From: Candidatus Kaiserbacteria bacterium
GTDB taxonomy: Bacteria; Patescibacteriota; Minisyncoccia; Phycocordibacterales; UBA2100
Direction of reading: 5' to 3'
Assembly: GCA_026996985.1 (NCBI GenBank)
Contig: JALWJR010000028.1
Coordinates: forward strand, 1 to 20,202
DNA: 20,202 nt
Positions within the stretch are counted from its first letter, which is position 1; each line of letters opens with the position of its first letter. The notes beneath the pieces are model-generated. The model was not told the origin of the DNA. It saw only the letters and a program-made list of their open reading frames with translations, and did not search any database. The position numbers were made by a program, and so were the translations under genes. This document shows, piece by piece, positions 1 through 20,202 of the stretch.

Positions 1-11
1 AGATCAAGCTT

Positions 12-446
12 ATGTCAGAGTCAAAGCACGTGTTTGTTTTTGTCTCCGACAAAATAAAATCTTCTTTGGAAAAGTGGTTTAAAAAATATGCAGATAAGGT
101 TACAAACAGCGTAAAAAACGATTTTAAAACCGGGTCGGAAACATTTAAATTTGTTGATAAAGTGCTGGAAAAAAAGTTTTCGTATCCCGATTTTTTCCGG
201 CTTAATTTGCAAGAAGAAAAACTTATGGGAGCGCTTTTTTGGGGTTTTAAAAATCTTTACCTTGCAAAGACGGGGGAGCTTAAAAGCCCTTCTTTTATGG
301 TGAGAAAATTTACAAACCTTTCTGCAAAATGGACCGAAGAAGAAATTGAAGAGAAGCTTTTTGAAGTTTCCACAATGCAGATAAAAGCTTTCAAAAATAA
401 CAAAGAAAATTATTTGGAAAAATTCATTTTGCAAACAGGTTGTTGA
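12..446 (+). CDS. hypothetical protein, no recognisable domain; could extend upstream of the window
   Basis: 144-aa ORF with composition like its neighbours. The antisense ORF 21..434 is treated as a shadow. Confidence 0.4.
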   Translation: MSESKHVFVFVSDKIKSSLEKWFKKYADKVTNSVKNDFKTGSETFKFVDKVLEKKFSYPDFFRLNLQEEKLMGALFWGFKNLYLAKTGELKSPSFMVRKFTNLSAKWTEEEIEEKLFEVSTMQIKAFKNNKENYLEKFILQTGC

Positions 447-488
447 TAAGTTGCTTGTATGTATTTTTTAAAATTATAAAATGAGCAT

Positions 489-1805
489 ATGAAGTTAAAA
501 GAGACGAAACTTTTGGCTTTCTCCGTTGCGGTTTTGTTTGTTCTGACAATTTTTTCAAATTTTAATTTAATGAAAGAAAAAACACTTTCTTTCTTAAACA
601 AAAGTCAAATCGCCGCGACACAAAACTTTTCAAGCGGTGGCGGAGTGACTGTTTCATTACCTTCGGATGTTGCTAGAAAAATGGGGGTTCCAAGCGGAAC
701 AAAACTTCAATTGAGCGGATGTGTTGAAACAAGCGGAGTAACCAAAGGGGCATCGGTAAATAATAATATTTGTCAACCGAAAGGCAAAAGGTGCCCTAAA
801 GATGGGGTTGGTGATTTTTGCCCTTGCGCTTGGACAACACCGGGAGGTGGTGGAGTTGGAATGTGCTATCAAGGTTGTTGCAGGTACACCGGAAGCCCCA
901 GCGCAAAAGACGCTTTTCAAGGAAAAGATGTTTTTGGTTCTTCATTTAAAGGAGGTTTGGGTGAAGGTTTGGGAGGAGGTCTTGGACAGGGCTTGGGTTC
1001 ATTGCTTGGAGATTTTCTCAGTAAATTGATGGGCGGTCAAGGAGGCGGTTCAGATTATCCTTATCCTGATTATCCATATCCGGATTACCCTTACCCCGAT
1101 TATTCGAGTGATGACCCTGATGATCCCGATGTTGATCTTCCAGACCTTCCAACCAGCACTTCATCAACCAGCACCCCCGATTTTGATTCGGACGGGGACG
1201 GTGTAGCAGATGATGTTGACAACTGTATCTATGTTTTCAATCCGTCACAAGAAGATTCGGACTCAGACGGAATAGGAGATGCTTGTGATATACCCACAGA
1301 AGACAATCCGGATACTGACTCAACAACAACAGCAACAACTACTCCGGATAATGATCAAGCCGACATAACCTCAGGTTCGGCGGTTGCCGATACCGGGGAG
1401 GTTGTAAACGATTCAAGCAAAACCCGTTATATTCTTTTGTTGGACAAAATTCGCTCGCCATTTCAGCCACCTGAGATAAATGCAACAAAACCTTCAAATA
1501 AAGCTGTCTCTGATGTGTTGGGACTTGATTTTATAAGCTCGGGAGAGGGAGATAACCAGTGGCAAGATCTGGAGCTTCTCGGCAAGGCGCAAGCTCTGCT
1601 TGAAAAACAAAGAAGAGGCGAGAAGCTTACAGATGCGGAATTGCAAGCGCTCAGAGACTACCACAAAAGCGCGGTGGCAATCTCGGGTGACCTTAACCCG
1701 TTTGGGCTTGATACCGCCAGATATGCTCAAGCCGAGGCAGAAAAGCCAAACTGGTTTGTAAGGCTTGTTCTTTTGATTATGCAGATGCTAGGTTTAAATA
1801 AATAA
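489..1805 (+). CDS. secreted or membrane-anchored Cys/Gly-rich protein with thrombospondin type-3-like Ca-binding repeats
   Basis: N-terminal hydrophobic segment (LLAFSVAVLFVLTIF). Cys-rich block, GGLGEGLGGGLGQGLG tract and DYPYPDYPYPDYPYPDY repeat. DSDGDGVADDVDNC and DSDSDGIGDACD match the TSP3 DxDxDGxxDxxD pattern. C-terminal hydrophobic tail. Confidence 0.65.
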   Translation: MKLKETKLLAFSVAVLFVLTIFSNFNLMKEKTLSFLNKSQIAATQNFSSGGGVTVSLPSDVARKMGVPSGTKLQLSGCVETSGVTKGASVNNNICQPKGKRCPKDGVGDFCPCAWTTPGGGGVGMCYQGCCRYTGSPSAKDAFQGKDVFGSSFKGGLGEGLGGGLGQGLGSLLGDFLSKLMGGQGGGSDYPYPDYPYPDYPYPDYSSDDPDDPDVDLPDLPTSTSSTSTPDFDSDGDGVADDVDNCIYVFNPSQEDSDSDGIGDACDIPTEDNPDTDSTTTATTTPDNDQADITSGSAVADTGEVVNDSSKTRYILLLDKIRSPFQPPEINATKPSNKAVSDVLGLDFISSGEGDNQWQDLELLGKAQALLEKQRRGEKLTDAELQALRDYHKSAVAISGDLNPFGLDTARYAQAEAEKPNWFVRLVLLIMQMLGLNK

Positions 1806-1810
1806 AAACT

Positions 1811-3547
1811 ATGGAAAAACACAAAAACATAAGGCAACTCACACTTATATCGGTTTTGTTTGTTTTGTTATTTGTGTTTTATGGTATTCAGTCATCATTT
1901 AAAAATGCATCCATAAGTGATTTAGCTTATTATAATTTTGCAACACCACAACAAACACCCTTAATTTCTGATAAGTTGCACAATATAGTAGATGAAGCAA
2001 CTACAGTTAAAGATTTAAAGCCCGAGATTCAGTGCAAAGAAGGGAGTACAGATCCGCAATGTCTTGATAAATGCTCTACCAGTTACACAATTCAACAAAA
2101 CAACAAGCAATTCAAAAGGAAAAGCTGTTTCTGGAGTGGAGCCAAAGATCCTGTTAGATTAGCTGTGGAGCGAGTTGTTAAATTTTGCCAAGTCAACTCT
2201 GTAGAGCAGGTATGGAAAGATGCCGGCTGTAGAGACAATCCGGCAAAACTGACAAAAAGTGGGCAAGTTAAAAAAAGCGGAAAAACAAACGTAACAGGCT
2301 TGAGGTACAAACCCAAAAAAGGTTATGAATATGAATGCAGTTTAATGAAGCATAAGTTAGTTGAAGAGATTTCAAAATCTCTTTCTAAAGCTAAAACTCA
2401 AAAAATTAAGGGAAAAAATAATTATGACGAATGCACTTTCTATGGCGCGGTAACTTGTATGCAAACAGAAGCCAACCAAGACGGTTTTACATGTAAACCT
2501 AAGAAAAGCAGTTTAGGTGGTGGTGATACTAGAACTCCTCCAACCACCACACCACCTCCATCCACCACTCCGCCACCCGGAAGTCCGGATCCGTTCTCAC
2601 AAAATTTTGGGTACAGTCTTGGAAAAAACTTTGGTCAAAGTTTTATGGGAAGAATGTTTCAAAATCTTTTTGGACAAGGAGCCGGACAGGGCTCATCAGG
2701 TGGGTCATATGGTCACAAATGTGACAGCTACTACTATAGAATTTTTCACAAGGAAGAATGTACACCACCTAAAGATGTAATTTGTTCATTAACTTTAAGC
2801 AGCATAACAGTGGAAAGAGGAGAACCGGTGGTTGTTCGCTGGGATGTTGAGTACTCAACAGAGCAATCTTTAACTTTTGATCCAAGTCTCGGTGTTGATG
2901 AAGAGTATACCGAGCAGTCGGGTGAAGTGGTAATATATCCCGAAAACAGCGGGTACGTTGTACTTGAGGCAGTGGGGAAAGGAGAAGAAAACACTTGCTC
3001 AAAAAGGGTAAATATAACCGTTCTTAACCCAAGTGGTGAAGGGAAGTTTCCACCAATTGTCTCTTGTGCGCCCCAATTTATAAAATCCGGAAGTCCGACC
3101 GAGGTAAATATAAACTGGCAATGCAGGGGAGATAGCGCAAAATACACAACTTCTGAGAACTTTAGCACAAGTGGTGATATAGAAGGTAGTAGCACGAAAA
3201 CAGTGCAAGATACCACAGAGTTTAAAGTAAACTGCTACGATGAAAATGATAACTGGCTGGGTTCCAACAGTTGCACCGTTAAGGCCGAAAATCCTTTGTT
3301 TGAAATAATCGCATACCCGGAAGAAGTGGGGCGCGATGAGAAAACAAGGATTTCATGGGGTTCAATCGGTATGACAACTTGCAGGGTGGACGGGCCCAAT
3401 GGCTTTTCATACGAAGCGCAAAATGCCGTTGTTATAACCACGCCGTTTACAGATGAAAATGATGAAAGCGAAGCCATTTTTACAATTCAATGTGCTTCAA
3501 AGTATGGCGGAGTATACTCAAAGGATCTTGTAGTAAAGCGCAAATAA
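1811..3547 (+). CDS. secreted or membrane-anchored Cys-rich protein with a Pro/Thr linker and three C-terminal beta-sandwich-like repeats
   Basis: N-terminal TM (LTLISVLFVLLFVFYGI), TPPTTTPPPSTTPPPGSPDP linker and a G/Q/F-rich tract like the upstream ORF. Three roughly 80-aa modules each carry conserved W and C. Starts 5 nt after the previous stop. Confidence 0.65.
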   Translation: MEKHKNIRQLTLISVLFVLLFVFYGIQSSFKNASISDLAYYNFATPQQTPLISDKLHNIVDEATTVKDLKPEIQCKEGSTDPQCLDKCSTSYTIQQNNKQFKRKSCFWSGAKDPVRLAVERVVKFCQVNSVEQVWKDAGCRDNPAKLTKSGQVKKSGKTNVTGLRYKPKKGYEYECSLMKHKLVEEISKSLSKAKTQKIKGKNNYDECTFYGAVTCMQTEANQDGFTCKPKKSSLGGGDTRTPPTTTPPPSTTPPPGSPDPFSQNFGYSLGKNFGQSFMGRMFQNLFGQGAGQGSSGGSYGHKCDSYYYRIFHKEECTPPKDVICSLTLSSITVERGEPVVVRWDVEYSTEQSLTFDPSLGVDEEYTEQSGEVVIYPENSGYVVLEAVGKGEENTCSKRVNITVLNPSGEGKFPPIVSCAPQFIKSGSPTEVNINWQCRGDSAKYTTSENFSTSGDIEGSSTKTVQDTTEFKVNCYDENDNWLGSNSCTVKAENPLFEIIAYPEEVGRDEKTRISWGSIGMTTCRVDGPNGFSYEAQNAVVITTPFTDENDESEAIFTIQCASKYGGVYSKDLVVKRK

Positions 3548-3550
3548 AAA

Positions 3551-3573
3551 AGGTGACACATTGCGTGTCACCT
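3551..3573. terminator. hairpin between convergent genes (aggtgacac / gtgtcacct, loop attgc)
   Basis: 9-bp perfect stem. The A-run on the 5' side gives a T-run for the minus-strand gene; the T-run on the plus side is weak. Confidence 0.5.
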
Positions 3574-3580
3574 GAATCTT

Positions 3581-4003
3581 TCATTCTAAAGGCATGAGGA
3601 TAATCTCTTTTCCATTTATTGGCAAGGAAATTTCTTCTCCTTCTTGGTAGGCCTCTGCAATCGCGCTTGCTTTAGGCGCTTTTTCTGATATACATATAAT
3701 CTCCACGTTGTTGCATCTCGTTTCGTATCCGATTAGTGTTACCATTAGCAAAACGCTTCCGTTTTCCACCGAGAAGAAAGAGGGTGTCTGTGCAGGGTTT
3801 GAAAACAATTGCATTAATTGCAGCTTTTGTTGTAAGTCACTTGCAATGTAGTTTGCTATTCCTATATCTTCTCTGGAGCATAACCCGGTTTGTTCACATT
3901 GCATTTGTGCACACTGATAGTATTCCATCTTATCAAGTAAGTCCTCTATAACTGCAGATATAGCGGTTTTGATAATGCCTAAAGCCTCGGTTGAGTATGG
4001 CAT
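3581..4003 (-). CDS. hypothetical protein
   Basis: 140-aa ORF ending at the convergent hairpin; no recognisable motif. Confidence 0.45.
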   Translation of the reverse strand: MPYSTEALGIIKTAISAVIEDLLDKMEYYQCAQMQCEQTGLCSREDIGIANYIASDLQQKLQLMQLFSNPAQTPSFFSVENGSVLLMVTLIGYETRCNNVEIICISEKAPKASAIAEAYQEGEEISLPINGKEIILMPLE

Positions 4004-4136
4004 GTTTCCCTCCTTTTGCTAAGGTTCCCGAAAGCAAATTACCAGAAAGTTTAAAGAATTTCAATTTAAACTTGAAGTTATTTGCAAGCATGTTATATTA
4101 CGAGTGCGCAAAATGCGCTTCTTGTTCTTTATTTTA

Positions 4137-4160
4137 TATATCCGCCCATAGCTCAGCTGG
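4137..4160 (+). repeat. exact copy of 5 leader nt plus the first 19 nt of tRNA-Lys (tatatccgcccatagctcagctgg)
   Basis: Identical 24-mer recurs at 4230..4253, where it starts the real tRNA-Lys. Confidence 0.85.
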
Positions 4161-4229
4161 CCCAGCACCAAATTGGTGCCGGACATGTGCCGCAACAGGC
4201 TATAGGTGCGTGTAGATTTACGAATCGTT
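4161..4229 (+). repeat. 69-nt spacer with palindrome gcaccaaattggtgc and motif cggacatg; weak similarity to the Z modules
   Basis: Shares gcacca, cggacatg and ccgca with 11014..11083. Assignment to the Z family is tentative. Confidence 0.35.
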
Positions 4230-4234
4230 TATAT

Positions 4235-4307
4235 CCGCCCATAGCTCAGCTGGTAGAGCAGCGGGCTTTTAACCCGTGTGTCCCAGGTTCGAGTCCTGGT
4301 GGGCGGA
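4235..4307 (+). tRNA. tRNA-Lys (anticodon TTT)
   Basis: Hand-folded cloverleaf. Acceptor CCGCCCA/TGGGCGG, D arm GCTC..GAGC, anticodon stem GCGGG/CCCGT, loop CTTTTAA, T arm CCAGG TTCGAGT CCTGG. No encoded CCA. Confidence 0.9.
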
Positions 4308-4584
4308 CACGGAACAAAGTGGAGTGGCCGAACACAGCAGAGCAAACCAAGCCGTTATTGTAACTAACAGCTTGGCAAGTTGCTTTGCTTCTATTTTGGT
4401 GAGAAAGTTTACCCAGCCCATTTTTCACTGCCGGCTCTATTACCACGAAAGAGAAATTGCGCTCAATTACTAAACAGGTGCAACAGAGAGTATATTTAAA
4501 AGTGGTGGGGGCTGGTAGGCAACAAACAATACAATGGTTCGCACTCATTCAATTCAGTGAAGAGTGGGACAGAGTGAATTTATG

Positions 4585-4656
4585 TGCTCCCGGTAGGAAT
4601 CGAACCTACACTACGGGCTCCGCAAGCCCGCGTTCTATCCATTAAACTACGGGAGC
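4585..4656 (-). tRNA. tRNA-Arg (anticodon GCG)
   Basis: Minus-strand cloverleaf. Acceptor GCTCCCG/CGGGAGC, anticodon stem CGGGC/GCCCG, loop TTGCGGA, T arm GTAGG TTCGATT CCTAC. Confidence 0.8.
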
Positions 4657-4772
4657 ATGCACCTACTTTAGCAAATTTTTTCCGTAAAACAACAAAAACA
4701 GTTCTTGTTAAAATAAACTGACCCCTAAATAACACAAAATAAACAAAGCATCTATTTGATAACTGGTCTAAT

Positions 4773-5234
4773 TCAAAAACCCAGCATATCGGCCAAACGC
4801 TCATATACCGGAGCTTCAAAATCTTCTTCTTTCGCTTTGCTTTGCAAAGCCTCTCTCACTTGGTTTTTTAGTTGGTAAGGTACTGTTATTTGCAAGTAGG
4901 GGCGCGCAATATTTTTTGATAATATTTTTAAAGTGTTTGCATCGTTGTCTATCCAAAATTTCTCCAAACTGTCATAGTTTATGGTTACATTTCCAAGACG
5001 TATTCCGCTTTCGTCAATTACAACATCAACAACTCCGGGCTCGTGTTTGGATATCAAATAAAGTGTTGCAAAAGCTACAACAGAGAGTACCCCAAACAAA
5101 AAATTCCCCAAAAACACCGATGCTACGGCAATGGCAAAAACAACAATTCCACCCGCAATAAACCAATCTTTACTTTTATTTATCTTTTTATGTTCTTTAA
5201 CCGACCACTTTATTTGCATATGGTTATTGTACAT
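4773..5234 (-). CDS. hypothetical membrane protein with two N-terminal TM helices
   Basis: 153-aa ORF with WFIAGGIVVFAIAVASVFLGNFLFGVLSVVAFATLYLI followed by a soluble domain. Confidence 0.55.
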   Translation of the reverse strand: MYNNHMQIKWSVKEHKKINKSKDWFIAGGIVVFAIAVASVFLGNFLFGVLSVVAFATLYLISKHEPGVVDVVIDESGIRLGNVTINYDSLEKFWIDNDANTLKILSKNIARPYLQITVPYQLKNQVREALQSKAKEEDFEAPVYERLADMLGF

Positions 5235-5337
5235 TATGTACAGTTAAAATAAACCGCTCCGAAGTGTATGCTGAGACACTCTTTGGCGACGCCGTATTGT
5301 TGTTGGAATAAACTCCGTAGCGTTGTATACTTTGTTT

Positions 5338-5901
5338 ATGTTCGCTTTTTTATCCGGGAAAGTGTTTTATTGCGGAGATGAATATATAATTTTATTGGTG
5401 GGACAAATCGGATTTAAAGTTTTTGTAAATTCTTCTGTAATTGAGGGTTGTATCAAAGACGAGCATTTGGAATTGCACATACACACAAACGTTAGAGAAA
5501 ACTCCATTGATTTATATGGATTTAAAACAGAAGAAGAACTTAATCTTTTTGAAAAACTTGTATCTATATCGTCAATAGGTCCCAAAACGGCGCTCTCCAT
5601 TCTTACATATTCGGTGGAAGAGATACAAAATGCGATTCAAAAAGGAGATATTGATTTTCTTTCAACGGCGCGCGGATTGGGCAAAAAAGGAGCCAAGCGC
5701 ATTATAGTTGAACTGAAAGACAAAATTCCAACATTTGATTTTGTTGCCGAAAATTCTGAATATAAAGAGGCGCAAGAAGCGCTCTCTTCAATGGGTTACA
5801 AAAAAAGTGAAATAGCACCGGCTCTTAAAGAGGCGATAAAGGAGGGGGGCAAAACCGTTGGTGATTTAATCAAAATCGCGTTAAAATATCTATCAAAGTA
5901 G
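5338..5901 (+). CDS. ruvA: Holliday junction branch-migration complex subunit RuvA
   Basis: MFAFLSGKV N-terminus, HhH region SISSIGPKTALSIL and LGKKGAKRIIVELKDK, C-terminal domain III (EALSSMGYKKSEI). ATG 5338 is preferred over the TTG at 5323. Confidence 0.85.
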   Translation: MFAFLSGKVFYCGDEYIILLVGQIGFKVFVNSSVIEGCIKDEHLELHIHTNVRENSIDLYGFKTEEELNLFEKLVSISSIGPKTALSILTYSVEEIQNAIQKGDIDFLSTARGLGKKGAKRIIVELKDKIPTFDFVAENSEYKEAQEALSSMGYKKSEIAPALKEAIKEGGKTVGDLIKIALKYLSK

Positions 5902-5904
5902 CTT

Positions 5905-6828
5905 ATGTTTAAAAAAATATTGTGGCTTTTGGTATTTTTGGTAATTTTTTTGGCCATTTTGTCATTTATAAAAGAGTATGGACCTTCTTCATCTGAGAAG
6001 GTGGGCGAGAATTTATTTGAATTCCAAAATAAATTCATGCAGGATATGCAAAATATGGTTCAAGGTGTTGCTCTTGAAAATCCGATGCTTGATGGCAGTC
6101 AAGATGGGCCTGTAAAAGTTCAATATTTTGGAGACCCATCTCCGTATAAAGGCTTGATAACAATAAATACTTTGGAATCTAATCCGGGTGAAACTTCTCC
6201 TGACAGGGAGTTTATAGTATTTGAGGCCTCATCTGAGCTTTCCGGCCCTGTCTCTTTGTATGGCTGGTCACTGCAGAGTATGGTCTCGGGGGTGAGAGTG
6301 TTTATACCTGATGCTGTGGAAGACTTGACTCTCTATGATGTAAACAAGACATACATTCCGGTTTTACTACCCGGACAGAAGGTGATTGTAAACTCAGGTC
6401 AATCGCCAATCGGCGTTTCTTTTTTAACCAACAAGTGCACCGGATTTATCTCTTCTTTTCAAAGGTTTTATCCACCACTTGAGCTTAGATGCCCTTATCC
6501 GAACGAGATAGTGCCTCCAACACCCAAAAATATAAATACATTGGGACAAGAGTGCATGTCATTTATTGAGAACGATTTGCAACGTTGCCAGTATCTGACA
6601 GATGAGTTGGCGGAAGATTATGAACTCTCAGGAGTATGTAAGTCAGCCCTTAAGGGTGTATTTACCTATACGTTTTGCAGGTCTCGTTTTAAAGATTCAA
6701 AAGATTACTTCAAAAATTCAAACTGGAGACTTTTTGTAGGTTCTTCTCGTGAGCTTTGGAACAGTGAATATGATGTTATAAGGCTTCTTGATGCCGAGGG
6801 CAGGGTGGTTGATGTATGGAATTATTAG
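5905..6828 (+). CDS. membrane-anchored protein with a lamin-tail-like (LTD) segment and a Cys-containing C-terminal domain
   Basis: N-terminal TM (ILWLLVFLVIFLAILSFI). EFIVFEASSELSGPVSLYGWSL resembles the LTD signature. Confidence 0.55.
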   Translation: MFKKILWLLVFLVIFLAILSFIKEYGPSSSEKVGENLFEFQNKFMQDMQNMVQGVALENPMLDGSQDGPVKVQYFGDPSPYKGLITINTLESNPGETSPDREFIVFEASSELSGPVSLYGWSLQSMVSGVRVFIPDAVEDLTLYDVNKTYIPVLLPGQKVIVNSGQSPIGVSFLTNKCTGFISSFQRFYPPLELRCPYPNEIVPPTPKNINTLGQECMSFIENDLQRCQYLTDELAEDYELSGVCKSALKGVFTYTFCRSRFKDSKDYFKNSNWRLFVGSSRELWNSEYDVIRLLDAEGRVVDVWNY

Positions 6829-6910
6829 GTTGACCGCATTTGCTCTGATTAATTAACTACTGTAAACAAGTAACACCTCGGAGCGTTGCATCGAATTCGT
6901 TTTTTGTTTG

Positions 6911-6993
6911 CGGAGGAGGTGGGACTCGAACCCACATGGGCAAAGCCCGCCTGTTTTCAAGACAGGTCCGTTACCAATTCCGGGCACTCCTCC
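6911..6993 (-). tRNA. tRNA-Ser (anticodon TGA)
   Basis: Acceptor GGAGGAG/CTCCTCC, anticodon stem CCTGT/ACAGG, loop CTTGAAA, long variable arm GCGGGCTTTGCCCAT, T arm GTGGG TTCGAGT CCCAC. Confidence 0.85.
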
Positions 6994-7055
6994 GGATGCG
7001 TAAATATTAACAAAAAATATTGCAAAAGCAAAAAAAATGTGTAGTATATTCAAAT

Positions 7056-7319
7056 ATGGCAAATAAAAGATCGGCAAAAGAAGAGTTGCGAAAAGCGCAA
7101 AGGCGCTTTGTTTTTAACTTGCGTCGTAAACGTGCAATGAAAAGCGCCGTGAAAGAGTTTCGTAACATGATAGCTGAAAAGGCTTTTGATAAAGCGGAAG
7201 CGTTTATACCAACTCTATACAAAGCAATAGATAAAGCCGCCAAAAGAGGTGTAATAAAGAAAAACACCGCAGCTCGCAAGAAATCTCGCTTGATGAAAGC
7301 ATTGCTTTCGGCAAAGTAA
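7056..7319 (+). CDS. rpsT: 30S ribosomal protein S20
   Basis: MANKRSAKEELRKAQRR... is a basic helical S20-like sequence. The internal ATG at 7056 is preferred over 7020. Confidence 0.85.
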   Translation: MANKRSAKEELRKAQRRFVFNLRRKRAMKSAVKEFRNMIAEKAFDKAEAFIPTLYKAIDKAAKRGVIKKNTAARKKSRLMKALLSAK

Positions 7320-7321
7320 AT

Positions 7322-7732
7322 ATGCTTTTGGCTGTTGATTTTGGATCTAAAAAGGTAGGCATAGCAATTTCCGATGAGAACGAGAAATTTGCTGTGCCTT
7401 TTTCCATTTTAAAAAACGATAATAACCTTTTGGAGGAAGTTTTAAAAATAGTAAAAGATTATTCAATTACTTTGGTTGTTGTGGGAGAGTCCGTCAATTT
7501 GTCCGGTATCCCCAATAAAATACAAAAAGATATTGAGGCTTTTGCAGAGCGTCTGAAAGCCTCGGGAGTAGCGGTTGAGTTTTTTGATGAGAGATTTACA
7601 ACCGCTCAAGCCAAAGAAATACAAAATATCAACAAAAAACCCAATAGCCGATCTAAACAAACAACAAAACCTATAGATGACAAAGCGGCGACAATTATTT
7701 TGCAAGATTTTCTGGACTCACGCCAAAAATAA
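7322..7732 (+). CDS. ruvX: putative pre-16S rRNA nuclease / Holliday junction resolvase-like protein (YqgF/RuvX)
   Basis: MLLAVDFGSKKVGIAISD N-terminus and later ...DERFTT... motif, both typical of YqgF. Confidence 0.85.
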   Translation: MLLAVDFGSKKVGIAISDENEKFAVPFSILKNDNNLLEEVLKIVKDYSITLVVVGESVNLSGIPNKIQKDIEAFAERLKASGVAVEFFDERFTTAQAKEIQNINKKPNSRSKQTTKPIDDKAATIILQDFLDSRQK

Positions 7733-7746
7733 ATTAAAATATAGCC

Positions 7747-8073
7747 ATGGATGAAATATCATACAACGATTTTGCAAAACTGGATATTCGCATCGGTCAG
7801 GTACTGAAAGCCGAACGTCTTGAAGGATCTGACAAGCTTATAAAATGTTCGGTTGATTTTGGCACGGAACAAAGGACCATAGTCTCAGGACTTTACCCTT
7901 ACATAAAACCTGAAGAGCTGGAGGGTAAAAAATTTCCTTACGTTGTAAATTTGAAACCCAGAGAAATATTTGGTGTTTTAAGCGAGGGGATGATTTTGGC
8001 AATATCCGGTGATGAAGCTCCGGTGCTTTTGGAGCCTTCAGGTGACGTAAATCCGGGAAGCAAAATTTCATAA
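7747..8073 (+). CDS. tRNA-binding domain protein (CsaA / MetRS C-terminal-like OB fold)
   Basis: FAKLDIRIGQVLKAERLEGSDKLIKCSVDFG...RTIVSGL and SEGMILA motifs. Confidence 0.8.
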   Translation: MDEISYNDFAKLDIRIGQVLKAERLEGSDKLIKCSVDFGTEQRTIVSGLYPYIKPEELEGKKFPYVVNLKPREIFGVLSEGMILAISGDEAPVLLEPSGDVNPGSKIS

Positions 8074-8139
8074 AAATTTTAACCACCGTTTTTGTATAAT
8101 TACCAAAAACACTCCACTGATTCATGGTATAATTTTTGC

Positions 8140-9213
8140 ATGCAAAAGCCTGCAATTTCAAAAATATGGAGACTGTTTCCTCCAATTGAGTTTTTGTATA
8201 TGCCAACCGGGGCGATTGATTTTTCAAGTTCCTCTATAAAATACATGGAAGCCAAACTTTCAGCCGAAGGTTACATACCTTTCAATAAACAAAAAATAGA
8301 TATAGACACCGGAGTTATAATAGACGGAGCTGTTGCCGATGAAGAGGCTTTGATTGAATATCTTTCACAGTTAAAAACAAAAAGAAAATTTGTCTCAATA
8401 AGTATTCCCGGCGAGAGGGCTTTTTTGTTTACCGTTCCGGTTAAACATGCGGATGAGTCAATTGAAGATTTGGTCAATTTTTCGCTTGATGAGAATGTTC
8501 CGCTGGATTCCAGTTTGACAATAGCGGATTATGAATTGATTCAAAGAGGTGGCAAAACTTTTGTATCGGTTGTTGCTTATGAAGATGAAGTTATTCAGTC
8601 ATATATTCGTCCTCTCTCTTACGCCGGTTTTGAAGTTGTGCGGGTTGAGCCCGAATCATTTGCCATTGCTCGCTCTGTTGCGCCGAATAAAGAGGGCACT
8701 TTTATGATAATTGATATAGGGGCAAACAGAACAAACATAATAGTTTCAGTCGGTAGCGTGCCGGTTTTTTCAGCAAATGTAAATTTTGGCATGAGAGAGA
8801 TAACAGAAAAAATCATGAACGCTTACAATTGCTCTTTGGAAGAAGCCTACGACATTCAAAACCATGTGGGAATTCAAACCGACAATAAAACTTTAAAAAG
8901 AGATATTAAAATTCACATTAAAGAGATGGTTCAAGAAATATCCAAACACTACAATTTCTGGGACTCACGGAGAGACAAAAACGGTAATCGCATTGAAAGA
9001 ATTGAAAATGTGTTTTTAAGTGGGGGCGGGGGAGCTCTTTTGGGTCTTAAAGAAGAAATATCAAGTAAGTTGCATGTTTATGTGGAGCATGCAAACGTTT
9101 GGCAACACTTATTTGATTTGAATAAAAGAGTTCCAAAAATAAGTCGCACCGCTTCTTTGCAGTATGCCGCCACCGCCGGGCTTTTAGTAGCTGATATAAA
9201 TTCTTGCTTATGA
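8140..9213 (+). CDS. pilM: type IV pilus assembly protein PilM (actin-like ATPase fold)
   Basis: GAIDFSSSSIKY, IDIGANRTNI and VFLSGGGGALLGL phosphate-binding-like motifs. Followed by pilN/pilO-like genes. ATG 8140 sits 6 nt after TGGTATAAT. Confidence 0.75.
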   Translation: MQKPAISKIWRLFPPIEFLYMPTGAIDFSSSSIKYMEAKLSAEGYIPFNKQKIDIDTGVIIDGAVADEEALIEYLSQLKTKRKFVSISIPGERAFLFTVPVKHADESIEDLVNFSLDENVPLDSSLTIADYELIQRGGKTFVSVVAYEDEVIQSYIRPLSYAGFEVVRVEPESFAIARSVAPNKEGTFMIIDIGANRTNIIVSVGSVPVFSANVNFGMREITEKIMNAYNCSLEEAYDIQNHVGIQTDNKTLKRDIKIHIKEMVQEISKHYNFWDSRRDKNGNRIERIENVFLSGGGGALLGLKEEISSKLHVYVEHANVWQHLFDLNKRVPKISRTASLQYAATAGLLVADINSCL

Positions 9214-9767
9214 ATTTACTTCCCGATCGGCTAAAAATTTTGCAAAAATGGAGAGTGCGTTTAAGGGCTATTTTGACAGCGCTTGTGCTTGTCAATTTTG
9301 TTCTGCTAACCGCTTTTTTTGTCACCGTACCCATGTTTTTTTGGGCAAACTTGAAAATAAAAGAGTTTAAAAATGAATTGACTCAAACCAAATCAAATAT
9401 AGACATTTCCAAATACAGGGAAGATCTAAAACATATTAAAGATATGATTTCAAAAATTGAGTCAATAGATAAGATAAGAGATGACGCTTTGGTGGATGAT
9501 ATTTTTGTCTTATCTGAATCTGCATTTTTAAATGGGGGGATAAACATCACTTCTTTTAAAAGTTCTTTATCAAAAGACGGAAAGGAGGTAAATATCACCA
9601 TATCTGCAACAGCGAAAAACAGGGACTACATCTCAATGTGGCAGAAAGCAATTAAAAAAACCGGCAGGTTTAAAGAAATTTCTTTACCGATCTCTTCGCT
9701 TGCTCAAAAAGAAAACATTTCATTTGTGCTAAAATTAAAAAGAGACAAATATGATAAGAAGAATTAA
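9210..9767 (+). CDS. pilN: PilN-like pilus assembly protein
   Basis: MNLLPDRLK start, single TM, coiled-coil region. ATGA overlap with the pilM stop. Confidence 0.6.
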   Translation: MNLLPDRLKILQKWRVRLRAILTALVLVNFVLLTAFFVTVPMFFWANLKIKEFKNELTQTKSNIDISKYREDLKHIKDMISKIESIDKIRDDALVDDIFVLSESAFLNGGINITSFKSSLSKDGKEVNITISATAKNRDYISMWQKAIKKTGRFKEISLPISSLAQKENISFVLKLKRDKYDKKN

Positions 9768-10257
9768 AACACATATTTTTTTGCTTTTGTTCTTTACCTT
9801 GACTTTGGCCTCTTTCTTTAGTTTATGGTGGTGGATGAGAGGTGAGTTTAAAAGTAAAAAAACGGAACTTTCTTCAATACAAAAAGAAGTTGTTCAATTA
9901 AAGTTTAGGGAGCTTTATGCCAAATCGTTTGACTCTTTGTTAAATGAAATAAGCGAGCAAGAACAAGAGTTACTTGATTTGTTCGTTTCAGAAGATGATA
10001 TACCGACTGTTTTGGAGAATCTTGAGCAAAATGATTTTTTAAAAAGAACCAATATGAAGATAAGCTCCCTGAAGCCCAATAATGAAAATATCATCATAAA
10101 GATTAAAGGTACCGGCTCGTTTGTGGCCACGGTCAAGGCGCTGGACTATTTGGCTAATATTCCGAAAGCCGCTTTTCTAAAATCATTTAATTTAACTTAT
10201 CAAGACAATGCAGCTTTGTGGAAATATGATGCGGAAGTTGTTTTATTAAAAAAATAG
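9751..10257 (+). CDS. pilO: PilO-like pilus assembly protein
   Basis: N-terminal TM, coiled coil and small C-terminal domain. Overlaps the end of pilN. Called from position and architecture only. Confidence 0.5.
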   Translation: MIRRIKTHIFLLLFFTLTLASFFSLWWWMRGEFKSKKTELSSIQKEVVQLKFRELYAKSFDSLLNEISEQEQELLDLFVSEDDIPTVLENLEQNDFLKRTNMKISSLKPNNENIIIKIKGTGSFVATVKALDYLANIPKAAFLKSFNLTYQDNAALWKYDAEVVLLKK

Positions 10258-10262
10258 AACTT

Positions 10263-10622
10263 ATGCAAAACCAGACACAAATTAAAACACCTTTGTATTT
10301 CCTTAAAAAAGCCGCAAATTTCATAAAATTTAAATGGAAACAATTTAAGGAAGGAATTTCTTGTGCTACGTTTTTGATGAAGATCTGGATTGTTGCTGTT
10401 TTATTGTGGATTGTCGGTTTGTTTGTTGTCACTTTTATCTCAGGTGTTTATTCTTTTGATAATTTACTGTCAAATTTTACCGTACCGTCAATTGAATCTG
10501 TACAAAAACAACAGCTGGAAAGCTTGCTTGAATATTTCAACATGAGAAAAACCGGTAAATCTTTACACACCAATTACGAGGAACTGATAGATCCGGCTTT
10601 TATTTTCATTCCCGAGAAGTAA
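10263..10622 (+). CDS. hypothetical single-TM protein, last gene of the pil cluster
   Basis: 119-aa ORF with TM IWIVAVLLWIVGLFVVTFISGV, 5 nt after the pilO stop. Confidence 0.45.
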   Translation: MQNQTQIKTPLYFLKKAANFIKFKWKQFKEGISCATFLMKIWIVAVLLWIVGLFVVTFISGVYSFDNLLSNFTVPSIESVQKQQLESLLEYFNMRKTGKSLHTNYEELIDPAFIFIPEK

Positions 10623-10660
10623 TGGACAATAGCGCAATTTTGCATTATTATGAGCCCACT

Positions 10661-10732
10661 GTCCCCGTAGTTTAATGGATAAAACAGGTGGCTTCTACCC
10701 ACCCGATGGGGGTTCGAGTCCTCCCGGGGACA
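10661..10732 (+). tRNA. tRNA-Arg (anticodon TCT)
   Basis: Acceptor GTCCCCG/CGGGGAC, anticodon stem GGTGG/CCACC, loop CTTCTAC, T arm GGGGG TTCGAGT CCTCC. Confidence 0.9.
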
Positions 10733-10938
10733 CAAAACAAGAAGCGCAAAGCGAACGCTTTGCGCGACTATGTTTTGTTAAACCCGGGAGGATCTCGAAA
10801 AAAGGCGCGCGCGAAGCCCACAAAGACACGGGTGTGTCTTTGTGGAGCGTGCCGTCGGGGCAGCGGGCACTTAGCGCTTTTGCCGAGTGAAAGGAGGCAA
10901 AAAGCTTAGTGCCGGCGCCGAGTCCTCCCGGGGACACA
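10733..10938 (+). other. tRNA-3'-end-capped structured insertion, Arg copy: trailer hairpin, guide-like strand, GGATCTCGAAA core, two hairpins, exact tRNA 3'-end copy
   Basis: Trailer hairpin 10733..10777. cccgggagga (10783..10792) is complementary to tcctcccggg. Hairpins 10818..10845 and 10866..10913. The 20-mer cgagtcctcccggggacaca occurs at 10715..10734 and 10919..10938. Confidence 0.6.
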
Positions 10939-10940
10939 TA

Positions 10941-11013
10941 GAATATCAAATCCTCAAAGCAACGCTTTGGGGATTTTTGATATTCTTGGCACCGGGAGGA
11001 CCTCGAAAAGAGG
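10941..11013 (+). repeat. second trailer hairpin plus a second guide-like strand and core (accgggaggacctcgaaaagagg)
   Basis: Hairpin gaatatcaaa...tttgatattc at 10941..10985. Core at 10991..11013 repeats the layout of 10783..10808. Confidence 0.6.
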
Positions 11014-11083
11014 CGCCCCGCACCATGCACGCATGATGCGGACATGCCCGCACCATACGTACCAATTCGTATACATAATAAAA
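11014..11083 (+). repeat. Z module: palindromic hairpin ccgcaccatgcacgcatgatgcgg flanked by two gcccgcaccat-like motifs, plus a 33-nt tail
   Basis: Near-identical first part at 19317..19350. tgcccgcaccatac also occurs at 13530..13543. The tail is the exact reverse complement of 13596..13628. Confidence 0.6.
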
Positions 11084-11135
11084 GATACTAATTGATGTTT
11101 GACCAAACTCGCACAAGCAACTAAAATATACCGTT

Positions 11136-12095
11136 ATGTCCATGTTGATTTTAATACTTGCTTTGTTGATATCTTTTTTTGTTATTATCAAATCGGCAGA
11201 TTATTTCGTAGACGGCGCAGCATCTTTGGCTAAACGATTAAATGTTCCCACGTTTGTAATCGGCGTATCTGTAATAGCTGTGGGAACATCGGCCCCGGAG
11301 CTTTTTGTAAACGCTACGGCGGCATTTTCCGGAGCAACATCTTTATCCATAGGTAATGTTTTGGGTAGCAATTTGATAAATATACTTTTAGGCTTGGGAG
11401 TGGCGTCAATATTTAGGCCACTCTCGGTTCATTCGCGCACTGTGTGGAAAGAGTTGCCTTTTATGCTTCTTTCCTCTGTGGTTTTGTTTTTGATGGGAGC
11501 GGGATATTTTTTTGGGCCATATGGAGACAATGTTATATCTCGCGCGGATGCTCTGATACTTCTTTCGTTTTTTGTAATTTTTATGGTTTACGCTTTTGGT
11601 ATAAACACAGATCAAGATGAGCATACAAAAATACGGTCTTTTTCAATGGTAAAATCGGTTGCGTTAACTTTCATGGGAATTGCGGGTCTTATAGTTTTTA
11701 GCAAGATACTGGTTTGGAGTGCCACCACCTTGTCTTCAATTTTGGGAATATCTCAAAACCTGATAGGGCTTACCGTGGTTGCCGTAGGTACATCTTTACC
11801 GGAGATAGTAACAGCTGTTTCTGCGGTAAGAAAAGGTTTGGTTGATTTGGTTGTAGGTGGTATGGTAGGTTCCAACATCTTTAACATTTTTCTTATTTTG
11901 TCTGTTACAGCCCTTATTCATCCGATAAAATTTAGCAATGACAATATAGTTGACACTTTTACTTTAACTGCGATATCAACAATTCTGTTTATGATAATGT
12001 TTGTCGGCAAAAAACACACCCTTCAGAGGTCTCAAGGTATAGCTTTTGTTGCATTGTATATCTTCTATATCATTTTTGCCATCTTAAGAGGGTAG
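11136..12095 (+). CDS. Ca2+/Na+ antiporter, CaCA family (YrbG-like)
   Basis: About 10 TM segments with two alpha-repeat signatures (GTSAPELF and GTSLPEIV). Confidence 0.8.
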   Translation: MSMLILILALLISFFVIIKSADYFVDGAASLAKRLNVPTFVIGVSVIAVGTSAPELFVNATAAFSGATSLSIGNVLGSNLINILLGLGVASIFRPLSVHSRTVWKELPFMLLSSVVLFLMGAGYFFGPYGDNVISRADALILLSFFVIFMVYAFGINTDQDEHTKIRSFSMVKSVALTFMGIAGLIVFSKILVWSATTLSSILGISQNLIGLTVVAVGTSLPEIVTAVSAVRKGLVDLVVGGMVGSNIFNIFLILSVTALIHPIKFSNDNIVDTFTLTAISTILFMIMFVGKKHTLQRSQGIAFVALYIFYIIFAILRG

Positions 12096-12164
12096 TTTGC
12101 AGATAATATAAAAATACTTATACTCAAACAAGGAACATCACAACCTAAATCAAAGGAGGAAAAA

Positions 12165-13433
12165 ATGCACACCGTTAACTTGAGGCGAGTTGTTGTCACC
12201 GGTATGGGCGCGGTCACACCTTTGGGCAACTCTTCGGAGGAGATTGTCGCTAACTTGCGCGCACAGAAAAGCGGTGTTGTTTTCTCGGAAGACTATGCTC
12301 GCGCCGGCTTTAAAAGCCAAGTGTGGGCTCCTGTTGATGAGAAACCTTTGCGTTATGAAGTTGGAAGGAGGCGCCTGCGTTTTGCTGGGATTGGCAAACA
12401 GCTCCTTTTGGGGCTTGCAGCTTTTGACAGAGCCGTTTGTGATGCCAACCTGGCTCGTGAGAAGATTGCAGAGCGTCCGGATATTGCACTTGTTGCCGCT
12501 CAAGGAGGTCCCTCAACGCAAGACCAATGTCGCGCGTGGGATATTTTAAACGAACAAGGAAGCCCTAAAAAGATAGGCCCGTTTTCCGTGGTTCCCACAA
12601 TGAACTCCGGACTCTCGGCTTTGATCGCGGTGGACTATAACCTGAATGGCGCATCTTTTGCCGTCTCATCTGCTTGCGCCTCTTCTGCGCACGCAATAGG
12701 TGAGGCGGCGATTATGGTTGCCACCGGACGCGCAAATATCGCATTTGCCGGTGGGGCAGAAGACGCGCACATCAGCAAAGCGATGGGTTTTGATGCAATG
12801 AGAGCGCTTTCCACCTCTTTTAATGATAAACCTAAGAGTGCATCGCGTCCATTTTCAGTTGAGCGCGATGGTTTTGTGGAAGGCGAAGGTGCCGGATTTC
12901 TCGTGCTTGAGGAGTATGCACATGCGGTCAAGCGCGGAGCGCGCATTTATGCGGAAGTTGTCGGCTATGGTGCAACATCCGATGGGTACTCCATGGTAGA
13001 GCCCTCTGGCGAAGGTGCAATACGCGCCATGGTTCAGGCACTTACCACTTTGGGTGGTATACCTGTCCGTGGCGAGCCGCTTGAGGTTGACTACCTCAAC
13101 GCGCATGGCACCGGCACACCGAAAGGTGACCTAAAAGAGGCTGAAGCGGTGGCTCGCACTTTCGGTTTTGAAGTGCCTCTTATCTCATCAACCAAATCTC
13201 TCACCGGTCACGCGCTTGGTGCGGCTGGGGCCTGTGAGGTTATCTACACTTTGCTCATGTTGCACCATGGTTTTGTAGCCGGAACAGCAAATTTGAATCC
13301 GGATCCCGCTTTACCGGAGGTGGTGCAAAAAAGGCTTATATTTGAAAGCCATGATGCCAAATTGCGCACCGTTATGTCAAATTCGTTCGGCTTCGGTGGC
13401 GCCAATGCCTCGCTCGTTTTTGCAAGCCTGTAA
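12165..13433 (+). CDS. fabB: beta-ketoacyl-ACP synthase, KAS I (FabB)-like
   Basis: Cys-His-His triad contexts SSACASSAH, NAHGTGTP and TGHALGAAG. Long recalled matches to E. coli FabB (RIYAEVVGYGATSDG, MVEPSGEGA, TVMSNSFGFGGANA). Strong SD aaggagg at 12153..12159. Confidence 0.9.
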   Translation: MHTVNLRRVVVTGMGAVTPLGNSSEEIVANLRAQKSGVVFSEDYARAGFKSQVWAPVDEKPLRYEVGRRRLRFAGIGKQLLLGLAAFDRAVCDANLAREKIAERPDIALVAAQGGPSTQDQCRAWDILNEQGSPKKIGPFSVVPTMNSGLSALIAVDYNLNGASFAVSSACASSAHAIGEAAIMVATGRANIAFAGGAEDAHISKAMGFDAMRALSTSFNDKPKSASRPFSVERDGFVEGEGAGFLVLEEYAHAVKRGARIYAEVVGYGATSDGYSMVEPSGEGAIRAMVQALTTLGGIPVRGEPLEVDYLNAHGTGTPKGDLKEAEAVARTFGFEVPLISSTKSLTGHALGAAGACEVIYTLLMLHHGFVAGTANLNPDPALPEVVQKRLIFESHDAKLRTVMSNSFGFGGANASLVFASL

Positions 13434-13440
13434 CGATACA

Positions 13441-13470
13441 CGCCCTCTCGCTAACGCGAGAGGGCGTTTT
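13441..13470 (+). terminator. rho-independent terminator after the fabB-like gene
   Basis: 11-bp GC stem cgccctctcgc/gcgagagggcg, loop taac, followed by TTTT. Confidence 0.8.
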
Positions 13471-13493
13471 GTGATAAGTTATATGTTCGTTGC

Positions 13494-13554
13494 GATGCAG
13501 ACCAACATGCATCGTGCGTGGTGTGGGCCTGCCCGCACCATACTACACTGCATC
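13494..13554 (+). repeat. Z-like palindromic element (gatgcag...ctgcatc closing stem; inner tggtgtggg/cccgcacca)
   Basis: Shares tgcccgcaccatac with 11045..11058. On the minus strand, gcccacacca copies the tRNA-Val 3' end. Confidence 0.5.
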
Positions 13555-13595
13555 ATTACCCACTTTCTCTACGATATCATTCACAGCGCTTTACT

Positions 13596-13628
13596 TTTTA
13601 TTATGTATACGAATTGGTACGTATGGTG
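13596..13628 (-). repeat. 33-nt tRNA-Val trailer, exact inverted copy of 11051..11083
   Basis: The reverse complement reads caccatacgtaccaattcgtatacataataaaa, identical to 11051..11083. Confidence 0.9.
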
Positions 13629-13702
13629 TGGGCGATGTTGGGCTCGAACCAACGACCTTCCGCTTGTAAGGCGGACGCTCTAGCCAACTGAGCTAATCGC
13701 CC
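13629..13702 (-). tRNA. tRNA-Val (anticodon TAC)
   Basis: Acceptor GGGCGAT/ATCGCCC, D arm GCTC..GAGC, anticodon stem TCCGC/GCGGA, loop CTTACAA, T arm GTTGG TTCGAGC CCAAC. Confidence 0.9.
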
Positions 13703-13744
13703 GTGCATTAAATATATCAAAAGCAAAACTCCTGTCAACAAATA

Positions 13745-13880
13745 ACCCCCTCGGGAGGCTAAGCCTGAGTCCGAGGGGGAGCAAATCTCTGGTCGGGGCT
13801 GTCGCAATTTCGCGACCACCCCCGCCCCGTGCTGGGGGATCAGGGGAGGGTGCGGGAGTGCCCAATGGGGAGCCCCGTTG
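13745..13880. other. unassigned GC-rich structured intergenic block
   Basis: Hairpin ccccctcgg...ccgaggggg at 13746..13779 contains a gagtcc T-loop-like remnant. cggggct (13794..13800) pairs with agccccg (13871..13877). G-tracts lie between them. Confidence 0.35.
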
Positions 13881-13915
13881 AAGGAACTGAATTTATATTA
13901 GTAATCTTTTTTTCT

Positions 13916-13943
13916 TTGTCAAGAGTTTTAAATTTGTTATCAT
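13916..13943 (+). promoter_or_regulatory. putative promoter of uppS (ttgtca, 16-nt spacer, tatcat), 7 nt before the ATG
   Basis: Hexamer match and spacing. No SD between the -10 box and the start codon. Confidence 0.35.
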
Positions 13944-13950
13944 TGTCAGG

Positions 13951-14622
13951 ATGGTAAATTGCGTTGGAATAATTTTAGATGGAAACAGACGTTGGGCAAA
14001 AGAGAAAGGGTTGAGTACATTTGAAGGGCATAAAAAAGGGTTGCATGATGCGCTACTTCCCGTAGTTTTGCATGCCGGCGAGAAGGTGCCTCACTTGGTG
14101 GTTTACGCTTTCTCAACCGAGAATTGGAACAGAAGTGAGGAAGAGGTAACTTACTTGATGGACTTATTTAAACTTTTCTTTAAAAAATATGTAAACAGAC
14201 TCTCCGGAGAAAATATAAAAATAAGAGTAATAGGACAAAAGAGTCGTTTTTCTCCCGAGATACAAAAACTGATACAAGAGGCGGAAGAGAAGACAAAAAA
14301 CAACACAAAAATGACATTTTGGGTGGCGCTTTCATACGGTGGCAGAGCAGAGATTTTAGAAGCGATTGAAAAAGTCTGCTCATCCGGGGCGCATGCTAAG
14401 ACCGAAGAAGATTTTAAAAAATTTCTCTGGACAGCCGAGATGCCGGATCCGGATATTGTGATAAGAACCGGAGGAGAGAAAAGGTTGTCAAATTTTTTGC
14501 TCTGGAGTATTGCGTACAGCGAACTTTTCTTTTTGGACAAATACTGGCCCGACTTTACAGAGCAAGATTTTGACGATATTTTAAAACAATATGAAACCAG
14601 ACAAAGAAGACGTGGACGTTGA
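13951..14622 (+). CDS. uppS: isoprenyl transferase / undecaprenyl diphosphate synthase
   Basis: GIILDGNRRWA, ENWNR and RTGGEKRLSNFLLWS signature motifs. Confidence 0.9.
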   Translation: MVNCVGIILDGNRRWAKEKGLSTFEGHKKGLHDALLPVVLHAGEKVPHLVVYAFSTENWNRSEEEVTYLMDLFKLFFKKYVNRLSGENIKIRVIGQKSRFSPEIQKLIQEAEEKTKNNTKMTFWVALSYGGRAEILEAIEKVCSSGAHAKTEEDFKKFLWTAEMPDPDIVIRTGGEKRLSNFLLWSIAYSELFFLDKYWPDFTEQDFDDILKQYETRQRRRGR

Positions 14623-15367
14623 AATAATTAAAGAAGAAAAGGATTTTTTAATTTTGAACAAACCTTCCGGTATATCGGTTCATCCGGACGGCAAAACTCA
14701 AGAATACACCCTTGCCCATTGGATAGTCGATAACTACCCTCAACTAAAAGAAGTTGGAGAGCCATGGATAACCCCGAAAGGTGAAAGAATAGAGCGCCCC
14801 GGTATTGTCCACAGACTTGATAAAGAGACCAGCGGAATCTTGGTTATTGCCAAAACATCTGAGATGTTTTTTCGCTTGAAGGAGCAGTTTCAAAACAGGC
14901 AAGTTAAAAAAACCTATAAAGCTTTTGTATACGGCACCTTTAAAGAGGATTTTTTTCAAATTGACAAACCGATAGGCAGAAGCCCGAAAGACTTCAGGCG
15001 GTTTTCGGCGCAACCGGGCGCGCGTGGTAAAAAAAGAAATGCGCAAACCTCGGTTAGAGTAATTGAGCAAATCGGCAAAGGAGCAGACGGGTTTGCTTTT
15101 GTTAATTTATACCCCAAAACCGGAAGAACACACCAGTTGAGGGTGCATCTGAAAGCGGTACATCACCCGATTGTGTGTGATAAACTGTATGCCCCCAAAA
15201 GAGAATGTTTCTTTGGTTTTGAACGTTTAGCTCTGCACGCATTTTCTTTGAAGTTTACCGATTTGGCAGGCAAGGAAGTGTATTTTGAAAGCCGACTACC
15301 TTCAGATTTTCAAAATGCGCTTAAAAATTTTAAACATAATGGACCTTTACAAGGTCAAACCTTGTAA
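14591..15367 (+). CDS. RluA-family pseudouridine synthase, no S4 domain
   Basis: FLILNKPSGISVH and HRLDKETSGILVIAKT (catalytic Asp motif), RTHQLRVH. Overlaps the end of uppS by 32 nt. Confidence 0.85.
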   Translation: MKPDKEDVDVEIIKEEKDFLILNKPSGISVHPDGKTQEYTLAHWIVDNYPQLKEVGEPWITPKGERIERPGIVHRLDKETSGILVIAKTSEMFFRLKEQFQNRQVKKTYKAFVYGTFKEDFFQIDKPIGRSPKDFRRFSAQPGARGKKRNAQTSVRVIEQIGKGADGFAFVNLYPKTGRTHQLRVHLKAVHHPIVCDKLYAPKRECFFGFERLALHAFSLKFTDLAGKEVYFESRLPSDFQNALKNFKHNGPLQGQTL

Positions 15368-15436
15368 TATTGCGAAGATTTTATCAGAGAAAAATTGTTT
15401 TGCATTTTTTAAATCTTATGCTAAAGTGTTGCCACT

Positions 15437-15997
15437 ATGAGTATACAAATAAGTCCGGTAGATATGAAAGAGCGTGCCGAGCTTGGCATTAAAGCCGGGG
15501 ATACGGTTCGTGTATGGATAAAAATAGAAGAGAAGGGCAAAACACGCCTACAGCCGTTTGAAGGTTTGGTGATAGCCACAAAACACGGGACTGAGCCCGG
15601 TGCTACTTTTACCGTAAGAAAAGTGGCAAGCGGAGTGGGAGTGGAGAAGATTTTTCCACTTTATTCACCATCAATAGACAAGATAGAAATAACAAAACGC
15701 GCTCGCGTAAGGAAGAGTAAACTTTACTTTATACGTGAAAAAGTTGCCAAGGAGTTGCGTCGTATATTGCGTAAAACCACTGTTGTATCAATAGCAACAA
15801 AAGGCGCAGCCGAACTTGAAGAAGAGAGAAAAAGAGCGGAAGAGGAGGCAAGAAAAAGAGAAGAAGAGCAAAAAGCTCGGGAAGAAGCGGAAAAACAGTC
15901 TCAGGAAGCAGAAAACTCCCAAAATGAAGAGCAAACTCAACCTGAACAGACGGAAGAAACTCCATCTCAAGAAGAAAAAGAATCTGCAGAGAAGTAA
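15437..15997 (+). CDS. rplS: 50S ribosomal protein L19 with an acidic/lysine-rich C-terminal extension
   Basis: FEGLVIATKHGTEPGATFTVRKVASGVGVEKIFPLYSPSIDKIEI core. A tail of roughly 65 aa is rich in E, K and Q. Confidence 0.85.
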   Translation: MSIQISPVDMKERAELGIKAGDTVRVWIKIEEKGKTRLQPFEGLVIATKHGTEPGATFTVRKVASGVGVEKIFPLYSPSIDKIEITKRARVRKSKLYFIREKVAKELRRILRKTTVVSIATKGAAELEEERKRAEEEARKREEEQKAREEAEKQSQEAENSQNEEQTQPEQTEETPSQEEKESAEK

Positions 15998-16001
15998 ACA
16001 A

Positions 16002-16026
16002 AAACCCGGGAGAGTCCGGGTTTTTA
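16002..16026 (+). terminator. rho-independent terminator after rplS
   Basis: Stem cccgg/ccggg, loop gagagt, followed by TTTTT. Confidence 0.7.
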
Positions 16027-16067
16027 ATTTGAGTTTAACGAATAAATTTTATATACTAGAGCAACTT

Positions 16068-16149
16068 GCCCAGGTGGTGGAACTGGTATACACACACGGT
16101 TGAGGGCCGTGGCACTCCGTGCGTGCGGGTTCGAGTCCCGCCCTGGGCA
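16068..16149 (+). tRNA. tRNA-Leu (anticodon GAG)
   Basis: Acceptor GCCCAGG/CCTGGGC, anticodon stem CACGG/CCGTG, loop TTGAGGG, long variable arm, T arm GCGGG TTCGAGT CCCGC. Confidence 0.9.
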
Positions 16150-16343
16150 CAAGCGAAACGAAGTGGAGTGCGGTGCACAGGGAGCAGAGCAAACTGCTTT
16201 GCTCTGCGTCGGGATCTCGAAAGGCGGAGCGATGTGCGAGCAAAGCGAGCACGATGCGAGCCCGGGCAGGAGCCACTTAACGAACGAGGAGCAAAGCGAC
16301 GAAGTGAGTTTAGTGAGCTGACGCCGAGTCCCGCCCTGGGCAC
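16150..16343 (+). other. tRNA-3'-end-capped structured insertion, Leu copy (divergent)
   Basis: Trailer hairpin 16184..16207, core gggatctcgaaagg at 16211..16224, then cgcc and an exact 19-mer cgagtcccgccctgggcac at 16325..16343 (first copy 16132..16150). Confidence 0.55.
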
Positions 16344-16671
16344 TAGGTGTCGCTATATCAAGCCCTACAAAATGTAGGGCTTGATGGGAATATGGTTTAA
16401 ATATATTAAAGAGTTGAGCAGTTCAGATACAATATCAAGATATTGTTATTATTAGTAATTCACGCACGAAACCATATTCCCATTTAGCGACATCTAGTGC
16501 CAGGGCACCAATGCCCCTGCAACAGATTTTGTTGTGTAATCTAGTGTTGCAATTTGATATTAGAGTGGTCAATCTTCAAGCAAAAAAGTATAATGTTTAT
16601 ATGTAAAAACCTTAAAATTTTAAACTGAAATTTTAAGGAAACAAAATCTGTTGTCAGGGGCGCCCTGGGCA
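16341..16671 (+). other. AT-rich nested-hairpin element ending in a third partial tRNA-Leu 3'-end copy (cgccctgggca)
   Basis: Long-range pairs 16341..16355/16485..16499 (with one G-T), 16386..16397/16470..16481 and 16514..16533/16640..16660. Local hairpin 16357..16385. Partial copy at 16661..16671. Confidence 0.5.
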
Positions 16672-16686
16672 TAAAAAATTGAAGAT

Positions 16687-16947
16687 ATGTTTAGTTATGT
16701 TTATATTTTGCAATCTAAGAAAGATGGTTCCACATACACAGGAAGTACAACAGATTTGAAAAGAAGAATAAAAGAGCATAATGATGGTAAAGTAAAATCT
16801 ACGAGATCAAAACGTCCTTGGAAGTTAGTGTATTATGAAGCTTATCTTTTAGAAGATACTGCCAGAAAACGTGAAAAATCAATAAAAACACATGGTAATA
16901 TAAAGAGGCAATTATTTGATAGAATCTTTAAAAATTTATCTTCATAA
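16687..16947 (+). CDS. small stand-alone GIY-YIG nuclease-domain protein (YhbQ/UPF0213-like)
   Basis: YVYILQS...YTGSTTDLKRRIKEHN...WKLVYYE...AR.RE..IK matches the GIY-YIG core. Confidence 0.8.
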   Translation: MFSYVYILQSKKDGSTYTGSTTDLKRRIKEHNDGKVKSTRSKRPWKLVYYEAYLLEDTARKREKSIKTHGNIKRQLFDRIFKNLSS

Positions 16948-17054
16948 AACTAATCATTAAATAAAAAACACAAAATCAAATCAGAAATAAAAAATGTAAC
17001 ACTCAAAATATAATAAAAGTGCGTATTTAATACAGATTTCTGGCAGGTACGTAC

Positions 17055-17082
17055 TTGACAAAATACTTTTTTATTTTATTGT
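17055..17082 (+). promoter_or_regulatory. putative promoter (ttgaca, 16-nt spacer, tattgt) for the orphan ORF
   Basis: Perfect -35 hexamer and spacing. Followed by the 5'-UTR hairpin cgtggctt/aagccacg at 17088..17108. Confidence 0.35.
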
Positions 17083-17138
17083 GTCTTCGTGGCTTGTGGT
17101 AAGCCACGGTTCAACTGCACCTTAAAAGGAGAAGTAAA

Positions 17139-17765
17139 ATGCAAGTTTTCCAGTTTGTCGCCGGCGAGCTGACTCTCGGTATTGATACTGACTCCTTCTC
17201 AGAAGGAAGGAGGGTGGTATTGGGTAGAAAGAAAGTGGTGGGGGTACTGAATGGCAACCCGCCACTTTTCGGCCCCGATGGGAAAATCCTTTGTGCATTT
17301 CCCATCAAGGATAAAGAATCGGGAAATCCGATGCTCGCTTACCCCAACAAGGCGAGTAAGCATACGGGTTACCTTGTCCGCGTTTTTACCGGCATGCGCG
17401 CGTATCCTGACGCGCACGGCCGTGTGTGGTTTGTCAAGAATGAAAAAAGGAGTCGCATTCTTCTCTCTGCAAAAGACACAAGAAGTATGCAGAGAAAGGA
17501 TGGGTCTCCTGCAGAAACCTCCCACACCGACTCCCTCGTACTTCTCTGGGAAGGAGATTTACTCGGGATTGTACTGCAAAACAAAGGCAATCCCAAGTAT
17601 GTGATTGTGGCTCAGGAAGACCGGCTTGACTGTCTACTCTATGACGAGTGGGTCAAGCAGGCTGAGCAAGAGGGAGTGGAGTTCACCTCTTTTGAGGATT
17701 GGGAACGGCACCGGATTGAACAGTCTGTTGCCGGGCTAAAGAAAACCCTCAAGGTGGTGAAGTGA
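17139..17765 (+). CDS. hypothetical protein (GC-rich orphan, no recognisable domain)
   Basis: 208-aa ORF with SD aaaggaga 6-7 nt upstream and its own strong terminator. Visibly GC-richer than its flanks. Confidence 0.6.
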   Translation: MQVFQFVAGELTLGIDTDSFSEGRRVVLGRKKVVGVLNGNPPLFGPDGKILCAFPIKDKESGNPMLAYPNKASKHTGYLVRVFTGMRAYPDAHGRVWFVKNEKRSRILLSAKDTRSMQRKDGSPAETSHTDSLVLLWEGDLLGIVLQNKGNPKYVIVAQEDRLDCLLYDEWVKQAEQEGVEFTSFEDWERHRIEQSVAGLKKTLKVVK

Positions 17766-17774
17766 GCTGACAGC

Positions 17775-17807
17775 ATCCCCGGCGCGCGTTGCGCGCCGGG
17801 GATTTTT
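17775..17807 (+). terminator. rho-independent terminator (13-bp stem atccccggcgcgc/gcgcgccggggat, then TTTT)
   Basis: Perfect GC-rich stem, 3-nt loop, T-run. Confidence 0.85.
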
Positions 17808-17822
17808 GTGTAGTATAAAAGC

Positions 17823-18374
17823 ATGGGTTTGTATACCGGAAAAGGGGATAGTGGCACAAGTGCTCTGTTTGAATCAAACAAAAGGTTAAGCAAAAACTCT
17901 ACCGTTTTTGATGCGCTTGGCACTCTGGACGAACTTAATTCTTATTTGGGGCTTTGCAAGGTTCAGTCAAGAGCTGACAGTTTTCGCGTTGGTAGTCGCA
18001 AAGTGTCACACATAGTACACGAGCTTCAAGATGATTTGTTTATAATTCAAGCCGAGCTTGCGGGAGCAGACAAAAGCATATCAAAGCAAAAAGTTGAAAA
18101 ATTGGAGAAAATAATAGAGCAAATAGACAGTAAACTTCCGCCAATTAACACTTTTTTTATCTCCGGTGGAACCGAACTTTCCGCCAGATTTGATTTTGCT
18201 CGCACAATAGCTCGCAGAGCTGAGAGAAAGGTGGTTGCCGTTTTTGAATCGGGGTATAAAATCTCTCCCGATACTTTGGCTTATCTAAATCGTTTTTCCA
18301 GTATTCTCTACGCCCTGGCTCGTTTTGCAAACTACCAAAGGGGAATAGATGAAGATGCGCCGGATTATAAGTAA
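17823..18374 (+). CDS. ATP:cob(I)alamin adenosyltransferase, PduO type
   Basis: YTGKGDSGTS N-terminus, DALGTLDELNSYLG, FISGG and ARTIARRAER motifs. Confidence 0.85.
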   Translation: MGLYTGKGDSGTSALFESNKRLSKNSTVFDALGTLDELNSYLGLCKVQSRADSFRVGSRKVSHIVHELQDDLFIIQAELAGADKSISKQKVEKLEKIIEQIDSKLPPINTFFISGGTELSARFDFARTIARRAERKVVAVFESGYKISPDTLAYLNRFSSILYALARFANYQRGIDEDAPDYK

Positions 18375-18392
18375 TTTTTAAACGACTTTTTC

Positions 18393-18421
18393 TGTACAAA
18401 GTGCATTTTTTGTTTTATAAT
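18393..18421 (+). promoter_or_regulatory. putative rnpB promoter (tgtaca, 17-nt spacer, tataat)
   Basis: The -10 hexamer at 18416..18421 lies about 7 nt before the P1 5' strand. Confidence 0.35.
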
Positions 18422-18444
18422 CCTACCGGTCGCATCGGATGGTC

Positions 18445-18547
18445 GCCCCCCACCACTTTTGTGCTTTAAACCTGTGGCGGTAAATAGTAAAGTGTTGACA
18501 AGCCAAATTGCAAATTAATGGTTTACGGTACAAAAGTGGTGGGGGGA
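18445..18547 (+). repeat. 103-nt extended hairpin at the P3 position (17-bp base ccccccaccacttttgt/acaaaagtggtgggggg)
   Basis: Identical to 18563..18666 except for one extra C in the second copy. Confidence 0.9.
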
Positions 18548-18562
18548 GGAAAGTCCGGACAC

Positions 18563-18666
18563 GCCCCCCCACCACTTTTGTGCTTTAAACCTGTGGCGGT
18601 AAATAGTAAAGTGTTGACAAGCCAAATTGCAAATTAATGGTTTACGGTACAAAAGTGGTGGGGGGA
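18563..18666 (+). repeat. second copy of the 103/104-nt hairpin, inserted just after the P4 5' strand
   Basis: Direct comparison with 18445..18547. Confidence 0.9.
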
Positions 18667-18958
18667 GAAAGGTAGCGGGTAACACCCGTCCGGGGCAACC
18701 CGAGAGGTGCGAACAGAGACGCTGAAAGTGGAAACACTTTCAGGGCCCTTTTGGGGTTAGCTCTTAGGGAAACCTAAGAGGTGAAACGGCTAAATCCTTA
18801 CCTGCGTGCAAGGCCGTGCCGAGCCCATACATTTAGTATAAGCTCGGAGAGCCGCAAGAGGCGACTGGTAACAGTCGTCCCAGATAAATGACCATCGCTG
18901 AGTCTTTTGGCGCAAAGATTCGGTACAGAATCCGGCTTATAGATGCGATCTGCCAGAT

Positions 18959-19032
18959 GGCGGCTGTAGCTCAGTTGGTAGAGCCCTCGGTTGTGGTCCG
19001 AGTGGTCGTGGGTTCGAGTCCCACCAGTCGCC
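18959..19032 (+). tRNA. tRNA-His (anticodon GTG) with encoded G-1
   Basis: G-1 opposite C73. Acceptor GCGGCTG/CAGTCGC, anticodon stem CTCGG/CCGAG, loop TTGTGGT, T arm GTGGG TTCGAGT CCCAC. Confidence 0.9.
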
Positions 19033-19108
19033 CAGCAATTGTTAAGCCAAAACACAAGCGTGTTTTGGTTTTTACAATTGCCGGCGAATGTGGGATCTCG
19101 AAAAGAGG
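19015..19108 (+). repeat. 94-bp direct repeat, copy 1: tRNA-His T-loop to 3' end, trailer hairpin, guide-like strand and core
   Basis: Exact 94-mer recurs at 19223..19316 (period 208). Confidence 0.95.
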
Positions 19109-19222
19109 CGCGCGCGAAGCCCGCAAAGACACAGGTGTGTCTTTGCGGAGCGCGCCGTCCGGGCAGGGGGTACTTAGTGCTTTTGCCGAGTTTAACGAGG
19201 CAAAACACTTAGTACCGGTCGC
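19109..19222 (+). other. conserved two-hairpin core of the tRNA-linked element, His copy
   Basis: Hairpins 19121..19148 and 19169..19216. By-eye alignment to 10809..10918 is close to nine-tenths identical, with compensatory changes. Confidence 0.6.
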
Positions 19223-19316
19223 CGAGTCCCACCAGTCGCCCAGCAATTGTTAAGCCAAAACACAAGCGTGTTTTGGTTTTTACAATTGCCGGCGAATGTG
19301 GGATCTCGAAAAGAGG
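19223..19316 (+). repeat. 94-bp direct repeat, copy 2
   Basis: Identical to 19015..19108. Confidence 0.95.
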
Positions 19317-19362
19317 TGCCCCACACCATGCACGCATGATGCGGGCAGGCCCGCGTAGTCGG
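19317..19362 (+). repeat. Z module, His copy (tgccccacaccatgcacgcatgatgcgggcaggcccgc...)
   Basis: Close match to 11014..11050. Confidence 0.6.
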
Positions 19363-19407
19363 AAAAGATGTTATACTTAAATTGTATTTAATCAATAATC
19401 AACAACC

Positions 19408-20202
19408 ATGAATATTTTGGAAAATAAATTCATGCAAAATTTGATCATCGCCACCGTTTTTATGTTTTTATTGTTTATAACCGGTATGACTTTAACCGTA
19501 TTTAAAAAATATCAATACATCGGAGCGGGAATTGAAGCTACAAACACAATATCTGTTACCGGAGAGGCTGAAGTTCTGGCAACTCCGAATATTGCAGTTT
19601 TTACCGTTTCTGTAAACAAAGAAGCCCAAACGGCAAAAGAGGCAAAAAACAAAGCGGCTAAGGCAATTAACGATATAATTTCCTCTTTAAAAAGTGAAGG
19701 AGTTGAAGAGAAAGACATAAAAACCCTAAATTATAATCTCTACCCACAGTATGAATGGAAAAGAGATTGTAATTTGTCAACGTATGATTATTGCGATTCA
19801 AAAAGGGTGCAGACAGGATATAGAGTTTCTCAAACCATCAAGGTTAAAGTAAGAGATATTCAAAAAGCCGGTGACATACTCTCAAAGGTGGCAGAGCTTC
19901 AAGTTGACAACATCTCTTCTCTTTCTTTTGAAGTTGAAAACAAAAAAGAGCTGGAAAGGCAAGCAAGAAGTGAGGCTATAGAGAATGCCAAAAAAGAAGC
20001 GGCACGGTTGGCAAAAGATTTGGGCGTTGATTTGGTTCGTATTGTGTCATTTACCGAGCAAAGCAATCAGCCCATAGCATTTATGGCTCGTACAAAAAAG
20101 CTCACAGCTTTTGATGAAGTAGCCGATGCTGTGATTCCGGAATTGCCGACGGGGGAGAGTAAAATAAAATCAACCGTTACATTGGTTTTTGAGATTAGAT
20201 AA
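19408..20202 (+). CDS. SIMPL-domain (DUF541 / BP26-like) periplasmic or surface protein
   Basis: N-terminal TM, then ISVTGEAEVLATPNIAVFTVSV...GYRVSQTIKVKV...SFEVEN...ARSEAIENAKKEA, as in SIMPL proteins. The stop codon is at the window end. Confidence 0.8.
   Translation: MNILENKFMQNLIIATVFMFLLFITGMTLTVFKKYQYIGAGIEATNTISVTGEAEVLATPNIAVFTVSVNKEAQTAKEAKNKAAKAINDIISSLKSEGVEEKDIKTLNYNLYPQYEWKRDCNLSTYDYCDSKRVQTGYRVSQTIKVKVRDIQKAGDILSKVAELQVDNISSLSFEVENKKELERQARSEAIENAKKEAARLAKDLGVDLVRIVSFTEQSNQPIAFMARTKKLTAFDEVADAVIPELPTGESKIKSTVTLVFEIR

Follow-up and report, generated by a model that had tools for sequence, protein, structure and literature searches.

We showed that the DNA directly 3' of the tRNA-Arg(TCT) gene in the window (the whole stretch of 20,202 nucleotides analysed here) holds one member of a family of short structured units which reside behind tRNA genes of Patescibacteria. 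The unit is about 200 nt long and protein-free. Its four parts are a terminator-like hairpin (hp); an arm antisense to the host tRNA (anti), complementary to its positions 54 to about 70; a conserved core with a three-way junction; and a sense arm (S) reaching from C56 to the tRNA 3' end. At least 55 copies were found in Patescibacteria contigs using a covariance model. The family was previously undescribed and Rfam is without it. With a little less than even confidence, we read it as a long-lived non-autonomous element resident 3' of Patescibacteria tRNA genes, either a genetic parasite or a domesticated one. The features of the window on which the analysis rests are as follows.

10623..10651, + strand, promoter-like site of tRNA-Arg (TGGACA-17-TATTAT), the sole candidate promoter upstream of the element
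10661..10733, + strand, intact tRNA-Arg(TCT), the host gene (ARAGORN; Rfam tRNA model, 65.7 bits)
10715..10734, + strand, S1, C56 to the 3' end of tRNA-Arg plus one base, repeat copy 1 (20 nt)
10734..10776, + strand, hp1, terminator-like hairpin directly 3' of tRNA-Arg (folding)
10783..10799, + strand, anti1 (CCCGGGAGGATCTCGAA), complementary to tRNA positions 54 to ~69 except for one bulged base (inverted repeats, folds)
10800..10918, + strand, three-way-junction core with junction AAAAGG, P2, P3 and terminal CGC (sequence identity, covariation)
10804-10856, + strand, core hairpin P2
about 10859-10918, + strand, core hairpin P3, with its basal pair at 10919
10919..10938, + strand, S2, exact copy 2 of the tRNA T-loop-to-3'-end segment (direct repeat)
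10939..10986, + strand, hp2, second hairpin, with a conserved loop common with hp1 and different stems
10987..11007, + strand, anti2 (TGGCACCGGGAGGACCTCGAA), second antisense arm, extending nearly to the discriminator base (inverted repeats, fold)
11008..11045, + strand, Z module, occupying the place of a second core (repeat analysis)
11046..11083, + strand, 37/38 copy of the tRNA-Val 3' end and trailer hairpin
13628-13702, - strand, tRNA-Val gene, whose 3' end and trailer are matched by 11046..11083, 2.5 kb away
16132..16346, + strand, sister element behind tRNA-Leu(GAG) (repeats; covariance model, 111 bits)
19015..19354, + strand, sister element behind tRNA-His (repeats; covariance model, 77 bits)

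The architecture at tRNA-Arg was as the earlier note had described it, all the features it named being found where it placed them. The 20-nt segment CGAGTCCTCCCGGGGACACA occurs exactly at 10715-10734, inside the tRNA, and at 10919-10938, so that S1 and S2 lie 204 nt apart; by our own arithmetic, the chance expectation for such a 20-nt pair in 20 kb is ~2e-4. The hairpin given as 45 nt is present after the tRNA (10734-10776), and CCCGGGAGGA (10783-10792) is the reverse complement of TCCTCCCGGG in both repeat copies. The GGATCTCGAAAAAAGG motif occurs 5 times in the window against 0.23 expected, and the two GC-rich hairpins were located at 10804-10856 and 10859-10919. The proposed restart of the pattern after copy 2 was recovered as a direct repeat (92%), and the region after tRNA-Arg amounts to about one and a half tandem units. 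The palindromic Z module at its end is a hairpin in which a CCCGCACCA-type tRNA 3' end occurs once in sense and once in antisense, and it recurs at 19320-19354, while its description as the palindromic end of the pattern was incomplete, the following 11046-11083 being a 37/38 match to the tRNA-Val 3' end and trailer. As had been claimed, the unit encodes no protein: the ORFs overlapping the Arg region span the tRNA and the hairpins, and no protein-sized ORF is attributable to the unit itself. No promoter-like site was found between tRNA-Arg and the antisense arm.

The view of a single insertion was not upheld, since the family to which the unit belongs has many copies, behind tRNAs of at least 16 specificities, 3 of which occur in the window. 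The Arg core (10800..10918) is 88% identical to 19093-19218 in the tRNA-His element, and the covariance model matches the Arg element at 10776-10940 with 82 bits. In the tRNA-Leu element S2 lies at 16325-16343 and the antisense arm is interrupted by a GCAAACUGCUUUGC hairpin at the acceptor/T-stem boundary. The tRNA-His core is flanked by a 97-nt repeat (19015-19111 and 19223-19319; 99% identity) followed by a Z module. The duplicated length in the window is 20 nt at Arg, 19 nt at Leu and 97 nt at His, and varies across the family (11-23 nt, at least 40 nt, 97 nt).

The survey of the family began with a genome-wide pattern, GGATCTCGAAA...CGCCGARTCC, which returned 59 loci, of which 58 were chance matches in GC-rich genomes and one (L037) was real. 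The core pattern matched 35 metagenome loci and one Patescibacteria MAG. The covariance model R1 gave 47 matches in the core-pattern loci and 7 further ones in orthologous loci. Neither 58 unrelated loci totalling 400 kb nor viral contigs gave any match with R1, and no family member turned up in two scans of viral contigs. A same-strand tRNA lies upstream of each full-scoring match having upstream sequence, with the sole exception of locus L089, at a distance of typically 43-50 nt (full range 2-205 nt). The host tRNAs cover 16 amino-acid specificities, and on the contigs examined the element accompanies between about one third and one half of the tRNA genes. In Rfam 15, the core had no match at the gathering threshold or at E<=1-10 in the window and 10 other loci; at relaxed thresholds only spurious microRNA-like hairpin matches appeared, and the genuine tRNAs were the sole true matches. 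No recombinase, transposase or reverse transcriptase was found in or consistently beside the element in the family loci, and clustering of the neighbouring ORFs in these loci yielded no consistent protein partner. Small GIY-YIG genes near some of the tRNAs were the only protein family recurring beside elements. No description of the element was found in the literature.

The fold is supported by strong covariation. In the family alignment 86% of the cells are paired, compared with 29-41% in slid controls; the covariation score of 0.47 exceeds the value of about 0.1 in the controls, and substitutions on both sides occur in 26/37 pairs, with covariation across the family also at the foot of the P1 helix. 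The junction nucleotides are highly conserved, while the sequence of P1 is variable yet still paired; in locus L103 the junction is remodelled. The counts of G-U against A-C are 27:14 in P2/P3 and 29:29 in P1, an asymmetry which points only weakly to the strand or nucleic acid under selection. Two mutually exclusive folds with strong z-scores are predicted. In fold A, the tRNA cloverleaf would be followed by a three-way junction closed by anti:S2 (helix P1), while in fold B two long hairpins, S1-hp-anti1 and S2-hp2-anti2, would form; anti1 could accordingly pair either with S1 to give the long hairpin LH1 or with S2 to give P1. The S-hp-anti block forms an imperfect palindrome in which the feet are conserved (CGARTCC / GGAYTCG), the centre varies and some bases are bulged.

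The earlier note had further proposed that the insertion and the second copy close into an acceptor/T-stem-like helix. The insertion with S2 indeed copies the acceptor/T-stem duplex, and the P1 closing helix is the minimum-free-energy fold of 10734-10940 (-113 kcal/mol, z = -8.65), but the structure is not strictly tRNA-like: the T-loop is absent, the antisense arm runs uninterrupted across positions 54-60 of the T-loop, and copies frequently lack the last 3-4 acceptor pairs. In some members (the Leu element of the window, L068, L088 and L069) the antisense arm reproduces the entire acceptor 5' strand, with a hairpin branching at the acceptor/T-stem boundary, and S2 commonly has its own terminator-like hairpin after it, like a tRNA gene. 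Most of the acceptor strand is gone from the second copy in the orthologous lineages L103 and L108, where the element is nevertheless still present, and because these elements persist, universal processing by RNase P, RNase Z and CCA addition as a tRNA-like RNA is doubtful. Where S2 and the tRNA diverge, the antisense arm follows the tRNA more closely than S2 does.

Conservation outside the source genome, the lack of which had been named as grounds for rejecting the element, is extensive. The tRNA-Arg(TCT) module is present in 6/6 syntenic lineages examined, with Na/Ca-exchanger proteins which are 56-60% identical. The T-loop variants CGAGT, CGACT, CGATT and CAACT are reproduced in both anti and S2, hp1 has homologues in the corresponding hairpins of L103 and L108, where stem substitutions preserve the pairing, and in L110 the tRNA-Arg and its element are inverted together as a single unit. 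Both occupied and empty sites, which the earlier note had suggested looking for in related genomes, were found. The syntenic relative L113 has the same seven tRNAs, with the tRNA-His and tRNA-Leu sites empty, without hp and anti, a difference which may reflect either gain or loss. The tRNA-Val site is occupied in L112 only. The contigs of the close relatives L100-L102 (82-93% identity) stop just upstream of the neighbouring gene and are hence uninformative.

Several observations on the sequences point to mobility, namely tandem arrays, truncated and chimeric copies and a near-identical module in diverged genomes. The cores of L073 and L091 are 96% identical over 123 nt, while their arms are entirely different and their tRNAs are different. 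Tandem arrays behind one tRNA combine different core subtypes (L069, L112), and truncated copies exist. Chimeric copies with the S arm of another tRNA were found in the window (tRNA-Val, 37/38), L081, L095, L099 and L073. Between S2-hp2-anti2 of the window and S1-hp1-anti1 of L110/L111 identity reaches 98.8%, compared with 90.5% for the tRNA and about 71% for the neighbouring gene. The empty His and Leu sites of L113 and the breaks of independent assemblies within the element likewise fit mobility or duplication.

On the reading as a resident element, a tRNA gene would acquire a unit-length copy (S-hp-anti-core) through recombination in the common S segment, a step which would duplicate whatever gene and unit have in common and leave the tRNA intact. 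The arms would later be kept matched, S1 and S2 presumably by gene conversion between direct repeats and S1 and anti by template switching between inverted repeats, with the tRNA, being under selection, as the master copy for the arms. The element would be co-transcribed from the tRNA promoter, its RNA or single-stranded DNA could take the two folds, and the enzyme moving it would act in trans. Against mobility, no recombinase, transposase or reverse transcriptase consistently accompanies the element and no circular or excised form was observed. Full occupancy of tRNA-Arg(TCT) over deep divergence is the expectation for a host-beneficial cis-acting RNA, and constant spacing and co-variation of the arms with the tRNA would likewise be expected of such an RNA. 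It is possible, though rather less likely than not, that the family represents a novel type of mobile RNA/DNA element, programmable and protein-free, or an equally novel 3' switch gating tRNA maturation. As a programmable element, its arms would be sense and antisense to the tRNA 3' end and rewritten from the target on each new tRNA type, and its transposition or replication would proceed through a dumbbell-shaped single strand of unit length (S-hp-anti-core, about 200 nt). As a 3' switch, the tRNA's own 5' half would compete with the cis-encoded antisense arm.

The main rival to a mobile element is a cis-acting RNA switch controlling the tRNA, which we consider rather unlikely. The junction would be a putative sensor of a ligand or protein, closed by P1 (anti:S2). 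When P1 is formed, the antisense arm would be sequestered and the upstream tRNA would fold normally; when P1 is open, the antisense arm, nucleated by hp, would invade the T-arm and the acceptor 3' strand, S1-hp-anti would become one continuous hairpin and the precursor would be misfolded or degraded. The arms would be tRNA-specific because S2 is a decoy which must equal S1. Such a switch agrees with an element always on the same strand directly 3' of the tRNA at constant spacing, with the tRNA promoter as the only promoter-like site, with the two exclusive predicted folds and their strong z-scores, with a conserved junction beside a P1 which varies but keeps pairing, with the occupancy of 6/6 orthologous tRNA-Arg(TCT) loci by elements whose arms co-vary with the tRNA, and with an antisense arm which follows the tRNA where S2 and S1 differ. 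However, tandem, truncated and chimeric copies with the 3' end of another tRNA are hard to account for by a switch, as are near-identical modules in diverged genomes and the presence/absence differences at the His, Leu and Val loci of syntenic relatives. Moreover, the junction of L103 is remodelled, a terminator-like hp would halt most transcripts ahead of the switch, and bacterial riboswitches are not known to regulate a tRNA from the 3' side.

The idea of the earlier note, a discrete RNA gene of ~150-200 nt whose ends form an acceptor/T-stem minihelix, is quite unlikely. Its RNA would be released from the tRNA co-transcript by RNase Z and then trimmed and given CCA like a tRNA, and might be nick-sealed to a circle with the 5' and 3' ends abutting in the stacked helix. 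The P1-closed fold as the minimum of the trailer-to-S2 RNA, the full acceptor 5' strand and boundary branch in some antisense arms and the terminator-like hairpin common after S2 are in line with this, but the T-loop is absent with the helix continuous through positions 56-60, the Arg copy lacks the terminal 3-4 acceptor pairs, the elements of L103 and L108 persist after loss of the S2 acceptor strand, S2 is swapped for the end of another tRNA in several copies, and the element has no match to tRNA, tmRNA or Y-RNA-like Rfam models. A scar of an integrase-mediated island or prophage, with attL and attR around a nearly fully deleted element, is very improbable and, given the family data, in effect already refuted. 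Tyrosine integrases targeting tRNA genes classically leave a direct repeat of the 3' part of the tRNA which begins in the T-loop, and such a repeat was found here, but the same 130-nt covarying core lies between the repeats at >50 loci and 16 tRNA types, the tRNA end is invariably present in antisense too, and neither an integrase remnant nor a match in viral contigs was found. That the element is an assembly artefact or a chance repeat has a negligible probability. Independent short-read assemblies do break within the element, but a chimeric assembly, feared in the earlier note, was not borne out: the ENA and Logan assemblies match the locus at 100% identity, although this support (L002, L003, L004) consists of overlapping pieces and no single independent contig spans both copies. 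The same architecture stands within single contigs of other lineages (L103, L108, L110, L112), and the repeat statistics contradict chance.

Patescibacteria have genomes of ~1 Mb with little spare DNA. If the element is mobile, it would be a gene-less parasite which targets tRNA genes without disrupting them, and its target-matched arms would imply a retargeting mechanism which might be of interest for work on programmable recombination. A regulatory role would make it the first case of an RNA switch that acts on a tRNA from the 3' side. In addition, a structured RNA family absent from Rfam is added, and the presence of the element explains why assemblies break at Patescibacteria tRNA loci. 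The occupied and empty orthologous sites together with arms co-varying with the tRNA make a clean comparative system in which the question is directly testable.

Compared with known systems, islands and prophages with attL/attR of tyrosine integrases share with the element an insert flanked by a repeat of the tRNA 3' segment from the T-loop, an intact tRNA and a duplicated length equal to what element and target have in common; most family members, as well as the Leu and His elements of the window, have the repeat too. In contrast to islands, the element is about 200 nt without integrase or other gene, always has the antisense tRNA copy, combines one core with at least 16 tRNA types and is retained at tRNA-Arg(TCT) over deep divergence. 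REP/BIME, Correia, RUP, ERIC and other MITEs are likewise short, multi-copy, non-coding, hairpin-rich and intergenic, with assembly breaks, subfamilies, degenerate copies and presumed mobilisation in trans, whereas the inverted arms of the element are the 3' end of the neighbouring tRNA and co-vary with it, its position is strictly at tRNA 3' flanks and its central three-way junction is conserved. A MITE or IS-derived miniature element was rejected, as the terminal inverted repeats are not element-specific, the arms differ fully between 96%-identical cores and there is no target-site duplication of fixed length. By the criteria of IS200/IS605, long hairpins do flank the core, but the target is duplicated; no TnpA or TnpB was seen by clustering in 220 kb of family loci. 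With integron attC and CTX phage attP the element shares a palindrome, S-hp-anti, which folds to a duplex copy of the target site, while its stems are tRNA-specific and no association with IntI or Xer was seen; an integron attC was rejected by the feet (CGARTCC / GGAYTCGAA, not R''/R' RYYYAAC / GTTRRRY) and by the lack of an adjacent integrase.

Riboswitches and attenuators also have a multi-way junction closed by a P1 whose strands have alternative partners (here, in the predicted folds, S1 for anti1 and anti2 for S2), but the element lies 3' of a non-coding RNA, not 5' of an mRNA, and has tandem and truncated copies. MHV68 TMERs and MALAT1 mascRNA are structured RNAs directly behind a tRNA or tRNA-like unit as well, where RNase P/Z could set the ends, but they are eukaryotic or viral and lack sense and antisense copies of their own tRNA 3' end. 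Tried and rejected were tRNA-like structures (tRNA, tmRNA domain, YrlA), as anti pairs through T-loop positions 56-60 and no T-loop forms; a target-site duplication of the T-loop, as for non-palindromic T-loops (TTCAAGT) the left arm is the reverse complement and not the sense sequence; a retroviral-type primer-binding site, as the antisense arm usually stops short of the tRNA 3' terminus; and a DGR template/variable repeat, as there are no adenine-specific differences and no reverse transcriptase. A hammerhead was rejected by junction mismatch on inspection, no ribozyme family was matched in Rfam, and the junction is presumably also unlike the cores of the twister and hairpin ribozymes. An archaeal-type BHB intron found no support either. 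TIGR or CRISPR-like guide arrays were rejected as well, since TIGR units are 36 nt with 9-nt spacers (PMC12045711) and those of the element about 200 nt with no associated nuclease operon.

The element is not itself a group I intron, having no Intron_gpI match at E<=10, no terminal G (it ends in CGC) and no recognisable P1-P10 or P7. It differs from these introns in lying outside the mature tRNA and not in the anticodon loop, in duplicating exon sequence and in a tRNA which needs no splicing to function. Nevertheless, the group I introns of bacterial tRNA genes, such as that of tRNA-Leu(UAA) in cyanobacteria, are the nearest analogy for an ancient tRNA-gene resident: both are ~200-nt protein-free structured RNAs in or at tRNA genes, and both combine old vertical inheritance with sporadic gain, loss and transfer.

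Behind tRNA-Arg(TCT), the window carries the following parts.

10661-10733: tRNA-Arg(TCT)
10715-10734: first copy of the 20-mer CGAGTCCTCCCGGGGACACA, spanning tRNA C56 to one base beyond the 3' end
10734-10776: hp1, a 43-nt hairpin
10783-10799: antisense arm CCCGGGAGGATCTCGAA, which has one bulged base and complements the T-loop, the T-stem 3' strand and part of the acceptor 3' strand
between this arm and P2: an A-rich joiner
10804-10856: P2, a GC-rich hairpin
10859-10919: P3, a GC-rich hairpin
between P3 and the second 20-mer copy: CGC
10919-10938: second copy of the 20-mer
3' of the second copy: hp2, a second hairpin
10987-11007: second antisense arm
3' of the second antisense arm: Z module, a hairpin of sense and antisense tRNA ends replacing a second core

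All of the parts that the earlier note had named between and after the 20-mer copies were thus found in the sequence. At the end of the second unit, the place of an Arg copy is taken by a copy (37/38) of the 3' end of tRNA-Val together with its trailer hairpin. The locus sequence was exact in independent ENA and Logan assemblies, which break within the locus. RNA 10734-10940 was predicted to fold as hp1 plus a three-way junction (−113 kcal/mol, z = −8.65), in which the closing helix P1 is formed by the antisense arm and the second 20-mer copy. For the full 10661-11083, another fold was predicted to be favoured (z = −13), with two long hairpins, each of a sense copy, its hairpin and its antisense arm, formed at the cost of the cloverleaf.

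The same architecture was found 3' of two further tRNA genes in the window. At tRNA-His, the core shares 88% identity with that of the Arg locus and lies between two copies of a 97-nt repeat (19015-19111 and 19223-19319); the Z module that follows is 91% identical to its Arg counterpart. At tRNA-Leu(GAG), the copy of the tRNA 3' end lies at 16325-16343. At each of the three loci both the sense and the antisense arms match the local tRNA. A scan of a genome collection gave one true relative, behind tRNA-Gln in a Patescibacteria MAG, and all 35 loci from a metagenome scan with the core pattern were genuine. The alignment of 33 units gave a consensus of P2 and P3. With P1 included, 86% of cells were paired versus 29–41% in slid controls, the covariation score was 0.47 versus about 0.1, and both-sided changes occurred in 26 of the 37 pairs. 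The covariance model built for the element, R1, matched 47 copies in family loci and 7 further copies in orthologous loci; it had no match in 58 unrelated loci totalling 400 kb, and no family member was found in the viral contigs searched. The names borne by homologous proteins, together with MAG titles, put the source organism in the Patescibacteria/Parcubacteria.

The position of the element follows strict rules. A same-strand tRNA precedes each R1 match that has sufficient sequence in front of it; the exceptions are one locus (L089) and two partial matches that are weak (E = 7e-8 and 0.002). The host tRNAs cover 16 amino-acid specificities, the distance is usually 43–50 nt and is filled by a terminator-like hairpin of constant size, and the sole promoter-like site is that of the tRNA. 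Complementarity of the antisense arm to the tRNA starts at position 54; L088, whose unusual T-loop has TG at 54-55, has CA at the corresponding place in the arm. The sense arm begins at C56, immediately 3' of the invariant CGC. In several members (window Leu, L068, L088, L069), the whole acceptor 5' strand is repeated in the antisense arm, and a conserved GCAAACUGCUUUGC hairpin splits this arm precisely where acceptor and T-stem meet. Although hypervariable in both sequence and length, P2 is a hairpin in all members; P3 contains an invariant ACUUA/UUAGU segment with a U-U mismatch and, in most members, a bulged A alongside. G-U outnumber A-C pairs 27:14 in P2/P3, with no such excess in P1.

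The GCAAACUGCUUUGC hairpin is itself a small conserved module with GCAAACUGCUUUGC central and a variable outer stem, which recurs at window 16184-16207 and in L068, L088 and L069; a disrupted copy lies near window 4335-4390.

Persistence and constraint at tRNA-Arg(TCT) were followed through four homologues of the adjoining Na/Ca-exchanger gene (56–60% protein identity), which were traced to contigs. In all of them (L103; L108/L109/L113; L110/L111; L112), tRNA-Arg(TCT) and an R1-positive element adjoin the exchanger gene, and in L110 this tRNA–element pair has been inverted as one unit. The T-loop takes four forms in these orthologues (CGAGT, CGACT, CGATT, CAACT), each with corresponding changes in the antisense-arm foot and in the sense copy; differences in the acceptor (GGGGAC versus GAGAGC) are likewise mirrored. 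The window hp1 is homologous to its counterparts in L103 and L108, the stems differing in ways that preserve pairing, and the P3 base of L103 has covaried from GGC:GCC to GCTC:GAGC. In L103 and L108 most of the acceptor strand is gone from the sense copy, but the antisense arms still fit the tRNA. More broadly, where the second sense copy departs from the tRNA (L073, L081, L095, L096, L099), it is the antisense arm that tracks the tRNA.

Further observations point to movement, duplication and recombination of the element, and occupancy of other sites differs between relatives. A 21-kb region syntenic with the window, L113, shares all seven tRNAs and their order with it, and tRNA-Arg(TCT) is the sole occupied site of L113; at its tRNA-His and tRNA-Leu(GAG) the next gene follows directly 3', without hairpin or antisense arm. 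Of the tRNA-Val sites, that of L112 has an element, that of the window has no more than sense/antisense remnants, and those of L103 and L113 have neither. Tandem arrays with differing core subtypes lie behind single tRNAs in L069 and L112, and truncated cores are also present in the family. The cores of L073 and L091 are 96% identical across 123 nt and the identity stops exactly at the T-loop feet, whereas the arms are wholly different and belong to different tRNAs. The block from the second sense copy to the second antisense arm in the window (10919-11000) is 98.8% identical to the first such block of L110/L111, while the tRNAs are 90.5% and the adjacent genes about 71% identical, which indicates recent exchange. 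The duplicated length varies (11–23 nt, at least 40 nt, 97 nt), as expected if a unit-length copy recombined with a partly homologous resident locus.

Several features accompany these sites. Within its 20 kb, the window has seven tRNA genes scattered among housekeeping genes. L113, whose proteins are about 59% identical, shares the order of genes and tRNAs, and the intergenic size difference between the two consists mostly of these non-coding elements. Downstream of tRNA-Val (13628-13702, minus strand), antisense and sense copies of its 3' end lie on its strand at 13518-13543, parted by AGG only; this coreless arm pair is a relative of the Z modules (11017-11051 and 19320-19354). The 5' end of tRNA-Lys(TTT) with upstream TATAT is duplicated 93 nt upstream of the gene (4137-4167 and 4230-4260, 31 nt, 90% identical), the copies flanking a GC-rich stretch of ~65 nt; this is possibly the equivalent, on the 5' side, of the duplicated 3' ends. 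A 46-nt perfect palindrome, TAGGCCATATTTTGCGACTCACTCGAGTGAGTCGCAAAATATGGCT, is common to L073 and L091, contigs of one metagenome, about 45 nt near the start of the 330-nt upstream flank in both, and represents a further family of miniature palindromic repeats in these organisms. Directly upstream of tRNA-His lies a class A RNase P RNA gene (18427-18955), scoring 90.2 bits against an Rfam gathering score of 100 because of two 109-nt palindromic inserts, 98% identical (18446-18554 and 18565-18673), one expanding P3 and the other 3' of the GAGGAAAGUCCGG segment; in the L113 orthologue (about 15060-15430) the inserts are absent and P3 is short.

The region 3' of the tRNA-Leu element (16347-16671) forms two nested long hairpins of about 120–150 nt each, with an antisense fragment GTGCCAGGG between them and a third, partial tRNA-Leu 3'-end copy CGCCCTGGGCA at 16661-16671, immediately before the start codon of a stand-alone GIY-YIG nuclease gene (16687-16947, plus strand, 86 aa, Pfam E = 4e-18). 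Family loci totalling 221 kb contain six homologues (among them L073, L079, L081/L090 and L092), of which four stop 0–20 nt before a tRNA gene on the same strand (Phe, Met, Val, Leu). The GIY-YIG enzyme SegB of T4 makes 2-nt 3' overhangs (PMC2330249); as speculation, the 2-nt offset of the arms (antisense from 54, sense from 56) would fit such ends.

In summary, we showed a structured family with strict tRNA linkage, arm/tRNA co-variation, occupied and empty orthologous sites, and chimeras. To combine these facts, we tentatively favour the view that the element is a non-autonomous resident of tRNA genes. It would enter by recombination within the shared 3'-end segment, leaving the tRNA intact, and could persist for very long; the selected tRNA would serve as the master copy to which gene conversion and inverted-repeat template switching keep the arms matched. 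The conserved junction may be a requirement of a putative propagation machinery, or of an RNA or ssDNA intermediate. The main rival, a cis-acting RNA switch in which P1 would sequester an antisense arm that would otherwise invade the tRNA 3' half, is considered less likely. It elegantly explains why the arms match the tRNA, why the geometry is constant and why the element is fixed at tRNA-Arg(TCT), but fits poorly to arrays, truncations, chimeras and horizontal exchange. The tRNA-like RNA gene proposed in the earlier note is improbable, because the T-loop is absent and some lineages have a second sense copy without acceptor strand. The data effectively exclude both a classical integrase scar and an artefact of assembly.

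Compared with known systems, the element matched no Rfam 15 family even at E ≤ 10, and no description of it was found in the literature, neither comparison being exhaustive. Since its likeness to known families is superficial and none of their defining tests was passed beyond that, we class this tRNA-linked element as new in kind, relative to the literature and Rfam compared.

Follow-up and report, generated by a model that had tools for sequence, protein, structure and literature searches.

Non-coding cassettes of approximately 190 to 210 nt occupy the 3′ flanks of several tRNA genes in this tiny-genome CPR/Patescibacteria bacterium and its relatives, and each contains direct and inverted copies of the final 18 to 20 bases of the host tRNA gene, which flank a conserved folded core. 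The cassettes look like a small, previously undescribed mobile DNA element and not like an ordinary RNA gene. As judged from sequence, the integration signature, the turnover among relatives, the native flank behind the distal copy, the other cargo of the arrays, and the position of the promoterless elements behind terminators point to inserted DNA. Our best explanation, to which we give a roughly even chance, is that these are small (approximately 190 to 330 nt), mostly non-coding DNA cassettes integrated in tRNA gene 3′ ends and non-autonomous kin of tRNA-gene-integrating elements.

Organization of the tRNA-linked units

The window, that is, the whole 20,202-nt stretch analyzed, had been reported in an earlier note to hold copies behind tRNA-Arg, tRNA-Leu, and tRNA-His sharing a folded core, and the sequence, with exact copies of the tRNA 3′ segments, confirmed all three. 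A three-anchor pattern matched exactly these three places, with 0 expected. The order of a unit is x–terminator–x′–A′–core–A, where A runs within the tRNA gene from T-loop C56 to the discriminator, A′ is A inverted, with the T-loop complement included, and x and x′ represent the flank in inverted copies. The direct repeat begins at the T-loop CGA and stops at the discriminator plus 0 to 2 nt in 9/9 sites, and the copies are spaced by 204 nt (Arg), 193 nt (Leu), and 208 nt (His). At these three sites, the 3′ strand is an exact duplicate of the host tRNA 3′ segment (repeat families D4, D10, and D3, respectively). The Arg array comprises the following features.

10661..10733, + strand: host tRNA-Arg(TCT) (ARAGORN, Rfam, sequence)
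10715-10734, + strand: segment A, T-loop C56 to discriminator plus 1 nt (sequence)
10735..10782, + strand: unit 1 palindromic spacer x–terminator hairpin–x′, which prolongs the A/A′ inverted repeat (sequence)
10744-10765, + strand: unit 1 terminator-like site (terminator prediction)
10783..10799, + strand: A′ (5′ strand) CCCGGGAGGATCTCGAA (paired with 10919-10932 in the MFE fold; own host ranked first)
10800..10918, + strand: core (fold z = −8.2, covariation, covariance-model match of 133 bits)
10919..10938, + strand: distal A CGAGTCCTCCCGGGGACACA, 20/20 identical to 10715-10734 (repeat family D4, sequence)
10939..11051, + strand: partial further unit (D7, 91% identical to 19301-19354; terminator; fold)

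The Arg A′ inverts the T loop together with the 3′ strand of the T stem and part of that of the acceptor, and the core consists of hairpin 1 (CCCACAAAGACAC/GUGUCUUUGUGG), a GGGCAG linker, and hairpin 2 with a conserved U-U mismatch. In the partial unit, the second terminator palindrome of the array (10948-10976) is followed by another A′ (10990-11007), by the core stub AAGAGGCGC, and then by "coreB" CCGCACCATGCACGCATGATGCGGACATGCCCGC. The His array has the same layout, and a second, related family lies behind tRNA-Val.

18960..19033, + strand: host tRNA-His, segment A at 19015-19033 (ARAGORN, sequence)
19034..19102, + strand: unit 1 with x–terminator–x′ (19034-19081) and A′ GGCGAATGTGGGATCTCGAA (19083-19102) (DNA fold)
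19103..19222, + strand: core, 88% identical to the Arg core (D1, z = −7.2, covariance-model match of 128 bits)
19223..19354, + strand: distal A (19223-19241), repeated terminator palindrome and A′, and coreB (19311-19354) (D3, D7, fold)
13516..13633, − strand: hairpin GTATGGTGCGGG-CAG-GCCCACACC of the tRNA-Val family (I1, D8)

The tRNA end, terminator, and 5′ strand form a single long palindrome, and the A/A′ inverted repeat runs on into the flank as x/x′. In the His unit, A, spacer, and A′ make an 89-nt hairpin; this palindrome had a folding energy of −32.2 kcal/mol with DNA parameters (z = −10.4), and the entire 208-nt unit had a z of −11.2 with the same type of parameters. Its terminator palindrome and A′ recur as a 97-nt direct repeat with 99% identity. 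Beyond both the Arg and His copies lies an extra partial unit with a terminator, a 5′ strand, and the differing coreB (D7). Homology between the two copies ends at the T-loop-derived motifs, and A′, x, and the terminator are locus-specific. The tRNA-Val hairpin combines the tRNA-Val end and its flank in inverted and in direct copy, and the 38-nt flank recurs inverted at 11046-11083. The Leu array is organized as follows.

16068..16150, + strand: host tRNA-Leu(GAG), segment A at 16132-16150 (ARAGORN, sequence)
16173..16221, + strand: A′ in two parts (outer helix forms when included, z = −3.9)
16222..16324, + strand: Leu-type core (alignment A3, covariance-model match of 125 bits)
16325..16343, + strand: distal A, 19/19 identical to 16132-16150 (repeat family D10)
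16344..16671, + strand: second unit with different AT-rich cargo (fold z = −6.3, promoter-like site)
16687..16947, + strand: small GIY-YIG (UPF0213/SLX1-like) nuclease gene (Pfam; PDB 1zg2 and SLX1 matches)

The match at tRNA-Leu had previously been limited to "cggg", but the acceptor-side complement GTGCACAGGG (16173-16182) sits upstream of an inserted hairpin (16184-16207), which is followed by the rest of A′, CGGGATCTCGAA (16210-16221). The Leu fold had a z of only −1.3 without GTGCACAGGG, and inclusion of this part restored the outer helix. Hairpin 2 of the Leu core keeps the U-U mismatch with the flanks UUAA/UUUA. Besides a flank palindrome (16344-16356 with 16486-16496) and A′ GTGCCAGGGC (16497-16506), the second Leu unit has an inverted repeat of 21 bp and a promoter-like site (16566-16594), and the tRNA-Leu end appears for the third time at 16661-16671.

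Two earlier assignments need revision. The motif GGGATCTCGAAA, regarded as shared element core, consists mainly of sequence complementary to the T stem and T loop of the host; most of it is host-derived because the 5′ strand inverts the tRNA segment with its T loop. At a host with the T loop TTCAACT, GGAGTTGAA ... CAACTCC replaces GGGATCTCGAAA; A′ and A follow even a variant T loop. The outer helix had also been described as guide-like or tRNA-mimicking, but it does not look like an evolved guide or mimic: its 3′ strand derives from the target gene by duplication or displacement, and its 5′ strand is the inverse of that piece. The copying of the target gene by both strands and the extension of the inverted repeat past the tRNA end point to a DNA-level origin of the helix.

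Folding, covariation, and host matching

The Arg and His copies, which are 88% identical over 126 nt (D1), both fold into an outer helix with two hairpins. The three double substitutions between them and the conserved T-T mismatch in CTTAG/CTTAG, as listed in the earlier note, are readable directly from the sequence. Among eight copies from five genomes, 89.8% of the cells were paired, compared with 75.2% in shuffles, and double changes occurred in 17/25 pairs, which was matched by 0/500 shuffles; slid controls showed pairing of just 29 to 48%. The approximately 115-nt core persists, with compensatory changes, in genomes with only 65 to 69% identity between their L19 proteins. These compensatory changes therefore show, on comparative grounds, that the core is under selection as a folded single strand, in line with the selection on a folded nucleic acid proposed before.

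When the 5′ strands were ranked against 12 tRNA ends, the own host came first in 10/11. The 5′ strand co-varied with host tRNA identity for Arg, His, Leu, Gln, and Met hosts in six genomes, so that the proposed tracking of the host tRNA holds. All the covariance-model matches were located 3′ of a tRNA and in its orientation.

A functional RNA would have to be either a tRNA read-through transcript, from which RNase P and 3′ processing enzymes excise a tRNA-minihelix-capped sRNA, or a cis-acting, attenuator-like element in which A′ pairs with the tRNA 3′ half or the downstream copy. We regard this as unlikely. The covariation does include G-U on the tRNA-sense strand (12 G-U versus 3 A-C helix cells) and is equally compatible with RNA, the outer helix corresponds to acceptor stem plus T stem, all the copies are oriented like their tRNA, a terminator follows each copy of A, and A′ has two alternative pairing partners. 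However, none of the elements has a promoter-like site ahead of it, and terminators intervene between each tRNA and its element, with the T run preceding A′. Because the T loop is paired and interrupted by the core, the main determinants for RNase P and T-loop enzymes are missing, and neither CCA nor its complement is present. The inverted repeat enters the non-tRNA flank, which is needless for a tRNA mimic; sites in some relatives lack the element, and a single tRNA can bear different cores. Rfam gave no match to the element, which agrees with the earlier view that it is not a known RNA class. That view had offered both an sRNA and a non-autonomous element; the latter fits better, whereas the former is weakened by the lack of a promoter, the intervening terminators, and the unpreserved T loop.

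Among tRNA-like RNAs (the tRNA-like domain of tmRNA, bacterial Y-RNA-like YrlA, and viral tRNA-like 3′ ends), a helix formed by the ends likewise resembles the acceptor and T stem stack. In contrast to these RNAs, the cassettes have no intact T loop, D-loop mimic, CCA, or promoter, and their sequence fits the adjacent tRNA gene, not a fixed identity.

Variation among related genomes

Among relatives whose flanking genes are approximately 86 to 89% identical to those of the window, three states occur at tRNA-Leu: the Leu-type core, the same core type with hairpin 2 replaced, and a core and terminator that both differ. The tRNA-Val site is empty in L012, occupied in the window, and filled with three hairpins in L015. 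In L020, tRNA-Arg is directly followed by "aaatcgtt...gctatag", and in L021 that flank adjoins the distal A of the element instead; a covariance-model search detected no element copy at all in L020. The lack of one His unit in L010 is the sole difference between near-identical strains and may be an assembly collapse of a tandem repeat. Contigs of related strains end at these loci, as expected because the DNA is repeated. With exact patterns, which are too strict for L021, L036, and the Met variants, we found one further copy only among 185,579 genomes; JGI metagenomes and IMG/VR yielded none.

Such arrays might also be by-products of replication or repair, in which fold-back template switching at terminator palindromes duplicates the tRNA end in inverted and direct orientation and cores spread between loci by gene conversion via the universal T-loop sequence, with no dedicated machinery or function. 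The A–A′–A–A′ alternation centered on palindromic terminators fits this idea, as do near-perfect tandem duplications of 97 and 119 nt in the window, one within the RNase P RNA gene (D2, D3), Val-type units that barely exceed A′-CAG-A hairpins, and core homology that stops at T-loop-derived motifs. Nevertheless, the selection on the fold implied by the conserved core, the identical, precise C56 boundary at nine sites, and the 5 to 7 nt of T-loop homology, which is very short for gene conversion, leave it only a small chance.

Possible mode of integration and relation to known systems

Islands and prophages that enter tRNA genes via tyrosine integrases, including those with a T-loop sublocation (Islander, PMC4383910; mycobacteriophage Ms6, PMC1762012), resemble the cassettes in several respects. 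Both insert in the 3′ part of the gene and bring a replacement 3′ end (in the cassettes, a terminator too), the far end bears a displaced 3′ fragment, the block of identity begins in the T loop, and arrays occur at one tRNA. For tRNA-gene islands, the described signature is a regenerated target together with a displaced fragment (PMC4383910), and there are known attB sites in T loops (PMC1762012). By contrast, the cassette units are approximately 200 nt, have no integrase and usually no gene, carry the inverted target copy A′ and a conserved folded core, and place one core at five tRNA species. The same likeness would suit decayed attL/attR scars of ordinary integrase-encoding islands or prophages, for which the regenerated end with its displaced fragment is classical (PMC4383910) and the T loop a known sublocation (PMC1762012). 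This origin is improbable, since independent decay would not yield one structured core in several genomes and at five kinds of site (Arg, His, Leu, Gln, and Met); moreover, integrase fragments are absent in or near the units, unit size is regular (193 to 208 nt), and A′ is unexpected in a scar.

For an integrative cassette, integration would leave the tRNA intact with a terminator, and the second A would then abut the original flank. The unit may move or recombine as a circle or as nearly fully folded single-stranded DNA, in which the A′:A stem, as a duplex, would reproduce the target segment of the tRNA gene, and the conserved Y-shaped core (two hairpins, GGGCAG linker, and U-U/T-T mismatch) could be the part recognized by an enzyme. 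Repeated events at one tRNA would produce arrays, and deletions between repeats would produce partial units. No free or circular form of a unit was seen. A simple integrase model has no need of A′ and cannot easily explain how A and A′ are retargeted to single-copy tRNA genes without breakage.

The putative enzyme may be a host recombinase or the small SLX1-like GIY-YIG nuclease from the same arrays; no recombinase, transposase, or HUH gene was found in the 20-kb window or the units, where Pfam detected only RuvA, RuvX, and the GIY-YIG protein. The GIY-YIG gene, which starts 15 nt past the third tRNA-Leu end copy and is missing from L012, belongs to the cargo of the array and encodes a candidate for the mobility enzyme. 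GIY-YIG nucleases cut DNA and do not rejoin it, and UPF0213 proteins are common, housekeeping-like genes. Homologues in arrays are bounded by inverted repeats of the tRNA-Met end and flank, and distant homologues adjoin tRNA-Met without any A/A′ repeats. The co-occurrence suggested earlier thus stands as co-residence in arrays, but it is not obligatory (no such gene lies near the elements of L021, L036, or L005), and a functional link is putative.

The cassettes share with MITEs, REPINs, and palindrome-associated elements a short, non-coding, multi-copy, and assembly-breaking nature, terminal inverted repeats, long hairpins, and presumed mobilization in trans. However, their "terminal inverted repeats" copy the target itself and vary by site, a short target-site duplication distinct from these is absent, and neither an IS nor a RAYT gene was found as a parent. 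Integron attC sites and CTX-phage attP(+) or Xer-dependent elements likewise have a variable sequence with a conserved hairpin containing bulges and mismatches, whose folded single-strand stem mimics a duplex recombination site, as may that of the cassettes. Here, however, the target is a tRNA gene end, neither attI nor dif, no R-box consensus was seen, and the stem fits each individual target over 17 to 20 bp. As in these arrays, integron gene cassettes accumulate at one chromosomal site, and some are ORF-less.

Copies of the element and their fold

The elements that an earlier note had placed behind three tRNA genes of the window were found at its positions. Sequence inspection at all three showed that each element ends in an exact copy of the 3′ segment of its host tRNA gene:

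10783–10938, element behind tRNA-Arg, with a 20-nt copy
16208–16343, element behind tRNA-Leu, with a 19-nt copy
19084–19240, element behind tRNA-His, with a 19-nt copy (within a 97-nt repeat)

Identity between the Arg and His copies is 88% over 126 nt, and the three pairing-preserving double substitutions and the conserved T-T mismatch claimed for them can be read straight from the sequence. A three-anchor pattern matched the window at exactly the three element sites, where zero matches were expected. The same pattern, scanned against one genome per species, returned one true extra copy, behind tRNA-Gln in a Patescibacteria MAG (contig L005), and five further matches that are chance hits in GC-rich genomes. 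Metagenome contigs gave chance matches only, inside GC-rich sequence with no tRNA nearby, and two IMG/VR scans found no element; the anchor GGATCTCGAAA, being partly host-tRNA-derived, is too strict, which limits the genome, metagenome, and viral negatives. Syntenic contigs of relatives, fetched via homologues of ribosomal protein L19, held element copies at tRNA-Leu (L012/L014 and L015/L013), at tRNA-Arg and tRNA-His (L021), at tRNA-Arg (L036), and, as a more distant variant, at tRNA-Met (L022/L023). A covariance model, as the earlier note had called for, was built here from eight copies and recovered all element copies from the syntenic contigs and L005. At the loci examined, its matches all lay immediately 3′ of a tRNA and in the same orientation as that tRNA; L020 gave no match. 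The element appears to be undescribed, since at E ≤ 1 the elements matched no family of Rfam 15, which covers tmRNA, ribozymes, group I/II introns, and retron RNAs, and literature searches found no described equivalent. A hammerhead or other ribozyme was rejected for lack of core motifs and of an Rfam match, and a retron RNA because a reverse transcriptase is absent.

For the Arg and His copies, folding gave an outer helix and two hairpins (z = −8.2 and −7.2, respectively), and the Leu outer helix forms once the acceptor-side complement is included in the fold. In the eight-copy alignment, 89.8% of cells pair, compared with 75.2% in shuffles, and 17 of the 25 pairs show changes on both sides, a number reached by 0 of 500 shuffles. 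Sliding the partner by one to three columns reduced pairing to 29 to 48%. Most of the covariation signal comes from the closing GGC/GCC helix and hairpin 2, and a U-U mismatch is kept despite altered flanking pairs (CUUAG/CUUAG versus CUUAA/UUUAG). Judged from the aligned copies, the structure of the element is under selection.

Unit anatomy and correspondence to the host tRNA

Each unit has the order A – x – terminator – x′ – A′ – core – A, where A is the copy of the tRNA-gene 3′ segment, A′ (the 5′ strand) is its inverted copy, x and x′ are inverted flank copies, and the core is the conserved fold. A extends from T-loop C56 to the discriminator plus 0 to 2 nt, with an identical boundary at nine of nine sites, and is an exact direct repeat of 18 to 20 nt at every site. 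A′ is an inverted copy of T54 to the discriminator; therefore, 'GGGA(T)CTCGAA' complements the T stem and T loop. The derivation of A′ from the host is displayed directly in L036, where the host T loop is TTCAACT and the element has GGAGTTGAA and CAACTCC. The inverted repeat runs past the tRNA into the flank (x/x′), and the tRNA 3′ end, terminator, and A′ together form a single long hairpin; the one at His reaches a free energy of −32 kcal/mol under DNA parameters (z = −10.4). The A′:A stems are imperfect palindromes with bulges and mismatches, variable in sequence and conserved in structure with covariation, and the entire 208-nt His unit is nearly fully paired (z = −11.2). Between copies at different tRNAs, only the core is homologous; A, A′, x, and the terminator differ from locus to locus.

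We compared 11 5′ strands with 12 tRNA 3′ ends. The proposal that the 5′ strand tracks its host held: alignment ranked the own host first for 10 of 11 strands, and for 9 of 11 without the universal T-loop part, whereas ranking by duplex energy, which is noisier, did so for six of nine. The Leu strand had been described as matched by cggg only; the acceptor-side complement is in fact also there, although it is indeed set off from CGGGA by an inserted hairpin. At G-U pairs of the tRNA stems, A′ usually equals the complement of A and not the tRNA 5′ strand, as in GGAGG (Arg) and the A at acceptor position 4 (His). A tRNA pseudogene with a T-loop intron was rejected on these positions (the tRNAs have GGGGG and G, respectively) and on the loop sequence beside A′, which is the T-loop complement. 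A casposon-like or ordinary target-site duplication accounts for A but not for A′, and a primer-binding site for mature tRNA was discarded because no CCA complement lies 5′ of A′.

The Arg and His arrays each consist of one full unit followed by one partial unit, and in the Leu array the second unit carries unrelated, AT-rich cargo and the tRNA end is present a third time. By-products of template switching at terminator palindromes would account for the tandem duplications and for the alternation of A and A′, but the core is kept with covariation across distant genomes, and we regard this origin as improbable. The partial units contain coreB, a different core-like sequence (10998–11051 and 19301–19354; also L015 1–310), in which a core stub and Val-type hairpin sequence (GCGGGCAGGCCCRC) meet at a junction of GAGGYGCC with CCRCACCAT. 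This junction occurs behind both tRNA-Arg and tRNA-His with 91% identity and also in the related strain L015; a chimeric unit was thus copied between tRNA loci, with the 5′ strand matched to each host.

Genomic setting and insertion

The window comes from the chromosome of a bacterium of the CPR/Patescibacteria type, whose nearest named relatives by L19 are 'Candidatus Kaiserbacteria'. It has seven tRNA genes, an RNase P RNA gene, and protein genes that include those for ribosomal protein L19, UppS, RluA, a PilM-like protein, RuvA, RuvX, and a Na/Ca exchanger. In L020, 'aaatcgtt...gctatag' directly follows tRNA-Arg, and in L021 the same flank follows the distal A of the element. The tRNA gene is regenerated, its displaced 3′ fragment is present as a direct repeat, and the native flank lies behind the distal copy. 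A regenerated tRNA end with a displaced fragment is the textbook mark of tRNA-gene integration (PMC4383910), and the T loop is a known integration site within tRNA genes (PMC1762012). Three different states of tRNA-Leu were found among relatives about 86 to 89% identical to the window in flanking genes, and at tRNA-Val the site is unoccupied in L012 and occupied in the window, while L015 has three small hairpin units there. L010, which is 99.97% identical to the window, has one His unit fewer, but whether this loss is genuine is ambiguous: the RNase P tandem repeat is one copy short on that contig as well, as assembly collapse would produce. The orientation of tRNA-Val in L020 and L021 is opposite to that in the window, which suggests an inversion between element copies. 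A 38-nt inverted repeat (97%; 11046–11083 and 13596–13633) brackets the Na/Ca exchanger and ketoacyl-synthase genes, and one of its arms directly adjoins the tRNA-Val 3′ end.

No promoter-like site was found ahead of the elements, although such sites were detected upstream of two tRNA genes (Arg and Leu) and of the genes for RNase P RNA and the Na/Ca exchanger. A terminator hairpin with a T run lies between each tRNA and its A′. These signals bear on whether the element is a tRNA-like RNA made by read-through. The strand-specific G-U pairs agree with such an RNA, which would represent a new tRNA-linked class; by contrast, the terminators upstream, the missing promoter, the destroyed T loop (paired and interrupted, where tRNA enzymes would need an intact T-loop/acceptor module), the flank palindrome, and the empty sites in relatives make it unlikely.

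Duplications also involve two other genes of the window. The RNase P RNA gene (18430–18955, + strand) has a 119-nt tandem duplication, 98% identical (repeats 18446–18554 and 18565–18673), which is single in L010. A long P3-like hairpin is thereby present twice (27-nt arms CCCCCCACCAC.../...GTGGTGGGGGG): copy 1 precedes the canonical GAGGAAAGTCCGGAC, and copy 2 is inserted directly after it. The Rfam alignment of this gene begins only at 18624, does not include GAGGAAAGTCCGGAC, and, at 86 bits, falls short of the gathering score of 100; a promoter-like site at 18393–18421 is consistent with an RNA start near 18430. At tRNA-Lys, the first ~25 nt and the upstream TATATCC are duplicated 93 nt upstream (4137–4167 versus 4230–4260). 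The spacer 3′ of this gene (4300–4400) resembles the tRNA-Leu spacer (..AAGTGGAGTG..CAGAGCAAAC..TGCTTTGCT), lacks the core, and may be a remnant unit.

Possible mode of mobility and the GIY-YIG gene

The element folds, carries the insertion signature, and matches its site; we infer a single-strand mechanism, a circle, and an enzyme. We give about an even chance to a non-autonomous integrative cassette with the folded single strand as its substrate. In the integron attC site and the CTX-phage attP hairpin, the folded stem reproduces the target duplex. Because the A′:A stem reproduces the target duplex in the same manner, a cassette whose folded single strand would be the recombination substrate is favored. 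The earlier note had offered a small RNA or a non-autonomous element directed by complementarity to tRNA 3′ ends; its observation is confirmed and broadened here, and its interpretation is supported in part.

The element is best classed as a variant of the tRNA-gene-integrating elements with an attC-like folded site; its length of ~200 nt without a gene, its inverted target copy, and a folded core common to five tRNA species are unusual. It shares with tyrosine-integrase islands the tRNA-gene site, the regenerated gene, and the displaced 3′ fragment as a direct repeat, but those islands encode their own integrase, whereas the units have no such ORF, and a Pfam scan of ORFs across the 20-kb window revealed no recombinase. 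If the units were scars of ordinary islands, one common structured core would be unexpected, and we consider this very unlikely. Integron attC sites are likewise imperfect palindromes with unpaired bases and a structure kept despite variable sequence; however, they have R″/R′ (RYYYAAC ... GTTRRRY), IntI, and attI, whereas the element ends in ...TCGAA and CGANTCC... and no integrase was found in the window. A MITE would have terminal inverted repeats, a short target-site duplication, and a related autonomous IS with the same ends; inverted repeats are present here but equal the target, a separate duplication is absent, and the loci examined showed no autonomous partner.

Large islands classically land at tRNA genes, and the same logic is seen here in a ~200-nt, gene-free, highly structured form with a base-for-base match to five tRNA species. 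Should the folded strand prove to be the recombination substrate, it would be the third natural single-strand hairpin that imitates a duplex target, after attC and CTX-phage attP, with a specificity that would change from site to site. The mobile elements of CPR/Patescibacteria are, to our knowledge, poorly known; a mobile-element reading would help to account for their genome plasticity and broken assemblies, and the element could point to an unrecognized enzyme activity.

A further reading, to which we assign a low probability, is a new mobile element that would construct its targeting module out of the target itself and might be mobilized by a structure-specific SLX1-like GIY-YIG nuclease rather than a classical recombinase. 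A structured core of ~115 nt would enter the T-loop region behind the tRNA gene, and entry would yield an inverted and a direct copy of the last 18 to 20 bp of the gene; every copy would thus have a single-strand site that folds and corresponds to its own host tRNA. The 86-aa GIY-YIG protein belongs to the UPF0213 type and matches SLX1 less strongly; its nearest homologues (71–79% identity) are mostly on very short contigs. The gene comes after the final tRNA-Leu end copy both in the window and in L015, and L012 is without it. In L022, L023, and L024, it begins right after tRNA-Met and is bounded by inverted repeats (tRNA-Met end and flank), followed by another tRNA-Met-end copy; in L022 and L023, this is followed in turn by the Met-type structured unit. 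Homologues farther removed are likewise found behind tRNA-Met, but such repeats are missing there. In homing-endonuclease-driven insertion, the nuclease gene would lie within the inserted DNA and its product would cut the empty site; here the gene is inside some arrays (window, L015, and L022–L024), but most units are without it, and none was found near the elements of L021, L036, and L005. Hence, the suspected link stands insofar as the gene is cargo of the same arrays, although it is not obligatory; the protein is at most a candidate enzyme.

Several arrangements were noted around GIY-YIG genes. The region 9085–10830 of L022 (GCA_054006635.1), after rplB, contains two tRNA-Met genes, the GIY-YIG cassette, and the Met-type structured unit, along with one more repeat family (AAAGATTCGAAGAnATTTTACCGAGCACCATTTTCCAC...). 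In L029 (2095–2388), a more distant CPR contig, an initiator-type tRNA-Met without an ARAGORN call is apparently split in the anticodon loop by ~230 nt, possibly a group I intron; a terminator and a GIY-YIG gene lie behind it. In L025 (3400–3870; Gottesmanbacteria), a second GIY-YIG gene lies between the direct repeats GTTCTGATTTCTTCCAACCCCCGCAA and GTTCTGATTTCTTACAATCCTCGCAA, which resemble a tRNA 3′ end.

Follow-up and report, generated by a model that had tools for sequence, protein, structure and literature searches.

Identical twin hairpins in the RNase P RNA gene of a Candidatus Kaiserbacteria bacterium and their resemblance to a dispersed palindromic family

The rnpB locus and its repeated hairpin

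The window analyzed in this work (the whole stretch of 20,202 nucleotides of contig JALWJR010000028.1, assembly GCA_026996985.1) belongs to a Candidatus Kaiserbacteria genome, labelled here G000 (other G-numbers denote comparison genomes), whose assembly is a fragmented MAG of 614 kb in 90 contigs with a completeness of 84%. It carries a class-A-derived RNase P RNA gene (rnpB) of 529 nt (18427..18955, + strand), which matched the Rfam model RF00010 over model positions 1-367 with a score of 90.2 bits (E = 4.8e-28). As this score lies below the gathering score of 100 bits, the gene is missed by the default Rfam scan and is not listed at the gathering threshold. The score is low because the model mispairs arm 1 of the first of two hairpin copies (described below) with arm 2 of the second and deletes P4; the orthologues of two congeners scored 133 and 119 bits. 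With a permissive Rfam threshold, microRNA models also matched the hairpin, and these were rejected as spurious matches to a long stem.

The class A landmarks, i.e., the P4 strands GGAAAGUCCGG and ACAGAAnCCGGCUUA as well as the closing P1 and P2 pairings, are present, in agreement with the initial annotation, which had recognized the conserved rnpB blocks, and the 3' two-thirds of the gene align closely with rnpB of G005 and G002. The fact that this is the single rnpB match found in the genome implies, as judged from sequence, that the gene is probably functional. A sigma-70-like promoter (TGTACA, 17-nt spacer, TATAAT; 10 of 12 matches) was predicted at 18393..18421 (+), and it ends 6 nt 5' of the RNA start given by Rfam. 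On the other side, a tRNA-His gene with the anticodon GTG (RF00005, 66.2 bits) was found at 18960..19032 (+). The end of rnpB (18955) is placed 4 nt before the genome-encoded G-1 (18959) of this tRNA; if both genes were co-transcribed, cleavage of the tRNA leader by RNase P would help to set the 3' end of its own RNA.

The RNA opens (18428..18444, +) with the 5' strands of P1 (18428-18436) and P2 (18437-18444), which are complementary to 18942-18950 (P1 3' strand) and 18890-18896 (P2 3' strand), respectively. The whole helix P3 is formed by the first copy of a long hairpin, 101 nt in size (18446..18546, +), with the exact repeat block reaching 18548. It is separated from the second copy by an 18-nt spacer (18547..18564, +), which comprises J3/4, the P4 5' strand AGGAAAGTCCGGA (18547-18559) and the P5 5' strand CACGC (18560-18564), a block that is kept in all relatives. 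The second copy (18565..18665, +; exact block to 18667) makes up a whole helix between P5 and P7, and it is followed by the P7 5' strand (AGGTA, 18670-18674), P8 (GCGGGTAACACCCGT) and P9 hairpins (18670..18704, +). Further downstream, a hairpin at the P16 position (18819..18847, +) carries a CCGAGC/GCTCGG stem similar to the basal part of the terminus common to the hairpin family presented below; the P16 hairpin of G220 is a full short-form element of that family. The P19-like hairpin GAGTCTTT/AAAGATTC (18900..18921, +) lies between the P2 3' and P4 3' strands, at a position that holds family elements in G033, G285, G292, G180, and G220. The P4 3' strand ACAGAATCCGGCTTA (18925-18939) and the P1 3' strand complete the molecule (18925..18950, +).

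An exact-match scan revealed 103 nt of 100% identity between 18446-18548 and 18565-18667, and the repeat search delimited a direct repeat, 18446-18554 / 18565-18673, with a period of 119. An exact repeat of 103 nt cannot be attributed to chance. A perfect basal stem of 20 bp (CCCCCCACCACTTTTGTGCT/GGTACAAAAGTGGTGGGGGG) is present in each copy, which ends in the termini CCCCCCACCACTTTT/AAAAGTGGTGGGGG and folds with -52.8 kcal/mol (z = -7.6), while none of 200 shuffled sequences folded as well. The exact match and the strong fold of each copy confirm the initial report of a long hairpin present twice within rnpB, and the "one extra C" noted at that time as the sole difference between the copies is explained by the base preceding each of them (G18445 versus C18564). 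Tandem duplication of the 119-nt unit was considered and rejected, since copy 2 is followed by the conserved J/P7/P8 block and no second spacer, and since the helix that it occupies pre-exists in relatives.

Helix positions and twin hairpins in related rnpB genes

The comparison set consisted of 131 rnpB genes from the same order as G000; three members of its genus (G001, G003, and G004) have no assembled rnpB. A match above the Rfam cut-off was obtained in only 78 of 151 genomes. Full-length matches in the order measure between 274 and 586 nt, and therefore the 529-nt rnpB of G000 is not extreme: the length of about 520 nt given in the initial annotation was right, but its being unusual was not upheld. 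A hairpin between P5 and P7 is found in 120 of the 125 analysable genes of the order, with a median size of 22 nt, the same as that of P3. Copy 2 thus resides in a pre-existing helix position and was not wedged into a new place, as had been assumed at first. Published tables give the helix P5.1 for type B RNase P RNA only (PMC2858038), and for this reason the helix is called P5.1-like in this work. Almost all of the 131 class-A-like rnpB genes have such a P5.1-like hairpin, and many have a P19-like one.

Copy 1 does form P3, as proposed from the outset, a helix that measures about 22 nt in relatives. In 29 of 29 close relatives, the P4 strand GGAAAGTC is located 31-49 nt from the 5' end, which means that P3 is short in all of them. 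A comparison with rnpB of close relatives had been suggested in the initial annotation; in G002 and G005, which are congeners of G000, the P3 and the P5.1-like site are each occupied by a short hairpin, and the long form is absent.

Twin hairpins are not limited to G000. Applying a strict definition (two non-overlapping hairpins with a common perfect 9-nt arm), we found twins in 6 of the 131 rnpB genes versus none in 20 dinucleotide-shuffled sets. In G273, which belongs to another family than G000 and is assembled into three contigs including one of 675 kb, a 59-nt hairpin, unrelated in sequence to that of G000, occupies both P3 and P5.1; its copies are identical at 58 of 59 positions, and the single difference creates an uncompensated C-A mismatch. 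Other site pairs or sets sharing a hairpin are P5.1, P16, and P19-like (G220), P5.1 and P19-like (G033), P9 and P19-like (G285), and a P12-region helix together with P19-like (G292 and G180). The congener G002 has four hairpins with GCCACAC/GTGTGGC stems, and these (nt 18-46, 60-92, 165-200, and 240-292 of its rnpB) correspond to P3, the P5.1-like helix, a P12/13-region helix, and P16. A repeated hairpin was also observed in rnpB of G245, where the match starts with a hairpin of some 34 nt (nt 1-34) that recurs at nt 375-408 with exact repeats of 18 and 15 nt and termini differing from those of the family described in the next section.

Within a genome, the P3 and P5.1-like hairpins resemble each other more than they resemble those of other genomes (permutation p < 5e-5; 118 genomes, without G000). 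The value remained at p < 5e-5 when G273 was also removed, and it was p = 0.0045 when the five strongest cases were additionally excluded. The similarity of the two hairpins forms a continuum, from identical (G000), through one mismatch (G273) and partly alike (G014, G171, G002, G008, and G031), to dissimilar, which across the order is consistent with episodic copying followed by neutral decay.

These observations bear on the explanation that the twin is an assembly artefact, i.e., a repeat-induced misjoin or a chimeric path composed of two strains, each with one of the hairpin sites. The fragmented and incomplete state of the MAG speaks for it, as does the fact that exact 103-nt repeats can confuse short-k assemblers, and no independent assembly containing the hairpin 29-mer was found in the collections searched. 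It should be stressed, however, that the 18-nt spacer is the universally required P4/P5 5' strand, so that a molecule with a single copy would be devoid of it, and that the contig contains all four junctions between repeat and flank, each of them distinct, making flank-hairpin-spacer-hairpin-flank the simplest path. Moreover, the well-assembled G273 has its own P3 and P5.1 twin, built of an unrelated element and differing by one mismatch, and twins recur in at least 6 of 131 rnpB genes. We therefore regard an artefact as very unlikely; its two-strain variant is possible, with a probability that we consider slight.

A dispersed palindromic family and its nuclease link

Many rnpB hairpins of the order have termini close to CCGAGCACCA(CTTTT)...(AAAAG)TGGTGCTCGG, e.g., the stem of G033 rnpB, CCCAGCACCACTTTTGT, matches that of G000, CCCCCCACCACTTTTGT, at 15 of 17 positions. 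A search with the pattern CCNAGCACC-N(3-100)-GGTGCTNGG gave 14, 6, 4, and 3 sites in G220, G292, G033, and G273, respectively, and the reversed-pattern control for CCNAGCACC...GGTGCTNGG gave none. Across the order, variants of the termini CCGAGCACCA... cap helices of 16S rRNA, 23S rRNA, rnpB, a group I intron, and terminator-like hairpins. In G220, the host is the 5' hairpin of 16S rRNA, which, from its sequence, we read as helix 6 (V1), and one and the same 23S rRNA site, just 5' of the conserved GGCCGTAACTATAACGG block, is occupied in G220 and G292, representing two families. Short forms of 23-24 nt are situated on the tips of bidirectional terminator-like hairpins, other copies are intergenic, and the long forms of 94-106 nt have the size of the G000 hairpin.

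A BLAST search of the G000 hairpin against 150 genomes of its family gave only matches with E >= 0.01 and no copy of the hairpin; among them, the 16-nt terminal matches in G089 and G101 are true family termini. The exact G000-type termini (CCCCCCACCACTTT...) are present in these two genomes of another genus of the same family, where they delimit elements of 39, 43, and 45 nt (short forms) and of about 110 nt (long form), of which the 39-, 45-, and about 110-nt ones belong to G089. The interior of the hairpin has no match elsewhere, either in that BLAST search or in a 29-mer search, in which an exact interior 29-mer was absent from the genome and metagenome contig collections searched.

No full-length copies other than the two in rnpB were found within G000, and the remaining members are diverged. 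One of these is located between tRNA genes (C15:2987-3068) and one inside a group I intron (C75:1206-1262). In the window, a solo terminus AAAAGTGGTGGGGG at 4498..4511 (+) reproduces the 3' terminus of the rnpB hairpin exactly, and the 10-mer CACCACTTTT occurs 11 times in G000 versus about 1.4 expected. The search for more copies in the genome, proposed initially, thus yielded diverged members and solo termini and no further full-length copy, although "no other copy in the genome" is a weak statement for an assembly in which the rRNA genes are missing. The group I intron mentioned above (C75:928-1343; RF00028, 72.6 bits) contains a perfect 57-nt palindrome with a 25-bp stem and the termini TCCAACACCACTTTTAAA..., and no rRNA or tRNA host was detected around this intron.

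Several further observations concern sequences similar to the termini. Terminus-like motifs in the opposite, tail-to-tail arrangement (GAAAGTGGTGGGGG ... AACCCGCCACTTTT) are present at 17231..17269 (+); these motifs (GAAAGTGGTGGGGG ... CCCGCCACTTTT) apparently fall within coding sequence, and a similar arrangement is found at C1:6763-6888 of G000. A degenerate short-form palindrome, CCCAGCACCAAATTGGTGCCGG, lies at 4161-4182, in a spacer that belongs to a duplicated 5' segment of tRNA-Lys. Many of the copies outside rRNA are nested within a further palindrome, at a distance of about 10-20 nt from the termini (AAGGAGnnnAGCGACTAT(G)A ... T(C)ATAGTCGCTnnnCTCCTT), as is the case for the loci L153 (2360-2453), L154, L155, and L160 of G220, L167 of G273, L193, L195, and L196 of G089, and L197 of G101. 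This outer palindrome has no Rfam match; a further repeat unit and a small structured RNA are both conceivable. Mimicry of a tRNA 3' end (GCACCA) by the terminus was also considered; in rnpB, this motif is part of the 5' arm, and the variants of G000 and G002 are without it. A role of the termini as a DNA-uptake sequence was rejected, as there are only about 3-15 sites per genome, and so was a shared protein-binding site or K-turn-like motif, as the stems are perfect duplexes and their sequence differs between lineages.

Signs of mobility were found in two congeneric genomes. G180, a congener of G292, contains at least 15 dispersed copies of a 102-nt form with 72-94% identity, and one orthologous locus is occupied in G292 (TGTCAA, the element, and then TCAAATTTCG) and empty in G180 (TGTCAA directly followed by CAAATTTCG). 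TCAA is present on both sides of three G292 copies, and the empty site (TGTCAA joined to CAAATTT) lacks a clean 4-bp duplication. No target-site duplication was detected at the rnpB sites of G000.

The termini were also found in association with a nuclease gene. In G273, an 82-aa GIY-YIG ORF is enclosed in a 298-nt element with the termini CCGAGCACCTTT/AAAGGTGCTCGG, the first 17 nt of which are the first 17 nt of the G273 rnpB hairpin. This element is located at a 23S hairpin apex (positions ~573-599 of the Rfam LSU model, directly 3' of ACAAGnAGU), which we take to be helix 25 on the E. coli map, the classical IVS site. In G033, a GIY-YIG gene in the 5' region of the 16S rRNA gene is bracketed by ATGCCACACCTC repeats resembling the rnpB stems of G002; the GCCACAC/GTGTGGC motif itself recurs there. 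The window contains a small GIY-YIG nuclease gene too (86 aa; 16687..16947, +; PF01541, 65 bits), 1.5 kb 5' of rnpB, whose product shares 41% identity (E = 4e-22) with the 23S-borne GIY-YIG protein of G273. The family termini do not bound this gene, and no autonomous element with G000-type termini was found. A transposase partner carrying the family termini was likewise not found, the GIY-YIG of G273 being the only gene detected between termini, and there is no PF01797 (Y1 transposase) match in G000. Genes of Y1 transposases (IS200/IS605- or RAYT-like) exist in G220 (C5:75748-76110, C7:32263-32604, and C8:10541-10795) and in G180 (C32:11342-11596), where the inverted repeats on either side of them bear no relation to the hairpin family; a RAYT (REP/REPIN) or IS200-605 route is not supported.

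It may be argued that no mobile element is involved at all, and that P3 and P5.1-like helices specific to each lineage owe their likeness to gene conversion over short distances, or to template switching, between adjacent quasi-palindromes, their termini reflecting common ancestry. The within-genome likeness of these helices is indeed general, being significant even without the five strongest cases; no target duplication accompanies the elements, which make up helices in full, and just 18 nt lie between the two sites. On the other hand, the same termini recur at non-homologous places (16S and 23S rRNA, a group I intron, intergenic regions, and terminator tips), so that their confinement to rnpB is already contradicted. 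Furthermore, the family is multi-copy with an empty site in G180, its termini bracket a nuclease gene in G273, and the long form is absent in the congeners of G000. Taken together, we consider an origin without an element unlikely.

Proposed origin, consequences for the RNA, and known systems

The twin blocks are probably a palindromic helix-cap element (IVS- or MITE-like) without an ORF, which was recently copied and now serves as P3 and as the P5.1-like helix. The copying should be recent, because there are no differences over 103 nt, whereas the other members in the genome are diverged. A recent duplication, or insertion of a mobile hairpin, had already been put forward in the initial annotation, and it gains support from the occurrence of the termini in a dispersed family, from the copy-number expansion and the empty site in the congeners G180 and G292, and from the 0/103 differences. 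We infer that one rnpB copy was very recently copied onto the other site, the copies being 119 nt apart, and that this could have proceeded by nuclease- or break-triggered repair or conversion templated by the neighbouring copy, or by local re-insertion. The elements make up complete helices, and no trace of an earlier stem is seen, which fits conversion or replacement better than simple loop insertion. Extension of P3 and the P5.1-like helix would be tolerated because the corresponding hairpins of relatives (~22 nt) project from the ribozyme core.

During transcription, both hairpins would fold locally. A strand-swapped fold, which joins the 3' arm of copy 1 to the 5' arm of copy 2 and confines the P4 strand to an 18-nt loop, was predicted at -128.1 kcal/mol versus -129.1 kcal/mol for the native one, and co-transcriptional folding should favour the local hairpins over it. 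The misfold is nearly equal in energy because the copies are identical, and on this modelling the twin arrangement may be mildly harmful rather than neutral. The energy difference of about 1 kcal/mol could alternatively be seen as a sign of a function for which the twin was selected, either as a switch hiding P4 or through the binding of one factor by both hairpins, and the recurrence of twins in the order would agree with that. Nevertheless, twins are sporadic (most relatives, including congeners, have dissimilar short hairpins), the pairs of sites vary (P3 and P5.1, P5.1 and P19, P9 and P19, or P12 and P19), and the uncompensated C-A mismatch of G273 is what neutral decay would leave, so that selection for function is, in our opinion, the least probable of the explanations considered.

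Assuming the copied helix-cap element, the hairpins would either persist as long extensions or be trimmed by RNase III in the manner of rRNA IVSs, whose flanks stay unligated after excision. An RNase III gene is encoded in G000, and the perfect 20-bp stems look like substrates of this enzyme as far as their sequence allows one to judge. By analogy with rRNA, it is conceivable, but rather doubtful, that RNase III excises both hairpins to give a three-piece RNase P RNA and that a single GIY-YIG-linked copy-and-paste family remodels all stable RNAs of these bacteria. If excision did take place, the P4/P5 5' strand would reside on a separate RNA of about 40-60 nt, held by base pairing only, and the twin-hairpin rnpB may serve as a natural test case for ribozyme fragmentation.

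RNase P RNA is a universal and essential ribozyme, whose helices are usually thought to evolve slowly. If the twin blocks are indeed copies of a mobile element, the peripheral helices of CPR rnpB turn over by means of the same palindromic elements that occupy rRNA insertion sites, and selfish inserts of the type known from rRNA are tolerated in this essential RNA as well. Such turnover would account for the failure of standard covariance models to detect many CPR rnpB genes, for the two-fold range in their lengths, and for the sequence that separate helices of one RNA can share. In addition, the short ORF-less insertions in rRNA, long unexplained, would be connected with a definable family that has conserved termini and a candidate nuclease. 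For annotation, masking of the hairpin elements should rescue rnpB detection in CPR genomes.

In the literature searched, we found no paper on a palindromic family with conserved termini common to rnpB, rRNA, and other loci, and none on twin copies in rnpB, although several known systems are comparable in part. The palindromic elements of Rickettsia and the Correia elements of Neisseria are palindromic MITEs landing in genes and transcripts; they are hairpin-forming, about 100 nt long, with inverted termini, multi-copy, polymorphic in presence, and tolerated inside essential genes. The family described here shares with them the conserved terminal inverted repeats, the dispersed copies, and (at one locus) an empty site. 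It differs in that neither a transposase partner nor a clear target duplication was found, only GIY-YIG between termini, and in that its interiors are hypervariable between genomes. Another similar case is that of the STRR repeats of cyanobacterial rnpB, which are reportedly heptamers located in P12. Vioque (1997, cited in PMC2858038) reported STRRs within the rnpB genes of heterocystous cyanobacteria. They resemble the present case as genome-wide repeats in a peripheral helix of a functional rnpB, but they are tandem short repeats, whereas here single palindromic elements with inverted termini replace P3 and the P5.1-like helix.

As to the helix positions, P5.1 of type B RNase P RNA, which makes the L5.1-L15.1 contact (PMC5066622, PMC2858038), is also a hairpin between P5 and P7, but the present RNAs resemble class A in other respects and match its model. 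RNase P RNAs of CPR bacteria with scores below Rfam thresholds and "large extensions of helices" have been reported (Lui et al. 2021, PMC8172020), and G000 rnpB is alike in both its low score and its extended helices; in that work, however, the extensions were neither ascribed to a repeat family nor tied to rRNA insertions.

The closest parallel is found in rRNA. Insertions in CPR rRNA are abundant, and among them are presumed IVSs, which are short, lack an ORF, and lie at the tips of stem-loops, as well as non-intron insertions encoding GIY-YIG (Tsurumaki et al. 2024, PMC11270868). The terms "RNase P", "palindrom", and "inverted repeat" do not occur in that paper, and, unlike for the family presented here, no conserved termini linking different sites and genes are described in it. 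The present case differs from rRNA IVSs in that the host is rnpB and that two identical copies are present in one gene. With the 23S IVSs (helices 25 and 45) and the CPR rRNA insertions it shares complementary ends that prolong a helix tip of an essential RNA and a sporadic distribution among close relatives, and members of the family themselves reside in both 23S and 16S rRNA.

Follow-up and report, generated by a model that had tools for sequence, protein, structure and literature searches.

The tRNA-His locus described here lies in a 20,202-nt stretch of Patescibacteria DNA (the window) and on balance appears to hold a stack of two units from a family of protein-less cassettes whose anchor point is the T-loop of Patescibacteria tRNA genes. 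A unit of this kind would be about 190-210 bp long and would comprise, in order, a replacement for the tRNA 3′ end starting at C56, a terminator-like hairpin, an antisense strand running from the tRNA 3′ end back to T54, and a conserved RNA core whose two arms are H1 and P4/H2. It would have been inserted between U55 and C56 of the original gene, with the functional tRNA then ending in the copy supplied by the cassette and the displaced native 3′ part coming to lie behind the core, where it would pair with the antisense strand in a stem, P1, that closes the core as a three-way junction.

The tRNA-His(gtg) gene was located by ARAGORN at 18960-19033 on the plus strand (Rfam tRNA, 66.2 bits), with G-1 encoded at 18959 and with the RNase P RNA ending 4 nt ahead of it; all features given below are likewise on the plus strand. 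The original prediction had described a perfect 94-bp direct repeat holding the tRNA 3′ part, a hairpin and a guide-like strand, and both the limits and the contents were confirmed, as 19015-19108 and 19223-19316 are identical at 94/94 positions. A repeat search returned 19015-19111 and 19223-19319 as a 97-nt direct repeat with 99% identity, the sole mismatch being 19109 c against 19317 t, and the left limit of identity is 19014 t against 19222 c. A perfect 94-nt repeat cannot have arisen by chance in 20 kb. The repeat starts at C56 of the tRNA-His T-loop (cgagtc). Its first copy opens with the 3′ portion of the tRNA, C56 onward (19015-19034); next come a hairpin resembling a terminator (19035-19081; gcaattgt..acaattgc, an inner stem and a T5 run) and an antisense 'guide', GGCGAATGTGGGATCTCGAA (19083-19102), which is complementary to the tRNA 3′ part and is predicted to form a duplex of -23.8 kcal/mol with it (15 Watson-Crick pairs). 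The second copy holds a second tRNA 3′ part, A′ (19223-19242), hairpin 2 (19243-19289) and guide 2 (19291-19310), and after the guide strand both copies end in aagagg. The 114-nt unique segment between the copies (19109-19222), which had been called the core, is 87-88% identical to the corresponding segment at tRNA-Arg(tct). By eye, the hairpin inside the repeat reads ccaaaacac-aagc-gtgttttgg followed by ttttt; the terminator scan lists the Arg hairpins and not the His hairpin, and our guess is that it misses the latter on account of an upstream A run pairing with the T run. Promoter-like sites were present only upstream of RNase P RNA/tRNA-His and upstream of tRNA-Arg.

The original prediction had regarded the repeats as mere flanks of the core, and in this respect it has to be revised. 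The conserved structured RNA, which measures about 135 nt, is recognized by covariance model R1 at 19094-19230 (45.4 bits, E=3e-9), and its closing stem P1 has the guide together with CUCG on one side and the second tRNA copy on the other. The sequence ctcgaa, moreover, is no motif of the element but the reverse complement of TTCGAG in the tRNA itself. The core is modeled as a three-way-junction RNA with strong covariation, in which the 5′ strand of P1, as placed by folding, occupies 19083-19099 and is followed by the junction GAAAAGA (19100-19106), the H1 arm (19107-19159), P4 (19162-19164 paired with 19221-19223), the H2 arm within it (19169-19216; CUUAG/CUUAG with a U.U mismatch) and the 3′ strand of P1 (19224-19240). 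In a MAFFT alignment 96.8% of cells were paired and 12/24 pairs were compensatory, as against 39% or less in slid controls; among 32 distinct R1 matches, 93.4% were paired and the number of compensatory pairs was 20/24. P4 occurs as GGGG/CCCC, GGUC/GACC and CCC/GGG. RNAalifold, applied to the raw MAFFT alignment, recovered H2 only in part owing to misalignment of the variable H1. For 24/24 H2 arms and 20/24 H1 arms, folding is better on the tRNA strand than on the complementary one, and the P1-closed junction is the predicted fold of the trailer RNA in five loci. Compensatory changes, strand asymmetry and a predicted fold were all found, as expected of a structured RNA in general. The junction nucleotides of the unit RNA are conserved or invariant across loci and a P1 of at least 7 bp is kept in every locus; acceptor-proximal pairs in the closing helix are often mismatched. 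A GGGCAG sequence in the RNA is likewise invariant.

Both edges of the units follow the tRNA gene behind which they lie. On the left, each unit is flanked by the local tRNA in reverse complement, T54 to 3′ end, and on the right by a direct tRNA copy from C56. This rule is valid for three T-loop sequences, CGAGTC, CGATTC and CAATTC, with a left junction of GGACTCGAA, GGAATCGAA or GGAATTGAA and a right junction of CGAGTC, CGATTC or CAATTC, both tracking the local T-loop. The T-loop, one of two boundaries that the original prediction had offered, is therefore the unit boundary, since in 35 units covering all three variants C56 (plus or minus 1) is where the direct copy begins. In almost every locus the antisense strand pairs with the 3′ part of the tRNA, and where the upstream and downstream copies are unlike it pairs better with the true tRNA, namely with -39.9 kcal/mol as against -21.6 kcal/mol for the downstream copy in locus L022 and with -47.6 as against -13.6 kcal/mol in L023. 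The downstream copy retains at least 7-12 nt in every locus, and across units the length of the direct repeat varies between 7 and 94 nt. Mature-tRNA cDNA was ruled out as the source of the copies, which end in N73-C-A like the gene and not in CCA.

The same architecture recurs at two sister loci in the window. The tRNA-Arg(tct) locus (10661-11083) contains the tRNA (10661-10733) followed by long hairpin 1, a unit (10791-10926), a second tRNA 3′ part (10920-10939) and long hairpin 2, whose inner hairpin is unrelated and which has a compensating guide of its own. The contrast that had been drawn between the two loci was borne out, as the Arg flanks have in common only the 20-nt tRNA part and a segment of about 22 nt, ccgggagga(t/c)ctcgaaaa(a/g)agg. 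At tRNA-Leu(gag) (16068-16346), the tRNA (16068-16150) is followed by a guide split by a mini-hairpin (16184-16207), a unit (16213-16332; R1, 94 bits) and a second tRNA 3′ part (16325-16346). A small GIY-YIG ORF lies after the Leu locus in this strain only. In the His locus the second repeat copy is followed by the Z module (19317-19362), which stands after CTCGAAAAGAGG in the place where a core would be expected, and which shows 92% identity over 37 nt with 11015-11051 of the Arg locus, where Z occupies 11014-11083. Covariance model R1 is silent on Z, and Z was found in this organism only; it was therefore rejected as a member of the family and probably represents a distal unit that is different in kind or has decayed.

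Beyond the window, a strict pattern scan gave matches in 5 CPR genomes and about 19 metagenome loci, two matches from the pattern scans (L006 and L018) having been judged by eye to be due to chance and excluded. The covariance model R1 found 35 units, all of them directly downstream of tRNA genes and on the tRNA strand, behind 16 tRNA species. The hosts are all Patescibacteria MAGs or unclassified metagenome contigs, and several of the latter have a gene order that matches the window; two pattern scans of viral contigs gave zero unit matches. Orthologous tRNAs (Arg-tct, Leu-gag and His) carry units in a conserved gene block of genomes whose SIMPL proteins are only about 40% identical. Near relatives for comparison are lacking, since the nearest SIMPL homologue has just 49% identity. 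A search of Rfam 15 gave nothing relevant for the whole window (E up to 1) or for the units (E up to 10), and a full-text literature search found no description of such a tRNA-anchored element; the family thus appears to be a structured RNA class outside Rfam for which no published description was found.

The cores are alike by genome and not by tRNA. Core identity is 87% between Arg and His in the window, 91% between L011 Ala and L026 Gln and 84% between L016 His and L020 Leu, whereas orthologous His cores are just 50-66% identical. The Arg and His units of L020 have an identical 36-nt H1. Different subfamilies are stacked behind one tRNA, as in L008, where unit 2 is nearest to the tRNA-Glu unit of L001 (72%) and not to unit 1 of the same locus, and truncated distal copies occur in L003, L023 and L001; in the window the distal position is taken by Z. 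The original prediction had held the His event to be recent, and this is reasonable insofar as identity between the His repeats is 100%, whereas the core between them differs by 12-13% from its nearest paralogue; the identity could also have come from gene conversion between two older modules. The 94-bp repeat is the youngest duplication or homogenization at the His locus, and either the newest 208-bp unit was added or two older modules were homogenized by gene conversion. In the former case a 208-bp unit (repeat plus core) would have been added to a tRNA-repeat-Z locus, and in the latter the conversion could have been seeded by the common 20-nt tRNA part and the roughly 25-nt guide/CTCGAAAAGAGG end.

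The exact copy number at the His locus depends on short-read assembly. The Logan contig (SRR13622958) begins exactly 30 nt before the repeat/Z junction, which is consistent with a graph branch from repeat to Z and from repeat to core if k=31 is assumed. A search for alleles lacking the 208-bp unit had been proposed as a check, and exact look-ups of two flanking proteins did lead to one, L028 from another sample, which reads tRNA-repeat-Z. The same scaffold also lacks the essential GGAAAGUCCGG of the RNase P RNA because a second tandem repeat collapsed there, with loss of a unique 18 nt that contains the CR-I motif of RNase P and has an identical 101-nt hairpin on either side. L028 was therefore rejected as a true empty site and is most likely an assembly collapse; the look-ups of His-flanking proteins yielded no trustworthy empty site. 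The assemblies of L027 and L030 break at the repeat, and L015 has one unit as against two in L005, possibly from a collapse like that of L028. The reading of L028 and the breakage of several assemblies at the His repeat could be taken to mean that the His tandem structure is itself an assembly artefact, with tRNA-repeat-Z as the true locus and the core threaded in from another allele or molecule. We consider this highly improbable, given that L028 collapses repeats, as its missing RNase P 18 nt show, that both flanks of the core are His-specific and the core must therefore adjoin the His repeat, that the start of the Logan contig fits a repeat-to-core branch in the sample (k=31 again assumed), and that the same architecture with non-identical flanks is found at Arg, Leu and more than 20 other loci. 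As a type, the arrangement is real, being present with diverged flanks at Arg and Leu and in independent assemblies.

How units of a cassette family might spread is suggested by the stacking and by the genome-wise likeness of the cores. Units would be added repeatedly at the T-loop, or cores exchanged between loci, by an enzyme that would be host-encoded or act in trans; the unit would be transcribed by read-through from the tRNA promoter, and removal of the tRNA would release a free, P1-closed RNA. Several observations weigh against the cassette reading. Pfam searches of 20 ORFs in the window revealed no integrase, transposase or reverse transcriptase. For 62 unit-adjacent ORFs from 20 loci (Pfam), none among the 25 commonest families listed was present in more than two, and the families recurring beside units among those listed are housekeeping only. 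Units at the same tRNA in distant genomes fit long residence, host function and concerted evolution without transposition. The cassette reading leaves the source of each new tRNA-specific 3′ part and antisense strand unexplained, and the terminator-like hairpin precedes the core, which may therefore be poorly transcribed.

In a possible, though rather doubtful, alternative the units are a host-beneficial tRNA 3′-trailer RNA that is vertically inherited and immobile. Transcribed with the tRNA, the antisense strand would pair with the second 3′ copy once the tRNA is cut off, and the resulting helix, resembling a tRNA acceptor/T arm atop a three-way junction, could serve as a processing signal (e.g., an RNase P/RNase Z entry site), a decoy or a regulator; the similarity of cores within a genome would be due to gene conversion, and the His repeat to local tandem duplication or conversion. 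The units carried by orthologous tRNAs across deep divergence, the strong covariation with its invariant junction nucleotides, the preference of folding for the tRNA strand, the P1 of at least 7 bp in every locus, the agreeing predicted fold of the trailer and the lack of a mobility gene in the window and of a recurring one in the 62 neighbor ORFs all argue for a host RNA. However, the subfamily stacks and the truncation of distal copies suggest that units were added repeatedly, the antisense strand follows the sequence of the upstream tRNA and not that of the downstream copy where these differ, a terminator-like hairpin stands ahead of the core, and occurrence behind 16 tRNA species still demands spread at some time. 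An intron in the T-loop, ribozyme-type or RNA-guided, is improbable. It would consist of a 208-nt insertion (long hairpin plus core) between positions 55 and 56, whose core would catalyze or recruit cleavage and ligation at N|C56 and thereby give splicing, circles and antisense-selected reverse insertion. The minimum free energy fold of the precursor (-146.8 kcal/mol) is exactly as such an intron would have it, with the 5′ part of the tRNA pairing with the downstream 3′ copy across the 208-nt insertion, and lies below the -140.7 kcal/mol obtained with the cloverleaf enforced; moreover, every variant has both junctions at one and the same place in the T-loop, the nucleotides at the junctions are conserved, and the size is within the range of the smallest group I introns, which includes about 208 nt. 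On the other hand, no splicing is needed to complete the tRNA, decay has left just 7-12 nt of the downstream copy in several loci, where splicing cannot restore a tRNA, and no reverse transcriptase was found. Group I and group II introns were rejected, with no Intron_gpI or group-II match at E up to 10 and with a C at the 3′ junction, the putative last nucleotide, in place of the terminal G required by group I; no other ribozyme or intron of Rfam 15 matched at that threshold. The small self-cleaving ribozymes (hammerhead, twister, pistol, hatchet, HDV-like and hairpin) had no Rfam match in the units, the sole ribozyme-type match being RAGATH-13 with 14 bits on the opposite strand (E=3.8), and the Rfam 15 families as a whole (ribozymes, introns, T-box, HEARO and similar) were rejected, nothing relevant having matched. 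Readings of the conserved nucleotides as hammerhead, hairpin ribozyme, kink-turn or box C/D were rejected by eye, their consensus requirements being absent.

The direct repeats of the tRNA 3′ segment from the T-loop are also the classic signature of integration, for which the T-loop is a preferred sublocation within tRNA genes, and the stacking resembles accretion at att sites. Even so, it is very unlikely that the units are remnants of integrase-mediated islands or prophages, inserted in the T-loop and trimmed by deletions until only attL, a short remnant and attR were left, in a manner comparable to cis-mobilizable remnants of integrative conjugative elements. Related cores occur at 16 different tRNAs, the insert is only about 115-135 nt with RNA-type covariation and strand asymmetry, an inverted tRNA 3′ copy is always present and is no product of integration, no integrase was encountered nearby (window ORFs and commonest families of the neighbor ORFs), and the two viral-contig scans gave nothing. 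A further reading, which we hold to be unlikely, sees the units as a self-neutralizing, RNA-programmed insertion element without a protein gene of its own. Its free form would be an RNA of about 200 nt with three hairpins, or single-stranded DNA, whose long hairpin would swap strands with the acceptor/T stems of a matching tRNA or tRNA gene, the antisense strand taking the target 3′ half and the 3′-half copy of the element taking the target 5′ strands. This swap would put both element ends at U55|C56, where the core would catalyze insertion or recruit a host enzyme. Were it true, the most reduced bacteria known would possess a tRNA-programmable, T-loop-specific insertion system, and its T-loop-anchored, sequence-programmable insertion logic would be of interest to genome engineers.

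Should the family prove to be what it seems, Patescibacteria contain a widespread class of structured RNA outside Rfam that is physically tied to tRNA genes and partly built of tRNA sequence in both orientations. This raises testable questions about the maturation and protection of single-copy tRNA genes in reduced bacteria, about the targeting of a protein-less cassette by base pairing to tRNA and about the origin of structured-RNA gene insertions in CPR bacteria. In addition, perfect repeats of 94-210 bp at tRNA genes break or collapse short-read assemblies, as in several here, and consequently CPR MAGs can be in error at tRNA loci and at RNase P RNA genes.

Compared with known systems, the units are like tRNA-integrating islands and prophages (tyrosine integrase) in that the insert enters the T-loop, the tRNA is kept intact by a replacement 3′ end, the native 3′ part is displaced to give a direct repeat and further copies accrete in tandem at the same site. 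Unlike these islands, they have neither integrase nor cargo, measure about 0.2 kb, hold a conserved structured RNA and always carry the extra inverted tRNA 3′ copy, and a single unit family is found at 16 tRNAs, its flanks matched to each of these, where islands have one attB. With integron attC arrays they have in common co-oriented, promoter-less cassettes stacked at one attachment point, bounds formed by imperfect palindromes of 60-140 nt with a variable center and conserved ends, and a conceivable route of excision, in which successive palindromes recombine and release a unit. However, RYYYAAC/GTTRRRY core sites, intI and a cassette ORF are absent, the palindrome arms are tRNA sequence and differ per locus, and the hairpin ends, TTCGAG/CTCGAA, are tRNA-derived. 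A MITE or DDE-transposon derivative was rejected: the inverted flanks copy the local tRNA and are not element-specific TIRs that are the same everywhere, there is no fixed target-site duplication (7 to 94 nt), and the sites are all behind tRNA genes.

Archaeal non-canonical tRNA introns and split tRNAs resemble the units in having insertions at structural tRNA positions including the T-loop, related inserts across tRNAs, and complementary flanks that join tRNA parts. The units differ in being bacterial, in having no evident bulge-helix-bulge and in leaving a tRNA that is complete without splicing; bacteria are not known to have a splicing endonuclease. The E. coli 3′ETS-leuZ sponge, the MALAT1 mascRNA signal and the tmRNA tRNA-like domain provide further comparisons, with an RNA in the tRNA 3′ trailer and an acceptor/T-arm closing helix that could be read by processing enzymes, but in none of these is the 3′ part of a neighboring tRNA present both as an exact and as an antisense copy. 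In the primer-binding site of retroviruses and LTR retrotransposons, as in the units, the complement of a specific tRNA 3′ part, reaching into the T-loop, adjoins the element body. The unit complement, in contrast, ends at T54 and not at 58/59, lacks CCA and is often imperfect in the acceptor part, and the units have neither LTRs nor reverse transcriptase. Finally, IS110 bridge RNA and IscB/TnpB omega RNA likewise place a locus-specific target complement beside a conserved scaffold and have RNA sequences that match both strands of the target duplex. The units have no covariance-model match to the RNAs of IS110/IS1111 or IscB/TnpB and no gene for a DEDD recombinase, IscB or TnpB, and their guides, which in the bridge RNA of IS110 lie in internal loops, are outside the H1/H2 hairpins.

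In this low-GC segment of bacterial chromosome, which carries housekeeping genes and seven tRNA genes, tRNA-His(gtg) is located at 18960-19033, 4 bases downstream of a class-A RNase P RNA (Rfam). The original prediction of a 94-nt identical repeat around a 114-nt core at this tRNA was borne out, since a repeat search returned a 97-nt repeat with 99% identity (19015-19111 versus 19223-19319), within which 94 bases of each copy are identical. It begins at C56 in the T-loop. In 5′ to 3′ order, the 3′ part of the tRNA is followed by a hairpin with a T run, then by a strand complementary to that 3′ part and lastly by AAGAGG; together these are referred to as a module. The intervening 114-nt core (19109-19222) showed 87-88% identity with a segment behind tRNA-Arg(tct), and a more distant relative lies behind tRNA-Leu(gag). 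The Arg and His loci share the order tRNA, module 1, core, module 2 and a further module, Z (11014-11083 at Arg, 19317-19362 at His). At Arg, the inner hairpins of modules 1 and 2 are unrelated and their antisense strands differ, with pairing to the tRNA part kept by both strands. The His modules are identical to each other across 94 nt, and the core there is 12-13% diverged from the Arg core.

The His repeat belongs to a family of structured RNA cassettes that are anchored in the T-loop and flanked by tRNA sequence, for which a full-text literature search returned no description. Within the genome collection, a pattern derived from the three window copies matched five loci, every one from a Patescibacteria (CPR) MAG (Parcubacteria, Saccharibacteria and Paceibacter), and gave one chance match; a looser pattern identified 20 metagenome loci, and two pattern scans of viral contigs gave no match. 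A covariance model built on 14 copies retrieved 35 units from the window and the DNA of the collected loci, and all 35 lay immediately downstream of a tRNA gene, in the same orientation. The tRNAs concerned are His, Arg(tct), Arg(gcg), Leu(gag), Leu(caa), Ser(cga), Ser(tga), Gln, Lys, Ala, Phe, Ile, Gly, Glu, Val(gac) and Val(tac). No matching family was present in Rfam 15, even when the units alone were searched with an E cutoff of 10.

Along the tRNA strand, the order at every locus is tRNA, terminator-like hairpin, antisense strand, core and a further copy of the tRNA's 3′ part. To the left of the core stands the reverse complement of the tRNA at that locus, from T54 on, and to its right a direct copy that starts at C56, each within one base. 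At most loci, including His, the T-loop is TTCGAGTC, with the left junction GGACTCGAA and the right junction CGAGTC. Where the T-loop differs, the junctions track it, as at tRNA-Gly of locus L024 (TTCGATTC; left ..GAGAATCGAA, right CGATTCTCGC..), tRNA-Glu of L001 (TTCAATTC; left GGGGAATTGAA, right CAATTCCCC) and tRNA-Arg(tct) of L020 (TTCGATTC; left GGTAGGAATCGAA, right (G)ATTCCTACC..), and thus neither CTCGAA nor CGAGTC is an element motif. At nearly all loci the antisense strand pairs with the 3′ part of the tRNA, and where the upstream and downstream tRNA copies differ it pairs far better with the real tRNA than with the downstream copy (-39.9 versus -21.6 kcal/mol at L022, -47.6 versus -13.6 at L023, and -35.6 versus -22.0 at L007). 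At least 7-12 nt of the downstream copy are retained at every locus. Unit-bearing tRNA genes have N73-C-A rather than CCA at their 3′ end, with an A-rich trailer behind it (e.g., 19031-19035 and 10731-10735), and the direct copies share this exact end with their tRNA genes. The tRNA-Leu antisense strand is split by a mini-hairpin, GCAGAGCAAACTGCTTTGCTCTGC (16184-16207), whose 14-16 nt centre AGCAAACTGCTTTGCT repeats in other tRNA trailers (Arg-gcg, Arg-cct) on unrelated contigs (L012 7978-7991, L023 1493-1508, L024 12308-12323); a similar sequence lies behind tRNA-Lys in the window, in its trailer (about 4338-4400).

Covariation supports a structured RNA core with a three-way junction. In an unfitted MAFFT alignment 96.8% of cells were paired, with compensatory changes in 12 of 24 pairs, versus at most 39% of cells in a control with partners slid by 1-3 columns. 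The 32 distinct model hits gave 93.4% paired cells and compensatory changes in 20 of 24 pairs, in an alignment that is model-fitted and hence leans towards the structure. In the predicted RNA, helix P1 is formed by the antisense strand and the downstream tRNA copy, and an A-rich stretch (GAAA) joins it to arm H1, which is closed by G-N-C/G-N′-C and has a GGA/GA internal loop. P4 pairs GGC of an invariant GGGCAG with a GCC that ends in C56 of the direct copy, and has the subfamily variants GGGG/CCCC, GGUC/GACC, CCC/GGG and UCC/GGA; arm H2 has an invariant CUUAG/CUUAG with a U.U mismatch. Folding was better on the tRNA strand than on its complement for 24/24 H2 arms and 20/24 H1 arms, an asymmetry indicative of RNA-level selection on the tRNA strand. 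Without the tRNA, the trailer RNA of five loci is predicted to fold as a hairpin plus the P1-closed junction. For the whole His precursor, the predicted minimum-energy fold (-146.8 kcal/mol) pairs the tRNA 5′ part with the downstream copy, so that the long hairpin and core become a 208-nt insertion in the T-loop; enforcing the cloverleaf gives -140.7 kcal/mol, only 6 kcal/mol above the minimum. A diverged subfamily with H1 ..GGAGCGATGTTGCGCGAGCACGCGCAACCGCGAGG.. and a different H2 (L016 1928-2140; L021 6897-7040; L020 2270-2368 and 4810-4910) sits at tRNA-Arg(tct), tRNA-His or tRNA-Leu in relatives; some of its copies score under the model threshold, and the antisense strand of the L021 copy covers just the 3′-terminal 7 nt of the tRNA.

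We lean towards the reading that protein-less cassettes have been repeatedly added or exchanged at the T-loop, the His repeat being the latest event. Its main rival, a host-useful trailer RNA under vertical inheritance and concerted evolution, appears rather improbable to us. A gene block made up of rplS, tRNA-Leu(gag), PduO-type adenosyltransferase, tRNA-His and SIMPL, close to tRNA-Arg(tct) and tRNA-Val(tac), is also present in L016, L020 and L021. Those genomes carry units behind the same tRNAs as the window, and their protein identities to it are 63-75% for L19, 48-49% for the adenosyltransferase and 39-43% for SIMPL; the association of tRNA and unit is therefore old. Cores cluster by genome or sample and not by tRNA: identity is 87% between Arg and His of the window, 91% between L011 Ala and L026 Gln, and 84% between L016 His and L020 Leu, versus 50-66% among orthologous His cores, and an identical 36-nt H1 is common to the Arg and His units of L020. 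L005 carries two identical 210-bp units against one at the same locus of L015; the tandem units of L003 end in a truncated copy, and truncated distal remnants lie in L001 and L023. In L008 the two units belong to different subfamilies, and the nearest match to the second is the tRNA-Glu unit of L001. Gene conversion alone does not readily account for stacks of unlike subfamilies, which argue for more than one addition of units. At His itself, both addition of a 208-bp unit to a tRNA-repeat-Z locus with local copying of 94 nt, and homogenization of two older modules via gene conversion, fit the sequence.

The cassette resembles a tRNA-integrating element in one respect: it brings a replacement 3′ end, and the native 3′ end is left as a direct repeat. 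No integrase, transposase or reverse transcriptase is encoded in the window, and no protein family recurs beside units elsewhere among the families listed. On the defining features of each class, the cassette family does not qualify as an integrase-mediated island or prophage, MITE, integron cassette, bridge or omega RNA, self-splicing intron or known self-cleaving ribozyme. L028, a scaffold from another sample with SNP differences to the window, reads tRNA-repeat-Z at His and would be the allele lacking the 208-bp unit that the original prediction sought. The same scaffold lacks one period of a 119-bp tandem repeat in the RNase P RNA gene, including the universally conserved GGAAAGUCCGG; its single hairpin and missing motif probably reflect assembly collapse, and it is thus not trustworthy at His. 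Other assemblies of the locus are broken at the repeat. In the window, the RNase P RNA gene (18425-18955) holds a pair of 101-nt hairpins with 100% identity, spaced 119 nt apart (18446-18546 and 18565-18665), with the conserved GGAAAGTCCGG (about 18548-18558) between them. The Rfam model aligned only from 18624, its 86 bits falling short of the gathering score (100), and the hairpin contains a promoter-like stretch, TTGACA..TAATGG.

Further duplications and structures were present in the window. The tail of the Arg Z module (11046-11083) forms a 38-nt inverted repeat (97%) with the 3′ end and trailer of tRNA-Val(tac) (13596-13633), which may be an inversion or the scar of a recombination; the arms enclose 2.5 kb with genes for a Na/Ca exchanger and a beta-ketoacyl synthase with higher GC (about 0.52), and another Z-like hairpin lies at 13516-13543. 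The region behind the Leu unit (16347-16947) contains a long inverted repeat (16379-16398 with 16469-16488), ctagtgccagggc (about 16495-16507), complementary to the tRNA-Leu 3′ end, and a third fragment of that end, cgccctgggca (16661-16671), followed by an 86-aa GIY-YIG ORF (16687-16947) found only in the window strain. A GC-rich, hairpin-rich stretch at 13740-13880 (ccccctcgggagg..cctgagtccgaggggg, ggggctgtcgcaatttcgcgaccacccc ...), upstream of tRNA-Val and before uppS, had no ORF assignment and no Rfam match at E up to 1, and may be another structured RNA. A duplicate of the 5′ part of tRNA-Lys(ttt), which takes in 6 nt of leader and extends up to the D-loop (GCTGG), lies 93 nt upstream of the gene (4137-4167 versus 4230-4260); the unique 69-nt insert between the copies had no match in the other loci, and the duplication is a 5′-side counterpart to the 3′-side duplications.
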